Shown one piece after another: positions 1 to 64,000 of a DNA stretch of 64,000 bases. The stretch comes from Eutreptiella sp. 'Long Island Sound 2002' (lineage: Eukaryota; Protista; Euglenida). The translations under genes were made by a program, and so were the position numbers. Position 1 is the first letter of the stretch, and each line of letters starts with the position of its first letter. The stretch covers positions 1,674,001-1,738,000 of the forward strand of contig OZ038378.1 of NCBI GenBank assembly GCA_964036045.1, given 5' to 3'. The notes beneath the pieces are model-generated. The model had not been told where the DNA came from. It made no database searches and saw nothing but the letters and a program-made list of their open reading frames with translations.

Positions 1-701
1 CTAACCAGTGATACGTTCAGCTCATTGGATGGACGACCAACTACATTCCCAATATGGATTCCCCAGCATTTGCGCTGCCTTGACAAGCGTTCCGCATGGG
101 AAGGGGGTTCAGCCTGGCCAAAGGGCAGGAGAGAAATTACAGGGGCAATCGTCTTGGCCAGGGACGGCAGTCAATTAAGAGGAAGCCCAAAAACCTGCAC
201 CCCAAAGCAGAGCTTGACCCAAACTTTGGCTCAGAGAAAGGTCAAACTTCAATCAGCAGCCCCCCCCCCCCCAGCCCCTGTCCCCCGGAAAATGATTCCC
301 TCTCATAACCCGGTTGCGTCCAACGCACTGCTCGTGACCGACCCGAAGGAGCGTGCTCTGGCTCTGTGGATCTGCCACTGGCTGGCGAAGCGTGCTGCAG
401 CAGCCATGGCATGCCACGTGCCAGGTGCTCCGAGTTCGCCAATGTGTCAGGGCCAGCAGGACTTTTTCTCACTCACAAACAAAAGAAGAAATCGTCGTGG
501 CCCACCACAAAGTTGACACGCCAACTGCCGGCAACACCAACCACCAGCAACAGTCAGTTGACCGCCAACCGCACGCGGATAACCGCCAGCCGCCCAACTG
601 CGGGTCTACACTTTCCTGAATGGACAAAGGAAAAGTTTTGTGATATGGAAGCCTCTGTGCTGCGGTAGGGCTGAACAAACGCCCACCCATTTTGCCACTT
701 G

Positions 702-968
702 TCACATATGCCCCGACGGAAACGTGCAAAGCGGGAAGGATCGCAGGACCTCGCCTTGCCCCTTGAACAGCCTCATCTTCCGCAGCCCCGGGGCATACAC
801 GTGCAGCGTGATGGCTGGCAGCCCGGTGCAGTTCTTGATGGCATGCACCCCGCGCTCGTTGTTGGTGTAGGCCACCGAGATCATGTCCTCCCCATGGCCC
901 AGGGTCGTCACTCCAATGGGCTTTAACTTCCCACACCTCCCCACAGCCCCTGTGGGGTTGCTCATCTC
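702..968 (-). CDS. CDO: ABM-CDO exon 4 (cupin motif 2)
   Basis: cctgcccctcag| acceptor; encodes GVHAIKN...AITLHVYAP; in-frame stop at 704-702. The 3' boundary is uncertain. Confidence 0.82.
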   Translation of the reverse strand, partial: EMSNPTGAVGRCGKLKPIGVTTLGHGEDMISVAYTNNERGVHAIKNCTGLPAITLHVYAPGLRKMRLFKGQGEVLRSFPLCTFPSGHM

Positions 969-2982
969 CTGAGGGGCAGGTAGGGAGCAGGGACCAGACC
1001 TGGAGATAGGGTGTATCCACACTAGCACGGGATACACACTTTTTGTTTTTGGGATACACACTCTAGAACCCTGGGATACACATGTGATACATGCAAGCCA
1101 TGAAAAATGGGGCTGGGGAGCCTGAGCTAGAAGAGGAGTCATCATCCTTTGCAGAGGGAGCTGTAAGATGCGGCTTCAAAGATATTTGCTTCATCGTGTC
1201 TGGGGAAGAGCCGCAAGGGAACGAAGGACTGGGGAACTGAGCACGTAGGACTATAAATGAAGAAAAGGTTGGGATACACATGTGATACACACACTTGAAA
1301 GTTGGGATACACATTGGACACACACTTCTAAAGCCTGGGATACAGTCGGATACAATAATTACAAGTTTTGGGATACACTCCATCTCCAGGACTGGCAGGG
1401 ACCCTTTGGAGGGGACGGAGTGGGGCTGTGAGACGCAATGGTTTGTGCGCCTTTCCTGGTTTTCCCGCGCGAAAATGATGCCAGTCCGTGACTCAGGCCA
1501 AGTGCCCCCTGGCTAGCGATAGTGCCGTACTTGTATGCATTCCTGCCCCTGGGGTAAGGGGGAGGGGGGCCAAGTGGGAGAGCCAAGGGGGAGAGCCAAG
1601 GGGGAGAGCGAAGGGGAAGTGGCAAAGGGGGAGAGCCAAGGGTCGGAGCCAAGGGGGAGAGCCAAGGGGGGGGGGGGGCAAGGGGGAGAGCCAAGGGGGA
1701 GAGCCAAGGGGGGGGGGGGGGGGGGCAAGGGGGAGAGCCAAGGGGGAGAGCCAAGGGGGGGGGGGCAAGGGGGAGAGCCAAGGGGGAGAGCCAAGGGGGG
1801 GGGGCAAGGGGGAGAGCCAAGGGGGAGACCCAAGGGGGGGGGGGGGCAAGGGGGAGAGCCAAGCGGGAGAGCCAAGGGGGAGAGCCAAGGGGGAGGGGCC
1901 GAGGGGGAGGGTGTTCACAAGGGCCTGTGTGGTCCAGTGTTTCAATGGAATGCCCCGTATCACACACCCGCTCACAACAGATGCTGTGCGACACACTGGC
2001 ACGAATATCAAGGATTCCCGGGAGGAATGGCAACAAACTCCGTCGGTTTGTGTTGGGTTGGACAAGCGGCCACCACTCATCCAGGCCCCCAAAGCGGACC
2101 GATGTTGGTACTTTGTAGCCTCCACATGGCGCATGCTTTTGGGACCATCGTAATCGCCATCAACATAAAACGAGGACAGCCCATCATCTGTGGGGACTCC
2201 AACGCAAGCCTTTACCTCAGGCGAGGGAACGGGTGAGTGCAAATAAGTTCAGTGAAAGTGGCGAACGAACTTTCCGGCGCCTGTGGCGCCAAATTTGAGT
2301 GTGACAACATTAACATCTTTGGCCCGCTGCAGGGGGTGGAGGTGGGCCCGGTGGGGATGGCTGGCCCCCTTCCGGCCCCTGTTGGCACCTATTGGCCCCT
2401 GGGGGACAGCAGGTGGAGCCCAAAGGATTTTGGCCGTTTTTTTTGGGGGGGGGGGCTAACACGAAAAGTCATAAGGGGTCTCTGCACCCTGCGGGCGCCG
2501 TTGTCAAATCAGGCCAGACATGTCGGGCTGGCAGACTCATTGGGATTGGGAGTTCGTGGAAAGCCACACCAAGTGACCCAGTATCTGGACAGTGAAAACA
2601 GTCAAACGACCCCGGCAACAACCAGCACATCCTCAATACGCCAATTATTGGGCGCCGCTGACGCGCAAACGGCACACCATGCCACATTCAGCACAGTCCC
2701 AACACACCAACTACTGGGCTCCGCGAACGCGGAGACGACACCAGCAAGAGCACCGGCCGCAGCGGCCGACAGAAAGCAGCGACCCGACGCAACATGCGAA
2801 GGGAAGAACGGGTGACCGTCCAGGGCCCCGTAAAGGAGCAACAACCAGACGGAATGTCACACAGGGGGGGGGTGGATCCCAAGGGCATGAGGGAATGTCG
2901 TTGCACTGAGTTGGCACTGCGTGCATCTTGGGCAACATCGTCCACACACATTTGTCCACAGGCCGTCCACCCCCCCCCCGCC

Positions 2983-3017
<35 letters not shown>

Positions 3018-5241
3018 TCTCTTGATTCCTTGGTCCTGCATGGCAGTAGGAATTAGGGGTCCGACGGAGCACTCCAGTAGCTCGCTTCCTTCTCGTCCTT
3101 CCTCGTCCTTCCTCGTCCGTGCCTCTCTGTCTCATCCCCATCCGGGACAAGGCCTGGTCGTCCTTGTGGAATGCGCTCCAACCCACAAACAACACATGCT
3201 CTGGTGGAGGTATCACCATTTCTTGGGCACTGTGGAAAAGGCCCACAACCGGGGTTCAGGTAGTTGCTGACATACAAAACTTTGCGCTGCGTGGGGACTG
3301 CGTAACTCGCGCAGGTGCGTACACCCGGGCGAACGACAAGCACATTTGCAAATCAGGTCAGACGTGTGGAGGTACCCTCCGAAAAACTGACCTTCTGTAA
3401 CAAAGCCGTCCAGCAAGAGCTGAAGGAACCACTTTTGTGGGGACGAGAGCGGGGTCCACAAGGCTTTGTCGTTGTGCCCGTGTGGCCCCTGCATGGAAGT
3501 AGGAGCACTCCCAGTGGGCCCCTTCCCTGTGCATCTCCTGTTCACTTTGTGGGGCTTGTGCGAACCCTGCCCCCATCCATCGGGGGCATCTTGCTCCTCG
3601 TCCAGTGGTGAACATAGTCACGTCAGGTATCAGTCCCCTACATTCCAAAGCGGCTGCACCGGCAGCCCTAGGACCTGGTCTTGGAATCTGCGGTCGACGA
3701 CAGGAACAGAGTAGAGGAACTCCTGCACGGTCCCCTCAACCAGAGCCACCCAGCAAGAGCTGTTGTCGTGGCAATGGATGGAGCTCTCACTCCCAGCGGG
3801 CCAGCACATCAGCAGCACGTCCATGTGCTCGTTCGAATACACAAGATTCCGCGTGTACTTCTCAGGGCAGTCCTGGTCCCAGCGGATATATTTCTCATAC
3901 TCGTGTCGGCGGGGGTACCATTTGGCTATTTCCTTCTGCACCGATCCTGAGAAACGTGGGTGACGGACGACAAGAGCTGACGCGGCGCACGCGCACGGCA
4001 CGCACGCAACAACAACGGTGCCATTGGCGCAACGAAGCCGGAATTGCGAACTTCCGACCTGGTGCCCATCAAAGGCTTCAAGGGTATGCAGGGCACACCT
4101 ACGTCATGAGACAGATGCGTTCTGCCAGCCACCGTTTTCTTTAAGAATGCCAGGAGACTGGCCAGTGTGTGGGTGTCCGGCATGAGGCAGCCCGAAGTAG
4201 TGAGGCTGGGGCGGTTCCCCTTCAGAATCCCATGTAGAGCTTCAATGGCAGCCTTCTCGGGGCCTGAACGAGTGTACGGGAGGCATTGGCCTCCGAGCAC
4301 CAGCGTGCGACTGCCGGGCGACCAATAGCACACGACGGGCGTGGGCAAACACTTGTCCGTCAGGCAGGGGTGTCCCCAATGCAGAGCAAAACGAAGTTTC
4401 TGTCCCGCTACTTTTGCAGTCCGAAATTGACATCGCTATCCCTTTGAGTGGCCCATCGGACCCGAAGGGACAACCCAAACAAGGCCTTTGCCACGCACCA
4501 CAAGCAGATACTTCGCCACGGGTACCAGGCGGAGTGCGGACTCATCGCTGCCCCCGATGCGGAGCGTCGTTATGAGCACAAACAACTCTGACATGCGCGA
4601 CACGGGCCTCCCCCCCCCCCCCCTAATTGTGCTTGCATCCGTGTCACCTCAGATTCTCGACCACAAAAACTGCGCCCAGGAAAGCAACGCAGTCGCTGTG
4701 CGCAGACAAGGCTGTGCTTGCACAAGGGGGGGAGGCGATCTTCAAAGTCGCCGAAGTAGTTGCTGGAGAGCGGCGAACATACCGAACACCCCAGTGCAGC
4801 CAAGGCGACCAACCCAGTGCAGCCAAGGCGACCAACCCATACCGGTGTTGCATCGGTGGTGCGCACCACGGCTCTGCACAAATGGGGCGATGGCGTACCT
4901 TGTTTGAAGCGCTCCATGTCACATCGGTCCAAGAAGGTAATGACGTACAGCACACGACCACAACAAGGGTGGCAAACCCGGACGTCAGACACTCCGGAAG
5001 TCAGGCTGTACAGGCAACGTGCCATGTCTTGTACACGACTCTCAAACTCCTCAACTTTTCCCTTTTTTGCTTCCAGCGCCATGACGTGCACAAACTCCCC
5101 ACTGCCCAGAGAGCATAACTTCCGTCGCTTACAGGGGGCTTGGGCTGCAGGTGGGGCAGCCCCATTACTCAGGCTTCGTGGGTTGCCACGCTTGGCTTTG
5201 CAGCGCATGCTTTCGGTGTGAGCCAACTGATTGTGGGCCAT
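702..5241 (-). CDS. CDO: Cysteine dioxygenase with N-terminal ABM-like domain (4 exons: 5241-4899, 4263-4099, 3946-3675, 968-702; ~348 aa)
   Basis: Spliced translation gives the CDO motifs YTRNLV, LLMCW, SIHCHDNSSC, GVH and TLHVY. All three introns are GT-AG and phases join (1,1,0). The true 3' end could instead splice at GAG|GTCCTG near 750. Confidence 0.88.
995..1394. mobile_element. hAT-type MITE (400 bp) in CDO intron 3
   Basis: 24-bp imperfect TIR CAG(A/T)CCTGGAGAT..GTGTATCC; exact 8-bp TSD GCAGGGAC (987-994 and 1395-1402); many internal GGATACAC motifs. Confidence 0.85.
1565..1905. repeat. G-rich minisatellite, unit ~GGGGGAGAGCCAA
   Basis: About 20 degenerate tandem units interspersed with G runs; explains the overlapping Pro/Gly-rich ORFs. 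Confidence 0.9.
2140..2215 (+). pseudogene. Possible AP-endonuclease (LINE) remnant
   Basis: Translation QPIICGDSNASL resembles the APE hhGDxNA motif. Single short motif only. Confidence 0.3.
2586..2870. mobile_element. Dispersed repeat family A, copy 1 (others 22406-22540 partial, 52255-52537)
   Basis: Highly similar ~280-bp sequence; all copies end at GAATGTCACACAGGGGG. Confidence 0.85.
3675..3946 (-). CDS. CDO: ABM-CDO exon 3 (cupin motif 1)
   Basis: ttctcag| acceptor and CAG|GTCCTA donor; encodes KYTRNLVYSNEHMDVLLMCWPAGSESSIHCHDNSSCW. Confidence 0.92.
4099..4263 (-). CDS. CDO: ABM-CDO exon 2
   Basis: cgttcag|GCCCC acceptor and TAG|GTGTGC donor; phase 1 at both ends; encodes PEKAAIEALHG...LASLLAFLKK. 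Confidence 0.8.
4790..4835. repeat. 23-bp tandem duplication CCCAGTGCAGCCAAGGCGACCAA x2 (intronic)
   Basis: Two exact adjacent copies. Confidence 0.9.
4899..5241 (-). CDS. CDO: ABM-CDO exon 1 (basic N-terminus plus ABM-like ferredoxin-fold segment)
   Basis: ATG at 5241 lies ~20 nt after a pyrimidine tract + CAG (5264-5262). Encodes EFVHVMALEAKKGKVEEFESRV...YVITFLDRCDMERFKQ. Donor AAG|GTACGC. Confidence 0.8.
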
Positions 5242-5261
5242 GGGATGACTTGCAAAGTCCA

Positions 5262-5290
5262 CTGAAAGGGGCAAAGGATGAGGAAAGATT
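5262..5290 (-). promoter_or_regulatory. Putative trans-splice (SL) acceptor of the CDO gene
   Basis: Minus strand reads aatctttcctcatcctttgcccctttcag, ~20 nt before the ATG. No upstream exon was identified. The SL interpretation is inference. Confidence 0.5.
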
Positions 5291-7359
5291 GGACGGCGGA
5301 GCTTGCAAACAGTGCGTTGTTGTTGAATTCACGGCCGCAAAGGTGGCATTCAAATGGCAACAGGGCACATCAAAAGCTGCCATGATTCAACAGTACAAAA
5401 CACTGTACAATGTTTGCCTCTCACCTTTGCTTTGGTGTACCGCATTCTTGTACATACGCAAACTGTGTCAGAAGACAACCGATTCACAGGGCCGTACTCA
5501 CCAGCTGCAACCCACAACTGGACGTGATGGCTGAACGACTCTCCCGAGATATGATCACAAACACACTTGTACACCGCATACCATAGCAGTGCCCCCCCCC
5601 CCCCCCCAACCTGTAGTGTGTGTCGGCCTTCCATGCCAACGTGTCCTCAATGGCATCTCTTGTAGGCAACTGTTGAATGTAATAAAATGTTCCCCCTTGG
5701 TCCACACTTTTTTCCCCGAGGAGGGGGTATACCATTCACGCCTTGGCCATTTTGATGGTTGTCGAAATGTGCGACATGGTTGCGAGTGCCAGAATTTGTT
5801 GTGCCTTTAGCACGACGCATTTCTTGACGTTCAGATGATATTTTTTTCGGTTTGAGACTAATCTGCATCGACTGGATCCAAAATAAGCCGATTTCAAGGT
5901 GGTTTCACTTCTGTGAAATTCAGCCACACAATGATGCCTTTCGGACATTGTACATCACGCATACTTGTGTCTTCGATCATTTGTGTTTTGTATTTTCCGA
6001 AAATTTGGCAACCTGAATTGTTGAAAAATGCCACGCCCACATTTATGTTGCTTCATGGCATGTATGCATTGTCAAGTGGGTTCAAGTGACCTTCTCATTT
6101 TCTTTGTGCACATTTGCTTGGTATAAGACATAATTCATGAATAATCAATGCATAGGCCAAGTCAACAACACTTGTTTGCATCATATTCATGTGATTGTTA
6201 TCTTGGTCATTCATTCCATATGTCAGGTGTGTTGAACATGACATTGGCATGAGAGGTCAGCAAACAACCTAAAACCGAGGCCTTTGCCAACCCCCCCCCC
6301 CCGTGTTGACCAACCATTTAGGACATCAGTAGACTTGTCCCAAGACGTCAGAACCTGAAGTCTTGGGACAGTACGAGGGCCATTTGGGACATTACGAAGA
6401 CTTTCTTCTGGGACATTATTGGACATTTTACATCACATTGGGGTGTTGCCATTGAGTGGACAGACAGGGGATTCCCAATAGATTTCACTTCAGTCACGCG
6501 CCACCTACGGTATATACTGGCATGTAGATGGTATAGGGTTAGGGTGGCCATCACTCAATCTAATGGTGTCGTTTGAAAATCGATCCCTTGCAGCCTCCAA
6601 TTAGGGTTAGATGGCCAGCGACGAGCCCAGCCACGAATATCGATCTGCCACAAAATTCTCTAGAGAATTATCTGCAAATATCGTGCAGAAATCCGAGTCA
6701 ACTTTAGTAGTAGTACTGCAAAATTGGGGTCAAAGACCCTAATAATATTGGTGAGATTTTGTGTTAGCGTCCAGCGTCCGCATCTTTTAAGAATAATGTC
6801 TCGGAAAAGGGTTTGCGTCTCGCGTCTTTTTTCATTGAGGAAATTTGGGGCTCGCGTCTTTCGACCTATTTTTTCTTCGGGACCCTCCGGGCCCATATTT
6901 CTACCATTAGCGCCCAAAAAAATTTTCCTTCAGGCCCTTCGGGCCCGATTTTGACTCCATGAAGACAAACAGCAACACGCAAACATGGCACCAGCATAGT
7001 AGAAGTCGTCAAAGATGCACATTCACATTTGGTGAAGGATGTGCATTGCCTTAAAGATTCATTTTTTACTTGACTTTTCCGGACTCGGCCCCTGCTGCTC
7101 CCGTGTCCCTCAACAACACAATGTGACAGCGGTGCAATGATCTGAACGACAGGTTACACAGATTGATGGACATTCACAAATATGGATGTTTTAGCTGGTA
7201 AAAACACACTTGCAAGCTCAAATTTTCACAAAAATCCAAAGTTTAATAAAAATGTTCAATCGCTGTAAAATGCCCATTCCATTTCCTTCGTTACCGAAGG
7301 AAAGGAGCACCCCGCCGCTGACCAGAAGCAGAGCTACGGCAGCGCCGTGCATTCCCTCT

Positions 7360-8640
7360 GGGGGGGGCCACATTTGGGCGAGTTGAACGCTTCAGCACAG
7401 GGGGGGGGGGGGGGTCGCGGCCCGTACTCAAGTTGGGTGTCGAGCAACAGGCCGGCGACGAATTTGTGGCCAAGCAGACATTTATTTCTTTGTTTCGGAA
7501 CGGTATGAATGCAGTTTTTATATCATTGTGATTGGAACCTACATAGTTTTCATTCTGATACAATTTCCTGCTGGATCCGGCATAATTTGGCATGGTTGCC
7601 GAAATGGTGCATTCTATGTAGAGTTGAACAAGAGTGAAAGCTGCGCACTGTTCGCTGTTGCTCCGTCTCCTTGGCCACAAAATAGCCGGTTCTGAACTAA
7701 GGTGTGTTGGTCTGTGGAGCGCATCTAAGGATTTGCTAGTAGCATTTGTAATGCTTGCATTTGTACATCCCAAGTGGTAGTTTGGCCAAACCAAATGTAA
7801 AGGAGTTCCAAATGGCCAAGTACCTTTTGGGCTACGACACTCTTGTTGTTTTTTGAAGCGGTGGCCCTCCATCCACTTTGATGATCACCAATCTACGTGC
7901 AATCTATGACCATACCATATATGTCATATTTTGGCCGTTCGGGTTTTTCAACAAACTTTGTACCACAACGTTAGGCATGAGTTGGGCTATCCGATTACGT
8001 CTCTTTGCCACCGCATTGTTAACCCGTTGACGTAACGATCGCAACTTTTTGTTCGGAGCGATCGTCGGCTTATCTTAATAGGAATCCTTACACTTGAATT
8101 GTTGTTTGGTTGGGTAAGCCAAAGGCTAGCCTGTCACTGCTTTAGTGATGATAAGGATGTGGCACGCACACAGATGAAGAATGTGGTAGACGGCGTATGA
8201 TGCCACGCTGCGGGCGAAGGCCGATGAGCACCAGCCCACGGCCTTGTTAAATGGCCATGGTGCATGTGCACAATGCAAGTGGGTGTTCACCAGCAAGGGT
8301 GATAAGGCACACCACAACAGGTTGCGGCATCCTGCAAGTGGCCAGCTCCTGGATGAGTAAACATGTCGCGTTCTTGACAAGCTCATTGGAGAATTTCTTT
8401 ACTCTTTGTTGTCTATGCATTGCATTGCAAAGGAGGGAGGAAGAGAGGTAAAGTAGACGAGGAAGAAGGTGTGTGTGGGGGGGGGGGGGGCAGCTTTAGC
8501 CGACGGAGGGAGGGAGGGAGCCGGGGGCGGGAGGGAGGGAGCTGAGGGAGGGAGGGAGGGAGGGGGGTCCCAAGGGGGGGGGGGGGGGTCGGACCCTGTA
8601 CTCAAGTTGAAGCGTTCAAGTGGCCCAAATGTGCCCCCCC
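7360..8640. mobile_element. Old element bounded by ~45-bp inverted modules, with decayed coding-like interior
   Basis: GGGGGGCCACATTTGGGCGAGTTGAACGCTTCA (7362-7394) is the approximate reverse complement of 8608-8640. No TSD found. Confidence 0.4.
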
Positions 8641-9712
8641 TGGCCCAGTCTGGGCCAGACCCCTCACATCCCTTACCGTCGCAACTTTTATCAATGCGCA
8701 AACAATGCCGTGCGCCCGTCGCCAAATAATGCGCGCACACGACCGTCCCAGGGGCAATCCGATCGATTTGCGATCATCGATCTAAAAGCATTAGTACATA
8801 TGGATTTGAAAAATCAGTACTGCCAAATAATTTTTCCCGCTAAATAGCTGTATTCACTGATATGCAGCATGTATCGTCCATTTCGGCTACTGTAGAAATC
8901 AATCGAAATAGAGAATAATAACTCCGTTGAGAAGCCTTTCCTCTTTTCCTTTCCCTTATTTTTTAATACTGTAGCCCGGACTACTTGGATGTTTTCCTTA
9001 TCTTTTAATGCTGGACATCATCGCAGGATGTATTTTTAATACCCTTGCGCTGTGCTCTGTGCTCAGCGATTGCTTAGGCCGCTGCGCACGCTGATCGCTG
9101 CTGAAAATGGAAAGTCAAGTGCCAAGTCGTACCCATGCGCGTTGGCCGCTAGGGTACTCCCTCTCAGCAGGGTGCGCGCAAATCATTTGTATAATTCCTG
9201 GGTTTATCCAGGCAGGAGCCGTGCCGGCAGCAGCGCCGAACAGCTTTTCTGTAAATCGGATTTCTGTACTTTTTAATTGGCAGAATTTCAATTCCTGTAA
9301 ATTTTTTTCTGTATTTTAAATGAAAACCGGTGCTGCCAAATTCTGGATCTGTATTTCGATTGATTTCTACAGTATTTGGCTGCAAGCCGCCGAAGTTTCG
9401 ACGTCAAAATCGTGCACAGCGTCGACATCTACATAGATTTAGCTTTTGTATTATCAAAATTTGAGACGGTAGGCCCGAGATGAACCCCGACACCGATGAC
9501 CCCCAGCCCTCAAACTCCAACCAGAATGTTGGACCCTCAGTTGATTCCCGCGGTGCGGGACCGGGTCAAAACGGCTATCCACAAAAAACGGACGGTACCC
9601 ATACGGTCTCGTTTGCCTCGCACTAATCATACTGCGGCTATCAAACAAAAAAAGGCATTCCAAGCGACGTTATTTGGCGATGTGGCATCATTGAATCATT
9701 GAAATGATAGTG

Positions 9713-10586
9713 ACTAGAGAGCTAGTCGAGATATGTGCCCGTGGGGTAAGGCAAATTAGCCTTGCATGCAACCCCCAAAGTCATGAAGTTAGCGGTTGGG
9801 GCTTCGTCACGGTGACTTCATGAACGGGCTCCCCAACTCTCACACCCGGTCCGTGTTGTCGTTCATTTGAGTAAACCTCTACTAACGTCTTTGTTCCCGA
9901 GCCGCAAAAGGAACATCGTAAAATTGAACCACATCGTACAATTGAAGCGCCACGCATACAAGGCCGTGTAGACTGCCGCCATGAGCACTCACACATGGGC
10001 TACAACTTGGGGGTGAGGGAATACTATTCCCAATGGAACACATAGCTCAGAACACATGACCTATGGATAGTACAACCCGAGATGGACCCAGCCACACAGC
10101 CATTTCGCAAGCGCTACAAGCCACGAGCCAAGGAGACACAAGCAAGGTCTCCTGAACGACGCACGAAACACACCGCACCGGACGCACACTAGACAGCTAC
10201 TAAGCCTCTTCAACAAGGCATCCAAAGGACCCGCACGTATGACTCGCTAAACACGCCATGCTACCTTGGTGGCTGTTGGGCCACACCACCCCGATGGCTC
10301 CAAGCAGTGCGGCACGTGTTTGAGTCAATGTAAGAGAAGGCATTGTACCATTCATATGTGCACGCATACTAATATAGCTTGAACTTCGTTCCGCAGTTGG
10401 TGACCATGGAAGGACTAACTAGAGAGCAAGTCGAGATATGTGCCCGTGGGGTAAGGCAAATTAGCCTTGCATGCAACCCCCAAAGTCATGAAGTTAGCGG
10501 TTGGGGCTTCGTCACGGTGACTTCATGAACGGGCTCCCCAACTCTCACACCCGGTCCGTGTTGTCGTTCATTTGAGTAAACCTCTA
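9713..10586. mobile_element. 169-bp direct repeats (9713-9881, 10418-10586) flanking a ~540-bp interior; TRIM/LTR-like
   Basis: The copies differ at one position that I could see. TAGTG occurs on both outer flanks. Termini are not TG..CA. Confidence 0.6.
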
Positions 10587-12546
10587 GTGTGCATCTCTCA
10601 AAAAGGACTCACACACCACCCGAACGAATGCACAAGAACGAATGACACCCAACCCGGTGCGCAATTTAAGCTGCAAAACCCGCATTGGCAAGGCAAGTTG
10701 GACTTTCCGTGCTAACTTGCCATTTGTAGCGACCCGATGTTATACCCCGACCCCGACCCCGCGTTATAACATGTGTAATTTGTGTGGTCACATGCTCCAT
10801 CGTGGATGGATGCCAAAGTCACCCACCTGTCACACTTGTCGCAACCTCCTGAAAGGAATGGGCGATGACGTTTGGCCCATGTAAAAGAGCACCACATTGG
10901 TTGCTGGAACTGTGAAGGTTTTGCCCAAATCAACCTTATGCCGCACCTTTTTCAACACACCGTTGGTGTCCTTGCACCCGCCTTCGCCACTTTTGCTTGT
11001 CGGCATCCACCAGCCCCATACCCACAACCCGAGCTAGTTTCCATTGAACCCTAGCTCCCAACCGCTTTTGGCGTGGTGACACCCGCACAAGGTGCAAGTC
11101 TTGTAGTTGCTCTGGGTGCACCAAATCGAAAGGTAATAATTTGATTGTGATCGATCTGTGCACAAAGCAAGGGCAATGGGTAAGGTGGTTCGTCATTGGG
11201 TAAGACCGTCGTGCGACCAAATGCCAACCAAGCAACATTGAATGATCATCATTGTCATGTGGCCTTCGTGCCAAAAGGACATGTAACCCGCCATATGTTC
11301 GTCCTTTCTACCATCTGTTCTGTCACCATCCTGTTCCCATGGACAATATGTGTGTTCCTAGGGACAAAACTTTTGTTCCCGCACACAAAAAGTTTGCCAC
11401 CACAAACAGCAGCCGAGGACTCTTTTTGTACCGAAATGACGCATACCCCCCCTAATATGGCAAGTTACATACTTGTTAAATAAATTGAATCAAGGCCCTT
11501 CTTGTAAGCCACTTGCTTCGTCAAGGCCTTCACACTCGCCTTCACTCAATCATCAACCTCAAGAGCATCATCCTCACCGGAGCTAAGGCCAGACTTGCGA
11601 CCTTGATGAGTCCTGGGGTCCTTTTCACCAAAAGCGGTGTCATCATTGAGCATTGGCTCGTTGGAACCCAAGAGCAGTTGTGGGGGTAGCATGGCCAATG
11701 CGACCCATGGATGCCCCAGATGAACGATCAATTTCATCCTTCGCCACATATTTTATGAAAGATCAATTTGCCTTCCCTGTTGTATCCAAGTCATGATCGG
11801 GAATGAATAGTGTTCCGACATTTGGTTCCAAAGTGACCCATTGCCTATGGCGGTTACCTTTCTTCGTTCCAAGTTGATGGTCCAAAAGTTCCATCAACTC
11901 ATCGGTGTCAGCATCATGCAAGGTCACCGAAAGCGCTGACAACTTACGGTTGTTGTTGACGATGTGGCAAAGGAAGTCGGGGAGGGCAAGAGGCTTTTTG
12001 TCGCCCAAACTTGCCTTCCACCAAAACAATGTTGTTGAACAAAGATGTATGGCACGTTCTCAAACTGGACAACTGCACACAGGTTTTTGACAAGTGTTCT
12101 TCTGCTTGCTTTGCTCTGCATTGCGAATAAAGCACTCAACAAGTGGAAGAGAACAAATCCATTAGCTGACGAGTGTGAGAGCGTTACATTGAGTTCACGA
12201 TGCATGCACACGGGTCCATCAAATGCTTTGGGAAAGATATGGGCACGGTGTAACTTGGCATTGTTTTAGTGTTTTAGTGTTTAAGTGTTCTCATGCCTCA
12301 AGTGGCGGGCCCTTGTGTCACCCCTTCGTCCCCTCCTAGTGGCGCGGCCTGTGGTAGTGTGCGTGTACTTGCTATACTAACACTCGACGTCCTGGTAGAT
12401 GGGAGTTGCTCGTATGTTTCATAGGTTCTCCATCTCGCATTGCATGTGCATTTGGGTATTGAGGTGCATAATAGATCATGAACTAGCGATGACTAATCGG
12501 CATTCATCAACCTCCGATTTCTTGAGCGATTCCCACACGTTCTAGG

Positions 12547-13149
12547 ATGTTTTTATCGCAAGGTCGCGCGGCGAAATCCTTGCTGCCTGACGGAATCGAG
12601 CAACCATGCCCACGTCAAACTACAGCCCGGAGTACCCCACGGGCCCAAAACCAAGTGCAAGTCTCCACACCATCGTCGCGCAAGTCAAGTACACCCCCGC
12701 CTCCCACGTCGCCCTTGGATGACGAATCCGACTCCTCCTCCGATGATGGGCAACTCATGCAAAGCACCCGCCCCTCGTCGTCCTACCTGCGCGCTTCGAA
12801 GCGACTACTTCCCGAAGGCGATTTGCCGTCGTGCAATGCGATAACCTCACCTAGGACACCCACCGTTACCCCACCACCACCCACACCAATTGCAGCCAGT
12901 GCTGTAGCCCCAGTAGCCCCACCCCCACCGACTCCAGTAACCGCTAATGCCCCACGCCCGAGGTCGCAACAAGTGGACAAGATGGAAGAAGTGACAGATG
13001 TATTGCGGGACCCCATGAATGATAAGGAGTACGAAGATGACTTCGAGCAGTTTGAAGTTGAGGAGCTCGTTGTTGAGGAAGACCTTTCACAAAGCGTTAG
13101 CGGGCCACCCACGTCGGAAGTCGAGCAAGCGTATCCCGACGACGAGGAA
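12547..13149 (+). CDS. Kinase exon 1 (Ser/Pro/acidic low complexity); 3' boundary uncertain
   Basis: ttctag|G-ATG start; open frame with acidic, PEST-like composition. Confidence 0.55.
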
Positions 13150-15824
13150 GTTCCATGTAGCGGTTCTTCCTGCACCCTCACCCTATCTGCTTCAACTTCT
13201 TTGGGGGGGTCGCGTGTCGACTCTTTTCGTTGTGCATGCGTTTTGCTCGCAAAATCTTGTGGCATCCACGTGATCACCACAAACATTCATTAATCCATTC
13301 ATTCCGTTGCGGCCGACACCCCCTCCTGGGCAATAGGCATTTTTGGAGTGTCTATTTTTTTTTCTCGAAACCCCATGTGGTAGCTGTGCTGTTTGATTTG
13401 TCGGCTTTGTTGCACCGCTTGTTTGTACCTCCGAGGTCCACGGGTCATTCTACACCACTACTTGCCTGATGACGTAGAACAGCATCCTCAGCTAGAACAA
13501 CTAGAAGATTTGAGTCGCATGAGTTTAGTGAAGAATGAAAGAAGTAAAAGAGGTGGTCTCCGTACCAACGGAGGCAAGGTTGGAAGTAGGGCCTAAGGCC
13601 CGGGCATCTGAGCATTTGAGCATTGGTTGCGTTGTTTTTTTTTGGAGAGCACTACTGTGTCGGTTGGTGTGAGTGCAATTTTCCAAGTGCGCCTATTTTC
13701 TTTTGTGTCTTGCAGATTCCCTTAAGCTCTCATCTTTCTCGGAGAGTGGCTCCCAGCCCCAAGATCCCACAACCAACCAGCCCAGCCCCCCCTCTAACCC
13801 ACCGGATGCCCCTCCTAACAAACCGGACTCCAACGAGGTCGAAAAGATATCCTCAGGGTCATCAATGAAGTCATTCTATGACGAGGTCAACGTTCATAAT
13901 TGGCTCTTGAAGTACGAGGACCTAGAGATCTGCGAGGCTTTGGTATGGAGATGCTGTTGATATGTTGGCACGATAGTCCCGCGTCCACTCCATAAAGTGC
14001 ACACGCACGCGCCTATGCCCTGTCAGTTGTCTACCCATCCATCGAGGTATCTGGGCTCCAATCTGCTATGAAGAAGATTGGTGCAACACAGTAATCACGG
14101 TGCAACTCTTGTCCCGTCTCGTTTGCTTGGACTGGTCCCCGATGAGCTAACCGCGTACATCACACACACCATCCAAACTAAACACACCACAACCATACTG
14201 AGCACACACACCACACACTCCAAACTTGCATGGACCACACACCACACAGATCCCATGAAGATCCCATAATGATGAGAGCTCTGTAGGCCCTGCGGTCCTT
14301 GAGCGCAAGGGCATTTGGCCACGGTCTCTCACACTCGCTCGCATCCCAACATTCCAATCCTTGTGAGTGCATGTTGCTGGTGACTGTGTCTTGTACTTCG
14401 TGGGGTTTGATGGCGTGTGTGGGGATCTTCATGGGATCTTCATGGGATGCCGTGCTCCTGTTCCCTAGTGGGGCTCCCGGCCTTGCTCGCGGCCTTCGCC
14501 TTCGTCTAGTCAGATGGTTGACAACACGGGGGCTGCTCCTAGTCAGGACCTGATCCAAAAAGGGGGGGGTACCCCCCCCCCCTCTACAGACCCCAAAATG
14601 GTTGTACGGAACAATGGGTTTTGTGGCACCGGAGGCGCTGGATATTTTGATTTAGGCACATGGCAGGGGCCGAAATTTCTTTGTTTGACCCTTTGTGTCT
14701 ATACTCAAAATACTCAGAACGTTGTGGAGAATTCAAAAATGGATGAAAAACACAAAAAAGGATTTTGACCCCGACGCGACCTCCGGGTCCGACCTTGGCT
14801 GATGGGAGCCTCATGTTGATGGGCAAATTTTGTTTTGAAAAAGTGTGTGACCCGTATATTCAAAATGATCAGCGTGTCATGGGGATCATTTTGAGGTATG
14901 TATGTTGGGGTACCCACCGCCCCCCCCCCCCTCCCCGGGGAGCGCGGCAACTGACTGTCCGACCCGCCAACCTCCAAGGTTTGGGTCAACCAAGGGGGGG
15001 GGGGTTCCCCCCCCTACAACCCCCAAAAGGGTTGCACGCCCCTGGGGTAACACATTGGCTGGCGGCAGCCCCCGTGGTTGACACGCACGAGTGCATCGCT
15101 GGTTGCATATTGCTGGGTTACACTCCGGTATGCTGCCGTCACGCCCGCCACATTCCCATTACACCCCTTTGCACTCCCTGTTACATACCGTTATCGACAT
15201 CGCTATGTTCTCGTCACACTTGCTGAGCATTCAACAGTCCCTTTTGTACCTCCTCTGAGGGTCCCTCAATGGCCAAATTTTTGCAGGTGTGCAAGGTAGA
15301 GACCAGGGTTTGGCGGGGACTGGATGATGAGCACCTGCATAGCGCCTACCAAGCAGTCTTCTTGGAGTACGTGTGAGCGTATGCCGCGCGGACGTGCATG
15401 GGGTCGAGGCTTGGCTGCCGTGGCGGCCTGTGGATTCTTGTGGTGTCGCTGGAGTATTGCTGAGGCTGGTTAGTTGTGTGAGCCAGCCAGCTTTTGGTTG
15501 TGCATGTGAAGGGCTGCAGGACAACGCCACAGCCAGTAGGCTACTAATCACCTCCCAGGCAAGTCCCTCCCTTGCTTCCGGCACACTGTACTACTCAAGG
15601 GGTTCAGAACAAGTAACGATGTTCCATGAATCATAGGCTCCGGGTATAAACGTCGTCATTACTTGCACCCCTTGCAGCCCGAGGACAAGATACCGGCACC
15701 AGAATGTGGGTCATCGGGGGGGGGGGGGGTTAAAAACATACACACACATACAAGAGCCTATTCCCAATTCCTGCGACCGGCACAGCCGAGTATGCAAAGG
15801 ACACATCACCCCGTCCCTGGGGCG

Positions 15825-15878
<54 letters not shown>

Positions 15879-15980
15879 CAACAATGCTTTTGTTCTGATT
15901 GTGCCTGACAAGAATCAGTGCAAGCCGGCCTCCTTGATTGCTGCGTGCCATCTTGGCTGTTGCCCGTTTGTTACGTATAT

Positions 15981-16014
<34 letters not shown>

Positions 16015-17495
16015 GCCTTTGTGGAACTATTTTTTGTTGAGTACCCCGGGATGTATAGTGACGAATGGACCCTTGGTGCAGCGACTTACCCCTCACAGAA
16101 ATCAGCGATGTCACTGAGACGTCACACCAAGGTGCTCGCTGATGGAGAGGGAAAACTTGGATGAACCCAAGTTGAAGTGAGTCCAGAGCACCATTCGTCT
16201 ATTGTAACATTATCGGATATTTTTGTACACCATATCCCCTAACATACACCCCTGAAGTTGCTTCCCATGTTGATTTTGTGTCAGTGATACACACTCCCAC
16301 TCACTGATCGGAATGCTTGAATCAATGCAATTGATGGAATATGAATGACCAACTTCCCAACATATTCTTTGTTGTACCCTGGTCTTCTTCCTTTTGCATT
16401 GTTGCATTGTGTGATGCCTCGCGCAGCGGATCGTATACTCCGCATTCACCACGAGGCTCATCCTATTGTTCTCCGACATGAATTTTCCGACAAGAATTCC
16501 CCACTTCAGGAGCTCCAAGACACCCGTAAGCTCTCTCTGTGAACCGTTTGTAGGGTTTTCATTGATTGGAACGACAACTACTGCACTTCAATGAGTGTGT
16601 TTGTTGTGTAGGTAAGTGCATGTACTTCCTTACATGTGGGTGGTCATTGGTTACCGCTCGTGTGCACGGGTACAAAATAAGGAACGCTGGCAACGTCTGC
16701 TCACTGCCGTAGCACCCGTGTTGTTCCTTGTTGGTAGAGTCTTTGCTCTTTGTTTTTTGTACCTAACTCACCACTTGCCCTACCATGTCTTCGTCCCCTC
16801 ACAAATGAAGCATGGTCCTTCCTCCTTGCTCGGTTGTGCACTCGTTTCTGGTTATGTTGTTTCTGCTACTACCCGGGGTATTTTTTGTGTGTGCGGCCTT
16901 TGTGGTACTATTTTTTGTTGAGTACCCCGGGATGTATAGTGACGAATGGACCCTTGGTGCAGCGACTTACCCCTCACAGAAATCAGCGATGTCACTGAGA
17001 CGTCACACCAAGGTGCTCGCTGATGGAGAGGGAAAACTTGGATGAACCCAAGTTGAAGTGAGTCCAGAGCACCATTCGTCTATTGTAACATTATCGGATA
17101 TTTTTGTACACCACATCCCCTAACATACACCCCTGAAGTTGCTTCCCATGTTGATTTTGTGTCAGTGATACACACTCCCACTCACTGATCGGAATGCTTG
17201 AATCAATGCAATTGATGGAATATGAATGACCAACTTCCCAACATATTCTTTGTTGTACCCTGGTCTTCTTCCTTTTGCATTGTTGCATTGTGTGTGTATG
17301 TGTGTGTGTGTGTGTGACCGCGGGCTTGCCCAAGGCTGCCGTTGAGGTGCTGGCCCTGTTTCTCCTCACACAGAAAGGTGCCTAGTGCAGGCGGGACATG
17401 CTACTGTTTTTGTTCTGCTTTGCACCTGACGAGATCTAGTACATCCAGACCAGTCTTTTCTGTGCTCTGTTTGTCGCCGAAGTGTGTGTGTGTGT

Positions 17496-17555
<60 letters not shown>

Positions 17556-20500
17556 CCGGTTCGTGTCACGATCTCAGTGGTGTGCCATTGTGCCCTCAGG
17601 ATCCTCTCCCCGTGACAAGTAGAAGAGCCTGGAAAATGGCTGTTTCAGCGTTGTAGCATTTTGCCAATCAAGTGCAGGGCAAGGCCCCGCATTTTGAGTC
17701 CATTATTCCCAAAGGCCTGTTTCCGGACCAGATGGACACTGTTGCACAGCGTACGGAAATCTGTGGATGAGATCTCGGATCACTTTTATGTAAGGATTGT
17801 AGATAAAGGGGCAGGAGAGTTGTGGGGTTTCTGCAAGAACGGGCTTTGGAATGAAACTGAGGAATTCTTGCGGGCAGAAAAATACATCACAGTTTTCTCC
17901 ACCCCTGAGTTATTTCGGAAACATGGGCCCTTATCCGGGAGTAGGGTTGGAATGCCAACACCACAGCACGTTTGTGTGTTCTGTATATTATTGGTAAAGA
18001 CAGAGCCTGAACAAGGGCCGTTGGCTCTGGCTCTGGCCAATTGCCGCTGCATACCCAGAGCCACAGATTTACAAGCGTGACTTGCGTATGGCAGCTAGAG
18101 CCTATATGTGTTTTTTTTGAAACACCTAATTCAGGATAATACCTAACAACTTCCAGGTACTCGGGTAAATGATGTTGCGGCTTGGCTACAGTGGGCAAAT
18201 CGTGAAAAGATGTGTTCCATTACCGAGCTTGACTGCAAGAAGCAGTTCAATGAAATTCAGCCAACGTAGATTGGTGAAAACATGTCTGAGGGTATTGCAT
18301 TTCTTACCAAAAGGAGGCGGTGGAGGATGGGTGAAATCACCTGGAGCGTGCATCACAACGTAATAGCGTTAGATATGCCAGGACTAGGCACGAACAAGAA
18401 CTTCTGGTACATCACTCATCATGAACTATCCAGGTATGTTTCCTTGGAGCTGGAAAAAAATAACAAGTGTTGGCCGGTGGGGAAGCTTTGGAGTCGTGAC
18501 CGCTGCATCCCAATGGGAGGTAGCTTTTCAGCACAACATGCAGACTTACACTCGATATGGGGATCATACCGGGGCATACAAGAATTCAGATGTCTGGGGG
18601 CGCTGAACCTGTCATCTGAAGGGAATGTTTTGTGGACGGGGCGTTGGAAGATCGCCCTCTGTCAGTCCAGGGATAACATTTTAATGGCCAGCGATGCAGA
18701 CCAGGCAGACTGTAAAGAGGTTGTGGCGCTGGTCAAATCAGTACTGGAACCAGTTGAATGTTGCTGTGTGGACAACCGGGGTTTGTGCCAGGGCCGCTGC
18801 ATGGGTCCAGTTATCTGCTGTATGGGGTTTTGCATAGCGATGGGAGGGGGTTCACGAGGAATTGACCACGCGCAACCTGCAGCCCTTAAGGATGACTGGT
18901 CTCTCCGGCTGGGACCGTCCCTGATGAGCCCCAAACATGCGTACAAGGGATACCTTGGTGGAATTTTCAAAGGGGCGCTAGCAAACGGGCGCCCATGGGT
19001 GAGTACACGGGCGGGGCAAATTCTCAGTCCCTTGGCGTGGCTACAAACAGCCCTGCTGTCAGGGCACAGCCAAGGTGATAGTATGAGGGCTATGCATCGG
19101 GCACTGCATGGGGCATTTGCGGCAGAACCACATTTTTTGCCTGCAACGCTGAAGGCCGTGTATACAGCGTCCCGCTCTCTCCCAAGTTTGAAGTGTGTCG
19201 CCATTAGGAATTTGCAGGTGTGGTTGAAGCAGTGGGCGCATTGGGAGGGGGGTAGATACACGGCCTGGGCACCGAGGGGATGTGCTGACCTGAGGGCGTA
19301 CGAAGCAGGATGGAATTCAGACTGGGAGGCGCTTGACAGGTTGCGCTAGCAGAGCTGCCACGGGGCAGGCTGTGTGTGTGTGTCCACCCGGTGACAGTTG
19401 GTACGAACAGGTTCTCAATTTCCGAATCGTCCGGTTATAACACAGGGATGTTGCTTGCTGCACTTGGCGGGGTCAGTGCTGGGGGACAGGACGGACGGCA
19501 CACAGGGGCTGTTTCTGTTTCCTGCCTACAGGGGTGGACACGACACGTGGACCGCCCCACCCGTTGGTGCCTCCTGGTGATGTACCTGGTGTACTACAGA
19601 AAGGCACCTAGCTGACATGCTTTTCAACTCCTTCTTCTCATGATCCATTCGGCCTGACGAGATTCGTAAGCGACCAGTGCTGTGCTCTGCTTGTCACGTC
19701 TGTTCGTCTCGCTTCAATCATGTGTGTGTGTGTGTGTGTGTGTGTGCACCCAGCACAGGCTGTACTATTTTGGGCTGTCATGAACACACACTCCTCCATG
19801 GATTTTTCTTGGTCTGTTGGTTAGCCGAACCAATACGTGGTGCAGGAGAGGGCACAGGGAGACGTCTGTATCACACTGAATCCACTGTCCAGGACTGCAG
19901 TTTGTCATCTTCTATCAACAGACTGAAAGACATCCAGGGCCGCCTCTGCGGCTCCTGAGGAGTTTTTCTTTCACTGCTTTTCTTGCTCTGTTCTTGTTTG
20001 TGGTTCTCGTCGTGTGTGTGTGTGTGTGTGTGGGTGTGTGTGTGTGGGTGTGGGTGTGTGGGTGTGGGTGGGTGGTTGGGTGGGTGGGGGTGGGGGTTCG
20101 GGTCAAACCGGTCAGATTTTGGACAGCACTTGGAGCGCAGGCTGGTGCTTGGTTCTGGTCGGACCTGTGATCTATCTCTGCGGTCAGGCCTGAACTCCCC
20201 CTCCATCACCACAGCAGGAGATACACTCCACACTCCACAAAACACGCACACACCCTCACTCCCCGTTTGGCGAATTGCCAAGCGACCCGGAGCCATTCCT
20301 CAAAGCTGCTGGCATCCGGCCCTACCCGCCTCGCAGGGGACCGGCGGATTCGGGGTCGTGCACAAGGGCCGCATCAAGCATTCCAACGACACGATTGCGG
20401 TCAAGATCTGCCTCTGCCAAGACTCCGACATGGTGGCGTCCTTCAAGCGCGAGGTCAAGATGCTGAGCTCGCTGCGCCACGAGCACATCGTGCTGTTCCG

Positions 20501-23500
20501 CGGGGCCTGCGTCGACCTCCCGCACCTGTGCATCGTGACGGAGCTGATGAGCCAGGGCAACCTGTACAACCTGCTGCACGACGAGGACATGGACATGCCG
20601 TGGAAGCTGCGGGTTCGCTGGGTCCGGGACATTGCGCGAGGTTTGCCCAAGCGCGCAGCCGGGGGGCGGGCGGGCTGACCCAGGCTCGCCACTGGCGTCC
20701 GCCACGGCAGACCAGTGTGTTGGTTGGTTTGCCTTCCGTTGTCTTTCTCTTTTGTGAAACCGGTGCATCCCAATGAATGCCAGAGTGCACACCACCTGCA
20801 AGGGCGCCATTGCGACTGGAGGGCTGTGTGTGTGTGTCCACCCGGTGACAGTTGGTACGAACAGGTTCTCAATTTCCGAATCGTCCGGTTATAACACAGG
20901 GATGTTGCTTGCTGCACTTGGCGGGGTCAGTGCTGGGGGACAGGACGGACGGCACACAGGGGCTGTTTCTGTTTCCTGCCTGGGGGGGGCTTGCCTCCGC
21001 TGTTCAGCCGCACTTCAGGCTGCGGCAAGGCTGTCCCGCTGGTGGTGCCCCTGATGGTAGTGCAGCTCCGGCTCCGGAAGGGTCCACTCATGGAGGCCTT
21101 GCTGGAGGCTGGACTTTTTTGTCATCCCCATCTCGGGGTGAGTCCCAGCACAACGTAGTACGTGCGCCGGCTGTCTTATCAGTACAGATCCTCGTTGAGA
21201 GCTTTCCGCGTCGCATTTTTCGTATGCTTCCAGAATACTCAAATGCGTTGGCTCCGCGTTTGTTTTGGGTAAGGGGTTTTCATACGGGATGCGCACGCAC
21301 AGGCTGTGGCTGTGATCCGTCCGAATGCTGGCGGCCGGTGGTGATGTTGCCGTGGTGTGCCGAACATGCTGGAGCACGTTCGTCCCTGACTGCAGCTGCA
21401 CACGCACTGTGCTGCTCATCTGGAATGCCTCCGTGTGTATCCCACGTGGCAAACGCATGCGCACCACTGAGTCCCACACACGACAGCAATGAAGCCACAA
21501 GAACGTTGGCGCAAACCAATCAGAACACTGCAGCAGACATGTGCAGGCGGAGCTCGGTCCAGCCGAGCCATGCATTGTAGAGCAGCTGGTTGCTGCTGAG
21601 TTCTGAATTGGCATATATCGACATACTCATCGACATCGATCCCCCCCCCAAAATTTAGAAGTGGGGGCGGAAGAGGTGGTGGTGGTGGGGGGGGTGCACG
21701 GGGGGGGGTGGATCACACATTCTGTGGTTCATGGTTCTGTGGTTCTGTGGACACTATGTGCCGCAAGTCGACGGGGTCTGCTCATCGTAGACATGGCCGG
21801 CACGGTGTGGACACGGAAAATCCAATCGTAAGTTGAGTTCGCCCCCCTTCACAAAAAGGGACCCGTTTACCCTTGCGGCCTGTCGCGTGCGCCTACTAGA
21901 CACGGTCTGCCACAAGTAGACGCAGTCCGGACACCGTCGTCATGTTGTCGACGAGATGAGTGGTGAGGCGCGCAGCACCGTCCCGCGCGCGAGGCGCGAA
22001 GCGCTGCACTGGAGAAGGGGGCGAGGGGGGCCCTTCCGCCCCTCCCCCGTGCCCCAGAGCCCCCTCCCCTTGTGCTCCGCATCCCCCTCCTCCTGTGCCC
22101 CCTCCTCCTGTGCCCTGTGTTGGTTCCCCAGGAATGAACTACCTGCACACGTTAGTCCCACCCGTGGTCCATCGGGACCTCAAGTCCCCGAATGTTCTGG
22201 TGAACGACTACTACATGATCAAGTTGTGTGATTTTGGGATGTCGCGGACCAAGCAGCGCACCGTGATCCAGACGAAGCAGATGGGTATGCATCCCGTGCG
22301 ACGGACTCTGGCGGGAGCTCTTTGATACCGCCCCCATGCTCCACTCCAGCCCCACTTCATCTGCGGTAACTCTCGCACTGCTTCTGGGACAGGCGGGGGG
22401 GACAGGCGACACCAGCAAGAGCATCGGCCGCAGCGGCCGACAGAAAGCAGCGACCCGACGCAACATGCGAAGGGAAGAACGGGTGACCGTCCAGGGCCCC
22501 GTAAAGGAGCAACAACCAGACGGAATGTCACACAGGGGGGCTTCCCCCTTCGACAACTTTCGCCGTTGCATCCAGCAGCGGCAATGCACAGCAGGACAGG
22601 CCATGGCCAAGCAATTTCTGAACAGACCTGAAGTGAGCCAGCAGCGGAGCCTCTGGCTCTGTCGGCGTAGGAGGTGCCCGGCCAGCACGACACATCAGCA
22701 GAGCACTGGCGGGACCCAGCACCACCAAGCCCACGGTCCATGCTCCATAACATGCTTTCCTTCCTTCCTTCCTCTCGCACTCCCTCTGCCTTAAACCCTG
22801 CTTGCGGCTCCAGTTCTGGGCTCCCGCCCGAGCTCCAGCTGCGGTTGTGGCTCCTGCCCCAAATCCGGCTCTGGCTCTGGCTGATGTTGCCGTTGGTGGT
22901 AGATTTTGAGGGCTGATCTCGGTTGTTCATCCTTGCTGAGGGTCTGTCAGGGACGGTGGGTGAGGGGTCTCTCACAGACCCACAGTTCGCAACACTCCCC
23001 CAACCCCTGTAGACCGAGGGCTGTTGACGGTTGCCGAGGGGTAACGACGGTTGCTCTGGGTTGTTGATGGTTGGCGAGGGGTTTTGGGCGTTGCTGACGT
23101 TCATTACGGGCTCTTCAGGGCTTAAATGAGGTGAGGGTCAACAAGCGCTATGGAAGGCTGTCGAGTATTGTTGGGTTTCTGCGAGATTTATTGCTGTGAG
23201 ACCTATTAGGCAGTCACCCTCTGCCGCGATGAGAATTTCCACGTGTGTTTGTGAACGCGTGGCTGTGCGGGTGGTGTGCACGTAGTGTGAGATCCAAGTT
23301 CACCGCATGTGCTGCATGGTTTGTTGAGTGGTCACTGGCTGATGATGAACATGATGAAGATGGTCGAGAGCTTCCGAAGGTTCCGTCAAGATTGCTCTAC
23401 CACTGTTCAGGGTGGCTGAGGGTTGCAAAGGGCTGTATGCATGGGCCCCAACCAGTGCCAACCAGTACACTCTGCACCGTAAGGTTCACCACATTCACCA

Positions 23501-25053
23501 CAAAGTGTTGTGGTGTGCTTTTGACGGCACAATGCACATGAACCTCATCCCCACCATCGCCTTGCGTAGCGGCCTCATTGGTTGCATGGGCAGCAACAGT
23601 CGTCCCGACATGAGCGGGAACGTGCTCCAAGGGGGATGACCGACCTGCCTCGTACAACCAGACAGTTGTGCCAATCCTAATCTGGTCTCTGCTGACAGTG
23701 GCATATTCTGCCTGAGGACTGCCTGTGACGGAAATCCGAGACCATCGATAGTGATGGCTGTGTGTCCGGAAGCAGTCCTGAAAGGATATTCTGTATGGTG
23801 GAGGCTTAATGAGGGTTGATGCGGGTCAAGGGGGGCTGTGGAAGGTGGCTGCGCTACAACGAGGGGTGTTGAGAATCCATAAGGGCTGAACGGGAGTAGT
23901 CGGACGTGGGTCCCCGACGCGGTCAGGAAACAAGTCCACCCCTATTCCTGCACTGTCTTTTGCGCTGCCCCCCCCCCCCCCCCGAGCGCAGAAACGTCGA
24001 AAGCCCAGTCAATCGTTGTGGGTTGTTGGATTCATGCAGTTCATGAGGGGGGCACTGTTGGCACACAACAAACCGGCACAACCCTCCCATTACCCACGCC
24101 AGTACAGCCCCGGTGCATTCCGTGTGTTCCCGTTGCACTCCGGTATACTGCCGTTACCCTCCTGTTGCACTTCGCCGCATTTCCGCGACAACTCTTGACT
24201 CGTGCTGTATTCCCCGTGACGGTTCGTTATGTTCCCGTCACACTTCGTAACAACCCCCGTCTGTTACCCCTGCGATGGGCGATCTTGTAAAGCTTGTGGA
24301 GAAGATCTACAGGGAGTATATCCCCGAATTGCTTGTTATCACACCAACTCCACGGGGCATGCCACGTTCTCAATCAACACAAACGGTGAACAACACGCAA
24401 TCAATATCAAAAGGTCGGTATTGTTTTTGAATGACGCAACCGTACGACCTTCCCTTTTTTTTTTTTTTGAAAATAAACGCGGATGCCTCAGTCTGAGCCG
24501 TCTGTCTAAAACGTTTTCACACAAAAACAAGCCTATGCAATACACACAGCATTCCCCATTAAACTATTTGGGAAAATGTTTGTATCCTTTCTGTCGCCAC
24601 TTTTGGGAAAGCCCTCCCTGTGGCCTTTATGGGTGGACCGACATCATGGCTCGCAGTTCATCCGCCCCTTCTGTACCTCCTCAACCTTCATCAACCCCCA
24701 CGGTCCCTACCCCAGTGCACCGGTTCTCAGGGGGTTCACCGCTGTGGATGGCCCCCGAGTGCCTCCGGGGCGAGCCCTTCACCGAGAGCTCGGATGTCTA
24801 CTCCTTCGGGGTGCTGATGTGGGAGATCATGGTCCGGGAGGTGCCGTGGGAGGACAAGGAGATGGTGCAGCTCGTGGGGCTGGTGGGCTTCAAGGGCGAG
24901 ACCCTTGAGATCCCGCGCGTCGCGGAGCACCCCGGGTGCCCCGAGGACTACGTGACCCTGATGCAGGACTGCTGGGCCCCGAACCCGTCGGACCGGCCGT
25001 CGTTCCGCGACCTCGTGCCCCTCTTCGAGGACATGGCGATCCATGTGAAGTAG
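12547..25053 (+). CDS. TKL/Raf-like Ser/Thr protein kinase with disordered N-terminus (exons ~12547-13149, ~13483-13552, 13716-13942, 20337-20640, 22132-22284, 24731-25053; ~559 aa)
   Basis: Motifs WLLKYEDL-GTGGFG, AVK, HRDLKSPN, DFG, GSPLWMAPE, SDVYSFG and RPSF are intact. The last four exons are GT-AG and phase-consistent. Boundaries of the first two exons are tentative. Confidence 0.9.
13483..13552 (+). CDS. Putative small kinase exon 2
   Basis: Needed to reconcile phase between exon 1 and the 13716 exon; AGAG|GTGGTC donor; acceptor is weak. Confidence 0.35.
13716..13942 (+). CDS. Kinase exon 3
   Basis: tcttgcag| acceptor and TTG|GTATGG donor; ends NWLLKYEDLEICEAL, which leads directly into the G-loop. 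Confidence 0.85.
16005..17294. mobile_element. ~409-bp direct repeats (16005-16413, 16886-17294) with TG tracts at their ends
   Basis: Offset 881 bp; only two mismatches seen; both outer ends abut (TG)n. Confidence 0.8.
17349..17470 (+). ncRNA. Hammerhead-like ribozyme motif A (type II order)
   Basis: GAAA 17373-17376, helix III AGG-TG-CCT, A17 at 17384, helix I GTGCAG.GCGGGACA / TGTTCTGC.T.TTGCAC, CTGACGA 17426-17432. Helix II is not canonical. Confidence 0.55.
17560..19349 (+). pseudogene. 5'-truncated Penelope-like reverse transcriptase (intact frame 18282-19349; disrupted upstream)
   Basis: Collinear VRIVDKG (~17790), ELDCKKQF (18225-18248, in frame past a TAG at 18267), IPMGGSFSAQHADL (~18510) and QSRDNIL (18663-18683), matching RT motifs A, B and C. 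No endonuclease seen. Confidence 0.7.
19368..19527. repeat. 160-bp segment identical to 20822-20981
   Basis: Same length and, by eye, identical sequence; both copies start in a short (TG)n. Confidence 0.9.
19585..19700 (+). ncRNA. Hammerhead-like ribozyme motif B (type II order) in the 3' end of the RT element
   Basis: GAAA 19599-19602, helix III AGG-CA-CCT, A17 at 19610, helix I GCTGA.C.ATG / CAT.TCGGC, CTGACGA 19654-19660. Confidence 0.55.
20337..20640 (+). CDS. Kinase exon 4 (subdomains I-VIa)
   Basis: Encodes GTGGFGVVHKG...AVK...EVKMLSSLRHEHIVLFRGA; GAG|GTTTGC donor. Confidence 0.95.
22132..22284 (+). CDS. Kinase exon 5 (catalytic loop, DFG)
   Basis: Encodes GMNYLH...HRDLKSPNVLV...DFGMSR; G|GTATGC donor. 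Confidence 0.95.
23555..23645 (-). pseudogene. RNase H-like retroelement remnant
   Basis: PLEHVPAHVG...NEAA resembles the RNase H hxWVPAHxG..NExAD motif. Confidence 0.4.
24731..25053 (+). CDS. Kinase exon 6 (APE to C-terminus)
   Basis: Encodes GSPLWMAPECLRGEPFTESSDVYSFG...DRPSF; TAG at 25051-25053. Confidence 0.95.
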
Positions 25054-25965
25054 GAGCCGGAGGAGTCCGCCTTTCGGAGTGAGTGGGGGGTCTCCTTTGG
25101 GGAAAGGCCGTCCACTCCTCCGTTGCAGTTGCCGTGCGGCGGACGGCGGTTGTCGGTTGATTGGCGGCGTTCAACCGACGGGTCTCGTGGGCAACCGATT
25201 GTCGCTTGTCGATGGGACGCTGCAGCCACTGTGTTCTGCCTGTTTTACAAACTGCCCGGCTGCAGATGGTGGGGAGGGCTCACAAGCCATACCTGATGGT
25301 CCAACCCCCTGCCGCTGTACCATGCAGTACCCCCCCCCATCGTATCGTCTCCTAACCGATCTATCCGATGACCTCATGCCCCTCCCGTCGCGTCGCCCGT
25401 GCCGGCCCCGCGTGCCCCGTCCCCTCCGGACGTGGGCCACGCGGTGCTGCTGATTGCATACCAGCCGTGACCTTCCGCACAGTTTGCTTCTCCTTCATTC
25501 GGAACCCACCACCCAGACCCTGCACCCCAGCCTACTCCGCTGAAGTGTAGTGTCCATTGTGTTGTCAAGGGGGGTGTCAGGGGTAGTTTAGGGGGTAGTG
25601 TTCGGGCACTTGCAAGGGGCAAGTTTGAAGGTTTCCGGTGTCGGGGTAGTGTCAGGGGAAATGTCGGGTCAGGTACGGGGCGAGGGGCGGCTATTGTCGG
25701 CGGGGAGTGTGGGGGTTTAGTGTCAGTGCTGGGGGGACGTGACCGGGGTGGTGTCGGGGGTGGCGTCAGGAGGTAGGGCACCGGCTTGACGGCCCTGGCG
25801 CGCCAGATACTTAGCATGTGCGCAAGGTGAGCCACAGGCGCTGATTGGTTGTAGGTATCTGGCCGCCCTGTCACATTTTCGGCATTGGACACTGTTTTGC
25901 GGCCTAATGGTGTGCCGCTGGGACCTTTTCCATGGGATTCTGTTAACCTTCACGGGCCTTCCTCT

Positions 25966-26027
25966 TTGTTGTTGTTATTAATGTTGTTGTTGTTATCTTC
26001 GTTGTCATCGTTGTTGTTATTGTTGTC

Positions 26028-26107
<80 letters not shown>

Positions 26108-26144
26108 CGTTGTTGTTGTCGTTGTTGTCATCATCGTTGTCGTT
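25966..26144. repeat. (TTG)n microsatellite
   Basis: About 60 degenerate TTG/TCG units. Confidence 0.95.
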
Positions 26145-28039
26145 CACTCTTCGACCCGGGAGGTATCCCGCACCCGCCATATTAGGGCCCATGGCATCAC
26201 GTCGTATCCCACCCTTGTGCCTCCGTCTGCATTTCAGTTGCACCTTTGGTCTCTGTGTTGGGGTGCCCTCGGGTGGCAGAAGCGTGTACTCAGTGGCTGA
26301 AGGGTTGTTTCGAAGTAGCAGTGCTGGGCCGAGCTCTTGTTCCGTATCGTCGCATATAAAGGTGCAGTTGCCGCCCCAACGTTTTTTGATGACGGATTTT
26401 GTGACAACGTGACAAAGCTTCTCCACCACTAATCCTGCAGCAAGAACCCACTGAGTGCAGCCGCTGCATACGAAGTGCAGTTGTCAGGTACAATTCGGGT
26501 CACATGGCTTCGTGCAGTCTCGTAAAATGCGCACTGAAGTGCACAGAGGGTGGTGGAATGCATGGCGTCCAAATGCAGAATGGGCCTCAAACGCTTCTTG
26601 CAGCCAAGTGCCAAGTACGCCGATTCAGCAGCAATGATCCCTGTTATGGCATCAGGCATGGGGCATCCTGGTGGCCCAAGGCCACGACTGATGATGTGCA
26701 CAGGGATTGCCCCAGCGCCGCCGTGTGCTGCTGGTCGCGGACATCCGACAACTGTGCACAACAAGGGCGCCCGGCTTTGTGGGACGCCAGTATTGTGGGG
26801 GTCTGGACAGATCAGGACTGGTGTCTGTCAGCCTGCCATTTAGTGCGCAAGGGCGCCTGTGTGCGTTCTCTGATGCTTCTGTGTGCGCACACAACACTGC
26901 AGTGGATTCCTGTCATCGGATGGCCGTGTGCCAGCCCCGCCATGGCTGCACATGGGCTGCCTCATGAATGTCACAGCGTGCGCACGCACGCGCACACACA
27001 AAATGCCATGGAATCCACCTCCATCCCCCCCCCCCATTGCCCCTGTTCGGGACTCCCGTTCAGAGGCAGGTCCAAGACTCCTTTTCCAAAGGGAGTCGCA
27101 CTGGCCCCTAATATTAACTGAGAGCAGGGCCTCGAAGTTGTAAAATCGCTCTTTCTACTCAGTGGGCGGGCGAGTTGAGCCGTGAGGAGGGCAACGGGCA
27201 CACACAGGAGCACGGCTTGCGGGGGTGGTCTCAGACAGATAGCTATGTTTGTGGACAGGGCACATGGCCTACTTGGTTGGGGGTGCGCACCTAGGTACTG
27301 AGCGAGCGCCAGGTTGCTGCGGTGTGTTCGCCTGGAGGGGGCTTCTTTGTGGGGCGAGGGGGTGGCTGCCACCTCTGTGCACCCCCTTGCGGTCAACAAC
27401 CCCGTGGTTGCTGGTGGAGCCTTCGCACCTGGGCACTCCCCGCAAGGAGTGATCAGGTTAGTGCTGCCACACGGGACGGTGGGCGAGGGTGAGTGTTGCG
27501 GGTGGGTGGGGGGGGTTCAGAGTGGTGACCCCAAGTAGCCTTGCAAGGGTGTCGGTCTCTGGCCGATGAGTGGCCATGTGCGGCAGCAACCACCCTCCCA
27601 TCACCGCTTGGGGGCCCGATGGAATGAACCGTACATCGTCTCGGCGCACATTTCGGCTTGGCGTACATTTCGGCTTGGTGTACATTCGGCCGGCCGATTG
27701 GGCCCGCCGAATGTACGGCCGTAGATTCGGCTAGCAGAAGAGACGGTCTAATCCATCACCCCCACTTGTAGACCCCCCCCCCAATCAACATTTCGCCTTG
27801 CCCCTCATGACCCAGACCTCTAGTGGTTAGGGAGGGCAGCAATAAATACCTGCTTCAGGGTGGGGTCCCAAAAAGATGTGCTGAATACCGTTCACGCCAT
27901 AGCAAATGGTAAACTAAACGAGGTACTGAAGCGGTACCCAGGGCCCCAAGGCATCCCATGTTCCTTGGGAACTCTCCATGTTCCCACCAAGTTATGAGTT
28001 ACTAGGTTTTTCGCAGTAACTAGCAGCCTGAGCTAGGAG

Positions 28040-28083
28040 TTAGGGGTTGGGAGTTAGGGTTAGCGGAAGGGTTAGGGTTAGGG
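28040..28083. repeat. Interstitial telomere-like (TTAGGG)n motifs
   Basis: gttagggttagcggaagggttagggttaggg; similar short motifs at 6535-6545, 6600-6610 and ~29340. Confidence 0.7.
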
Positions 28084-28689
28084 TCACCGAGCTGGTGGAA
28101 CCAGTCTTGGTTTTATAACCCTCTTTAGTCTCTAGGGTGGACCTAACAAGTTTAGCAAGCAAGTAGCAAGTAGCAAGCACACGCAAAATGGGGAACAATC
28201 ACAGCTCCGTCGTGGTGCTTCAGATTCAGCCAAAATTTTGGTGCATGCTACCTATGGGTGTAAGGGACAACCACACAAAGTATGAGCCAGAAACTCAACG
28301 CTGGCGTTCGGGAACGGGTGTCGCAAGTGCCGGACCTCCATTTCGAAATCTGCAATGTAGGGCCAAAATCAGCCTTTTTTTGCCCAAAACCACCCTAGAA
28401 CCTGCTGAAAATGGCCAAATGAAAGGAAATAGTGGCTACTCTACACATGCAGCTAGACTTCCCCGTGCCGAAGGGCCCTCTAGGGCCCTCTAACTCCACA
28501 ATATGTCCGCGATTTTGAGCGCACCTAATCCACCCGCAACCACCCACTTTTGGTGGTTTCCACCCCTTAAAATTACCCCAACCGACGCCTAGACCCCCGT
28601 ACCTAGGCCCAGTGGGCTGCGGCAAGCTGCAAGAGGTAGCCCAAAGAGGTGGGTGCCAAAATGGGTCAACAAGGTCCACCGGGTGCAAA

Positions 28690-29240
28690 AGAAAAGGCTT
28701 TTTTCAAAAATGATTTTGGACCACATGGAATGCCAAAACAAGTGTTTTTGGCGCGTTTTGAGCTCATTGTGGCCCGTTGTGGCCCTCCTAAAATCCCATT
28801 ACCCCTTGAAAATGGGGTGTTTTGGGACAAAAAATTGGTCAGATTTGGGTCAAAAATGTGTTTTTCCACAACCAATCCTAGACCTTTGGGGGTGCCTCAA
28901 CAAGTGGAATGACCCCATTTTGAGCCCATTGCAAGCCATTTTGGCCCCTCCAAAGTCACAAAGTGCCTTGGAAATGGGTTGTTTTGGGACTAAAAATCAG
29001 TCAAAAATGGATAAAAAATGTGTTTTTCCCAAGATACTTTTTGATTATTTGGGTTGCACAAACAAGTGGAATGGTCCCATTTTGAGCCCATGTTGAGCAA
29101 TTTTGGCCCCTCTCAAGGCCAAAAGGGCCTTGAAAATGGGCCACTTTGGGACGACAAATGGCTCAAAAACGGGTCAAAACCATGGTTTTCAAAAAATGAT
29201 CCTAGTCTAGTTGTGGTGCCCAAATGGATGAATACGGCTC
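28690..29240. repeat. 162-bp degenerate tandem satellite (~3.4 units)
   Basis: TTTTGAGC anchors at 28756, 28918 and 29080. Confidence 0.85.
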
Positions 29241-30891
29241 ATCCATCATCCACTTTCCAGTGTGTACCCCATTTGTCGTTGAAGTCTCCTAGACCATATT
29301 CCTTCCCCCACCAGCTCAGTCCCAATATTCAAGCCTGGTTAGGGTTGCTATTTGGGTTGTGGGTTGGGGTTAGATGGGGGTGCGGCTGATGGATTAAATT
29401 GTACATTCAGCCGGCCGCCCAGTCGGTTGGATAGGGTTCATGGAATAAGCCGTACATTCAGCCATCTGAATGGAAGCCGAGCTAAAATGTACACTGAGCC
29501 GAGGTGTACACTGAGGTCCATGTACGATTTATGGCCGCGAGCTCCGCTTGGGCGAGGTGGAGTTGTACACACGGGCACCGAGCTCTTCGGTCCAGGTCTT
29601 CAAGGTGTCATGGAACTGCTTCCATATTGGTAAGGGTTAAGTACCCCGTCCCATCATGGCGATCCACTCGGAACGTGGACGAGGAGAAGGGCCCTAGTTG
29701 TTCCCTGTGAGCCCAGCCCCTGCAGCGTAGGTAGCCGCACTTGGAGCCCATGACCATTTTGCCTTGATAGCTGCAGATGGGGCATGCTTGTGTTGCGGTG
29801 TGTGGCGCCTATCAACACAATCTGTGTCCCCACATGGGGCCCAGTCTGTGTCCCCGCATGGGGCCCATGCACAGGTCCACAGTTGCGCAACATCCTTCCG
29901 TGCGGGTTGCCAGCTCTGCGTACCACACAATAGGTGGGCGGCTGACCCAGGTCTCAGGACGAGGGGTTTGTGTTGGGCGAATAATTTCGGAGAACGGAAG
30001 AGAGGGTTTTCTCCATGGGGGACCCGGAATGTGTAGAGGCGGCGGGAGGGCTCTTTTTCACAACGCGGTGCCACTGGGGGTGGTGGTGGTGGGGGTGGTG
30101 GTGCGGGTCCCCCCTGCCCGGACCCCCCCTCCCCCCTTTAAAAGAATGAGCCAAATTTTTTCCGGGCCTTCAGCCGATCAAACTTTTCTTTGTCACCAAT
30201 TAGTTCAGACCAAAAATTTTCTTCGGCGCCTTCGGCACCTCTAAAACTCAGCACCACTGGGGGGGGGAGGGGAGATGGACCCATCCCCCCAACCCCCCTT
30301 GGACCCACCCCCCCTTGAAAGGAGCCTTGGGCAGCAGTCAAGGCGTACCTACCACCCGTTGTGCTGCAGGGAGGGGCGGGGGGGGGGGGGGGGGGGCAAC
30401 AACTCATTGTACAGGGGCTGGATCCCCCTGTGGACGAGATGCATGGTCCATGTGCCCCGAGTGAATGCACGCTGATAGTTTAAGGGAAACTGAGCAGCTT
30501 GCTCCCAGGGGACCCAGTACTAGGCCTTGAGGACAAATAGGGTACACTGTGCTGCCCCTGAGAGGAAAAGGCGGCGGCCCTCCTTAATATGAGGTGGCAT
30601 GGCGGAAGTCATGGGGTCTCCAGTGCAGGTGGCTGGGCTTTTGAATCCAGTCAGCGCTGGAGGCTGGCAACTGCGGCTTGGTTCCTGTCTGCCAGTCCAA
30701 AGATGGGTCAAGGGTGGCCTGAACCACAAGGGCATGCTACCCATGAGCAACAGATGGGCTTGGAATTAGATGAGCAGGTTAAGGAACCTATCGCTGTCAA
30801 AATCGGGAGGGCGCACTTGGCACTCTAACGGTTTGGACGCCAAAAGGCATGTGCTGTCCCATGTCCCATATCAAACCCCAGCACGCACACA

Positions 30892-30929
<38 letters not shown>

Positions 30930-33742
30930 TGGAGCTGTAGAGAAGTGGTGTGACAGCCAACGCTATTGAGTGGCTTGAATGATGCTTGGGCGTCTCGCAC
31001 GCACACTCGCTCATCGGCAGCAACCTGATAATTGGTGCCCGACCCCAAATGCTTCTTCGCCTATTGCAACAACCATCAACCAACCACATTCACGCTGCTC
31101 CGTGCAGCCTCTTCTTGGGGGCTGTGCGACCCCCCCCCCCCCACACCACACACATGCTGGGCACCCCCGCCGCCCCACAATCTCGCCTGGGCCACGCGAC
31201 CGCACACGTGCGGCAAGAGTACGCACCCCAGGGGGGAGGGAACGCCGTCGAAGAAGCGGCACAGAGCGCAGCGGCTGCAGTCGCCTGAGGCCGTCAGGGA
31301 GCGGGCCTACAAGAGGGGGAGGGTGGAGCGCCTCCCCCCCCCCCCCCCGCCAAGAGGGCATGCATGCGGCTGCAGGGAGTGGCACGGCACGGACGTCCAG
31401 GGACCGAGGTCACATAAACCCCCACACCCCAGATGTTCTGACCCAGGCGAGGCCCCCAGCTGCGACCCAGACAGGCACCAGACAGGAACGCTGTCAGGCC
31501 CTCAGGCTGAATGAATGCAGACCTGTAATTCATACTCGGCCCACAGGTGACCACGGGGGCCCTGGACCCATGCGGGTCTCCCTCTTTAATCTTGTTCTTT
31601 CCCACACACCACGCACACACACACACACACACACACACATAGCCGAGGACGTCGCCCGCCCGCTTTTTCTGAGGAGGCATGGGAGAGCAGACACTCTGGA
31701 TACTTAACCAGCCAACTACAGAGGTTCTGATTCCGCAGAAGGGGGGGGTCCAACGTTCCACAGAGGCCTCAGCAGACCTGAGCCAAATGGGGCGTCCTGC
31801 CCAGCACTGCACAAGGATCTACCTCTCAAAATACAGATCACACACACACACACACACACACACATGTGGCCGATGCAATGGTGTATTCGCGACAGTCCCC
31901 GGTATTTTATCCCCTTGTCCACGCTCAACGTAGCGAACAGGGAGTGCTGCAGAGACGAATCCCTGGCTCTCACCCACCTGAGGCATGGAGGCACAGGAGG
32001 CAGGACGTTTGTAATTGCACCGTGTTCCCACTTCATTTTTTTTTTTTGGACAGCGGGTGGAATTCCTTTCCCACCCGCTGCCCCGGTCATGCGAATGTCC
32101 CCAGCCAACCGAAACTTTGCATGGGGTAACCGACTTTTGGCCCATCCCAGTCTGCTCACAGGGTCTGGCCACAGCCTGGTCAACCGCCTGTTCTGCCCGG
32201 CCTATCGACGTCCTTCCCGATCCGCCGGATTCTTGTGCTGGCCCACCGGCTTTCTACCCAGCCAACTGACTTCTTGCTCTGCCACCCGCCGTTTTTGCCA
32301 TGCCCACAATTCACATCCAGGAGAATTCCTGCAGCGCCCGCAGGGCAGACTGCGGCCACGAGTGTTTGTGAGCGGTGCGGACAACGACTCGTTTACGACT
32401 GCGTTGGCCACACTGTACTGTACAGCTTTGTTTTCAGTTAAGCCGCTCGAGCCCAGACCCCACCCACGCACCCCACATTGTCTTGAAGCAGTCTTCAGGC
32501 TGCACAGCACTGTCCTGCCGATCACAACTGATAGGGATTGGACGTACATTGCCGAGTCAGTTGATTTTGTTGTGGCCTGCAGCGATTGCTGTAAACAGCC
32601 TGCTGCAGTGGGGGTGTTCCTGGCTGCAGTGCAGAATGTACCACAATCCTGACAAGTTGACCCCCTCACCCCCATCCCCGCCGCCCGTCCACTGCCCTCG
32701 AGCAGCGATAGCCCCGTCCCGCTTGAACCCCCTGCCTATGTGGCACTACGGCCACGATTCGCTCACCCATCGCTGTGTCGGGGGCGACGGCTGTGAATCG
32801 ATGGTGCACTGAGCTCTGTTCTCACTGCCTTGAATTGCTCCCGCCCTTCAGGATTGGGGGGGGCGGCGCGAGGCGGGCGGCGTCGGTAAAGACGCCCGGC
32901 GTGGCGGGGTTCTGACTCAAAATTCGCAGACCGCACCCGACAAACGGCGCATTCACCAGGGCCCTTGCACGCGCGCCGTTCCGTGGGCGGGGGGTGGGTG
33001 GGTTTGGGGGGGGGTGAACCACGAAGGCCTCTCTGCTGTGACCCGTGGTCGCCCCGCATGGAGACTCAGCAGCACGTGCAACCCGACCGAACTCACGTTG
33101 TGGCCATCTCATGTGGCGCTCCTCACCTGTGAACCATGAAGGCGTTGCCCGTGATGCGCTTGAAGGGGACAGTGGGGCTTCAAAGGGGTTGCAAGAGTGA
33201 GGAATGGCAATAGCGACTACCGGTGGTTTAGAAACGGTTGGACGGCAGTTTCTTTCGGTTGCAAACCGGTTGGGGGCCGTTGGGGGCGGACAGACGCGTT
33301 TGGCAGGGCTGACTGTCCACCCGAAAAGGCTCGCCCCTTTCAAGCGCAAGCCTGGACATTGCCATTGACCTTCTTCCTGTGCCATTGCCCTTGAGTGAAG
33401 GCTTGAGCTTCGCTCTCCCGTTCCACTCAAAGTACCCACTGGAGCGGCTGCGCTGCCTACTTCCAGCTGACCAGTGCGATGCGTGCCCTGCCTTCCTTTG
33501 GTCCCCCTTGCAGTGCATGTGGTGTGGGGCGTAGTGCACGGGATAGCACAGTCATTGGTAGGATCATCGCACAACTGGACAGCTCTGACTGAACCTTGAT
33601 CCCGAGAAGTTATCTCAGGCACCATTCAGTGAGCAGGCTACGCCAGCTCATTTCGGTCTCCCCCCCCTCCAAAAGAAAAAACATGGTAAGAAGGTAGCAT
33701 GGGGTGTAGTGCATTGTAGGGAAGGTATTGCGGGGGTGTTGT

Positions 33743-33894
33743 AGTGAACAGAGACAGCTCCCCAGGTAAAGCTGGAACACATGCCAAATGTGGAGCCCTC
33801 GTTTTTACTATATGCCCTACTTCTTGAACCAGGCGGTTGCCTGAGAGCTCACATTACACTCTTTGAACTTGTTGAGCCTGAGGGAAAAAAAAAA
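33743..33894 (+). mobile_element. 152-bp poly(A)-tailed retroposed insertion
   Basis: 22-bp TSD GAAGGTATTGCGGGGGTGTTGT at 33721-33742 and 33895-33916; A10 immediately before the second copy. Confidence 0.75.
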
Positions 33895-34278
33895 GAAGGT
33901 ATTGCGGGGGTGTTGTCCCCCGGGGGGGGGGCGACTCCGCGGGTCCTAGGACGCCAACTACCCCCCCCCCCCCCCTAGGGGCCTCCGGCCGACAGTTAGT
34001 TGTCAAAGGTATGAGCCCAAGGAGCCAACGGGCGCCGAAGGCGCCCTGGCGCCGAAGGCGCCCAACGGGGTTATGTAGCCATCTTGCCCACTTGTGGGCC
34101 TTTTTCTGATTCTGCCCCCCGCTCTGAGGCGGTGGGGATCCCCTAGGCGGCAGGGGTTATGTAGCCACCTTGCCCACAAGTGGGCCAATTCTGATTCTGC
34201 CCCCCAACTCTATAGCGGTGGGGATCCCCGAGACGACAGGGGTGACGTAGCCAGTTTGCCCACAGGTGGGCCAATTCT

Positions 34279-34620
34279 GTCCGGTGCTATTGAGGAAACC
34301 GGGACAATCTTTGAATCCACGCTTCGTTGCGTGGTGCATCAGGGTGCCCCCCCGGCGTAGGTTTTGAGTTCTGATTTTGTTCCCTTTGTTGGGGACCCCC
34401 GAGAATGCAGGGGTGATGTAGCATTTCCGCCCTCTTCTGGGCCCCAACCGTCCGGTGCTATTGAGGAAACCGGGACAATCTTTGAATCCACGCTTCGTTG
34501 CGTGGTGCATCAGGGTGCCCCCCCGGCGTAGGTTTTGAGTTCTGATTTTGTTCCCTTTGTTGGGGACCCCCGAGAATGCAGGGGTGATGTAGCATTTCCG
34601 CCCTCTTCTGGGCCCCAACC
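34279..34620. repeat. 171-bp tandem duplication
   Basis: 34279-34449 repeated at 34450-34620, apparently exact. Confidence 0.9.
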
Positions 34621-35155
34621 ATCATGGTGAGATGTAGCCAATTCGCCGGACCCGGCACTTGAAGATCCCTGCCTCGAGCTTTCATACCCCGGCTCGAGGA
34701 GGAGGCAATCAGGGGCTTGGAGATCCCTGCCTCGAGCTTTTCCCCGGCTCGAGAAGGAGGCAAAAAGGGGCTTTCTTTCTTCCTTTCCTTTCTCGTAGGC
34801 GTAGGCGTAGGCAGGGGTGACGTAGCCACCTTGCCCACAAGTGGGCCACTTCTGATTGTTGCGTCTGTTGCGTCGCGATTTTCCGCATTTTCTTAGGTAA
34901 GCGCGTCAAGGGGCGGTTCCCTTTGCAAAAAGTCATTCAGCCACCACCGTGCCCAAACCCAAACCCGTGTGTGCCGAAACCTAAACCAACACAACTGCAC
35001 TCGCCGCAGAGCGATGGGAGTAGGCACCCGGGAAAGCATTCGCCGCAGAGCGACGGGAGTAGGCACGGTGTGGCTGGCGAGGCGGCTAAAGTATCGTTGC
35101 ACAAAGATGTCTTTTCCGCTGGTGCTACCTCATCTTTCCGTTTTGTTTAGTAGAC

Positions 35156-36913
35156 ATGCCTGCAAAGAAAGCAAAGCGAACCACGGAGGAGAAGAAGTTG
35201 TTGGCCGGCCCTTGCTACATCTGTGAGAAGAAGGGCTGCCAAATGGCTTGCCTCCACTGCGGCATAGCATTCCACCCGCATTGTGACATGCACGACCACT
35301 GCCCCAACGCCCCAGCTCAAGACGGTGACGGCGAGCAGGACATGGGTGGGGTGGGCCCGGCGATGCCACCTTGCGACGGCAAATGTGGCAGTATCTACGC
35401 CAACACCGGAGAATGCGGCTGTACGGACGAGATGTGTGCATGCGGGTATAAATTTCAAATCCCGCCCGACGATTTCCAAAGGCAGCAACATTTCAATGGG
35501 AAGGCACATCAGTCTTGGATGACTGCCCCACGTTCAGAGCAACCATCCGTTGCCGCTTTTTTGGAAGTTGGTGCCGTCCCCGCCATACCAGAGGATGACC
35601 CTCTGCCACCACCAAGTGATGTTCCAATTCTTCTTGGGGCGCCACCCATCGCATCTCAGTCCTGCCACACGCCCTGTCATGGCTTTAGGCCCCCTGAGAC
35701 ACCCCCTGAGTATATACCCCTAAACTATCCCATCCAGTTGCATGCCCACAAATATCGGCAGCTGCATGGGCGCAAGATGGATTGGCATTTCCCGTCCGAC
35801 ATGTTGCACTTCAAGTCGTTGTTGTCGGCAGCTCAAGTTGAGAGCTCCAGCGTGGTCATGTGCCATGGACAACTCATGTCCATGCAAGAGTACCCTGGCC
35901 CAAAGCTATATGCTTGGAACGGGAGGTTGATACAGAAAGTACTGAAATTCAAAGGGCAAGATTGCCAGTTCGTCAAGTTGAGGTCCAATGTTGACCATAT
36001 GTGGTACGAACAAGCAGACCGCGTCATTGCTTTGACACAAGAGCAATTGCTCACACCACCCGACAGTGCCCCAACACTTCGGATTGACCCGTACCCCAAC
36101 CTCCCTTTCCTTGATCAGAACGATGAGACATGTTCTGTTAGGGTTGGGAGTGCAGCACCAACCTCAGGGTTGTGTGAAGTGTGTCAGAAGAGTGTACCCC
36201 TGCATTCCATGCGAACACACATTGGTAGGCACGTCCTCCTCGGAGAGTGCGCTCGCGATGTCTGTGGTTATTGTGGTGGCCATGATTGCACCACACAATT
36301 GTTGCGTAATACGCAAGGCAGGCTTGTGTCAGTCATCGTCACAAACTGTCCTTTGGAGCCCACAAATGTGCGGTATGGTGCGATGGCGCGTGGCTCTGCA
36401 CGTAATCCGTGCACCAACCGCCCCATGCAATGCGTGTTGTGCCGAGATACCGTTTGGTTGTATGGCATGGCCCATCATTTTGATTCCAAGCATGCCGGTT
36501 CTGCACCTCCAAGTGCCTTGTGCGTCAAGGCAGAGGAAAAGGAAATGGTGGTGAACTGGTCGGGAAAGAAGAACAACAGCAAGCGGTCTCATCATGAGAT
36601 GGATGCTGAGGATGGAGGGGACGTGGCTGAGGGCCCTCCCCGTGCCAGCACAGCACCAGCCCCGCACCCCAAGAGGATCAAGTCCTCCTCCTCCTCCTCC
36701 TCCTCCTCCTCCTCCTCCTCCTCCTCCTCCTCCTCCTCCTCCTCCTCCTCCTCCTCCTCCTCCTCCGAGGCATCTTCCGGGGCGGAGCGTTCTCGCCCGT
36801 TGCAGAGTGTAGGGAGGAGGAACCAGGTGTTTAGTTGGCAGCCAAAGAAGAGGTCGGCCGCCGCAGCATATGATTCTGATAGCTCATCAAGTGAAGGTGA
36901 GTTATTTAAGTAA
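35156..36913 (+). CDS. Intronless 585-aa Cys/His-rich protein (PHD-like, U1/JAZ-like C2H2, C-terminal multi-Zn domain, poly-Ser tail), element-borne
   Basis: Uninterrupted ORF with CYIC..CLHCGIAFHPHC, HFNGKAH, CEVC..MRTHIGRH..CGYCG..C..C..PCTNRPMQCVLC..WLYGMAHHFDSKH. Confidence 0.75.
   Translation: MPAKKAKRTTEEKKLLAGPCYICEKKGCQMACLHCGIAFHPHCDMHDHCPNAPAQDGDGEQDMGGVGPAMPPCDGKCGSIYANTGECGCTDEMCACGYKFQIPPDDFQRQQHFNGKAHQSWMTAPRSEQPSVAAFLEVGAVPAIPEDDPLPPPSDVPILLGAPPIASQSCHTPCHGFRPPETPPEYIPLNYPIQLHAHKYRQLHGRKMDWHFPSDMLHFKSLLSAAQVESSSVVMCHGQLMSMQEYPGPKLYAWNGRLIQKVLKFKGQDCQFVKLRSNVDHMWYEQADRVIALTQEQLLTPPDSAPTLRIDPYPNLPFLDQNDETCSVRVGSAAPTSGLCEVCQKSVPLHSMRTHIGRHVLLGECARDVCGYCGGHDCTTQLLRNTQGRLVSVIVTNCPLEPTNVRYGAMARGSARNPCTNRPMQCVLCRDTVWLYGMAHHFDSKHAGSAPPSALCVKAEEKEMVVNWSGKKNNSKRSHHEMDAEDGGDVAEGPPRASTAPAPHPKRIKSSSSSSSSSSSSSSSSSSSSSSSSSSSSEASSGAERSRPLQSVGRRNQVFSWQPKKRSAAAAYDSDSSSSEGELFK
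36683..36766. repeat. (TCC)n encoding poly-Ser
   Basis: About 28 units, in frame. Confidence 0.95.
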
Positions 36914-36935
36914 GGGCTTTTTCCTGTGCCCTTAT

Positions 36936-37050
36936 TAGGTCGATACGTAGAAAGTGTTCCAAGGAGCCACTCTTGGTCTTAGGCCCCTCCCTCCTTAGGT
37001 CGATCCGTAGAAAGTGTTCCAAGGAGTCAATCTTGGTCTTAGGCCCTTCT
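36936..37050. repeat. 60-bp tandem duplication just after the ORF stop
   Basis: TAGGTCGAT(A/C)CGTAGAAAGTGTTCCAAGGAG.. at 36936 and 36996. Confidence 0.85.
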
Positions 37051-38663
37051 TTTTCATTCCTCGAGATGTTTGGGGAGAAGGCTGCTGCAAGTGTGGTGTA
37101 AGCGGGGAGGGGTGATGTACCATCATGGCGGTGTGGTCCGAGGCCACCGCCCCGAGTTGCTATGACCACACGTTTGCAGTTGCATTCCAACCCCTATATA
37201 TATGAATATAAATATATATATATATATATATATATCTTTGTATGCATGTATGTATGTCTTGTGGCATGGTGTAACTCTAATCCCATGGCCGCCTCAGGAG
37301 CCCACCCCCCTGAGGTTCCCAGTGTGGCTGGGAATACCCAAGCCGATGATACCCTACCCTCTATTGTGGGAAGGGGCGGTGCGAACTGTCGGATCACACC
37401 TGGGCCGCATACCCAACTGTTCGGAGGTGCCCGACACCCCCCCCCCCCCCACGGGAACCCCGGGAACCGCCCCCCCCCCCCCCCGGGAACCGCCCTCCCC
37501 GGCGCCCCTCCTAGACCCCCCCCTCCAAGCCCCCCCCCCCCCCCCCCAAGGGGCCTCCGGCCGACAGTTAGTTGGGGGGGTAGTTGGCGTCCAGAACCAA
37601 GGGGTCGCCCCCCCCGGGTGTTGTCCATAACAGGCTACTGATCATGCAGTTCCACCTCCATTCCACATGGCGCAACTCCTCGCCAAATGAAAAAATTCCG
37701 CATGCATCTTTAGCAAAATTGGCAGGGAGCCGTGGTTCTCCATGCAGCCAGGGCCCAGCTATTTTTGCATGTCGGCCCTCACTAGAAGCCTAGCTACAGC
37801 TAGCCTCCCCTACCTCCAACTATGAGGGTGCTCATAGTGAGCCAGTGCATTGTTAGCCAACGCCACAAAGGATGGTAGGGGGTTGGGGGTGGTTGTGTAT
37901 TGCTCGTTGTGGTGACCCGCCTGGGTCACCACCCCATGTTATTTGCAGTGAATGCAGAGGCCCCCATCGCAGTTTCAAGGGTGTTGTTTTGTGGCCCTCG
38001 GTACCAAACATGAAATCCCTGCACCAGCACAAGCCATCCAGTGTTGTATCCTCCATGGCGTTGCATGTGAAGCCGCTGGCAGCCGCCGGGTAGCAGTTTC
38101 TTCAATGAAGCCAGCAAGCACAATCTAGTGGACCCCTTGACCAATTTGGTGCAGATGTGAGAGGCACAGCGCCTCCAATAGGGAGCATGCGAGCAGACCT
38201 TCGCAAGTGCCAGAACTAGAGTTTCTGGGCACCTGAGGCCATGCCGTGACCCACTGATGCAGGGGAGGGGGGGCGGGGGGCGGTATGAGTGTTAAAAGGG
38301 GAACGCCGCACGGTGCGTTTCTCGAGGCTCTGCATTTTACAAGTACAATTAAATTTTTCTCAGGTCGTTTCCCGCATTTTTTGTTGGCTGTATCTTGAGC
38401 AGGCAGTTTCTGTTGTTGTCATGTGGGCTTGACCCGTTTCCTCGCATTTTGACATCTTTCTATTTTCTGAGTGGTGTCTGACTTTTGAGGCAAAATTATT
38501 GTTTCAGCAATTTTGAGGAACGCCGCCCGCTCATTTTGTTGAATCTTGGCACATCCAGAAACAATTAAAACTTGGTATCTGCAAAGTGCAAGTGGGAGGG
38601 GGGTACACAAATCAATGTTTCATTTGTTGCAATTAAGTACCCACAATGCCCTGCATAGATAAG

Positions 38664-38934
38664 GGGGGCGTACCGTGCGCTGTGCGAAAAGTTGGCTGTT
38701 CTCCACCACCGGGAGTTCGGTAAGTTCAGAAGATTGAAAGGACGTCATTGAATGGCTGCTGCAGTGGATGGGGCTATAGGGGGCAGAATTTAGGTCCCTG
38801 GGACCCATGGCAAGCATCAGATGTTTGAATTTTTGAGTTTTGAATTAATTGTGCATGATTCCGCAGGTGGGTGGTTTTCAGGGTTGTTACCTGGATAATC
38901 ACCGTAATAATTGGCGCTGTGCGAAAACGCCCCC
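38664..38934. mobile_element. MITE family B, copy 1 (TIR GGGGGCGT, 3-bp TSD AAG)
   Basis: Near-identical to 62672-62975; subterminal direct motif GCGCTGTGCGAAAA at both ends. Confidence 0.85.
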
Positions 38935-39443
38935 AAGTGGAGCACCAGACGTTGGCAGACCGTGTCCTGTGACGACGTTATCAGTCATTTTGCTTTCCTC
39001 GAATTGGCTGCTGGACTTTGCAGAGCGCAGTGCAGGCCGTGAGAATTGCGCCTCCATCCAGGGCCAGCATACATGCGCCCCTTGAGTGCCTCTTCTGCAG
39101 TTGGAAATCACAGCGTTCGCCCGGTCGAATTTTTGAAGTGCAGTCCTGCATTCAGGGGAGGGCAGGCCCCCCTTTCCCCCTCACGGACGGCCCCGGGGGA
39201 GGCAAAAATTCTGCAGCCATCTGTTGCAAGCCCGAAAAAGGTAGTCCTTGCCGGGATGCTGAGAGACCGGGGTTTGGGTGATGTGTTTGCAGAGAGTTTC
39301 CAAACTATTGCCAAATGGTGCGTTCAAGAGGTTCCCGAGGATAGTGGCCTCGGTGCCTCCACAAAACTGAGTTCAAGGCAAATACCGACGTGTGTGTAGG
39401 CGCTGGGTCACCATTTTGCTGTCTGCAGTGACCCACCACCGCA

Positions 39444-39890
39444 ATGAGTTGGAGTGACACCCGTTGTGGTCCGGCCCCCAGCCGCAGCTACTACTCGACC
39501 ATCGAGTTGGGCTCGGCTGCGCAGGACCGTGCCGTCTCCCCAGGGCATCGAGGGGGTCGACGAAGGTTCGTGTTCGCCGTTGTTGTGGGGGCCGTGGTCG
39601 TGATCTGCGTGTGCGTGTTTGGGGGCCGGACGACCGCCAGGCCTGATCCGACGGCGAGCCTGGCCACCCGCCCGCAGGGCATGCAGAGGCCGCGCGCCGT
39701 GTCCGGACGACCCGCGCGCGCGGCGTCCCGGGGCGCGATCGCGGCGGGTGTTGGGGCGGCCGTCGGCGTGGCGAGGCCCGGTGCGGCTTTCGCGCTCCCC
39801 GACTTGGCGGATGTTCAGAGCCAGTGGAACGAGGCCGTCGCCAAGATTCCCGGTGCCGCAGAGCTCCCGGATGTGGCCACGGTGGTCCAG
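39444..39890 (+). CDS. ABC1K1: ABC1K1 exon 1 (signal anchor plus transit peptide)
   Basis: ATG 15 nt after tttgctgtctgcag; hydrophobic FVFAVVVGAVVVICVCVF followed by an R/P/A/S/T-rich stretch; CAG|GTGTGG donor. Confidence 0.8.
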
Positions 39891-42800
39891 GTGTGGGCCC
39901 CCGCATGCGATGTCCTGCACACACCAAATGGCCGCGGGGCAGCGCCGCACTGGGCTGCCGAGGTGCGAGACGTCTGGATCGTCGCGCAAGCATGTCTCTG
40001 CAAACCTCAGTCAATGGATATACCCGGGTGTGGGAAAAGTCGTATGAGCTTTGAGACGCATGGGGGACATTTTGCCTTTAAACCGCGGAAACGCAAGATA
40101 AAACCCTGATATACCCCCACCCACGCACACACCCACCGGGTGGGATTTTGGATGTGCTTGGGGTAACCCCTCTCCATCTTTTTTGGCTGAGAGCTAAAAA
40201 AAAACATGTTGTAGAAGGTACCTAAGTCATTTTTATGGGGTCTTTGGCCTCACCAAGGGCTTGGAAGGGCTTTAGGGGGAGCGTTAGCGCACCGGGCACG
40301 CGCCGGGCGCGCGCTGGGCATCTTTTTTGACCATTACCCGCCCGTACCTGTTTTTGCCCCCACCTCAGCAAACAATTTGGAGTACCTTCTTGCTGTGTCT
40401 AAAAATGTGGCCCATCCTTTGCACCCAGTTTATGACGATGGGTATGGGTGGTGGTTGGAAGTGGTGGGAGTGACATTTTGTGTTGTTGAATTCTCATATT
40501 TCGGCTTATACAAGGTGCCTTGCAGAGAAGGTTTGCGGTCTAGTGCGGTCTACTTGGGGGACTTTCCAAGGTGAGGATAAACTTGGGGCTAGAGATACGA
40601 TACCCCCTCCCCTTTGCCCCCTCACAACCAGCTAAGCCTTTTAGCGGCGAGTAGGCCGCCCTGGTGCCTGACGTGGTACCCCGACCCCACTTCTTCCCCT
40701 AAAGCATACGGTCCCAGTCCAGGTTACTTGGCCAAGGAGTGCCAGCAAACGCAAGGTGACACGGGTGAAAGACAGTTGCATTAGGGTGCCTTTCTCCGTC
40801 TTGTAGCATACAAACACTCTTGTGTTGACAAAACAAGGCCAACAGGTGCAGTCGATTGTATGGTAGCACATATGTATCATACCAATGATCGCATGGAACT
40901 GCCAAACATTGCTGCATATGCATACCAGGACGTGCATGTGTAGAGCGCTTTGAGACCTGCTTGCGCCTTGCACAAGCACGGCCTTGTCTAAGCACGAAGA
41001 CCCCGTGTGACCGTTGTTTTGATGGGGTTTTCTGACCACGGTTTTATGGTCAGAAATTCATTGTTTCGTGGTTGTGCGCTGATTGTACAGGGAAAGAAGG
41101 GCTGGGTCATGTTTGTGATGGTCCTCTTGCTCACAACAACATTCTGATTGGTACTGCAACCCAATGGTAATTGTTTTGCTGTGGTTTTTTGCCATGAAAA
41201 ATGTTGCTATCGCTGGCTTGGGTGTCGCATACATCCGATCCACTGGTGAGCATGCACCTGCCACCATCGTTGGTCCTTCTACGCGTTTGGAAAGGGTTTC
41301 TATTCCGTACCCGTTGATGGGCAGTAAGGACATGAGGACCATGCTGAATGTTGCGTACACGCTGTGTTCTAGTGCCATGTTTGTGAGTGATGTGCTTGGT
41401 GTGGGGTACGGGCAGGTTTTCTGTGTGCAGTGTCTCTTTGTGTTGCGCGTCGCGCGCAAGCACGGGCTTGTCTAAGCACGGGGACCCCGTGTGACCGTTG
41501 TTTTTCTGACCTTGGCCGTGCTTGCGCAAGGGGGGGGGGGTACTTAATGCAAAGGTAGCGCGCCGGGCGCCCGCCGGGCAAACATTCCCCCATAAATTAG
41601 GGTATAACATCACTAGTGACAGGATCCTAACAGAACTACCAAAAAACGCTGAGCCTTGGGTCAAAAACATCATGGCATTGCAGACACCTGATTTCTCACC
41701 AAAACCGTGAAGTGAATAGTAAGACAATTCCCTAAGTAGTCCCATTTCATGTTTTCTAGAACTGGTGTGGCTATTTTCAAGGGAATTTGGCTATTTTCAC
41801 TCTCTTAGTTAGAATCCTACAAGCAGTAATGTTACTCGCCTTTTCTTTTTGCCAATACCCAACCCTACATCACCAAACACTGTCTAGAAGATGGTTTTTT
41901 TTTTTCAACTCCCCACTCCCAAGATGGCTGGCTCAGTTCAGCCGTCCCCAAAAGCTACTTTTTACAGCTTGGAAACACATGCACTTCACTGTCGAACAAG
42001 TGGGTAGGTCTACGAAATCACCCCAGTACATGCAACGCGCGCACACCGCGTATAGTACTCCCTCCAATTTTGGGGGCTTTGTATGCTTTTGTTTGGCAAT
42101 GATATGTTTGTGCCCTCCACCCCCACCCCACCTCCAAAGGTCATTCCTTGGTTCCTTTGTTACTTGGGGAATGCCATGCACGCAGTGCCCACGCAGTGCC
42201 CACGCAGTGCGCACGCAGTGCGAAGTTTTGAATGTCGGCCAATACTCAGACCCTACTTTTGGCCCCTTTGACAAGTTTTTGGTTCCACACTGAGGTTTTT
42301 TTTAGCTTCCTATGCATTTGGGATGTGGCACATTTGAATTTTCACCCTTTGTTGCCCAATGTCAACCATTTTTACCCATTTTCCATCCCCCATATTGAAC
42401 TCTCCCCACTATTGGGACCCCGAGAAGGCAGGGGTGATGTAGCCATACATAGCCCGCGGACCTTGAGGAGTTTGTGGTACGGCCCCCACCACATCACTGA
42501 TCTCGCTCGCCATCAACAAGTGTGTCGCGTCCACGCTCAGAATCACCACCGCCCTCCCCTTCACCCTATTCGCGGTCCCCATCACCCAAGAGACCACGGA
42601 CAACGCATTCCCCGCGCTCCGAGTCAAGGGACACCTCATCCGCTTCCAAGAGTGAAGCCACGGGCACCGAAACACTCGCAGCAAGCGGATTTTACAAGGC
42701 TGAGTGGTTTGTTCATAGGGACAGTGGAGTACCAAGTTGAAGGCAGTTTCGTCATTCTCATGTGGGCTTTGCTGCTTAGCTGTGCAACCAGTTAGGTGAC

Positions 42801-45800
42801 AGGTATTCTTGGGTGAGTATCCCGGCCTGTGCGTGCGTAGTATGCACGCAGTGCCCACGCAGTGCGCACGCAGTGCCCACGCAGTGCGCACGCTGTGCAA
42901 ATACTTGGCCTTGATGCCCACGTGCTGCCCACACTCCGAGGTGGAGATGACGGTGGCAGGCACCCTGTCATCATTTGATCGGGTGTAGGTGACAGTGATG
43001 TCTGCAGAAAGCCATGAAGGAGACATGGGTGAAACTGTAAGGGGACACAGTGCAGTGTGTGCAATGGCAATGGGTGTGGGTGCAGATGTGGCTGTGGATG
43101 CAGGTGTGGATGCAGGTGTGGGTGTGAGTGTGGATGTGGATGTGGGTGCAGATGTGGGTGTGGATGCAGGTGTGGGTGTGAGTATGGGTGTGGGTGTGGG
43201 TGTGGGTGTGGGTGTGGGTGTGGGTGTGGGTGTGGGTGTGGGTGTGGGTGTGGGTGTGGGTGTGGGTGTAGGTATAGGTGTGGGTCTGGGTGTGCATTTA
43301 AGTATGGGCTTGAGTGTGGGTGTGAGTGTGAGTTCAGATGTGGGCGTGGATGCAGGTGTGGTTGTGAGTGTGGGTCTGGGTGTGGGTATGGGTCTGAGTG
43401 TGGGTGTCGGTCTGTGTCTGGGTGTGGGTGTGGGTGCAGATGTGGGTGGCGGATGCGCACATGGGTGTGGGTGTGGATGCGGGTGTGGGTGGGGGTGTAG
43501 GTGCAGGAGCAGGAGCAGGTGTGGGTGTGGTTGTGGATGTCATTTTGAGTTCGAATGTTGGTGTGGGTGTGGGTACGGGGGTGAGTGGAGGTGTGGGTGT
43601 GGGTGTGGGTGTGGGCCTGGTGTGGGTATGGGTGTGGGTGTGGGTGTGGGTGTGGGTGTGGGCCTGGTGTGGTTGTCGGTGTGGGTGTGGATGCTGGTGG
43701 TACCGGCCAAACTTTGAATTTTTGGCAAAATATTTAATTCACAGCCTGGATTCTGGTGATTTCAGTGTGTCCGCAAAAAAAAAATTAACGCAAAAAAATC
43801 AAATAATTATGTATGGCATTCGGGAGCACATTCTTGAAGAAATGTACGCAGATTTAAACGAAATTACTGGGATACATAAACCACTGTGGAGTGTAGTGTC
43901 TTGTGTCAGGGAGGGCAGATTGGTACAATGGTATGTGCGCAGCCTTGAGAAATAAGGTACCTGGGTTCCATCCCAGTTGGACCCAAACTGCTGGCGCTTT
44001 TTTTGGCCATCAGTCCTGTTGTCAAACTGCTGGCAAAAAGACGCAAAAAGAAAAATCTGGCTTGAGCCTGTCCACAAGGTGTGTGTTGTGGGGGGGGGGG
44101 GGAGGGTTTTGCTTGAGCGGAGCGGGAAGGGGGGGAGGGGGGTTAAGGGGGGAGCCCCCGAAGGAACTCTGGGCTATTGCACGTGTGGATAAGAGGCAGT
44201 CAGCACAAAGCGCAGAAAGACAATGGCTCGTCAGTGGACAAGAAGACCATAGGTACCTTTGTGTCACAAACAGTGAGACACGAAGATGCCGGTGGGTTGG
44301 ACAGTGGCGTATGCAAAGCAGTGACAATGCAGCGGCACGTAGCAAACCACCACCATGCAATGGCCACCGGACTTGTCTATCAATGAACCGTTTCACATAC
44401 ACAGGAAAAGCAGGCGCCCCCTCTCCCCGAGGATCAAGCCCCGATTGGATTGGAGTAGATGGGTCCAGCAGGGGTGTGAGCGACGATAGTATCGGAAAAT
44501 CGTACCGGGCAAACCGCGAACTTTTGTAGAACTTGAATTTTTGCGTTTGGAGATCGGAATTAATATTTAGCAAAAAAAAATGTTTTTGTCCAAAAAGACT
44601 GAAAGGATATTTTTTTGTGCGGTTTTTTTGGTAAATAGGCATTTTGCGGCACCCAATTTAACCCTAGCAAAGGCTATATTTAATTGAATTTCTGCGATTT
44701 ATTTGGCCATCAACAGACATGACACCAGTGACCATGCCAGTGTTGAAAGGTGAACCCCAACGGCAATGTCCTTACCCCAGTCAGGAGGTCAGGGAGCTGA
44801 ATGGTTGGAAGGACATCTGATGGACCTTTTGGAGCGGACATGGATCAAACTGGGATTGCAGTCAAGGTCGTGCGAAGGCAGGCGCGGCCGGCGCACAGTG
44901 GCGGGTCCACACCTGACCTTTGGAGGTCCTGCTGGACACCTCCCCCCCTGCCCCCCGCTGTTTGCGCGCCTGGGGAGCTGCGGGGCACTCCACCATGGCA
45001 GAGGGTTTGCGGTCCACACTGAAGATGATTCCCGTGTGGAGCCCCAGAAACGGTGGGCCAACGCAGTGGGTCGTCGTGAGTGGCGTGAGGTCGATGGACG
45101 CTGCCAACTGCCTGAGGAGCAGCAACATGTGAGGGCTTTGCCGCCCCCCCCCCCCCTCCTCCGCAATGAAACGTTGGCAGTGGACAATCAAGGCCGGGGG
45201 GTGGCAGGCGCGGCTGTAGTCTAATGTGGAGTTTGCCCCCTGACCCGATCGCCGCCCCCTCCCTCCCACGCCCTCCCACAGCACCCCACGTTTTCCAGGA
45301 CAAGTGGCACGACGCAGTGGCGCAGGTCCCCGCCCTCCCGACCGATCTCGGTGCACAACTCGCGGCCGCGAAGGCGCAGCTCCCGGAGGCCGCGCAGGGC
45401 CTGGCGGACCGCGTGCCGGCGGATGTCTGGACGCGGGTGCAGGCCGCCGCCGGGGCGCTGCCCGACTACGGCGCGCCGACGTATGTGGGGCTGGGTGTCC
45501 TCGCCCTGACCCTTGCGGTCGTGGTGGCCAGAGGGCGCGGCAAGCCCAAGGGGGCGATGGCCAGCACCGCGGGCCTCCAGGTGCACCACACCGCCTCCCC
45601 TTGCCGGCCTTGCCCCCCCTCCCCCTCTGTGTTTTGGTCTAACTGGACGGTCCCATACTCCCATGTACTGTCTCATTGAGGCTAGAGGTTGTAGCCGACA
45701 AAACACGGCTTACTGAAGGGAACAACACTGTGAGGTGCGACAGCCTGTACATACACCAGAGCTCATGATGAACACTGTCTATACTCAGTGGAACTGCCGA

Positions 45801-48800
45801 ACATTGCTGCATATGCATACCAGAACGTGCATGTGTGGGGCGCTTTGTTGACCTGCTTGCGGCCCTCCGTGTTTTGTTTGATCCTCTGGTTCCCATGCCC
45901 ATCAATTCCCAGCGACCACTGAGCAGTCGCCATCACCTACATACAATGTGTGTAGATACCCGAGGGGGGGGGGTTATACAAGCTAGAATTTCTGCAATAC
46001 AAATTCTGTGCAAATTTTTTTGTATGCAATTTGTTCGGTGTTTTTAAGGATTTGTGCAGGTCTACGTTAGGCATTGCCTTTGCACCTGATGACCATGCCA
46101 GATGATTTGATTAATGATAATTGGCTTCCGTAATGACCCGACGAAAAACGGCGATGCGTGGGCAGCACAGGGAGCATGCAGACATCGGTATGTACTTCAG
46201 CACTTCTGCGACTTCCATGTGTTTTTGCGGACGTCCTCCTTCAGCTGTGCCTTCTATCTAGAACCAAAGTCCACTAGGCAATAATAGCAAGCGCCCACTG
46301 TTTCTCACGAGCAATTATTGGGAACCATACATAATTTGTTCGCTCATTTTTAAGAAGTGGCACAGATTTTGTCGCGCGAGAATTTGTGATCCCAGGAGCC
46401 GGAAGGGACGCCGCGAGGGACAAGGGGTTACCTTACGCTGGCGCTCGGAGATCAACCGGGCACCCTCATCTCACCTCTGCAGGATTAAGAGGGACTGCAA
46501 GGAGGGCTGCTCCTCAGGAAAAGTATCCTCTGAAGCCTTTTGACCACTTCGTGCTTTGTATGGCTTGGGCCGTGTGCTTGGGACGTGCTATGGGACTCTC
46601 GCACGTTGGCCACACGTTCACGCGGGCGCCGAACCTTTTTTTTGCCCAACGACTGCTTGGTGCCGGACTGTGGTTTGCGAGGACTGTCGAGGTGTTGGCT
46701 GGACACGGGGGGTGGAGGGTTGAATTGGCATTGGACGGTTTCGGGCAATGGCGCAGTCCCCATCCATGGCCTGAACCTGGGCCAGACCGCTCCTTTGCTT
46801 CATTTCTGCACCTCAGTGGTGCGTCTTCTTTAGCCTGACTAATGAGTTGGCATAGGAATTTTTGGGGGGTTGTAGGCCACTGAGGAGCCCATTTTCTTTC
46901 GGCGCTTTGTGCTGACTGCTACCTGTGCACACGTGCAAGTGCCCAGCATTCCTTCGGGGGGCTAGCAGCAACAGGCAGAATCAGATTTGTGGGGGCTTGG
47001 GTGTTGCTCATCAGAACACTCCTCCAGAAATAGGCAAGGGGTCTGTCCATCAAATCACCATGATTGTAGCAGCGGATTCCGACCCACGCAAGCGACAGGA
47101 TTGCTTCCCTACCCTCGTCCCGTGCCCTTCCAATTCGTCGGATGAAGGGAGGTCGTCAGTGTGATTCCCCATACCTCAATTCTCCACCTCGTCCCTCTGC
47201 ACTCCAGGGCTGTACTTCCGGAATGGGACACTGATTCTTTTTCCTCCCCACTAAGTACAGCCTGAGGTCTTGGGTGGCAGGGCTGCGGTTACCAGACGGC
47301 GGTTGGAGCTCAACCGACGGCGGTTGATATTCAACCGATACTGGCCAGCCGGTGCACTGTTGAGGTCCAGGTGTACCAGAATCCGGCAGCCCCCCCCCCA
47401 GCGGCGCCCTGAACCCCCCCCCCCCCCGAGTTTTGACAGATGGCTGGGGGGTGGGTCGCAGCGGGACCGGGTCCAGCCGCCCCCCGTGCGGCAGTTATTT
47501 TGTTTTTGGGCCCTCGGACCGCCCTGTGGTCCTCCATCCTGCTCCCGTGCCTGTGCATGTCCCTTCCCCTGACCGCGTGCCTGTCTGTGGTTTTCTGGGT
47601 CGTGCCTCTTGCATCCATTTCTTGTGTGGCCGCCGGCGCATCACTCGCGGGGTCATACCCGGTTGTCGTCGTCCACTGTCCCTTTGTCACTCCTCCATCG
47701 CCCGCCCATGCCCGCACCACGTCCCCTTCCGCTACCACGCGTAAGTCGCTTAATTTCTTGGTGTAGGTCGCATGCAAAAGTGTTGGTAAAAGAAAACTGC
47801 GCGACTTACGCCAAAAAAAAAAAAGCACGCGACTTACGCCCCCCCCCAAAAAAAATACGCAAGTTACGCTTTTTTCCCCAACCCATGAGCTGCAATGCTG
47901 TGCAACCCCCCGTGTGTGGCCTCGGGCACTTTGCCCCCCCCCCGCCCCGGGATACCATACCCTCATGGAGGTTGCTACACGTAGAGCCCGTTATCAAAAC
48001 ACAGCAGCAGCCACCCCCCGGGGGGGGGGCGACTCCGCAGGTCCTAGGACACCAACTACCTCCCCCCTGCCCCCCTAGGGGCCTCCGGCCAACAGTTAGT
48101 TGGCAAAGGCACTCGACCTGCGCTTTCCCCCCCCTTCTCCGCCCAGTTGCCCCAGCTGACCAGCATGGCAGACCTGCAGCAGTCCACGGGCATGTGCAGC
48201 CTCCACCAGTACGACACGCAGCAGATGCGGGACGAGGTCCTCGCCAGTCCGCTCGACTACTTGCGGGTGGGCGGCCGGGCCCTCTACATCGTCGGGACCC
48301 TGGGCTGGTACGGCTTCACGCTGGTGTTGGACGGGTTCTTCTCCCGGGATGACCCGCAGACGGTGCAGCAGCGCGCCTCCCAGGCCCGTGAGGTCCTCTG
48401 CCACTTCCGATGCCCCTGTTCTTGGCCCTGACCCCGCCCCGGTCTCTGCCCCCCCAGTGGGGGATGACAGTACTGAGGAGTGGGTGGGGTGGGGGGGCTT
48501 TTTTGCTCTGTGCATCCCCGCGTTACCCCTGGGGTGCTAGGGGGCTCCGTCTGTGGTGGCTTACAAAGTCCATCTTGGTTCCATGGTTGTTCCTGGAGTA
48601 GACTCAGTAAACTAAGCCGTACCATGTGCTGATATTGTACAAAAGGAAAAATACAAACAAACAGATTTGGAAATTAGGAGAAATTTGTTGGGTACACTGG
48701 GCGCGAGAGCGGGCTGTGAGGCTGATCAGTTAGGCACTCTGACTGTTGGTTTTCCAAGGATTGAGTTACAGGAGTGTTTTCTGGACCGACTCGCAAAAAT

Positions 48801-51800
48801 TAAGAAATAATTTTTGCGAGTCGACGCCACCCGAGCAGAGTCCTGGGGTGGGGGGTCTTGGGCCAGGAGGCTCTACTGGCGAAACGGCGATTACGATTCA
48901 CCTTTCTCCTTGGCAGCGATGTGTGCTGACGGCTTTGTCGTGAATGTGCAGGCATTCAGTGCCCTGTCACACCAGAACGTGGCAGATCTATGCAGTAGCT
49001 CAGTCGGTAGGATACGAGACTACAGTGCGGCTGATTTGCTTCCATTCCCAATCAGCCCCTTCTGTTAATGTCAGCGGTCTTCTATTGTTCTCCATTTTGC
49101 CTGCCTCCTCTAAGATTTCTCAGGGAGGATGCGTACATGCTGCGCAATGGTGCAGCCCGACTGAGCAATCGGAATTGCAATCGTCATCGGGGGCTGGGGG
49201 GGGACCCCCCCCCCCCACGAGATCCACTCCTGCTGCCCCCACTCTTGCCTCTGCCTTTGCAATTCCGAGCCCTGGCCCCAGGTCTGTGTAACCGTCCGTC
49301 ACGCTCCAACCGCATCCTTCCAACCCCAACTGCGGCTGCAACGGTTTGCAACCGCCGCTCCTGCCCCGCAACCGCTGTTCCAACCGTCGCCAACCGGTTT
49401 CACAGGCGTCCGCCGCACTGGCCTGTGCCCCCCCTCTCCCGAAGCGCAGGCCAGCCCAGCCCCTGCCCCGAGCCCGTGCCCACGCCCCCGCCCTTCAACC
49501 TCCCAGACCGCAGCCCAAGCCGACCCCATGCCCCCATTCCCTGTTCTCTGCCCCATTACCCCCGCCTGCCCCCGCCCCAAACCCAGGCGCACCCTGTGCG
49601 CGTGCGACAGTCCCTGCCCTGCCCGTCCCCCTGTCGCGTGCCTCTCCAGATTCTGATCAAACTGGGCCCCACGTTCATCAAGGCCGGGCAGGTGCTCGCA
49701 AACCGGCCGGACATCATCCGCATGGACTACATGCAGGAGCTGACGCTGCTGCAGGACAACGTGCCGGCGTTCCCCAACGCCGAGGCGATGGCGATCATGG
49801 AGCAGCAGATCGGGGCCCCCCTGGACACCGTGTTCTCGTACGTCTCCACGGACCCAATCGCAGCCGCTTCCTTGGGGCAGGTGGCGCGGCGCTCTGCGGC
49901 TTTGCCTGCACTTCCTCGCGCTCTCCTCCCAGAATGGGGCTGCACTTCGATTGCTTTACCCTGCAGTCGGTGGGCTGGGCTCAGGTGGGCGGGTTTCACC
50001 ACCTGCCCCCCCCCCCCCCCTCCCGGGGCACGAAGCCTGTCTCTGAGGAGCATTCGCCGACACGCTACCGCACGATGGGGCGCGTTTCGGACCATCGGTG
50101 TCAACCCCCGGGCGCGAACTCTCGACCCTGGGGTCTTTGGTAGTGTTCGGAGGCGATGGCTTTACTCTCGGCCCGGGTCGAGTGGAACATTCAAATCGTG
50201 GTGGCATGTGCTAACCCCTCGACCTACATGCCGTAGTGTTTCTGCTTGTGATAGTGCCCTCAAGTTGCCCTCCTCCTTGTCTCACCTGATTCGGTCGGCT
50301 CGATGATGCCCTTTTCCGCCAAACAGCACCAGCTCTTTGAGGTGTCGTGCCTCACATGGTTGTTGATTGTGCAAAGCAAAAGCGCTGTATATTCTCAATG
50401 GCTTTGTGGGCGCTTTGTGGTTCTTGTTGAGAATGTTGCCGGGATTGTCCAAGCAAATGTGAAACGCAGACGGGAGACGTATGATGATTTGAAGGAAGTA
50501 GCTCGTTGTATTTGGGTGCTTGTTATTGTCAGTGGTTTCGCTCTGAAAGGGAGACGTGCCCTGCCCTTTCCTGCCCTGCCCTGCCCTGCCCTGCCCTGCC
50601 CTGCTGTGCTGTCCTGCACGAACCTGATCCCTCCCGCGCTGCCCTGCGGTGCCGTGCGCGGTCCAGGTGTACAAAGCCAAGCTGAAGACAGGGGAGGATG
50701 TGGCCATCAAAGTGCAGAGGCCGGGCATCGAGCCCATCATCAAGGCGGACCTGTGCATCTTCCGGAGCCTCGCGTATTACATCAACCCCATCTCACAGCG
50801 GCGGCTCGGGACCAGCGCCGAGCTGATTGTGGACGAGTTTGGCGAGAAGATGTTGGAGGAGCTAGACTACAATTTGGAGGCCCGCAGCATGGAGATGTTT
50901 GGTCTGTCGTGCGTCACGGGGCAACCCCCCCAGGGGGGCGGGGACCGAAGGCTGCAAAAGCCGTTGCTGGCGGTTGGAAAAGCGGTTACGGGGTAAGTGC
51001 TGGCGGTTGCACAGCGGCTGGAAGGCGTTTGGCAGTAGATGGAAGCAAGTTGGAACGGGACTGACGGGCACGCTGAAGGGGGGAGGGGGGTTCACCCCCC
51101 CTTCAAGCTCATCCCTGCCACCCCCCCCCCCTCCCCAGCCTCTCCTGACCCGAACTCAGACCACGAGGGGGCGCACGCAGGCGGAACAGCCCAGACCCCG
51201 AAACTTCCTGACCGCCTTTGGCCCGAATGAGGGAGGCAAGAGAGCAGCCCTTTGGGATGGAACAGTCCAAGACATATGGCACAAAAGTGGACCTGAGATG
51301 GCGATGAAGGCCGTGGGAAGGCAGGCGCGGCTGGAGCTTAGATGCTGCCCCCCCGGCGCCGCACAGCAGCAGCAATGAGCGTGCTAGCAGAAAAAGAAAG
51401 AGCCCAAAATTGGGAGGATTGCAAGCAGCAAAGCAACTGGGCATAGGGCCGCCCCACACACGGCAGTGAGACGAGCCCCAACAAGACACAGAACAATACA
51501 AGGGAACCATGAGGTGCGAGCACTGCAGCAACCACCAAATGCGGCGCACACCGAGCGAGCCATCAGGAAACACCCCCCCCCCCTCCCTCTACAAGGTGCC
51601 CACGTACTCCACAAGGGCGGGAACTGCGCCCCCGCGCGCTGGGAGGTGCCCGCCACGGGGGTGGCAACAGGGCCGTGACCAGCCAACCGCACACGGGACA
51701 GTCCACGTCGTACGGAGATGTGAAACCCTCGTACAGGGGGGGGGGGGGGGGCAGGCGGGTGGGATAGGAGGGGGTGCGCGACAGGGGCACCCAGGAGCGC

Positions 51801-54800
51801 CAACAGATAGGGGGAGGAGCAACACAGACACACAGAACGCGGGAGCCACACCAGGAGGGACAAGGGCGAGCACAGCAGACAAGGAGGAGGGGCATACCAA
51901 GGCAGGAGAGGCAACCAGAACAGCGGGAACAGGGAACCAGAATGGAGGGGATGGGAGAGCGTGCGCATGCAAGGCAGCGACAATAAAGGGGATGGCTTGG
52001 CCAGCCAGCCCCGTCGCTACTGGGTGCCAGGGCAACCCCTGCTCAACCGGCATCAGGTGGGGGGTGTCTCCCGCAGCCCAGATGGGCTGTTTGCGCGACA
52101 CGAGCGGGAGCCCATCAGGGGCAGACCAGCCATGAGGGGGAAAAGGACATATGGTGGACATCCGGGACAGCGCGTGGAGGAACAGGGCACCCGGGCCTCA
52201 GGCACACAGAAACACAGCGAGACAGGCTAGGGACGGCCTGTGGACACAGGCGCATGGACAGCAAAAACAGTCAAACGACCCCGGCAACAACCAGCACATC
52301 CTCAATACGCCAATTATTGGGCGCCGCTGACGCGCAAGCGGCACACCATGCCACACTCAGCACAGCCCCAACACACCAACTACTGGGCTCCGCGAATGCG
52401 GAAACGACACCAGCAAGAGCACCGGCCGCAGCGGCCGACAGAAAGCAACAACCTGACGCAACATGCGAAGGGAAGAACGGGTGACCGTCCAGGGCCCTGT
52501 AAAGGAGCAACAACCAGACGGAATGTCACACAGGGGGTGGGTCAGCCAAAACCCCGGGGGGGGGGAGGGCTTTGACACCCCCAGTCACTCAGCAAAGGCC
52601 TGTTCCCCTCCCCTGCCACGTGCCTGCGACGCGCCAGGGCATCCCCCGTGGGCCTTGTGCCACCCCCAACCCCCCCCCTGCCTCCTGTTCCAGGGAAGAA
52701 CTTCGCAGACGACCCCACGGTCAAGATCCCGTGGGTGCGGCGCGACCTGTCGGGCTCCAAGATGATCACGATGGAGTGGATCGACGGCGTGCGCTGCACG
52801 GACCCCCAGGCCATCTTCGACTCGGGTCTGGACGTCGACCGGTTCATCTCCGTCGGGGTGGTCTCGGGGCTGCGGCAGCTGCTCGAGTTCGGGCTCTTCC
52901 ACGGGGACCCGCACCCCGGCAACCTCTTCGCCATGCGCGACGGCCGCATCGCCTACGTCGACTTCGGCAACGTCGCGGAGATCTCACAGGTGTGTGTTGT
53001 TGTGAGGGGCAGGGGGTGTGGGGGCCGCATTAGTCTGGGCCCCAGCCCTCAGCACAGCCCCCTTTGCCCTCGCTTTTGTCGCGCTCCTCACCCCGACCTC
53101 CTCCCCTCTCCCTCCTCTTCGTGCCCCCCCATACCCACAAGACACGCACAACCTTCCAGAGAAGGGGCCCCGGGGCCCGAGTGAGAGAGAGAGAGCAAGG
53201 GATAGTCGGCACAAAGCCGACTAATAGTAGTATGACTCGACGCATGGACACAAAACCCGGATCCAGGGCTCCGGGATACAGATGGAATGACAAACAGCCG
53301 TCATCATGGGATTACTCACGGGATCATATGCTTTGCTATAATCTACAGCAAATGCAGCAAGCCCAGGAATCCCCCGGCCCCGAGTCCCAACGCTGTTGTA
53401 CGGACGCTATGTGGTCGTACCCCGTACGACCCTTCAAGCAGGCTTCCTGTGCCTGTGGCACAATCTGAAAAAGCGCATCCTGTAACCGAAGGGGTAGGAT
53501 GCCTGTAAGCCACTTCAAACGCGCTTATTAAAGTGCGATGGGGTTTTACGACTCGACGGCTGCCGACCCAGGCTCTGCAGCTAACGTACGCACCAAGTCC
53601 ACTCAGGCGGCACGCCACCTGACTCAATTTCGTGATACGCGTGTCTCATGTGGCGCACGTAAGAGCCAGAAAACGCCTGAACGACCGCTGCCTGAATACC
53701 GTCATCACCCGGCGATGAAGACGGGTCCATCTGCTGAAGAGCAGCAAACGCGAGCTCCTCAGTGCAGGGTCTTCACAGGAGTGGGACACGTGTCCTCCAC
53801 AGTGCAGGCAAACCCCTGCGGTGCAACCGCGCATGGCGTTCGTTTTCTGACGTATTGCCCCCCACCATCACCTCAGACCAATACTGAATAAACTTCGCGG
53901 GCAATAGCCGTGCGGTCACGGAGTGGAGCTCCGTTGCGCGCCCGAAGGGCAGTGTGCAGCTGTTGCATAAGCCGCAGTACGGCTTTCGCTCCCCACTTAC
54001 GGGCCTGACAAGTGTTGCCATCAGTCTGCAGGACCTCCCGTATGCGCTGATGCTGGGCAACCTGAAAATTGCTCTGCGGGGGGGGGGGTGACATGGACGC
54101 CCGCCGAAGGAGGGGGGGGGGTTGGAGAAATGGGGTTCCGTGTCGGGCCCTTTGTTTTGTGTAAGAACGGATGTTGGCGCCAAAGGCACAGGAACACAAA
54201 ATTTGGCCCGAAAAAGTTTTTTCCACCAATAATTTCCCCCCCCACATTTGAGTAGTCAAAATGATCAGCGCGACGTGGGTATCATTTTGAGCCATAGATG
54301 TTGGGTTGACCCCCCCCCCCCCGGCACGGCAGGTCGGGCACCCCTGCCCTGAACCCCCCCTCCCGTCACGGCGGCCAAGGAGGGAGGGGGGGGAGGTTGG
54401 GAAAATGGGCTTCCGTGTCACCCCACCCCCCCCGCAGAGCAATTTTCTTCCCGCCCTGTTTGTCCAGGCATGTCCACGCCCCGGTGGGCATGGTTGCAGC
54501 AGTGGCAGGACGATAGGAATGTTGTACCTCCCATTGGAGCAGATTGGAAAGGATTCCTTGGCACACACACACACACACACACGCGCGCGCGCACGCACAT
54601 ATACCCTCGGGATCAGGCTCACGCAGCAGGCGGAGCGATAGGGGGTGCCAGGGGCCGCCCTCGACTGACCGCGGCCTCGACGGTAAACAGGTCTGCACAC
54701 GGACAGGCCCCGCCACAAGGGATTGAGCCTGAGCACGGGTTCAGTGTAGGGCCCACCCGTCTGCCGTTTCCCGTGGGCACGGCATCCCGGCCATTGCCTT

Positions 54801-54841
54801 TGGGTCACAGCACCTTCTGCACACACACACACACACACACA

Positions 54842-54887
<46 letters not shown>

Positions 54888-57800
54888 CTGTCTGTCTCTG
54901 TCGGTCTCTCTGTCACGCGCACACCCTCACGCGCAGACCAACAAGCAGATCCTGATCGACGCGGTGGTGCACGCCGTGAACGAGGACTACGAGGCGATGG
55001 CCGGGGACTTCATCCAGTTGGGCTTCCTGGCCCGGGGCACCGACGTGGGGCCCATCGTCCCCGCGCTGGAGCAGATCTGGCAGAACTCCATGGGGCAGTC
55101 CATGCGGGACTTCAACTTCCGGAGCGTGACGGCCCGCTTCAACGAGCTGGTGTACCAGTACCCCATCCGCGTGCCGGAGCGGTACGCGCTGGTCATCCGG
55201 TCCCTGCTGACCCAAGAAGGCATCTGCATGACCCTGGACCCCGACTTCCACTTCCTGGAGGTCGCGTACCCGTATGTGGCCCGACGGCTGCTCACGGATG
55301 AGAGCCCAGCCCTTCGAGAACGGCTTCTGCAGGTTCGGCGGTGTCCAGTTGTCGCCCTCAGAACGTTGTGGGTGTTGTGTCATGGTTTTCTCAGTGTGGT
55401 GCAGGGCTGTCCCTAAGAACCCGCATTTTTTTCTGTCAAGAACAGCCCTTATGGACGGCCCCTAAGGACCACCAACCGCCAACCGCCAACCGCCAACCGC
55501 CAACCGCCAACCGCCAACCGCCAACCGCCAACCGCCAACCATTGTTCAAATACTGTTTCTGTGATTTTGTGTCTTGTCCTGACCATAAGAGAGCGTCCGC
55601 GTGAGCGTTGGTTTCTGTTGGCGCCACGAACCCGTTTCTTTTCTGTTTCCCCCCCTTACGGACAGCCCTGGTGTAGCGTACTTGGGGCTCCGGGAGACCC
55701 ACCCGACGTCAGTCCCTCACATGGAGGGAATTGGGAGCCCATGGATCATCTGCCGCGAGCAATCATGAAGCACATGCACGTCTCAGTTTCACGGCCAGGG
55801 GAGGCTCGGTACAGGCTGCCCCCACATGACGAGGGCTCACAAAACGTCACACAAAGGACACGGCACTGGAAACCGGTTGGGGGAGGGGCGTGGGTGCCTG
55901 GGTCAGAGCGTTGGGGGGCCTGCGTTCTGATCATCGGGTTTGTTGGATCGCATTCCGGTGGTGTGCGTGGTAGTGCATCGCTTTGTGGCGGTGTGTGTGT
56001 CATTGTGGGGGTGCCGCAGTGAGTGGCTTGTGATTGTGGGAATGCGGTGCGTGTACCACAGCGGAGGCAGTGGGGGTATCGGTGCACCGTGGGGTGTGGG
56101 TGGCGTGGGGTGGTGCGCGTGGGTTGTGGACCACAGCGCGATGGTGCGATGCGGTGTGGGCATCGCGGTGCGCGATGCACAGGACACACGCGGCAGTTCG
56201 TGCAATGTTGTGATGCCCATTGGGTCCCGACCATCGGGGGGCAGCACGTGGGCGCCGTAACGTGTTGTTGGACGTCCATCCCCCCTGTGTGTGTGTGGGG
56301 GGTGGGGGGTTGTCTTCACGCCTTTGTTTTTCTGAGGGGGGCGGGGGGCAGGGATGCATTGGAAAGGGGGGGCGGGGGAACCCCAGCCCCCCCTTCCAGG
56401 GCGCCCAGCATATGCCCAGCCACTGTCTCCCTGACGGCAAGTGCCAGCTTCAATGGCATTTGTAACCGACAGTAACCGCCCCCAAGCGCTTTGGCAACCT
56501 CCTCCAACCCCCCTGTCATGCATCCCGGGCGGGGGGGGGTGTTGGAGGGATTGTATAAGAAGCAGAGGCCAAGGGGGCGAGCATGCACGCGCTGTTGTGT
56601 TGACTGGGAAGGGGGGAATGGGTGGAAGGGCGACGGGGAAGAGGGGGGGGCGTCCGCTGCATCAAAGGGCAAGGCCACGCGGGTCCCTCGCGGGACCTCG
56701 CATCACAAATGATGGCGTGTGGGTGTGTTTAGGGGGAGGCAGGGGGGTAGGGTAGAGAGGGCGTGTGCCCTTAGACAAAATACAGCGGAACCCTGCAGAG
56801 GTCTGCTGCCTGGCCACTGCAGTGGCTCAAAAATTATCCCCGGCGCCTTCAGCCTTTCAGCGCCTCTAAAAAATCAGCACCACTGGGGTGGGGTGGGGGG
56901 GTGGGGGGGTGTGGAGGGCTCCTTTGAACAACTTGGCACCACGGGGGGCCGGGGGGGGGGGGGGTGCCCCCCCCTGCCCCCCCTGGACCTACCCACCAAA
57001 CCCCCCCCTTTAATATATTGGGCCAAACCACCTCGAAGAGAGGTTGTGAGATCAAGCATCGGCCTGGGCGTTGTATGCCCCCTCTTTTTGGGGTCGTTCG
57101 CGTAGCATACCCCAAGGCATGGTATTGAACGTCTAACCCCTTGTAAAATCATCATTTTGGGACACCCCCCTCTACCCGGGACCTCATTTTTTTGGGGAGT
57201 CGGTGGGAGTGGGGCTCAAAACTTCTTTGGTTATTGCGGCCGTTGTGTGTGGATTGGAACCTGGGTCCTGAACAACTTTTTCTTGTATATGGACCCCCTA
57301 ACCCATGGCGGGGTACCGGGTCCCAACTCCAGGTTCCCCTAGTTGCACCCCCCCCCCCCCCCTATGAGCCCTTGCCGGTGAGATCTTAGCCGTTTTCATG
57401 GGTGCTCAAGTACCCGGATTGTCACCAAATGATCAACTAAACCCATCCCAGAGGCAACAGAAGGGTGTCGCAAAAAGTTGAATTTTAAAAATTTTCCAGG
57501 TGTCTAAACACCTTACACAACAGCAATTTTGGGGCTTTTGGCGGGCCAATGGCTCAGGCTACATGGGCCTAGTGGCCACTACATGGCCACTACTCAAGTA
57601 CTTGAATTGTCACCAAATCTTCACCCAAACGCATCCTAGGGGCGACAAAAGAGTTTCGGAAAAAGTCGGATTAAAAAAAGTTAGGTGTGAAGAACCTATC
57701 TAGTACGATGGCCCACATAGTGGCTGGGCCCATGTAGCCGGAGCCATGCCCCCCCCCCAAAGTCTCAAAATCACCTCGAAGAGAGGTTGTTAGATCAAGC

Positions 57801-60800
57801 GCAGGTGCGAGCGTCGTATACCCTCTTTTTTTGGGGTCGTTCGCGTAGCATACCCCAATGTATGGTTTCTGACGTCCAACCCCTTGTAAAATCATCATTT
57901 TAGGACCAAAAATGATCCCCCAATGATTTTTTGGATTTTGACCCCCGTACCCCCCCTGCACCTAGGTACTGGGCAAGGGGCCATATGGGGGGGGGGGGGC
58001 ACTGGGGGTACCTGGAGTTGGGACCCGAGACCCCCCGCCATGGGTTAGGGGGTCCATAGACAAGAAAAAAGTTCTTCAGGACCCAGGTCCAAATACACAC
58101 ACAGCGGCCACAACACGCAAAGAAGTTTTGACACCCCCCCCGGACCCCCCATCCCCCCTTAAAAAAAGGGGGAGGACTTTGCCGTTTTCACGTTGGACAG
58201 GTTGTTTAGTGGCACGTGAAAGTTTTTTGAAATTCGAGTTTTCATGAATACCTTCCGTTCCCCCTAGGATGGGTTTGAGTGATCACTTGGTGACAATATG
58301 GGTACTTGAGCACCCATGGGGACCCAGGTAGTGGCCGCTACGCCCATCTAGCCTGTGCCATGGGCCCCCCAAAAGCTTCAAAATCACCTCGCAGAGGTTG
58401 TTAGATCAAAGCCAAGCAGGCATATATAGGGGAAAACGCCACATACGCCCCCATTTTGGGCCTTTTTGGGCCTACTCGCGTACCCTACCTCAAGGGGTTG
58501 AATTGTTAGTTCAACCCCTTGTAAAATCATAATTTTGTCCAATAAACACATCCCCCAATGAGTTTTTGGTCCGGACCCCCCCAAACCCCCCCCACGTGAA
58601 ACCCACTTTTTTGAGGTTTTCGGGGAGGTGGTGGAGGTGGTGGGGGGGGTGGGGGGGGTCAAAAATTGACCCCCCCCCTTTTTCTTTTTTTGGGTTGCAA
58701 ATCATGAATCTTTTGGGTTTTTTCGATTTTGAGCCGAAAAAGTGTTTCCAGGTCCCGACTCCATGGGGTTTGTATGGGGTGGAGTGGAACGAGCGCTTAG
58801 GCACTTTATGCACTTTCCAGCCATTTGTGCTATGTTGGCGGTTTTGGCGACCTCGGTGACCCCGTGGTACCGAGTCTGAGGGGTGTGAGTGGGGATGTTT
58901 TGATAGTACATGCCTACTAGGATACGAAAGGAGGCTTTTTGCACTCTGTAGCTTTGCCGAAGGCTGGTCAAACCCGTGCCAAAGACGCGAAATGACTGTT
59001 TCCACCAATAATGGCCTGGTGAATGGGGCCCCTCCACAAATTGCTTATGTAGTTTTTCACCTTGGGCAGCTCAAAATCGAAGTTTCCGAACCTTATTTTT
59101 TTTGATATTGTGATCACCAAAAATGACCATCCAAGGTATGTAAAGCATGTTTTGGGCCGCATTTGCTGTTTTTACCCTATTTTGGGTTTTTTGTTGCTTG
59201 GGGTAGATTCTCTGCGAGGTGGACTTGCTGAAGGCAATAGAATTGCTGTTTGTCGCTGGTTCAATTGCCTTTGGTGTGTGCACAAACTGCTTAAGCAGTT
59301 TTCCACCCTCTACAGATCAAAGATGGAAAATCTCCTCGCAGAGGTCGTTAGATCAAAGCCAGGCAGGCGTATACAGGGGAAAACACCACATATCCCCCCA
59401 TTTTGGGCCTTTTTGGGCCTATTCGCAGACCCTACCCCAAGGGGTTGAATTGTTAGTTTAACCCCCCCCCCACTTGAAACCCACTTTTTTGAGGTTTTGA
59501 GGGAGGTGTGGGAGGGGGGTAAAAAAAATGACCCCCCCTTTTTTGGGTCGAAAATCATGAATCTTTTGATTTTTTTCGATTTTGAGCCGAAAAAGTGTTC
59601 CCGGGTCCTAACTCCATGGGGTTTGTATGGGCCGGAGTGGAACGAGCGCTGAGGCACTTTATGCACTTTTCAGCCATTTTTGCTATGTTGGCGGTTTTGG
59701 CGACCTCGGTGACCCCGTGGTACCGAGTCTGAGGGGTGTGAGTGGGGATGTTTTGACAGAAAATGCCTACTAGGATACGAAAGGCCCTTTTTTTGCAGCT
59801 TAGGTTCGGTCGAAACCCGTGCCAAAGACGCGAAATGGCTGCTTGCACCAATAATGGCTTACATGAGTGAATGGGCCGGTGCACATCCTGCCTATGCAGT
59901 TTTTCACCCTGGACAGCTCAAAAATCAAAGTTTCCGAAACTTATTTTTTTGATATTGTGAATACCTATAATGATCATCCAAGACATGTAAAGCATGTTTT
60001 AGGCCGTACTTGTGTGTTCTTCACTCTATTTGGGTGTTGAGCGTGCGGGGTGGGGGGGCCTCCCAAGGGATTGGTACACAACCTGCTTATGCAGTTTCCC
60101 ACCCTGGGCAGCTCAAAAATCAAAGTTTTCAAAACTTATTTTTTTAATACCGTGATCACTTAAAATGACCATCCAAGGTATGTACAGCACGTTTCAGGCC
60201 GTATTCATGTGTTTTTCACCCTCTTTGCGATTGGGTTCCGGGGGGGAGGGGGGGGTCAAACGGGATTGGTACACAACCTGCTTGTGCATTTTTTCAGCCT
60301 ATACAGCACAAAGACTTTTTCTGGTGTGGGACAGCCAAAATCCGGGGGGGGGGGGGGCAATTATCCTCCCTCCCCCCAGGGAAGTATTAGAATGGCCGTA
60401 CACCATAGGAGGAGGGGGGATACCCCCCCCCCCCCTAGGACCCCCCTCCCCCGACCAAAGTGACTGTGGCGGGAAAAAAATGAAACATACCGTTGGAAAA
60501 ATCTGGTCGGGCCATTTTTGGTACACAAACTTTTGGGTCCCAGACCCCCCCTCCCCCCCCTCCTCTCTTCTGATACATCCCTGGCTCCCCCCTCCCACCC
60601 CAGTATCACGAAGCTAAGGCCTGGTTCCTGGTCCCCTGCCGCAGGTGCTGTTCCGCGACGACAAGTTCCAGTGGGAGCGGCTGGAGAACCTGATCCGGCT
60701 GTCGCGCGAGGGGCCCGCCGGCAACTTCGACTTCACGGACACCATCAAGTACGGCCTGCAGCTCTTGCTGCGGGACGACGACCTGCGGGCGAAGTTGGTC

Positions 60801-60992
60801 ATGGCCCTCTCCGAGGGGGACCGCCTCCGGATTGAGGAGTCGCTGCGCATCGCCGATCTGCTTCGGGACGACATCGACTTCAATCGGCTGGCGCAGGAGG
60901 CGGGCCAGGGGGTCAACGACGTCCTCGTGGACTTCCCCGCGTTCGGCCGCCGGGCGCTCATCGGTTGGGCGGAACGGACCCTCGCCGCCTAA
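39444..60992 (+). CDS. ABC1K1: Plastid ABC1/UbiB atypical kinase ABC1K1 (PGR6) orthologue; 8 exons; ~826 aa
   Basis: Exons 39444-39890, 45299-45580, 48147-48392, 49650-49880, 50667-50901, 52694-52989, 54937-55332 and 60645-60992 join in frame via GT-AG introns. Motifs LGPTFIKAGQVLANRPDII, AAASLGQVY, VAIKVQRP, FHGDPHPGN, YVDFG and RSLLTQEGIC are characteristic of plant ABC1K1. Confidence 0.93.
43071..43690. repeat. Degenerate (GGGTGT)n hexamer tract
   Basis: About 100 units; source of the His-Pro, Gly-Val and Cys-Gly ORFs. Confidence 0.95.
45299..45580 (+). CDS. ABC1K1: ABC1K1 exon 2 (amphipathic segment plus second TM)
   Basis: ttttccag| acceptor; YVGLGVLALTLAVVVA followed by RGRGKPK; CAG|GTGCAC donor. 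Confidence 0.8.
47739..47870. repeat. Cluster of GCGACTTACGC motifs (one inverted)
   Basis: Inverted copy at 47739-47749, direct copies at ~47801 and ~47829, degenerate copy at ~47860. Confidence 0.6.
48017..48109 (+). mobile_element. Solo left-end fragment of the 33919-37618 element family in ABC1K1 intron 2
   Basis: CCCGGGG..CGACTCCGCAGGTCCTAGGACACCAACTACC..GGGCCTCCGGCCAACAGTTAGTTG matches 33919-34005. Confidence 0.8.
48147..48392 (+). CDS. ABC1K1: ABC1K1 exon 3
   Basis: ctccgcccag| acceptor; ends ...VQQRASQARE; GAG|GTCCTC donor. Confidence 0.88.
49650..49880 (+). CDS. ABC1K1: ABC1K1 exon 4
   Basis: Encodes ILIKLGPTFIKAGQ...AAASLGQ. Confidence 0.95.
50667..50901 (+). CDS. ABC1K1: ABC1K1 exon 5
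   Basis: Encodes VYKAKL...VAIKVQRPG...EELDY. Confidence 0.95.
52694..52989 (+). CDS. ABC1K1: ABC1K1 exon 6
   Basis: Encodes NFADDPTVKIP...FHGDPHPGN...YVDFG. Confidence 0.95.
54937..55332 (+). CDS. ABC1K1: ABC1K1 exon 7
   Basis: Encodes TNKQILIDAVVHAVNEDY...ALRERLLQ. Confidence 0.95.
55472..55540. repeat. (CAACCGC)n heptamer
   Basis: About 10 perfect units. Confidence 0.95.
57020..60290. repeat. Complex long-period repeat array in ABC1K1 intron 7
   Basis: AAATCACCTCG..AGAGGTTGTTAGATCAA anchors near 57025, 57770, 58380 and 59330; 58590-59150 is duplicated at 59465-60000. Confidence 0.8.
60645..60992 (+). CDS. ABC1K1: ABC1K1 exon 8
   Basis: Encodes VLFRDDKFQWERLENL...; TAA at 60990-60992. 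Confidence 0.93.
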   Translation: MLFRDDKFQWERLENLIRLSREGPAGNFDFTDTIKYGLQLLLRDDDLRAKLVMALSEGDRLRIEESLRIADLLRDDIDFNRLAQEAGQGVNDVLVDFPAFGRRALIGWAERTLAA

Positions 60993-62671
60993 TCGGATGG
61001 CCCGCCGCGACCGGGGGTTTCAAACGGTTGTAGTCGGCGGCCGTTGCGTTCCGTTCGGCACATTGTTGTTCGCGCGGAGGTGCCACAGGCGTCCGCCAGG
61101 TCGCCCGTGCCCAGCAGCCGCCGGGTCCTGCGGAGACGGACACGGCCCGTTCCTACTGAGTTGCGGGCGTGGGGGCGGCAGATATTACCGAGTTGCACGC
61201 GGTGCGGGGCTGATTCCTCTGAGAATCCGTCCAGAGGCCGGCCACTCGGGGCACGTCTGCCGGCGCAGTCTCCGCAACGCCCCCCAAGTGTTGTTAAGGA
61301 CCGCCCCACCAATGGCTCTGATTTCCCTCACCCATTGCTCACCCCTCCCTCCCTCCCTCCCTCCCTCTCACATCCAGCACGCCCCTCCTCCCACGCCGCA
61401 CGCCGTCGCAGCCGTGCACCCCCCGCCAAACTGAAAATTCCTTCGCGGGACTCGGTCCCCCCGTCTTTATGTCAAGTGCCCGCGGCACTCCCGGTCACAC
61501 GGCACTGTGCACGTGCACGCGCTTTTATCGACCGACTCAAAATTGGTGCTGCCGCTTCGCCTGCACGCAGCTGATGCCCATCCGAGGCAGCGTTTCTTGC
61601 CCCTCCCCCCCCCTCAGTTCTGCATCAACTTCCCACACGTAAAGTCCCGTGGCTTTTCCGGGAGTCTGCAGTCGTCGGGCGGTGTTGTGCGCGACAGACT
61701 GCGGCTCCAGACAGTCCCCCGTGGGCGGTCGGTGCAAACCCACAAACTAAGATCAGCTGAAGGCAGGTCGAAGGCGACAGTCGTGATGACGTGTACCGAA
61801 ACCCAATGCATGAGGGCATGATGGCGTTGTTGTGGAAAGGGGGGGGGCACCTCCCGGTGCTTGGCACCGTGGCCTACCCATGATGATCTGTGCCCCACGG
61901 TGTGGGCCCCTGGGATGCGGGTCCATGCGACACAATCCTGTCTGAGTACTGCCCGGCGTGTGCGAGGTCATGGACGTTCCATCGCTTTGCTCTGTCGGTG
62001 CCTGGCCTCGGAGAGCGTCGTGGGAGTCCCTGGTCCGCGCGATCCTTTTGCCTGCAGTGAGGTGGGGTGCGTCGAGGCTTCCCCGGCGATCTCCGGACGC
62101 CAGCGTCACGTTACCCTTTATCCCTCGCAGCGTCCCTTCCGGCTTGCGGGGTCACGGGCATCCCAGCGCCCGGGGCAGTGGTGTGTTCCTGCTATCGGGA
62201 TTCGAACCGGTTGCCTCTAGTCCAGGCGTCAGGTGCATGACGCCTGAGCTACGCGACCTCCCGTTTGTCGTTTTGCCCGAGGAACCCAAGCATCCCCCCC
62301 CATACCCTCTCCCCAACCCCGAAGTGTTGGGGCTCCTGTAATGTGCGGTGGCCAAGTTGCAGTTCTCACAAGAATGCGAGAATGGCCCGGATCTGGGCCC
62401 CGGTGCAAGCTGCTTTGCAGACCCATCACCCGCTGCTGGCACGTGCGCCCGGCGCACGGAAGACGCCCAGGGCGAAGGAATACGTCCGGGGAGAGCGTGT
62501 CCCCGGCGCCTGCACAGCAGCCCTCCACCCCGGCTCACTGTAGTGTGTTCGGATGTCGCAGCTCCTGGAAGATAGGGGACGCTTTTGCATGCAGTGCAAA
62601 GGTGTCGTACTGCCGGAGTACCAGGACCCTATTTCAAGCCTCACTCTGCTCGGGGTATGAACCAGTATTAT

Positions 62672-62975
62672 GGGGGCGTACCGTGCGCTGTGCCCGCGCT
62701 GTGCGAAAAGTTGGCTGTTCTCCACTACCGGGAGTTCGGTAAGTTCAGAAGATTAAAAGGACGTCATTGAATGGCTGCTGCAGTGGACGGGGCTATAGGG
62801 GGCAGAATTTAGGTCCCTGGGACCCATGGCAAGCATCAGATGTTTGAATTTTTGAGTTTTGAATTGATTGTGCATGATTCCGCAGGGGCGTGGTTTTCAG
62901 GGTTGTTACCTGGATAATCACCGTAATAATTGGCGCTGTGCGCGCGCTGTGCAGGCGCTGTGCGAAAACGCCCCC
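62672..62975. mobile_element. MITE family B, copy 2 (TIR GGGGGCGT, 3-bp TSD TAT)
   Basis: TAT at 62669-62671 and 62976-62978. Confidence 0.85.
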
Positions 62976-64000
62976 TATGGGGTATGGGCAGATGAAGATG
63001 CCTCCAGAGGAGATGATGACATGAACTGCGTTTTGATGCCTTTTGTGCTCTCTGGGGGCCATGGTCTTCATGGGTCGACAACATGGGCACCCGCAATAGA
63101 CGTGCACGCAGGACGCACGCGCTGCATAGTTTCCCTAACGGGCTCCGTGTGGTCTGCACACTTGGGCCCGCTTGTCTTCGCAGACGCATCAACCCCCTCC
63201 CCCCATTCCCAGCCCCTCCTTCCCAATGCTCTGGGACTCGGTGTCGTGGCGATCTGGGTTTTGAGTGCAGAATGCGGGTTTTGTACCCGGGCACCGGCGG
63301 TCAGCACCCCGCAAAACGGCCCCGGTTTGATGAGCTCCCGAGAAATGAGCAGGGCTCCCACAGGGCGTTGGGGTATCTTAGAGGCTTGATGTCGCAGCCA
63401 GCGATGCTGAAATCGCCAGGCGCACAGCGCACAGTCCGGGATGTTTGCACCTTTTTGGAGGCGATACCTCAAGGCTGCATGTCCCAACTTCTCCAGGGCT
63501 TCTCTCAACAGCGGCAGTCCCGTCAGAGGGCACCTCCATTGGAACCCCCCCCCCCTCCGAGGGGGTATATAAAGTGAGGGATGCACCCGTTTGAGTGGTT
63601 GGTTGTGCACTCCAAAGGTTCATGGCAGTGCCAGCGAGGATCTAGGGTCATGCCTCGGCGCCCGGCACCTGCTTCAGAAGGGGGTTGGGAACAGCCTGCG
63701 ATGGCGTGCAGACATGCGCCGCCAGGCCTCGTGTCGCCCCCCCCCCCCCACCCCCTGTTCTGCAAGCGACAATTTCCCCTCCCGTTCCATGATATGCTGC
63801 TGTGTCTGCCTTACTTTTCTTGTTTCTCTTTTTTCTCTGCACACCGCGGGGGTGCTGATTCTATGATTCTATGCGATGCTGCCGTCACTTGTGGTGTCCG
63901 GTCCGCGGCGGGTCGGGTTTGGAGCGAGGAAGACAGCATCTTATGTGTCCTGGGGCGCGGTGACCGGCGGGGGGCCGTTGCCTGGAGACCATGAGGCGCG

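Follow-up and report, generated by a model that had tools for sequence, protein, structure and literature searches.

A candidate permuted hammerhead module of Penelope-like retroelements coincides with a used spliced-leader acceptor in a euglenid genome

The window analyzed here, a 64,000-nucleotide stretch of the genome of Eutreptiella sp. 'Long Island Sound 2002' (contig OZ038378.1, forward-strand positions 1,674,001 to 1,738,000, renumbered from 1), contains on its forward strand a 5′-truncated Penelope-like copy (Element B, 17552-19720) that comprises a partial ORF, a 3′ UTR, a hammerhead module, and a tail, and that is bounded by (GT)n on either side (about 17483-17550 and 19721-19747). 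Element A, a solo 5′-truncated module of the GUGCAGG family (17317-17482, forward strand), sits in the (GT)n tract of Element B and consists of an acceptor (17354-17373), AAAGGTGCCTA (17374-17384), helix I (17385-17425), CUGACGA (17426-17432), and a tail (17433-17482) with a block partly complementary to the spliced leader (SL) at 17437-17449; its core (17371-17432), with the helix I strands GUGCA/UGCAC, belongs to a family other than that of the copy whose core begins at 19599. A third copy, on the reverse strand at 44225-44260, represents a compact family (AAAGGUACCUA-UGGUCUUCUUGUCCA-CUGACGA) with CAC in place of CAG upstream and an element end formed by a G/C run, not (GT)n. Within the window, AAAGGNNCCTA occurs three times against 0.4 expected. 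Reading the two forward-strand copies as terminal repeats of one element was rejected, as their families differ and each is bounded by (GT)n. As regards retrozymes, in which short tandem repeats each contain a hammerhead and yield circular RNA, one locus (L040) has an array of four module units spaced 192-196 nt apart, but most copies are dispersed singles.

The ORF of Element B is represented by its C-terminal part (355 codons, 18282-19349, forward strand), and the module begins about 250 nt downstream of its stop. This ORF is homologous to the ORF ends of many module-bearing families, being 33-69% identical to those that precede the same module, with homologues directly upstream of it at L010, L012, L026, L043, L041, and L011. 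It links weakly to the reverse transcriptase (RT) part of L039, an intact relative in the same genome, and relatives show similarity to the C-terminal portion of the ORF in L039. Pfam searches returned a GIY-YIG match below the cut-off (E = 9e-4) and no RVT_1 match in the L039 ORF, and no match for the window ORF; Pfam and PDB searches of the ORFs together gave no RT match, and the Penelope-like assignment is therefore made on weak evidence. By language model, the ORFs have as neighbours HTH/RVT_1 proteins from rotifers and algae, together with TERT. The ORF seems to be of the endonuclease-first type. The initial annotation had placed the module about 250 nt after the RT stop of a Penelope-like element; the distance and the conserved ORF end stand, while the link to RT is weak and lacks a Pfam or PDB match. 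Between ORF and module, the copy sequences can be read as a conserved, putative 3′-UTR hairpin (GGGGUGGAC..GUGGACCGCCCC, 19531-19559, forward strand), whose inner stem differs by family (CACG/CGUG vs CAGA/UCUG).

The module itself reads, over 19597-19660 of the forward strand, CAG, AAA-GGCACC-UA, a hairpin, and CUGACGA, so that the hammerhead core in GAAA-III-UA-I-CUGANGA (type II) order reported initially is confirmed by the sequence at 19599-19660. The CAG (19597-19599) supplies G12 at 19599, and the following stretch (19600-19610) provides A13, A14, and A15.1 (AAA, 19600-02), stem III (GGCACC, 19603-08), U16.1 (19609), and A17 (19610), with the predicted cut between 19610 and 19611. Helix I is a hairpin at 19611-19653, in which GCUGA (19611-15) pairs with UCGGC (19649-53) around a 33-nt loop; C3 to A9 (CUGACGA, 19654-60) and G10.1 (19661) follow, and a tail (19662-19720) containing a conserved CCAGUGC block leads to the (GT)n target. 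All core nucleotides are present (C3-U4-G5-A6-N7-G8-A9, G12-A13-A14, A15.1-U16.1, and H17, which is not G; 19599-19610 and 19654-19660). Genome-wide collection of the pattern CAGAAAGGNNCCTA-N25-55-CTGANGA, a search of the kind proposed in the initial annotation, yielded 2,481 matches against 0 for the reversed control, and AAAGGCGCCTAG had 3,590 matches against 45 for its control, an abundance that far exceeds chance. Among 85 copies, the C3-A9 heptamer was CUGACGA in 71, CUGAUGA in 12, and CUGAAGA in 2, making N7 (C 71, U 12, A 2) the sole variable core position; CUGA[C/U/A]GA, AAA, U-A, and A17 were otherwise invariant, the base after CUGANGA (G10.1) was G in 81 of the 85, and the type II block order (GAAA, stem III, cut site, stem I hairpin, CUGANGA) was constant in all copies.

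Helix I differs between families in a compensatory manner, as had been proposed from the two forward-strand copies, and its pairs covary across 73 distinct copies. The three junction-proximal pairs are 88-99% paired with several pair types each (1.1-2.1: GC 53, UA 17, CG 2; 1.2-2.2: CG 37, UA 22, UG 8, GC 4; 1.3-2.3: CG 31, GC 27), and the covariation score of 0.375 compares with 0.138 in shuffles, 0 of 500 of which scored as high, and with only 0.015-0.094 when the partner strand was slid. At position 1.3 the 19599 copy departs from the consensus C and has U, which makes the pair a U-G wobble. For stem III the consensus is a palindrome, GGCGCC, of the Penelope-style dimer stem, with a central pair of CG in 55 copies, UG in 5, UA in 4, and GC in 1; the GGUACC and GGGCCC variants indicate that double changes preserve the palindrome. 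The self-complementary tract is 8 nt long (AGGCGCCU) and could form a helix only between two RNAs, the consensus self-duplex reaching -16.9 kcal/mol and that of the 19599 copy (GGCACC) only -6.7 kcal/mol. Both forward-strand copies are decayed by CpG transitions in stem III: position 19606 is A here and G in nearly all other copies, a G-to-A change that breaks the palindrome and with it the stem III of the 19599 copy, and the residue corresponding to 17379 is C in nearly all other copies. A designed GGCACC/GGTGCC heterodimer was rejected, these being two CpG-transition products of the GGCGCC consensus.

What the initial annotation overlooked, besides the euglenid nature of the host, is a used SL acceptor at the CAG of the core. 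This 3′ splice acceptor, ending in UACAG, spans 19577-19599 on the forward strand, and its final G (19599) is hammerhead G12, with the preceding A at position 11.1. Across copies the acceptor has the consensus U[CA]CU[GA]CAG, a pyrimidine fraction of 0.69 at -23..-4 vs 0.51 farther upstream (p = 2e-7), and a preceding AG-exclusion zone (4 AG dinucleotides vs 57). The SL RNA gene signature, ACACTTTCTGAGTGTCTATTTTTTTTCG followed directly by GTA, has 1,696 genome matches vs 6 for the control, and these roughly 1,700 SL RNA genes identify the host as an SL trans-splicing euglenid; the 3′ end of the SL in this genome agrees with the published one (PMC4778363, PMC2663770). Retrocopies in which the SL is fused to the module (TTTTCG joined to AAAGGNNCCTA) number 256 in the genome vs 9 for the control, and show that the acceptor is used in vivo. 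Many families contain them, in the arrangement (GT)n-SL-module-(GT)n, and fusion exactly at G12 produces a canonical C11.1-G12 (UUUUCG running into AAAGG); the family of the 19599 copy contributes 13 such copies vs 297 unspliced ones. This use of CAG as an SL acceptor accounts for the unusual A11.1 and for the absent strand of helix II. In RNA, the module was found in one run only, an estuary metatranscriptome assembled as contigs, where the contigs continue upstream as unspliced or other-copy sequence and no SL-joined contig or loose end occurs among the matches listed. Separately, sequencing runs X2-X4 behave like DNA. Retrocopies carrying SL sequence occur in dinoflagellate genes, where, as here, a leader fixed in genomic DNA reflects reverse transcription of trans-spliced RNA; unlike those cases, the leader in Eutreptiella joins the terminal module of the retroelement itself, inside the ribozyme core.

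The genomic sequence bears out the initial caveat that G10.1 lies opposite A11.1: unspliced copies carry A at 11.1 in 52 of 52 cases, and a C there is confined to SL-fused copies (21 of 21). A distal helix II between the downstream blocks GACCAGT and CTGTG and upstream CTGG and YACA, suggested at the same time, has fared less well, with no family-specific complementarity detected (own family -6.70 vs other families -6.89 kcal/mol, 1425 of 2000 permutations being equally good); RNAduplex on individual copies, family alifold, and the own-vs-other-family permutation all gave no support for a helix II in cis. The alifold of the 19599 family suggested only a possible pairing of UCGUCUCG, in the tail, to the strand CUGACGAG, which L019 does not preserve. 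One relative does carry a complete cis type II hammerhead, namely L039 (CUGGCUUGAC-GAAA ... CUGACGA-GUCUUGCCAG). The Rfam models Hammerhead_1, Hammerhead_II, Hammerhead_3, HH9, and HH10 returned no match, at gathering score or E <= 10, in the window, L039, or 20 loci that included SL-fused copies, and given that they overlook the complete cis hammerhead of L039, this negative has low power.

Pairing of the leader with the module was evaluated by constrained partition functions computed with the leader, with shuffled leader, and with the unspliced upstream sequence. The probability of the 10.1-11.1 pair was about 0 in every family, the real leader performing no better than the shuffled one, and nearest-neighbour thermodynamics predicted no helix II adjoining the core for any family; with all values about 0, thermodynamics neither favours nor separates the models. 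Beside the core the leader offers a U tract only, with 1-4 weak pairs. Farther downstream, leader duplexes reach z from -2 to -5.9 in the TTGG, GTGC, and GCGC branches, the strongest extending up to 16 bp at -21 kcal/mol, and a significant leader helix was obtained for 8 of 62 family representatives. The family of the 19599 copy is not among these: complementarity of its tail (19662-19720) to the SL is not significant (z = -0.04), and it is likewise absent in the GCC-short and GGUACC families. Leader pairing also appears in the unconstrained free-energy minima of some SL-spliced forms, including that of L001 (the copy at 17317-17482), in which the SL pairs with the 17437-17449 block. By these predictions, the SL pairs strongly with downstream sequence in certain families only, among them that of the copy with its acceptor at 17373, and the family of the decayed 19599 copy has no clear leader complementarity. 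The idea that the two U-rich strands form a triple helix or a poly(A) clamp was dropped, as no evidence supported it.

We read 19597-19720 as a Penelope-like 3′-terminal module that is most likely a conditional, dimer-dependent hammerhead, completed at best on leader-bearing RNAs, and put the probability of this reading at roughly 0.55. The host element is an old, 5′-truncated Penelope-like retroelement with the core in permuted order ending with G10.1, and stem III, (A)GGCGCC(U), would turn into an actual helix only through the pairing of two RNAs. For helix II the 5′ strand is unencoded, the AG of a working 3′ acceptor supplying 'A11.1-G12' in its place. SL trans-splicing then exchanges ...YACAG for ...UUUUUUUUCG, creating C11.1-G12 and bringing a leader strand opposite the bases after CUGAYGA, so that the unspliced retroelement RNA would be an incomplete ribozyme and the putative cut would fall 11 nt behind the leader on leader-bearing RNA, releasing a predicted 37-nt leader fragment ending in ...GGCGCCUA>p. 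In its strictest form, in which trans-splicing assembles the hammerhead, the leader contributes C11.1, G12, and the helix II 5′ strand, and only leader-capped GGCGCC dimers self-cut, the proposal is tentative, and we rate it well below even odds.

If the module cuts, retrocopies might begin at the predicted cleavage site, and about 11 independent retrocopies from the GCC[U/A]C families do start exactly at G1.1, with about 5 further starts spread over the 16 positions upstream. The TTGG family has no 5′-end pile at the cut site (2-3 of about 30), and nine of its copies start at (TG)CAG with microhomology at the junction; in the family of the 19599 copy (GCCG), 0 of 11 start at G1.1. Since the SL-fused retrocopies derive from uncleaved molecules, cutting could be at most partial. 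These observations bear on a different account, a serious one that we nevertheless consider unlikely, by which the module is a non-cutting relic whose ancestor was a full type II hammerhead such as the one in L039 and which has been retained for other jobs, the acceptor yielding capped leader-bearing RNA, GGCGCC dimerizing RNAs, and the hairpin and tail being recognized by RT. The cut-site pile missing in two of three families tested, the hundreds of uncleaved SL-fused retrocopies, the silence of Rfam, and a helix II lacking in cis and, in most families, with the leader all agree with such a relic, but it leaves unaccounted for core bases that stayed fixed though helices, loops, and flanks diverged freely across families, variation confined to N7, the position that working hammerheads leave free, covariation of the junction pair 1.1-2.1, and the GCC[U/A]C 5′ ends piled exactly at the predicted cut.

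The pile itself could alternatively arise where RT stalls on the GGCGCC duplex between two RNAs, or through 1-nt (GT)n microhomology, and not from ribozyme cleavage, an explanation we regard as rather improbable. The pile adjoins the stem III duplex, its first base G continues the GT repeat, and microhomology shapes other junctions, such as the (TG)CAG starts of the TTGG family; yet the GCCG family, which has the same CCUA followed by GCC and the same stem III, shows no starts at G1.1, and other G positions in the 16-nt window receive only 0-2 starts each. With still lower probability, the leader-complementary block would be a tether, base-pairing to free SL RNA so as to bring it to the nearby acceptor and thereby acting as a trans-splicing enhancer and not as helix II. 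Such a tether would need no hammerhead and would suit a block that lies 8-14 nt from the core without adjoining it and whose partner within the leader exon is its 5′ half, leaving a U-rich gap, but block-bearing families are not enriched in SL-fused copies (in the SL-fused sample, about 4 of 30 from the TTGG/CTGG families vs about 15 of 30 from the block-less GCC-short families, with similar copy shares). A complete type II hammerhead in cis, with helix II drawn from sequence upstream of CAGAAA and the downstream blocks across a large internal loop, is disfavoured and very improbable: single copies can draw 5-7 bp (e.g., GUACUG with CAGUGC), but the downstream CCAGUGCC block is conserved regardless of the upstream sequence, the UGYACUR-CAG on the upstream side is the consensus of the acceptor, pairings within a copy do not exceed those drawn across families, and SL-fused copies lack the upstream strand entirely.

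Set against known systems, the module resembles the minimal hammerheads described from Penelope-like elements (Cervera & de la Pena 2014, PMC4209133; Lunse, Weinberg & Breaker 2017, cited through PMC10085705) in its place in the terminal repeat or 3′ region of the element, its short palindromic stem III needing two RNAs, and its copies in the thousands. Those published ribozymes are type I with an open helix I and a helix II formed by a local hairpin; the present module does not have that topology, since here the hairpin that closes is helix I and the open one is helix II, and it further differs in having its ends in a helix II whose 5′ strand is unencoded and in its host, a euglenid element with an apparently endonuclease-first ORF. 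Type II hammerheads correspond to the permutation 'GSC' (PMC10085705), and known ones are mostly bacterial, phage, or metagenomic; the module shares with Rfam Hammerhead_II the block order and an RNA that ends in stem II, unlike which it has no encoded stem II or hairpin stem III and carries a 30-50-nt stem I loop. For endonuclease-first Penelope-like elements no canonical hammerhead was reported (Craig et al. 2021, PMC8557442), though in Naiad and Chlamys, which are likewise endonuclease-first and insert into microsatellites, 'HHR_core / HHR_half_core' fragments were noted, with CUGANGA in the 3′ UTR and GAAA 35-50 nt off 'on either side', that fit no hammerhead descriptors and were left unexplained (PMC8557442). 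In the present genome the arrangement with GAAA upstream has covariation support, a palindromic stem III, and an acceptor explanation. A further parallel is the L1Tc HDV-like ribozyme at the 5′ end of a non-LTR element of Trypanosoma cruzi, which is complete in cis and was shown to cut (PMC3383444): there, as predicted here, a cut near the element's own 5′ edge frees the element RNA with the ribozyme kept, and the host is also a euglenozoan that trans-splices its mRNAs, although the ribozyme class differs.

A protist genome thus holds thousands of permuted hammerhead copies in which the missing strand coincides to the base with a used trans-splice acceptor. To our knowledge, the Penelope-linked hammerheads on record are all of type I and come from animals and a few plants. 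If the leader does complete the ribozyme, self-cleavage would be coupled to mRNA capping, a regulatory principle that we know of for no ribozyme, and the module would act as a self-decapping switch between translatable retroelement RNA and uncapped template; it would be the first ribozyme with its catalytic core completed by a host RNA-processing step, and would offer a direct handle on the unsolved role of hammerheads in these elements. Should completion by the leader prove wrong, the data would still show how a full cis type II hammerhead, as in L039, can erode to a dimerization and acceptor module, and that the retroelements of this euglenid exploit SL trans-splicing.

On the forward strand, the module ending element B (about 17552-19720, 5'-truncated) reads CAG (19597-19599), AAA (19600-19602), the stem III tract GGCACC (19603-19608), U and A (19609, 19610), a helix I hairpin GCUGA (19611-19615) ... 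UCGGC (19649-19653), CUGACGA (19654-19660) with G at 19661, and a 59-nt tail reaching (TG)n from 19721. Element A (17317-17482), a separate solo module of another family that shares element B's (GT)n tract, has its core at 17371-17432, with GGUGCC and the helix GUGCA/UGCAC; re-reading both copies bore out the base-by-base layout of the initial annotation. The genome-wide collection of copies that it proposed yielded 2,481 matches to CAGAAAGGNNCCTA-N25-55-CTGANGA in the 2.28-Gb source genome versus 0 with the reversed control, and 3,590 matches to the shorter AAAGGCGCCTAG versus 45. Among 85 distinct copies the permuted, type II order of the core held: CUGA-N-GA was fixed but for N7 (C 71, U 12, A 2), AAA, U16.1 and A17 were invariant, and G directly followed CUGANGA in 81. 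Compensatory variation in helix I, previously noted between two copies, extended to 73 distinct cores, where the three junction-proximal pairs (1.1-2.1: GC 53, UA 17, CG 2; 1.2-2.2: CG 37, UA 22, UG 8, GC 4; 1.3-2.3: CG 31, GC 27, GU 4, UG 2) covaried strongly, with a score of 0.375 versus 0.138 for shuffles (0/500 reached 0.375) and at most 0.094 with slid partners. A real, abundant and selected hammerhead-type module, permuted as in type II, terminates this Euglena retroelement, with a stem III of the dimer type. A search of an article library found no paper linking Euglena to hammerheads or Penelope-like elements; unexplained 'half cores' have been noted in related elements (Craig et al. 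2021, PMC8557442).

Pfam has no match for the ORF that stops at 19349, which is 33-69% identical to ORF ends lying just 5' of this module in numerous diverged families; several of those ORF ends align with the last (C-terminal) third of the ORF, 1,459 codons long, of L039, an intact relative in the same genome. Ahead of that region the L039 ORF has a weak GIY-YIG match (residues 574-669), and in language-model space it neighbours rotifer and algal HTH/RVT_1 proteins as well as TERT. The element type 'Penelope-like, endonuclease-first' is plausible from these similarities, if weakly shown. All families terminate in (GT)n except the compact GGUACC family (one member at 44260-44225, minus strand), which terminates in G runs. 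The open frame at 19983-20678 (+), just 3' of element B, encodes a protein kinase domain (Pfam PK_Tyr_Ser-Thr, E = 2e-19) and probably represents an exon of a host gene. One RNA run, labelled 'estuary metagenome', includes a contig of 151 nt that matches 18866-19016 without a difference, and a run labelled as another organism (B) contains one third of the stretch's words, which places the same or a very close Euglena in those samples.

In 55 of 73 copies stem III reads as the palindrome GGCGCC, and GGUACC and GGGCCC alter the centre on both sides with self-complementarity kept; a stem III of this dimer type is known from Penelope-like elements. The 8-bp self-duplex AGGCGCCU reaches -16.9 kcal/mol, versus only -6.7 for the GGCACC of copy B (19597-19720) alone. 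At 17379 and 19606, contigs of other copies nearly always have C and G, respectively, and GGCACC and GGTGCC in the window are the two CpG-transition products of GGCGCC; the 'exact complement' noted earlier between the two copies therefore reflects decay rather than design, and copy B itself is decayed. In its family, the stem III tract AGGCGCC (19602-19608) has a potential upstream partner, GGUGCCU (19566-19572), with which it pairs in the minimum-energy fold; the pairing is conserved in two other module-bearing loci, L012 and L018. Before splicing, it would hide the palindrome needed for dimerisation and close around the acceptor. At L040 (1408-1990, minus strand) four identical modules lie head to tail at 192-196-nt spacing with no (GT)n between them, a retrozyme-like tandem array. 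A second abundant element family (L058, L059, L060, L064, L076, L077, L082; at positions ~300-420 of each locus) carries AAAGGCGCCTA, continues GGGCCGGTCGCTCCGGTCC-GTGATCAG... without CTGANGA, ends CACGTGTCACCGCACGGGGGG, and in some copies is immediately preceded by the complete spliced leader and ACTTTGGTG or ACTTTTTGCG; the palindromic motif is hence in use outside the hammerhead families.

The strand expected to complete helix II is replaced by a splice acceptor. A genome search for TATTTTTTTTCGGTA gave 1,696 matches versus 6 in the control, at loci whose sequence, minor variants aside, is ACACTTTCTGAGTGTCTATTTTTTTTCG|GTA. This is the spliced leader (SL) of Euglena, the 3' end of which has been published (PMC4778363, PMC2663770). 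The 20 nt 5' of CAG| are 69% pyrimidine versus 51% further upstream (p = 2e-7) and hold 4 AG dinucleotides in 48 copies versus 57 in a control stretch of equal length, a signature that marks CAG| as a 3' splice site with its AG-exclusion zone. The junction ...TTTTCG|AAAGGNNCCTA occurs in 256 copies versus 9 for the control, and nearly all of 30 SL-fused copies read, from many families, run (GT)n, leader (22-28 nt), module, (GT)n. Being retrocopies of trans-spliced RNAs over their full length, they show directly, at the DNA level, that the acceptor is used. The copy B family has 13 SL-fused copies versus 297 in unspliced form. Splicing replaces ...CAG by ...UCG, so that the RNA reads C11.1-G12-A13-A14, as in canonical hammerheads, and gains a C11.1 able to pair with the conserved G10.1. 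Some 40-70 nt 5' of the acceptor, a conserved hairpin GGGGUGGAC...GGACCGCCCC (19531-19559; same place in L012, L018, L019, L016 and L024) has an inner stem that differs by family (CACG/CGUG versus CAGA/UCUG), suggesting that the 3' UTR contains a further structured RNA.

As a proxy for cleavage in vivo we used the points at which (GT)n gives way to 5'-truncated retrocopies. About 11 independent loci of the GCC[U/A]C families start exactly at G1.1, ~5 are spread over the 16 upstream positions, and a few more have 2-8 stray bases ahead of G1.1. Several copies of the form (GT)n-CAAAACAA-GCCTCAAAACAATG (genome places C7:2048063, C7:12470001, C7:12829689, C7:13301913, C7:14044303 and C7:15337129) start at G1.1 with 8 nt repeated from inside helix I placed in front, the layout expected had the reverse transcriptase met the 5' end of an RNA at the cut site and then jumped. 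The pile at G1.1, which roughly follows SL-fused copy number per family, is suggestive of cleavage in some families, no more. In the TTGG family only 2-3 of ~30 start at the cut site and nine at (TG)CAG, which looks like microhomology; 0/11 retrocopies of the copy B (GCCG) family start at the cut site. Many spliced RNAs were reverse-transcribed uncut, as the SL-fused copies prove, and one RNA run (a metatranscriptome, as contigs) gave no leader-joined end among the matches listed. A core that is a non-cutting relic is less likely than not, though a real possibility. Microhomology or reverse transcriptase stalling would not easily produce the pile, since the GCCG family shares local sequence and stem III with the GCC[U/A]C families.

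Modelling suggests that the leader would form helix II only partly. Beside the core it is a U tract, making 1-4 weak pairs with downstream strands that start GGAA, GGAU, GAAU, GAUU, GGUG, GCUG and so on, and in constrained partition functions the 10.1-11.1 pair has a probability of ~0, no better than with a shuffled leader. Further out from the core, TTGG/CTGG and some GTGC/GCGC families have a block whose sequence complements the 5' half of the leader (ACACUCAG and similar; up to 16 bp, -21 kcal/mol, duplex z-scores -2 to -5.9), and in these and the copy A family leader-tail pairing lies in the unconstrained minimum-energy fold of the spliced RNA; such complementarity was not found in the copy B family (z = -0.04), the short GCC families or the GGUACC family. 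That the block is a tether recruiting SL RNA is not favoured, as families with it are not richer in SL-fused copies. Spliced RNA can also take a register-shifted, non-catalytic fold, UUUUCG/CGAGGA, in which G12 pairs with C7 and C11.1 with G8, and which might explain the preference for C at N7 (71/85). Alifold pairs a tail segment, UUCGUCUCG (19704-19712), with the catalytic strand GACGAGA of CUGACGAGA (19654-19662) in the copy B family (L010, L012, L018, L057 and L065), a pairing that L019 lacks; it could be an inactive alternative fold.

A distal helix II in cis through the CCAGUGCC block, as the initial annotation suggested, is very unlikely: upstream and downstream flanks pair at -6.70 kcal/mol within a copy versus -6.89 across families, no family-specific pairing emerged (1,425/2,000 permutations did as well), and the block is conserved independently of upstream sequence. 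Its non-canonical A11.1 was correctly observed, being A in every unspliced copy behind one consensus, U[CA]CU[GA]CAG, whatever follows CUGANGA; A11.1 and the absent helix II strand mark the SL acceptor, one major correction to the structural model. Each of the two terminal repeats of L039 contains a type II hammerhead that is complete in cis (CUGGCUUGAC-GAAA-GAC...GUC-UA|UGGGC...GCCCG-CUGACGA-GUCUUGCCAG), with helix II in the minimum-free-energy fold. The permutation is thus native to this genome, and the palindromic family appears to descend from such a form.

A leader that really serves as helix II and sets off self-decapping is less likely than not, though a real possibility. Overall, with a probability of roughly 0.55, the module is a ribozyme of conditional activity, complete at most on RNA that bears the leader.
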